Source: a virus (lineage: Duplodnaviria; Heunggongvirae; Uroviricota; Caudoviricetes). Taken from it: DNA of 5,040 nucleotides. Under the pieces are notes generated by a model. It was not told the DNA's origin, did no database searches, and saw nothing but the letters and a program-made list of their open reading frames with translations. Numbering within the stretch: position 1 is the stretch's first letter; the number at the start of each line of letters is the position of its first letter. The stretch lies in the IMG/VR virus record IMGVR_UViG_2681813201_000012; one strand, 5' to 3'. A program made the position numbers and the translations under genes. Positions 1 to 5,040 of the stretch are shown here, one piece after another.

Positions 1-12
1 TCAGCACTGACT

Positions 13-615
13 TCATGGCATGGCCATGAGCATTTTCACGTCCGCATCACCGTCTGCTGACGTCTGTGGCACGCCACCCTGTACCGCTGCCGGTGAATGG
101 TTCGCCATGATGCGTTCAAACAGGGCGGTTGTGGATGCAGAGACCGGTTCTGCCTTACCTGATCCCGCAGCCAGCACAGCCCGGGCGCTCTCCACAGTCA
201 TTCCCGGGCAGGCAGCCAGCTGTTCAGCCTGCGCCTCAGCCCCTTTTGCCTCATCCAGTGCCATGATCTGATCACGGAGTGAGGGTCCGGCATCCGCCTG
301 CGGTGAAGCAGCCAGGATCGGGCGGGCTTTTTCCACCGTCATCTCCGGCATCGCCGCCAGCGTTGCCGCCAGTTGTTCACGACCGTTCGCTTCTTCACAC
401 GCCATAATGCGATCGGCTTCACTCTGCGTGGATGCCACCGGCTGCTGCGGTGCCGCCGCGGCCAGAATCGCCCGGGCCTGTTCAACGCTCATGCCCTGTT
501 GTCCTGCCAGCATCGTGGCAAGCTGTTCACGTCCTTTCGCTTCCTGGCATGTCAGGATCCCCATCACTCGCTGGTTCTCCTGCGCGGCGGCTTCCGTTGC
601 AGTTAATTGCGGCAT
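13..615 (-). CDS. Nu3: Nu3-like scaffolding protein, nested in-frame in the 3' part of C (internal ATG at 615-613, same stop as C), about 200 aa
   Basis: There is an internal in-frame ATG (minus strand, plus coordinates 613-615) preceded by AGGAGG (plus 620-625) with a 4-nt spacer. This is the same arrangement as lambda, where Nu3 starts inside C after AGGAGGGCGA-ATG. The local context GG-T-M-PQL corresponds to lambda GG-R-M-TKE. Use of this internal start is inferred by analogy, not demonstrated. Confidence 0.55.
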   Translation of the reverse strand: MPQLTATEAAAQENQRVMGILTCQEAKGREQLATMLAGQQGMSVEQARAILAAAAPQQPVASTQSEADRIMACEEANGREQLAATLAAMPEMTVEKARPILAASPQADAGPSLRDQIMALDEAKGAEAQAEQLAACPGMTVESARAVLAAGSGKAEPVSASTTALFERIMANHSPAAVQGGVPQTSADGDADVKMLMAMP

Positions 616-1170
616 AGTGCCTCCTCTGACATTACTGTTCAGCGCCGTGGCCATCACACTGATGGCATCCGACGCATTGACTAATTCATCCGCCAGCCCG
701 GCATCAATGCCGTACTGACCTTCAAAAACGGCGGCCTCTGTTCCCGTGACGGCATCAACAGACAGACCGGTAAACATCGCCACTTTTTCGGCAAACATCC
801 GGCGCGCCGCATCAATGCGCTGCTGCATGTCCTGGCGAACCTCTGCCGGTAAGGCTTCAAACTGATTGCCATCCACCTTGTGCGTCCCTGAGTAAATCAG
901 CGTGATATCCACACCGGCCTGCGCCAGATGACCGGCATAGCTGACATGGCTCATCATCACGCCAATGGAGCCGATACGGGATGTCTGGGTAACCAGCCGT
1001 CGGGAGCAGGCCGACGCCAGCAGCATGGCTGCAGAACAGGCCGTGTCATTGCACAGTGCCCAGACCGGCTTCTGCTGACGGAGGCGGTAAATCATGTCAG
1101 CGCAGTCAAACGCGCCGGCGGCCTGCCCGCCCGGACTGTCAATGTCCAGCAGTACGCCCCGCACCTGGCT
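13..1170 (-). CDS. C: Head maturation protease / minor capsid protein C (S49 ClpP-like peptidase family), 5'-truncated by the N run; stop codon at 13-15
   Basis: The translation after the N run (SQVRGVLLDIDSPGGQAAGAFDCADMIYRLRQQKPVWALCNDTACSAAMLLASACSRRLVTQTSRIGSIGVMM...) aligns by recall with lambda gpC residues from about 120 onward (DGILLDMDTPGGMVAGAFDCADIIARVRDIKPVWALANDMNCSAGQLLASAASRRLVTQTARTGSIGVMM...). The first ~120 residues are absent, lost in the N run at 1171-1236. Gene order B then C matches lambda. Confidence 0.85.
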   Translation of the reverse strand, partial: SQVRGVLLDIDSPGGQAAGAFDCADMIYRLRQQKPVWALCNDTACSAAMLLASACSRRLVTQTSRIGSIGVMMSHVSYAGHLAQAGVDITLIYSGTHKVDGNQFEALPAEVRQDMQQRIDAARRMFAEKVAMFTGLSVDAVTGTEAAVFEGQYGIDAGLADELVNASDAISVMATALNSNVRGGTMPQLTATEAAAQENQRVMGILTCQEAKGREQLATMLAGQQGMSVEQARAILAAAAPQQPVASTQSEADRIMACEEANGREQLAATLAAMPEMTVEKARPILAASPQADAGPSLRDQIMALDEAKGAEAQAEQLAACPGMTVESARAVLAAGSGKAEPVSASTTALFERIMANHSPAAVQGGVPQTSADGDADVKMLMAMP

Positions 1171-1236
1171 NNNNNNNNNNNNNNNNNNNNNNNNNNNNNN
1201 NNNNNNNNNNNNNNNNNNNNNNNNNNNNNNNNNNNN
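1171..1236. other. Run of 66 N (assembly gap or masked sequence) spanning the B/C junction
   Basis: Directly visible run of n. B is readable only to about residue 275 on one side, and C starts at about residue 120 on the other, so roughly 1.1 kb of expected sequence is not represented. Confidence 0.95.
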
Positions 1237-2063
1237 GCTGCACATGCCTTCACAATGGCCGACTGAAGCTGTGTTGCCTGCAGGGAATCGAGCATCTTCA
1301 GCCGTTCCATTACGCTGTAAAACTGATTGGCCCCACGGGTCTGCCCGTCCTCCACCGGCTCGAAAATATGCAGCATGGCCGGACGCCCGGTGGGAAGTTC
1401 ACGCGGGATCCGTTCCCATCGTCCACTCCCAGAGAACGGAAAATCATCCTCACAGATATGGTACGCAACGGCACGGCCATATCGATCGACCTCCACACCG
1501 GCCCGCAGAAAACGGTTCCCCATACCGTGTCCTGGCGTGTCCACCCGTTTCGGACTCACGGCTTTAAAACGCGTACGAAACAGTTGCGTGCTCTCCGTAT
1601 CCCAGACCGGCTGCACAAAGATTTCGCCGTTAAACGCATGAACGCCCACACCTTCACGAATAAATTCCGTAAACGTGCGTTTCTCTTCCACGTCGATCTC
1701 GCCAGACATCCCTTCGGCGTATTCCGACCAGGCCGCCTCCACCTCATCGACAAAACTTTTTGCCGCAGTCTCCCGCATCCCCAGCCAGCGCCAGTTCGGA
1801 CGGTAGCTGATCAGAAACATATGCCCGACAATATGATCCTTATGCAGGGCCACCGCATTGGCCGCTATCCCGTTATTGCGCACCAGATCATCTGCCCGGG
1901 CATTCCCCAGACGCAACGCAGGCAGCAGGGCTGCATCGGCACTCTGCGCCGGTGGCAACCACTCCGCCATTTGCCCGCCAAATCCTGCGCCGCCCCCGTT
2001 GTAGCTGAGACTCTCACGAAGCGGAACGCCGTTCACATCAATCAGGACAGGCGTTCGTTTCAT
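1237..2063 (-). CDS. B: Portal protein (lambda gpB family), N-terminal ~275 aa readable; 3' part lost in the N run
   Basis: The translation MKRTPVLIDVNGVPLRESLSYNGGGAGFGGQMAEWLPPAQSADAALLPALRLGNARADDLVRNNGIAANAVALHKDHIVGHMFLISYRPNWRWLGMRETAAKSFVDEVEAAW... is recognisably lambda portal gpB and stays collinear to ...LQATQLQSAIVKA just before the N run. The ATG at 2063-2061 overlaps the W stop in an ATGA motif, as in lambda. The ORF-track end at 1092 is an artefact of reading through the N run. Confidence 0.9.
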
Positions 2064-2266
2064 AACCTCACTCCCAGCGGACGACGGCGACGTCGGGTTG
2101 TCCCCAGTACCGACTCCGCATCATTGATCGCCCGGTTAAGCTCATCCAGAGAAGCCGCCGTATATTCAATTCTGCGACCATCTTTCTGGACAGACACCAC
2201 CCGTTTACCGGTTAATAAATCAAGGCGCGCCTGACGTAGCGCCTGTAGTTCAGCGACTGTAACCAT
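2060..2266 (-). CDS. W: Head completion / head-tail joining protein (lambda gpW family), 68 aa
   Basis: 68 aa, the same length as lambda gpW. The core LLTGKRVVSVQKDGRRIEYTAAS matches lambda [23 protein letters not shown], and the C-terminal RRRRRP matches lambda QRRRGP. It sits between A and B as in lambda, with GGAGGAG upstream of the ATG at 2266. Confidence 0.85.
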   Translation of the reverse strand: MVTVAELQALRQARLDLLTGKRVVSVQKDGRRIEYTAASLDELNRAINDAESVLGTTRRRRRPLGVRL

Positions 2267-4305
2267 TCACTCCTCCGGACAGCTTCGCTGCCAGTTCTTT
2301 CAGGGTTGGCCGGGTCGTCTCTTCTTCCCGGGATTTTGCCAGTACAGCCAGATCAAGCTGCCAGCGTTGCACGGACACACGTAATGCCGCGTAGGCATAC
2401 ACCAGGCAGTCCAGCGCTTCGTTACGCCGCTTTTTGTTATCCCACAGCAGACGCATCTTTCCTTTTTCCCACTTCTCCACAAGCTCTTCCGCGACCAGTT
2501 GCTGCGCCTCTGTCTGCGAAAAAATCTCCGGATCATCAGGAAAACGGATGGCATACGACGTGGCTTCATCCGCAGGAGTGGGATCGGCTTTCATACGGGC
2601 ATAGAGAATTTCTTTTGCGGTGTCCGTCCCCACTTCACACAGATACACGCCCCGCTGATTGCGGGTTTTCGGCATGGTGATCACCGGCTTGCCATAGACA
2701 GATGCGCCTTTTACCGGCAGCACCCGGAAAACACCGTGTTTTTTTGACCTCTGATAGACAATTTCACCATCGATCCCCCCGGTGTCCCAGCAGACACGGG
2801 AAATGGTCATTTCGGTTCCGTCTGCATGGCAGTATTTTTTGTTGATCGCCGCATCCACACGTAACAGCGTCTCTTCCTCATCGGGACGGCCCATAATGAT
2901 GATTTTATCCACCAGAAAAGCTTCCTCCCCGNNNNNNNNNNNNNNNNNNNNNNNNNNNNNNNNNNNNNNNNNNNNNNNNNNNNNNNNNNNNNNNNNNNNN
3001 NNNNNNNNNNNNNNNNNNNNNNNNNNNNNNNNNNNNNNNNNNNNNNNNNNNNNNNNNNNNNNNNNNNNNNNNNNNNNNNNNNNNNNNNNNNNNNNNNNNN
3101 NNNNNNNNNNNNNNNNNNNNNNNNNNNNNNNNNNNNNNNNNNNNNNNNNNNNNNNNNNNNNNNNNNNNNNNNNNNNNNNNNNNNNNNNNNNNNNNNNNNN
3201 NNNNNNNNNNNNNNNNNNNNNNNNNNNNNNNNNNNNNNNNNNNNNNNNNNNNNNNNNNNNNNNNNNNNNNNNNNNNNNNNNNNNNNNNNNNNNNNNNNNN
3301 NNNNNNNNNNNNNNNNNNNNNNNNNNNNNNNNNNNNNNNNNNNNNNNNNNNNNNNNNNNNNNNNNNNNNNNNNNNNNNNNNNNNNNNNNNNNNNNNNNNN
3401 NNNNNNNNNNNNNNNNNNNNNNNNNNNNNNNNNNNNNNNNNNNNNNNNNNNNNNNNNNNNNNNNNNNNNNNNNNNNNNNNNNNNNNNNNNNNNNNNNNNN
3501 NNNNNNNNNNNNNNNNNNNNNNNNNNNNNNNNNNNNNNNNNNNNNNNNNNNNNNNNNNNNNNNNNNNNNNNNNNNNNNNNNNNNNNNNNNNNNNNNNNNN
3601 NNNNNNNNNNNNNNNNNNNNNNNNNNNNNNNNNNNNNNNNNNNNNNNNNNNNNNNNNNNNNNNNNNNNNNNNNNNNNNNNNNNNNNNNNNNNNNNNNNNN
3701 NNNNNNNNNNNNNNNNNNNNNNNNNNNNNNNNNNNNNNNNNNNNNNNNNNNNNNNNNNNNNNNNNNNNNNNNNNNNNNNNNNNNNNNNNNNNNNNNNNNN
3801 NNNNNNNNTGGTTGGCGCCTGCGCCGCCCAGGCACCAGAAACCGACGCCCGATGAAAAGCGTTTCAGCGTGAGAGTATTGTCACGATGTTTACGACCCAG
3901 CCATGGGGAAAGGTCTTTCAGGCATGGCACGTTCCGAATCGTCGCCTCCACGTGAGACTTCATAAAATCTTCAGCGGCAGAATCCGTGGGCTGAAAAAGC
4001 AGACTGTTTCGGGATTTATGCTCAATAAAATACCCGACCACCCCCAGCAACATCTTTGTATAGCCAACACGGGCAGATTTAATCAGGTTAACCGTGCGAA
4101 CCTGGTCGTTACCCATACAGTTCATAATGGCGATCTGGAATGGCAGCGTTTTCCATTCGCCCTCACCGTATGAGGATTCTTTAGGCAGATAATAATTTTG
4201 ATCAGCCCATTCAACTGCCGTCATTGGTACAACCCTGACCAGAGGCTGCAGCGCAACCGAAACGGCAGCCATCATATTATTCAGTTGTTGCTCTGATATA
4301 TTCAT
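2250..4305 (-). CDS. A: Terminase large subunit (lambda gpA family); N-terminal part at 3809-4305 and C-terminal part at 2250-2931 are readable, the middle (2932-3808) is N
   Basis: The N-terminal part from the ATG at 4305 (MNISEQQLNN...TAVEWADQNYYLPKESSYGEGEWKTLPFQIAIMNCMG...SARVGYTKMLLGV...FIEHK...RDNTLTLKRFSSGVGFWCLGG) aligns with lambda gpA residues 1 to about 165. The C-terminal part (GEEAFLVDKIIIMGRPDEEETLLRVDAAINKKY...ICWDTGGIDGEIVYQRSKKHGVFRVLPVKGASVYGKPV...WDNKKRRNEALDCLVYAYAALR) aligns with lambda gpA from about residue 417 to the end. The two parts are in different reading frames across the 877-nt N run, so the true length of the hidden sequence is unknown. The ORF-track start at 4362 is upstream of the lambda-like MNIS start. 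Confidence 0.9.
2932..3808. other. Run of 877 N (gap or masked sequence) inside the terminase large subunit gene
   Basis: Directly visible run of n. It replaces the region expected to encode gpA residues from about 167 to 416, including the ATPase centre. Confidence 0.95.
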
Positions 4306-4786
4306 CGAGTAAATCCGGTAATTTATCCCCTGCCCGCGCACACTGATTTGCCCCCTTAGCAATAAGGGTTTTCAGATGGTCAAGATGGCGCGGTGTTAAA
4401 TCAGGAAACTGTCGCTGCATGGATAAAGGGATGGAATCAAGCGTACTGGATAACGCCATTGCCAGCTTACTGAGGGCAAAAATACAGAACCCGGTGTCAA
4501 TAAGTTTTCCTTTTGACACCTCATTTTTTAACTGCTGTGTAACAGCCTGTTCTGCTGTCAGTTCCCATCTGGCAATAAGCAATTTCTCCTCATAGTCGTC
4601 TTCGCTATCGCCATCAGGCACATCGTTTTTACTTCTCCTCAGATACGATATGTAAAAATCGCGCCAGGCATCCAGATCCAGTTGCCCTCGCTTATTCGAT
4701 ATCGGGGCACCCGGCAATTTCTGCAATCTGCGAAGCTGGCGATCGGTCAGACTTAAATGCCTGGCAACTTCAGTCTGCGTAGCCAC
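4277..4786 (-). CDS. Nu1: Terminase small subunit (lambda gpNu1 family), 169 aa, probable GTG start
   Basis: The C-terminal two thirds (LIARWELTAEQAVTQQLKNEVSKGKLIDTGFCIFALSKLAMALSSTLDSIPLSMQRQFPDLTPRHLDHLK...LPDLLDEYI) align with lambda Nu1 (...ELKNARDSAEVVETAFCTFVLSRIAGEIASILDGLPLSVQRRFPELENRHVDFLK...IPGLLSEYI). The N-terminal ~50 aa (MATQTEVARHLSLTDRQLRRLQKLPG...) are a different helix-turn-helix-like sequence. The gene overlaps the A start by 29 nt, as Nu1/A overlap in lambda, and lies immediately downstream of cosB. The first in-frame start after an upstream TGA is the GTG at 4786-4784, with GAGG 6 nt upstream. Confidence 0.8.
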   Translation of the reverse strand: MATQTEVARHLSLTDRQLRRLQKLPGAPISNKRGQLDLDAWRDFYISYLRRSKNDVPDGDSEDDYEEKLLIARWELTAEQAVTQQLKNEVSKGKLIDTGFCIFALSKLAMALSSTLDSIPLSMQRQFPDLTPRHLDHLKTLIAKGANQCARAGDKLPDLLDEYIRATTE

Positions 4787-4832
4787 TCCTCACCTCGCAA
4801 AAACTCTCACCTCACAATCACAACAAAACCGG

Positions 4833-4844
4833 TCATGTCCGGTT
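4833..4844 (+). repeat. R-like element copy 1 (TCATGTCCGGTT), candidate small-terminase binding site; part of the dyad AACCGG-TCATGT-CCGGTT at 4827-4844
   Basis: Exact 11-bp match CATGTCCGGTT shared with 4864-4874 and, inverted, with 4922-4932. Position is analogous to lambda cosB R1, proximal to Nu1. Confidence 0.45.
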
Positions 4845-4862
4845 TACATGTCTGTTTTTTGT

Positions 4863-4874
4863 TCATGTCCGGTT
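4863..4874 (+). repeat. R-like element copy 2 (TCATGTCCGGTT), direct repeat of copy 1 about 30 bp away
   Basis: Exact repeat of CATGTCCGGTT, with a spacing of about three helical turns from copy 1. Confidence 0.45.
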
Positions 4875-4920
4875 CACAGAAGACCTGTTTTTATATTTTT
4901 CATATAGTTAACTTGAAGAG

Positions 4921-4932
4921 AAACCGGACATG
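4921..4932 (-). repeat. R-like element copy 3 (inverted: AACCGGACATG on the plus strand), cosN-proximal, analogous in position to lambda R3
   Basis: Exact reverse complement of the 11-bp element, located about 38 bp from cosN. Confidence 0.45.
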
Positions 4933-4969
4933 GATCCCGGAAAATTTTCATAAATAGCGAAAACCCGCG

Positions 4970-4981
4970 AGGTCGCCGCCC
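4970..4981 (-). promoter_or_regulatory. cosN: cosN: the 12-bp cohesive-end sequence GGGCGGCGACCT (minus strand), the terminase nicking site
   Basis: Minus strand reads ...GATCCGACAGGTTACG / GGGCGGCGACCT / CGCGGGTTTTCGC..., which is the lambda right end, the 12-nt cohesive end and the lambda left end as I recall them. The junction is intact, as expected in a prophage, a circular form or a concatemer. Confidence 0.85.
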
Positions 4982-5040
4982 CGTAACCTGTCGGATCGCC
5001 GGAAAGGACCCGCAAAATGATAATAATTATCATCTACATG
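4982..5040 (-). promoter_or_regulatory. cosQ: Right terminus of the virion genome (cosQ-containing region), immediately upstream of cosN in packaging orientation
   Basis: Minus strand reads CATGTAGATGATAATTATTATCATTTTGCGGGTCCTTTCCGGCGATCCGACAGGTTACG, near-identical to my recollection of the last ~60 bp of the lambda genome. I cannot fix the exact cosQ boundaries from memory. Confidence 0.5.

Follow-up and report, generated by a model that had tools for sequence, protein, structure and literature searches.

Three diverged copies of a Nu3-type core module in the scaffold region of a phage-21-type head gene pair

Results and Discussion

A nested protease/scaffold gene pair in a lambdoid late operon

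The DNA examined here, a stretch of 5,040 nucleotides from the IMG/VR virus record IMGVR_UViG_2681813201_000012 (hereafter the window), carries on its minus strand the left end of a lambdoid late operon, which reads in order through the cosB R boxes, the genes for the small and large terminase subunits, head-tail joining and portal genes, and a homologue of the lambda C gene. This gene order is that of a lambda-type C/Nu3 pair, with minus-strand open reading frames (ORFs) resembling nu1, A, W and B and then the C homologue, and in both phage 21 and the prophage of Escherichia coli EDL933 the decoration and capsid genes are found just past the window's left end. Two runs of N interrupt the sequence. 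A run of 66 N at 1171-1236 replaces approximately 1100 bp of phage 21 and EDL933 sequence, namely the last part of the portal gene together with ~123 codons at the start of phage 21 gene 5, and the 5' end of the C homologue is lost in it; a second run of ~880 N at 2932-3811 replaces ~752 bp of the large terminase gene. Neither run keeps the length of what it replaces, and the ORFs that read across them (a 410-aa C ORF and a 485-aa A ORF) are chimeras. The 410-aa translation used in a preliminary description of this DNA is an artefact of the shorter run, and the true C homologue is a protein of 501 aa. The repeat coordinates given below fall wholly within unmasked sequence.

The portion of the C homologue that remains in the window matches the Pfam family Peptidase_S49 (PF01343) over fragment residues 30-177 with an E value of 6.3e-35, and the long product also contains a SppA_dom match (E = 5e-28) that falls under the NCBIfam equivalog cut-off, as expected for a phage protein. 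Nested in the same frame and ending at the same stop codon is a gene for a 200-aa protein (Table 1), whose coordinates correspond to the gene 6 CDS in the GenBank record M81255.1 and to the 'scaffolding protein' of OL657228.1. Three stretches of this protein match the lambda Nu3 families PHROG 8399 'head scaffolding protein' and PHROG 8940. The Shine-Dalgarno sequence that we read upstream of the internal ATG is close to the ribosome-binding site (RBS) annotated in M81255.1, which sits at the equivalent of window 622-626. As read from the sequence, an internal in-frame start with its own predicted RBS would thus give rise to a short scaffold that shares its C-terminus with the protease.

Table 1. 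Features of the protease/scaffold gene pair and its repeat units (window coordinates)
Feature	Position	Strand	Remarks
Gene 5 / lambda C homologue, 3' part	13-1170	-	385 codons + stop; S49 prohead protease, then scaffold region
Nested in-frame scaffold gene (phage 21 gene 6 / lambda Nu3 homologue)	13-615	-	200 aa, MPQLTATE...LMAMP
Shine-Dalgarno sequence GAGGAGG	620-626	-	4 nt upstream of the internal ATG (613-615); read from sequence
R1, QRVMGILTCQEAKGREQLATMLAGQQGMSVEQARAILAAAAP	448-573	-	Nested-protein residues 15-56; GenBank 'Tri1 box' = window 445-548
R2, ADRIMACEEANGREQLAATLAAMPEMTVEKARPILAAS	304-417	-	Nested-protein residues 67-104; GenBank 'Tri box' = window 298-408
R3, LRDQIMALDEAKGAEAQAEQLAACPGMTVESARAVLAAGS	160-279	-	Nested-protein residues 113-152; GenBank 'Tri3 box' = window 154-267
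C-terminal tail past R3	16-159	-	48 aa; includes ERIMANHS (~100-126) and the conserved end LMAMP; AF2 pLDDT 45-63

At the DNA level, window 1-1170 shares 98.5% identity with coliphage 21 (records M81255.1 and OL657228.1) and 93.9-98.6% with 17 further full-length Escherichia phage records. M81255.1, deposited as 'Bacteriophage 21 head gene operon', has features for gene 5 and for gene 6 nested in it, together with the RBS of the latter, and marks three repeat_region features within gene 6 that bear the note 'function unknown; putative'. The positions of these phage 21 'Tri boxes' correspond to those of the three units that we delimited independently in the window. Based on the extent of DNA identity, the matching annotated coordinates, the S49 domain upstream and the strong Shine-Dalgarno sequence preceding the internal ATG, it is very probable that the locus is a phage-21-type pair comprising a 501-aa S49 protease and a 200-aa scaffold that share one frame and one C-terminus and carry the Tri boxes. 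By the same sequence comparison, the repeat is the Tri box triplication of phage 21, an already known and ordinary feature of phage-21-type head genes. Long annotated as the repeat itself is, what is new here is the one-copy norm, the age of the triplication, the selection acting on each copy and the existence of copy-number variants. The operon record was reportedly accompanied by a paper by Smith and Feiss (1993, Gene 126:1-7), and our search of a literature library returned nothing relevant on the Tri boxes, on the phage 21 head-gene paper or on works citing that paper; a preprint on CBASS and prohead proteases proved to be unrelated.

The window and coliphage 21 have in common the gene pair, the three repeats, their coordinates and the internal start with its RBS, and they differ by point substitutions only; for example, R2 reads RIMACEE in the window and RIMVCEE in phage 21, and the tail reads ALFERIMAN in the former and AMFEHFMAN in the latter. 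Over window 90-620, prophages of E. coli O157:H7, EDL933 among them, carry copies with 100% identity. On sequence grounds the window is a prophage allele of the phage 21 locus, with its closest copies (99.6-100% identity over the repeat region) in E. coli O157:H7. The EDL933 copy (NZ_CP120944.1), which is 99.6% identical to window 1-1170, is an intact 501-aa protease/scaffold gene. In the same prophage the major capsid gene is a truncated pseudogene that abuts a tail gene (positions 5719-5982 of the extracted locus), indicating that at least some three-copy alleles are found in defective prophages.

Three diverged units of one module in the scaffold region

The preliminary description had placed three diverged copies of a single module at 166-573, and the peptides that it quoted are all present in the minus-strand translation of 13-615, with a span that is right to within a few bases. 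Each unit is ~40 aa in length and conforms to the signature RIM..(C)xEAxGRExxAxxLAxxPGMTVExARxILAAxP. Pairwise local alignments among R1, R2 and R3 (BLOSUM62) yield scores of 83-100, compared to 22-24 +/- 4-5 (maximum 51) for 2000 composition-preserving shuffles, which corresponds to z = 12-18. Together with the unit profile described below, these alignments uphold the reading that a ~40-aa module has been triplicated in tandem within the part of C/Nu3 that the two products have in common. Protein identity between units is 21/35, 19/36 and 22/36 (53-61%), and DNA identity across the codon-aligned unit cores is 58-67%, with only 12-13 of 33 third codon positions (~37%) identical between units. 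As a consequence of protein similarity having been upheld while silent sites drifted, a direct-repeat search finds nothing beyond short DNA echoes. These fall into two families: D1, in which 259-273 is repeated at 401-415, a pair also picked out in the preliminary description, and D2, which is made up of 'LAxxL' codons.

Tandem Repeats Finder detected no array in window 1-700, as the DNA divergence between the copies is too great. Both this null result and the alanine content of the repeat region (23%) might be taken to favour an artefact, be it assembly expansion, very recent slippage or a chance resemblance within an alanine-rich, low-complexity tail. We consider this explanation refuted. 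The same three copies are present in 19 phage records, namely M81255.1, the complete phage 21 genome of 2022 and 17 others, and window 90-620 is found at no less than 80% coverage in 1865 of 5426 complete E. coli genomes (about a third), with up to five copies per genome. Moreover, an assembler would neither collapse nor expand copies with the DNA identity reported above, and the z scores against composition-preserving shuffles argue against chance.

A possible fourth remnant of the module had been proposed at ERIMANHS, in the C-terminal tail. Its alignment to every unit scores no better than shuffled sequence (z = -1.1 to 0.2), and we conclude that the array consists of three units. The peptide is placed opposite the ...DRLMQG... 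stretch that lies past the single copy of lambda, and an alignment of the entire tail to the lambda tail is not significant (z = -0.6).

Lambda carries a single unit

The lambda C/Nu3 pair resembles that of the window in its S49 domain, its in-frame nested scaffold with a common C-terminus, its placement with the portal gene on one side and the decoration gene on the other, and its possession of the conserved module, which in lambda reads NSRIMGILNCEEAHGREEQARVLAETPGMTVKTARRILAAAP. This lambda unit matches R1, R2 and R3 by blastp with E values of 1.6e-17, 3e-12 and 5.5e-12, respectively. The lambda sequence had been given exactly in the preliminary description, and the single copy ascribed to it there is borne out by a profile HMM of the unit, which identifies one domain in lambda C and three domains in both phage 21 gp5 and the window. 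Outside of the module, the lambda flanks fail to align with those of phage 21. The single lambda unit follows a non-conserved leader of ~48 aa, whereas proteins of the phage 21 type possess a leader of 14 aa and then three units, and the C homologues are 439 aa and 501 aa long, respectively.

How the scaffolds compare in length depends on the start assigned to lambda Nu3. A nested scaffold of about 200 aa in the window, as originally described, is correct, but the accompanying statement that the lambda protein is shorter holds only if Nu3 starts at MTKETQ, which gives 131 aa; the RefSeq nu3 CDS (NC_001416; 833-1438 of the extracted locus) encodes 201 aa and starts at MDATRQ, inside the S49 domain. 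It is MTKETQ, located 70 codons downstream of the RefSeq start, that is homologous to the start of phage 21 gene 6, and thus the lambda and phage 21 annotations of the nested gene are not equivalent. Experimental support for a 131-aa gpNu3 that begins at MTKETQ is said to have come from Medina et al. in 2011.

One unit is the norm and the triplication is old

We searched 1.84 billion representative proteins with a profile of the three window units and obtained 409 matches at E <= 1e-3. Among the matches listed, 143 further representatives comprise 135 proteins with one unit, six with two and two with three. Long representatives (at least 380 aa) among the matches listed contain one unit in 51 of 52 cases, with a median distance of 52 residues from the unit to the C-terminus, and single units also occur in proteins of ~130 aa. 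In those representatives that were scanned with Pfam, an S49 domain lies upstream of the unit. Across species-representative genomes, three units are found in Escherichia, Shigella, Trabulsiella and Providencia, and one unit in lambda, Enterobacter, Klebsiella, Erwinia, Serratia and Aeromonas; Salmonella alleles have three. One copy is the norm, and the triplication is a minority architecture that is nonetheless widespread in enterobacterial prophages.

Some lambda-type matches fall outside of this distribution. Single-copy C sequences of the lambda type occur on short contigs of ~1x coverage from Kitasatospora, an Akkermansia MAG, Neobacillus, Shewanella, Bradyrhizobium and others, and these are almost certainly lambda control-DNA contamination. 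In three further proteins (P0124, P0125 and P0144), the lambda C protease and unit are joined to tail protein U, tail protein L or a tape-measure domain. We set these chimeras aside as uninformative on the module; they probably arose by deletion within vectors derived from lambda, or by misassembly, rather than in nature.

In a neighbour-joining tree of the units, all R1 sequences are found together, beside the single-copy units of lambda, Enterobacter, Klebsiella, Serratia, Erwinia and Aeromonas, while the R2 sequences of E. coli, Salmonella and Trabulsiella form a group of their own, as do their R3 sequences. Since units group by position across these three genera, the triplication is, by the sequence record, old, inherited and of single origin. 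A comparison of the window to Trabulsiella, in which dS is about 1.0-1.4, gives dN/dS ratios of 0.10 for both the protease domain and R1, 0.22 for R2, 0.32 for R3, and 0.38 for the linkers and tail. As judged by these ratios, purifying selection keeps each of the three copies.

Natural copy-number variants and the standing of R2 and R3

Alleles with fewer or more units also exist among the E. coli prophages, and all belong to the same family and contain the same module as the window. Two-unit relatives include P0020, which carries an exact R1/R2 hybrid, and P0021 and P0016, both of which have lost R2 by a deletion that matches the unit precisely. An intermediate form, found in the complete genome of E. 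coli WP3-W18-ESBL-08 (NZ_AP022003.1) and in protein clusters P0009 and P0011, has an in-frame deletion of 57 bp, equivalent to window 308-364, that removes the second half of R2. This deletion is flanked by an 8-bp near-repeat (GCAGCCAG / GCCGCCAG) that corresponds to the 'LAA' codons of adjacent units, and its sequence is that of a microhomology deletion inside the repeat array. The R2-deletion variants may in some cases reside in defective prophages. At the other extreme, P0027 contains four units, and the clustering of its units 2-4 with each other in the unit tree indicates a separate, later expansion. The suggestion that repeats of this kind can vary by recombination is thus supported by natural alleles with two, ~2.5 and four copies, and copy number is a variable character of the phage-21-type scaffold lineage.

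Since some natural alleles have dropped R2 in whole or in half, a full set of three may be dispensable. This raises the main rival to a role for every unit, according to which only R1, the counterpart of the single lambda copy, is functional, and the other two are extra copies that the protein tolerates and that serve mainly as flexible filler or spacer, open to degradation by the protease within the prohead. R1 clusters with the units of single-copy proteins and has retained the longer N-terminal helix (ENQRVMGIL), its dN/dS ratio equals that of the protease domain while those of R2 and R3 are looser, and a single copy is enough in lambda and in nearly all of the long representatives among the matches listed (51 of 52). 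Against this, R2 and R3 keep the whole signature (EAxG.E..A..LA..P.MTVE.AR..LAA) despite saturated synonymous sites, each has been kept at its own position in different genera, and their dN/dS ratios are lower than that of the linkers and tail. The three-copy form also dominates within E. coli, where the 1865 genomes with full cover compare to only five matching records below 80% cover. On balance, we find it somewhat unlikely that R2 and R3 are filler.

Predicted structure of the units

In keeping with a check proposed in the preliminary description, we examined structural predictions of the repeat region. The AlphaFold2 (AF2) model of the 200-aa protein, which was built from a shallow alignment of 20 homologues and has a mean pLDDT of 69, predicts helical units (pLDDT 73-84) that are separated by low-confidence linkers. 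Modelled individually from an alignment of three sequences, a single unit is predicted to fold into two helices, a long one followed by a short one, joined by a loop at PGM (pLDDT 83). A PDB sequence search with the repeat protein produced no matches at E <= 1, and Foldseek found nothing in the PDB below E = 1 with either the 200-aa model or the single-unit model, although a global fold search with the former is uninformative because the model resembles beads on a string. No family in Pfam or NCBIfam covers the repeat unit, to which the only matches are sub-threshold ones to HHH and DUF7178.

The first of these sub-threshold matches bears on the idea that the units are nucleic-acid-binding motifs akin to the helix-hairpin-helix (HhH), by which the scaffold would touch DNA, for instance while exiting during packaging. 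The stretch LAxxPGMTVExARxIL does resemble the HhH pattern hxxhPGIGxxxAxxIh, and Pfam HHH (PF00633) matches R3 with an E value of 0.018. However, this match is confined to R3 and scores 15.3 bits, compared to a gathering cut-off of 24 bits, and where the HhH hairpin has its second glycine, every unit has T or S instead. Furthermore, the units are neutral to acidic, with net charges of +1, -2 and -3 for R1, R2 and R3, which is unfavourable for DNA binding, and the Foldseek searches of the PDB gave no structural match to HhH proteins. A DNA-binding role of this type is therefore very unlikely.

Another parallel, albeit a loose analogy and not a case of family membership, is the coat-binding domain of the P22 scaffold gp8, which offers a plausible model of how a scaffold could dock to the capsid protein. 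The P22 domain is a small helical hairpin in an otherwise flexible scaffold, and the shallow-alignment AF2 models predict such a hairpin for each unit described here. The P22 hairpin is basic and is located at the extreme C-terminus, whereas the units are neutral to acidic, internal (48 residues follow R3) and three in number, and there is no sequence similarity or significant structural similarity between the two. The C-terminal helix-turn-helix of the P22 scaffold binds coat protein, as cited in PMC11922011.

A possible docking role for the module

Across the family, the module is the only part of Nu3 that is conserved, and it is common to the protease and the scaffold. For lambda, contacts of Nu3 with E, of Nu3 with itself, of C with Nu3 and of Nu3 with B are compiled or reported in PMC3224144, where the Nu3-E contact is attributed to two-hybrid analysis. 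From these lambda contacts, and from a module that is conserved family-wide and present in both proteins, we infer that the unit could dock the protease and the scaffold in the nascent shell via the major capsid protein, scaffold self-association or both. Three units borne on flexible linkers would render each scaffold or protease molecule multivalent, and this multivalency could alter the number of capsid subunits bridged per molecule rather than the T number. We put forward this combination of docking and multivalency tentatively, as a reasonable possibility by analogy to lambda. Taken as a whole, the best explanation for our observations, and in our view a probable one, is that of a phage-21-type scaffold with three Nu3 core modules that may serve in docking.

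The proposal that repeat expansion changes head geometry is unlikely to hold, since the heads of phage 21 and of lambda are both T=7. A bolder extension of the docking model is that the copy number of the Nu3 module (1, 2, ~2.5, 3 or 4) functions as a tunable valency knob, with each unit docking one capsid subunit or one neighbouring scaffold. We regard this as speculative and rather improbable. Were it true, multi-copy scaffolds and proteases would bridge several capsomers, and the nucleation rate, the scaffold-to-capsid stoichiometry or the loading of the protease would be altered; lineages would adjust copy number by unequal recombination to suit their own capsid protein, and the alleles would constitute a simple natural genetic series on how scaffold valency controls procapsid assembly. 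The natural allelic series of one to four copies could in any event be used for probing the role of the module. For annotation purposes, the Nu3-type core module deserves a domain model, as the label 'S49 family peptidase' hides the fused scaffold region.

Other features of the window

We found no promoter-like or terminator-like sites in window 1-1170. OL657228.1 annotates CII binding sites (TTGYN6TTGY) at the equivalents of window 363-376 and 597-610 on the plus strand, antisense to the scaffold gene, and one of these is within R2. We attribute these sites in the repeat region to chance, as two are found where 0.8 are expected and at least two arise in 39 of 200 shuffles. Three copies of CATGTCCGGTT precede the small terminase gene, at 4833-4848 and 4863-4878 in direct orientation and at 4921-4932 in inverted orientation, which are the counterparts of the phage 21 cosB R1-R3 boxes annotated as gp1 binding sites in M81255.1.

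What the first reader, a model, noticed from the sequence alone, without database searches (positions are those of the whole stretch)
4787..4981. Lambda-identical cosN joined to non-lambda cosB repeats and a diverged Nu1 DNA-binding N-terminus
cosN and the ~35 bp beside it match the lambda left end as I recall it. The sequence diverges at the point where lambda R3 begins, and three copies of CATGTCCGGTT appear instead (two direct at 4834-4844 and 4864-4874, one inverted at 4922-4932), flanking an AT-rich tract. In parallel, the Nu1 homolog keeps the lambda-like C-terminal gpA-interaction region but has an unrelated N-terminal ~50 aa. This is the pattern expected when the small subunit and its binding sites are exchanged together as a module, as is known for lambda versus phage 21.
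Basis: partly seen in the sequence, partly recalled or inferred. Interest (0 to 1): 0.5.

Follow-up and report, generated by a model that had tools for sequence, protein, structure and literature searches.

The report
Lambdoid cos site, uncharacterised terminase specificity
This is the DNA-packaging start site of a phage-21-like prophage common in E. coli, in which the small terminase subunit and its repeated binding sites have been replaced together by a different, apparently unstudied version that is built the same way as in phage lambda.

Summary
Window 4937-4981 matches the lambda left end 45/45, and identity stops at bp 46. CATGTCCGGTT occurs exactly three times (0.01 expected).

Counted from the cohesive end, the copies lie at bp 50-60 (forward), 108-118 (inverted) and 138-148/145-155 (overlapping inverted and forward). 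Lambda has R3/R2/R1 at 51/109/153 and phage 21 at 52/112/152. An I1-like IHF core sits in the AT-rich spacer, and the small-subunit gene starts at bp 196. This is a lambda-type tripartite cosB.

The small subunit's N-terminus is not unrelated. It is a remote homologue of the gpNu1 winged helix-turn-helix.

Relatives with the same recognition helix keep ATGTCCGGTT at the same positions in otherwise diverged DNA. A relative with two helix substitutions has CATTTCCGGTT in R3 and R2 and CTTCCGGTT in R1. More distant relatives carry TTCCGGTTCCGGT.

The sequenced distal part of the window is 97-98% phage 21. Relative to 21, a cassette (cosB, gene 1 and the 5' end of gene 2) was replaced.

The cassette is in at least 1148 of 5426 complete E. 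coli genomes and in phages PhiR12_1-5. It matches no characterised phage. The mechanism is ordinary, the specificity allele is new, and binding is untested.

The parts
5005..5011 (-). cosQ-like heptamer GGGTCCT, 30 nt before bp 1 of the cohesive end
   Evidence: Sequence. The same heptamer lies at the same distance in phage 21 and in the divergent relatives L085, L087, L089, L091, L094 and L099. Naming it cosQ rests on my knowledge of lambda and on PMC4669245 (7-bp conserved cosQ).
4970..4981 (-). 12-nt cohesive-end sequence GGGCGGCGACCT (core of cosN)
   Evidence: Identical to lambda bp 1-12 and to phage 21. Cleavage itself was not tested.
4937..4981 (-). Stretch 45/45 identical to the lambda left end (cosN plus the I2 region)
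   Evidence: blastn 100% over 45 bp. Megablast identity ends at window 4937. The phage 21 record annotates an IHF I2 site at its bp 30-44, equivalent to window 4938-4952.
4922..4932 (-). R3-equivalent repeat CATGTCCGGTT, phage bp 50-60, forward
   Evidence: Exact copy. Same position as lambda R3 (51-64) and 21 R3 (52-60). Invariant in all 22 cos haplotypes from 79 sequences (77 IMG/VR loci, PhiR12_1 and the window). Retained as GATGTCCGGTT at the same position in diverged loci L085 and L087.
4898..4910 (+). I1-like IHF core TTTCATATAGTTA (phage bp 72-84) within the AT-rich spacer 4875-4921
   Evidence: Two mismatches to WATCAANNNNTTR, which is not significant alone (23 matches against 23.8 expected). 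TAACTATATG aligns with lambda TAACTTAATG (bp 75-84) and with 21 TAACTTTTTG, which is annotated as IHF I1 in M81255. Same orientation as in lambda.
4864..4874 (+). R2-equivalent repeat, phage bp 108-118, inverted relative to R3'
   Evidence: Exact copy. R3-to-R2 start-to-start spacing is 58 bp, as in lambda (51 to 109). Same position relative to cosQ in L001, L085, L087 and L089.
4834..4844 (+). Third exact copy, phage bp 138-148, inverted
   Evidence: In some haplotypes it reads AGCCGGACATG. It is retained (10 of 11) in the divergent haplotype, carried by two loci, that lacks the forward copy.
4827..4837 (-). R1-candidate CATGACCGGTT (one mismatch), phage bp 145-155, forward as in lambda R1
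   Evidence: The position compares with lambda R1 (153-166), 21 R1 (152-160) and the forward CACTTCCGGTT of L089. Which of the two overlapping copies acts as R1 is unresolved.
4826..4845 (-). Near-palindrome AAACCGGACATGACCGGTTT followed by TGTTGTG (terminator-like hairpin formed by the two overlapping copies)
   Evidence: Terminator-pattern scan. RNA fold -11.5 kcal/mol, z -2.1.
4622..4786 (-). Codons 1-55 of the small subunit: winged helix-turn-helix DNA-binding domain; proposed recognition helix DRQLRRLQK (aa 15-23)
4277..4786 (-). Terminase small subunit gene (GTG start, 169 aa, stop included)
   Evidence: ORF. Pfam Phage_Nu1 aa 49-150. RefSeq annotates 'terminase small subunit'. 99.4% identical in phages PhiR12_2 and PhiR12_4 (listed rows; five phage records at >=99%).
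4232..4940 (-). Replaced 'specificity cassette' relative to phage 21: cosB, the whole small-subunit gene and the first ~75 nt of the large-subunit gene (ATG at 4305)
   Evidence: No blastn similarity to phage 21 or lambda between phage bp 42 and 750. Flanks are 90.8% (cos side) and 79.5%, then 97-98.5% (head genes) identical to phage 21. The large subunit aligns with 21 gp2 only from residue 17 (79% identity over 146 aa).

Best explanation
The region is the cos site of a lambdoid, phage-21-like prophage. It has a lambda-identical cosQ-cosN-I2 segment followed by a tripartite cosB of the lambda design: R3, an IHF site, an inverted R2, then R1.

The R sequences have the core (C/G)ATGTCCGGTT. [quoted passage not shown]

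Inferred mechanism, by analogy with lambda: IHF bends the AT-rich spacer so that R3 and the inverted R2, 58 bp apart, face each other. A dimer of small-subunit DNA-binding domains docks on them. The C-terminal part of the small subunit holds the large subunit, which nicks cosN 50 bp away.

cosB, the small-subunit gene and the 5' end of the large-subunit gene behave as one exchangeable specificity cassette set in a phage-21-type head operon.

Shown here: the sequence anatomy, the positional equivalence, the fold, the co-variation with relatives and the mosaic boundaries. Inferred only: binding, bending, cutting and packaging specificity.
For: Anatomy.
- Repeat positions are 50/108/145 bp, against lambda 51/109/153 and phage 21 52/112/152.
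- The gene starts at bp 196, against 191 and 189.
- The I1-like core aligns with the lambda and 21 I1 sites.
- The repeat count is far above chance.

Conservation.
- 79 sequences (77 IMG/VR loci, PhiR12_1 and the window), all encoding a ~99%-identical small subunit, give 22 cos haplotypes.
- R3' never varies, while spacers 85-106 and 119-136 are riddled with changes.

Co-variation.
- Loci L085 and L087 have small subunits 63-69% identical overall, with an identical recognition helix RQLRRLQKLPGAP and different cohesive-end and spacer sequences. They keep GATGTCCGGTTT and an inverted AACCGGACATG at the same distances.
- L089/L090 have the helix RQLRNLQKQPGAP. They carry CATTTCCGGTT, an inverted AACCGGAAATG and a forward ACTTCCGGTT. 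The G-to-T change is therefore in R3 and R2 and in the equivalent position of R1. It lies at the repeat position that aligns with lambda/21 specificity bp 56 (PMC4669245).
- Six further distant members of the same N-terminal family carry TTCCGGTTCCGGT or a close variant upstream of the gene. They include a Pseudomonas phage.

Protein.
- hhalign to gpNu1 aa 4-52: E 2.9e-5.
- PHROG 57 covers lambda, 21 and this protein in register.
- AF2 pLDDT is 87.8.

Mosaic.
- One search gives the boundaries. Searches cover the large subunit.

Likely functional.
- Five sequenced phages, PhiR12_1 to 5, carry this cosB. PhiR12_1, read directly, has the same repeats, and PhiR12_2 and _4 (the listed rows) encode a 99.4% identical small subunit. 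Their records give laboratory strains as hosts.
Against: - There is no binding, footprint, cleavage or packaging datum for this allele. I found none in the searchable literature.
- Within the near-identical E. coli set, repeat columns are less variable than non-repeat columns only marginally: 5/40 against 22/75, Fisher p = 0.063.
- The IHF match has two mismatches and is not significant on its own.
- It is unresolved which of the two overlapping copies at 4827-4845 is R1. That element also looks like a terminator hairpin.
- Foldseek E-values for the fold match are 0.3-1.3.
- In the one O157:H7 copy inspected, the large-subunit and portal genes are frameshifted, so many copies are relics.
- The window's own large-subunit gene is interrupted by an N run.
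Confidence: 0.8

Rival explanations
1. Same function, different history. The DNA-binding domain and the R sites diverged together in place from a common ancestor of lambda, 21 and this phage (co-evolution), rather than being brought in as a foreign module.
For: The R cores look like a graded series when aligned from cosN: lambda CGTTTCCGTTC, 21 CGTGTCGGTAC, window CATGTCCGGTT, L089 CATTTCCGGTT. The DNA-binding domain is a remote homologue of gpNu1, not a different fold. The architecture and spacings are conserved.
Against: The flanking head genes are 97-98.5% identical to phage 21, while bp 42-750 has no detectable DNA similarity to it. That abrupt change indicates recombination, not gradual drift. 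Domain identities are discordant: the N-domain is 61% identical to a Pseudomonas phage but 20-24% to lambda and 21, while the C-domain is about 40% to all three. P0060's C-domain is closer to lambda (55%) than to the window (47%).
Confidence: 0.12
2. The repeats serve something other than terminase. The palindrome at 4826-4845 could be an intrinsic terminator or RNA element at the start of the head operon. The other copies could be sites for a host or phage regulator.
For: Terminator-like pattern and a modestly stable hairpin. CCGG-centred half-palindromes are typical of many dimeric regulators.
Against: The hairpin is not conserved in relatives, which keep only single copies (L085, L087, L089). 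The copies track the small subunit's recognition helix and sit at fixed distances from cosQ/cosN. The motif occurs nowhere else in 80-odd loci of 3.5 kb. No promoter-like site lies nearby.
Confidence: 0.05
3. It is a dead relic. The cos/terminase cassette in this particular genome no longer works, and the repeats are conserved only by recency.
For: The O157:H7 copy inspected has frameshifted large-subunit and portal genes. Many E. coli copies are 100% identical, so little time has passed for decay. The window has N gaps.
Against: Repeats persist at fixed positions in relatives with a 63-69% identical small subunit and strongly diverged spacers. Sequenced phages PhiR12_1-5 carry the cassette with intact genes. 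This rival concerns only the individual copy, not what the element is.
Confidence: 0.03

Closest known systems
Bacteriophage lambda cos (cosQ-cosN-I2-R3-I1-R2-R1) with gpNu1
   Same: The cohesive end and the next 33 bp are identical. The order, orientation and spacing of the repeats are the same (R3 at about bp 50, R2 inverted 58 bp further on, R1 at about bp 150). There is an I1-like core in the spacer, and the small-subunit gene starts at about bp 190. [quoted passage not shown]
   Different: The R core is CATGTCCGGTT instead of CGTTTCC(T/G)TTCT. The DNA-binding domain is 20% identical, has a wing about 5 residues shorter and is not aligned by the Pfam Nu1 profile. The residues aligned with lambda specificity positions Q20/E24 are R19/K23. 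There is an extra inverted copy overlapping R1. The head genes are only 66-68% identical at DNA level.
Bacteriophage 21 cos and gene 1/gene 2 terminase (GenBank M81255)
   Same: This is the nearest backbone. Window 1-1170 and 1237-2930 (3' part of the large subunit, gpW, portal, protease/scaffold) are 97-98.5% identical at DNA level. The large subunit is 79% identical over aa 18-163. The cosB layout is the same, and the R core TCATGTCGG differs from TCATGTCCGG by one base.
   Different: There is no DNA similarity from bp 42 to 750. The small subunit is 24% (N-domain) and 38% (C-domain) identical. The first ~17 residues of the large subunit differ. So it is not the phage 21 specificity allele.
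Phage N15 / Monarch group (simple versus complex cosB; Feiss and co-workers, PMC4669245)
   Same: It is another lambda-like packaging specificity with its own recognition helix and R sequence. The family seen here also appears in both a complex form (this window, L089) and a simple form with a single site next to the start codon (L094, L098, L004). One haplotype shows an R2-R1 deletion of the kind proposed for the origin of N15's simple cosB.
   Different: The small subunit of N15 matches only aa 59-164 (42.7%). The R sequences are different.
PICI cos-rpp modules (Fillol-Salom et al.; PDB 6hn7)
   Different: PICI cos sites are described as lacking repeated R sequences (PMC9026076). Rpp genes are not followed by a large-subunit gene. 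Here a full terminase and head operon follows, and the protein carries the Nu1 C-terminal domain.

Membership tests
Lambda-like cos site with complex (tripartite) cosB | 12-nt cohesive-end sequence / cosN of the lambda type | tested here: met
   GGGCGGCGACCT plus 33 further bp are identical to lambda. Actual nicking was not tested.
Lambda-like cos site with complex (tripartite) cosB | Conserved cosQ heptamer about 30 bp before the cohesive end | tested here: met
   GGGTCCT at window 5005-5011, 30 nt before bp 1. It is conserved in phage 21 and in divergent relatives.
Lambda-like cos site with complex (tripartite) cosB | Three R repeats, with R2 inverted relative to R3 and R1, and R3 at about bp 50 | tested here: met
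   Copies lie at bp 50-60 (+), 108-118 (-) and 145-155 (+, one mismatch), plus an extra inverted copy at 138-148.
Lambda-like cos site with complex (tripartite) cosB | IHF site (I1) between R3 and R2 | tested here: inconclusive
   Two-mismatch consensus match at 4898-4910, no better than chance on its own. It is positionally and sequence-wise homologous to the lambda I1 site and to the annotated 21 I1 site.
Lambda-like cos site with complex (tripartite) cosB | The small subunit binds the R sequences and positions the large subunit for cosN nicking | not testable with these tools
   Only comparative support is available: co-variation of the recognition helix with the repeat sequence.
gpNu1-type terminase small subunit (Pfam PF07471 Phage_Nu1) | Central and C-terminal Nu1 region | tested here: met
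   E 1e-18, 67.9 bits (cut-off 30), aa 49-150 aligned to profile positions 62-163.
gpNu1-type terminase small subunit (Pfam PF07471 Phage_Nu1) | N-terminal gpNu1 DNA-binding domain as modelled by profile positions 1-61 | tested here: not met
   The Pfam alignment does not extend into aa 1-48. There is no sequence hit to PDB gpNu1 entries.
gpNu1-type terminase small subunit (Pfam PF07471 Phage_Nu1) | Winged helix-turn-helix fold of the MerR/excisionase type at the N-terminus (fold-level homology) | tested here: met
Phage 21 packaging specificity (cosB-21 / gp1) | R sequences of the 21 type (TTCATGTCGGnCCTT) | tested here: not met
   The core differs by one inserted C, and the flanks differ. No blastn similarity over cosB.
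Phage 21 packaging specificity (cosB-21 / gp1) | gp1 recognition helix (PRTIERWQSQ) | tested here: not met
   The window has DRQLRRLQKL, and the N-domain is 24% identical.
Lambda packaging specificity (cosB-lambda / gpNu1) | Lambda R sequences and recognition helix | tested here: not met
   Identity to lambda ends at bp 45. The N-domain is 20% identical.
PICI cos-rpp redirecting module | cos without R repeats, followed by a short rpp gene and no terminase large subunit | tested here: not met
   Repeats are present. The gene carries the Nu1 C-domain and overlaps a GpA-type large-subunit gene by 29 nt.

The most novel reading that the evidence does not exclude
This is a further, so far uncharacterised packaging specificity class of the lambda-like phages. 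A 'MATQxEVAxHL...DRQxRxL' winged-helix small subunit reads TCCGGTT-core R sites. The class is found from E. coli (about a fifth of complete genomes, including O157:H7 and O145) to Pseudomonas and Aeromonas phages. It occurs in both complex and simple cosB forms and moves as a cosB-TerS-TerL(N-terminus) cassette between head operons. The natural G/T difference at repeat position 4, paired with R20N/L24Q in the recognition helix, would give a ready-made specificity code next to the lambda/21 pair. The allele could insulate these prophages from cross-packaging by co-resident lambda-, 21- or phi80-type phages and from PICI hijacking.
Probability: 0.55. Interest if true: 0.45.

Novelty: new member of a known kind. 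Interest (0 to 1): 0.33.

Why it matters
Packaging specificity decides which DNA a phage or a satellite can put into capsids. It therefore decides which co-resident prophages in pathogenic E. coli (several lambdoid prophages per genome) can help, exclude or mobilise each other.

The lambda/21 pair has been the main genetic model for small-subunit/cosB recognition. A third natural allele on a phage-21 backbone would extend that model cheaply. It has conserved geometry, a clearly different recognition helix, a shorter wing and natural helix/site co-variants.

The practical value is modest: better cos and terminase annotation in E. coli prophages, and a candidate orthogonal cos/terminase pair for cosmid or in vivo packaging tools.

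Nothing here challenges the known mechanism.

Tried and rejected
- Sequence search of the whole protein and of an N-domain profile against PDB gave only generic helix-turn-helix noise and no gpNu1 hit.
- Pfam on the N-domain alone gave only a sub-threshold Sigma70_r3 hit. NCBIfam gave nothing.
- The word-indexed protein search returned almost only fragments of the same protein. The exhaustive representative search was needed to find the family.
- A scan of genome contigs with a four-sequence alignment matched 75 stretches, but none was confirmed. A 23-sequence alignment was too diverse to search with.
- The key closed-access papers (Sippy et al. 2015, PMC5006951; Feiss et al. 2015, PMC4461450) are not held. 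I therefore could not check whether their prophage surveys mention this allele.
- Full-text searches for the repeat sequence and for the PhiR12 names found nothing relevant.
- The IHF consensus scan alone is uninformative.
- The within-family conservation test is only marginal, p = 0.063.
- Identity with phage 21, lambda, phi80, N15, Gifsy-1 and a PICI rpp module was considered and rejected.
Full report
**1. What is there**

All genes in the window run on the - strand. They form the left end of a lambdoid head operon:
- protease/scaffold, 13-1245
- portal, about 1092-2063
- gpW homologue, 2060-2266
- large terminase subunit, ATG at 4305, interrupted by an N run
- small terminase subunit, 4277-4786, GTG start, 169 aa
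- cos, to the right of 4786

Read on the - strand, window 4981 is bp 1 of the sequence GGGCGGCGACCT, so phage bp n = 4982 - n.

**2. Check of the observation**

Bp 1-45 (window 4937-4981) are 45/45 identical to the lambda left end. Megablast identity to lambda-like phages covers only window 5040-4937 and stops there. It reaches 100% to phages such as 2H10, Kati and Turner, and 96.1% to lambda.

CATGTCCGGTT occurs exactly three times, at the stated coordinates. The expectation is 0.01, and none of 200 shuffles reaches three.

A fourth copy with one mismatch (CATGACCGGTT, 4827-4837, - strand) overlaps the copy at 4834-4844. Together they form the near-palindrome AAACCGGACATGACCGGTTT.

The spacer 4875-4921 is 72% A+T (counted).

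The small subunit matches Pfam Phage_Nu1 only over aa 49-150. It aligns with lambda Nu1 only over aa 73-164 and with phage 21 gp1 only over aa 64-166.

**3. Architecture compared with lambda and phage 21**

For phage 21, bp 1 is nt 167 of M81255, and the record annotates the R3, I1, R2 and R1 sites themselves.

| Element | Window (bp) | Lambda (bp) | Phage 21 (bp) |
|---|---|---|---|
| R3 | 50-60, forward | 51-64, forward | 52-60, forward |
| R2 | 108-118, inverted | 109-122, inverted | 112-120, inverted |
| Extra copy | 138-148, inverted | none | none |
| R1 | 145-155, forward, one mismatch | 153-166, forward | 152-160, forward |
| Small-subunit gene start | 196 | 191 | 189 |

The R3-to-R2 start-to-start distance is 58 bp in both the window and lambda.

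In a four-way alignment the spacer shares a core: TAACTATATG in the window, TAACTTAATG in lambda and TAACTTTTTG in phage 21. In phage 21 this is the annotated IHF I1 site.

The window sequence matches WATCAANNNNTTR with two mismatches at 4898-4910, in the same orientation as lambda I1. By my own count lambda I1 fits the consensus no better. On its own such a match is no better than chance.

GGGTCCT (cosQ) lies 30 nt before bp 1.

The anatomy is therefore that of a lambda-type complex cosB, R3-I1-R2-R1, as described in PMC9026076 and PMC4669245.

**4. The small subunit's N-terminus is diverged, not unrelated**

- A 22-sequence profile of the N-terminal domain aligns with lambda gpNu1 residues 4-52 over 44 columns. 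Probability is 74% and E 2.9e-5, with a wing about five residues shorter.
- PHROG 57 ('terminase small subunit') covers the window protein, lambda Nu1, phage 21 gp1 and a Pseudomonas phage protein end to end and in register. The N-domain alone scores E 3.4e-10.
- An AlphaFold2 model has mean pLDDT 87.8, and 86-93 over aa 1-50. It shows helix 4-10, helix 15-22, a loop/wing and helix 38-55.
- Foldseek lists MerR/excisionase-type domains first, but at non-significant E-values.
- Under the hhalign register, lambda specificity residues Q20 and E24 (PMC4669245) correspond to R19 and K23 here.

**5. Evidence that the repeats and the domain belong together**

(a) Conservation within close relatives. 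A viral-contig scan returned 80 loci whose small subunit is about 99% identical. Seventy-seven of them reach back to cosN; with PhiR12_1 and the window they give 79 sequences and 22 cos haplotypes.
- R3' never varies.
- R2' and the R1 palindrome vary rarely.
- Spacers 85-106 and 119-136 are full of substitutions.
- As a formal test this is only marginal: 5 of 40 repeat columns vary against 22 of 75 others, p = 0.063.

(b) More distant relatives with the same helix. Loci L085 and L087 encode small subunits 63-69% identical to the window's overall, with an identical recognition helix (RQLRRLQKLPGAP).
- Their cohesive-end and spacer sequences differ.
- GATGTCCGGTTT and an inverted AACCGGACATG still sit at the same distances from cosQ/cosN.

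(c) A relative with a changed helix. Loci L089 and L090 have the helix RQLRNLQKQPGAP.
- They carry CATTTCCGGTT, an inverted AACCGGAAATG and a forward ACTTCCGGTT.
- The G-to-T change at repeat position 4 is thus in R3 and R2, and R1 has T at the equivalent position, along with two helix substitutions.
- Aligned from cosN, that position corresponds to the lambda/21 specificity base pair 56 (T in lambda, G in 21; PMC4669245).

(d) The wider N-terminal family. The exhaustive protein search found a broad family with this N-terminus, consensus MATQxEVAxHLxLSDRQVRxL.
- Upstream DNA of further members carries TTCCGGTTCCGGT or close variants just before the start codon or within 200 bp. These are L094, L093, L098, L099, L101 and Pseudomonas phage LPPA33.
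- L091 has TTTCCAGTTCCGC. L092 and L100 differ.

(e) The motif occurs nowhere else in these 3.5-kb loci.

Together these results support cognate recognition, but they are comparative only.

**6. History: a replaced cassette on a phage-21 backbone**

The table shows blastn identity of the reverse-complemented window to phage 21.

| Window | Phage bp | Identity to phage 21 |
|---|---|---|
| 5038-4941 | -56 to 41 | 90.8% |
| 4940-4232 | 42 to 750 | no similarity |
| 4231-3821 | 751 to 1161 | 79.5% |
| 2930-1237 | 2052 to 3745 | 97.2% |
| 1170-1 | 3812 to 4981 | 98.5% |

Lambda is only 66-68% identical in the head genes.

The large subunit is 79% identical to 21 gp2 from residue 18 and 66% to lambda gpA. 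Its first ~17 residues (MNISEQQLNNMMAAVSV) do not resemble 21's (MISDAQKAANAAGAIAT).

Relative to its nearest backbone, the replaced unit is therefore cosB, the whole small-subunit gene and the 5' end of the large-subunit gene. In lambda/21 hybrids these are the parts that carry cosB specificity and the small-subunit/large-subunit contact (PMC9026076, section 1.2, for the small subunit; the large-subunit N-terminal contact is from my knowledge of the Feiss laboratory's hybrid-phage work).

Domain identities are discordant.

| Comparison | N-domain identity | C-domain identity |
|---|---|---|
| Window vs Pseudomonas phage LPPA33 | 61% | 40% |
| Window vs lambda | 20% | 42% |
| Window vs phage 21 | 24% | 38% |
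| Window vs P0060 | 67% | 47% |
| Lambda vs P0060 | 27% | 55% |

The N-domain tracks LPPA33, while the C-domain is equally distant from all three phages. P0060's C-domain is closer to lambda than to the window. This suggests additional shuffling between domains in the family's history.

The R cores of lambda, 21, the window and L089 look like variants of one ancestral site. The 'module' is therefore a diverged homologue, not an unrelated invention.

**7. Distribution and prior knowledge**

- The 341-bp cos-to-gene-start segment is 100% identical in many E. coli genomes, including O157:H7 and O145. It is covered at 80% or more in 1148 of 5426 complete genomes.
- RefSeq calls the gene 'terminase small subunit'. 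Some sources call it 'Qin prophage Nu1-like'.
- Among 50,697 phage records, only PhiR12_1 to 5 carry this cosB. These are 2025 GenBank entries with laboratory strains given as hosts. Five phage records (those listed are PhiR12_2 and _4, 99.4%) encode the small subunit at 99% identity or more.
- Lambda, 21, phi80, N15 and Gifsy-1 match only the C-terminal half of the small subunit. Phage 21's own cosB differs.
- I found no paper describing this allele. The most relevant closed-access surveys are not held.

**8. Rivals**

- Gradual co-evolution in place fits the site and domain homology. It does not fit the abrupt 0% to 97% identity step relative to phage 21.
- A terminator or regulatory role is conceivable for the palindrome at 4826-4845. 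It does not explain the conserved geometry or the co-variation.
- Individual copies may be dead. The O157:H7 copy inspected has frameshifted large-subunit and portal genes.

**9. Verdict**

This is a real, well-formed lambda-type cos site with an alternative, apparently uncharacterised cosB/small-subunit specificity allele on a phage-21-like head operon.

It works like lambda cosB by every test available here. It is a member of the lambda-like cos/terminase kind. It is not a member of the lambda or phage 21 specificity groups.

I rate it a new member of a known kind and of modest interest. Direct binding and packaging assays are the missing step.

Noticed in passing
window 1171-1236 and 2932-3808: Two runs of N. 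Compared with phage 21, the 66-N run stands for about 1100 bp (21 nt 3819-4920) and the 877-N run for 764 bp (21 nt 1359-2123). The gaps are therefore not length-faithful. ORFs that span them (the large subunit, portal and protease junctions) cannot be judged for integrity.
   Followed up: partly
window 4789-4817: A tandem 17-bp duplication of a Shine-Dalgarno-like block lies just before the GTG start (phage strand TTGTGAGGTGAG ... TTGCGAGGTGAG). One IMG/VR haplotype lacks one copy, so it is a length polymorphism.
   Followed up: partly
IMG/VR loci among L005-L084 (haplotypes): One haplotype has lost the 30 bp between the second and third repeat copies. This looks like unequal crossing-over between repeats, the route proposed in PMC4669245 for the origin of N15's simple cosB. 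Another haplotype (two loci) has a completely different R1 region and keeps only the inverted third copy.
   Followed up: partly
L004 140-160; L093, L094, L098 just upstream of the start codon; L101 about 190 bp upstream: Distant members of the same small-subunit N-terminal family, from Pseudomonas phage LPPA33 and from metagenomic contigs, carry a tandem TTCCGGTTCCGGT motif. Where cosQ/cosN can be recognised (L094, L099), it lies about 50 bp after the putative cohesive end and right before the gene. This is a 'simple cosB' form of the same recognition system.
   Followed up: partly
window 4922-4932 versus M81255 nt 216-331: The repeat core here (TCATGTCCGG) differs from the phage 21 R core (TCATGTCGG) by a single inserted C. 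Yet the two small-subunit DNA-binding domains are only 24% identical. Whether 21 terminase has residual affinity for this cosB is open.
   Followed up: no
window 4908-5033 (- strand), 41-aa ORF: A short ORF runs across cosQ/cosN. The equivalent is annotated 'hypothetical protein' in PhiR12_1 and several other phage records. It is probably an annotation artefact, since it would be cut in every packaged genome.
   Followed up: no
protein P0059 (2465 aa) and P0083 (349 aa): The 62-aa DNA-binding-domain query hit a 2465-residue protein in 19 separate stretches and a 349-residue protein in 6 stretches. These proteins appear to be built from many tandem copies of a similar helix-turn-helix unit. They are not part of this locus.
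   Followed up: no
L095 (E. coli O157:H7 PV15-279, NZ_AP018488.1 2680591-2694931): In this genome the 100%-identical cos/small-subunit cassette sits in a typical EHEC lambdoid prophage: tRNA-Ile/Arg/Arg, a SASA esterase, the lysis genes and a PerC-family regulator lie just before cos. The large-subunit, portal and major capsid genes there are frameshifted or truncated.
   Followed up: partly
window 4159-4305 versus lambda gpA and 21 gp2: The first ~35 residues of the large subunit (MNIS...TAVEWAD) resemble lambda gpA more than 21 gp2. The protein becomes 21-like from about residue 36 and is 97% 21-like at DNA level after the N gap. So there is a graded junction inside the large-subunit gene.
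   Followed up: partly
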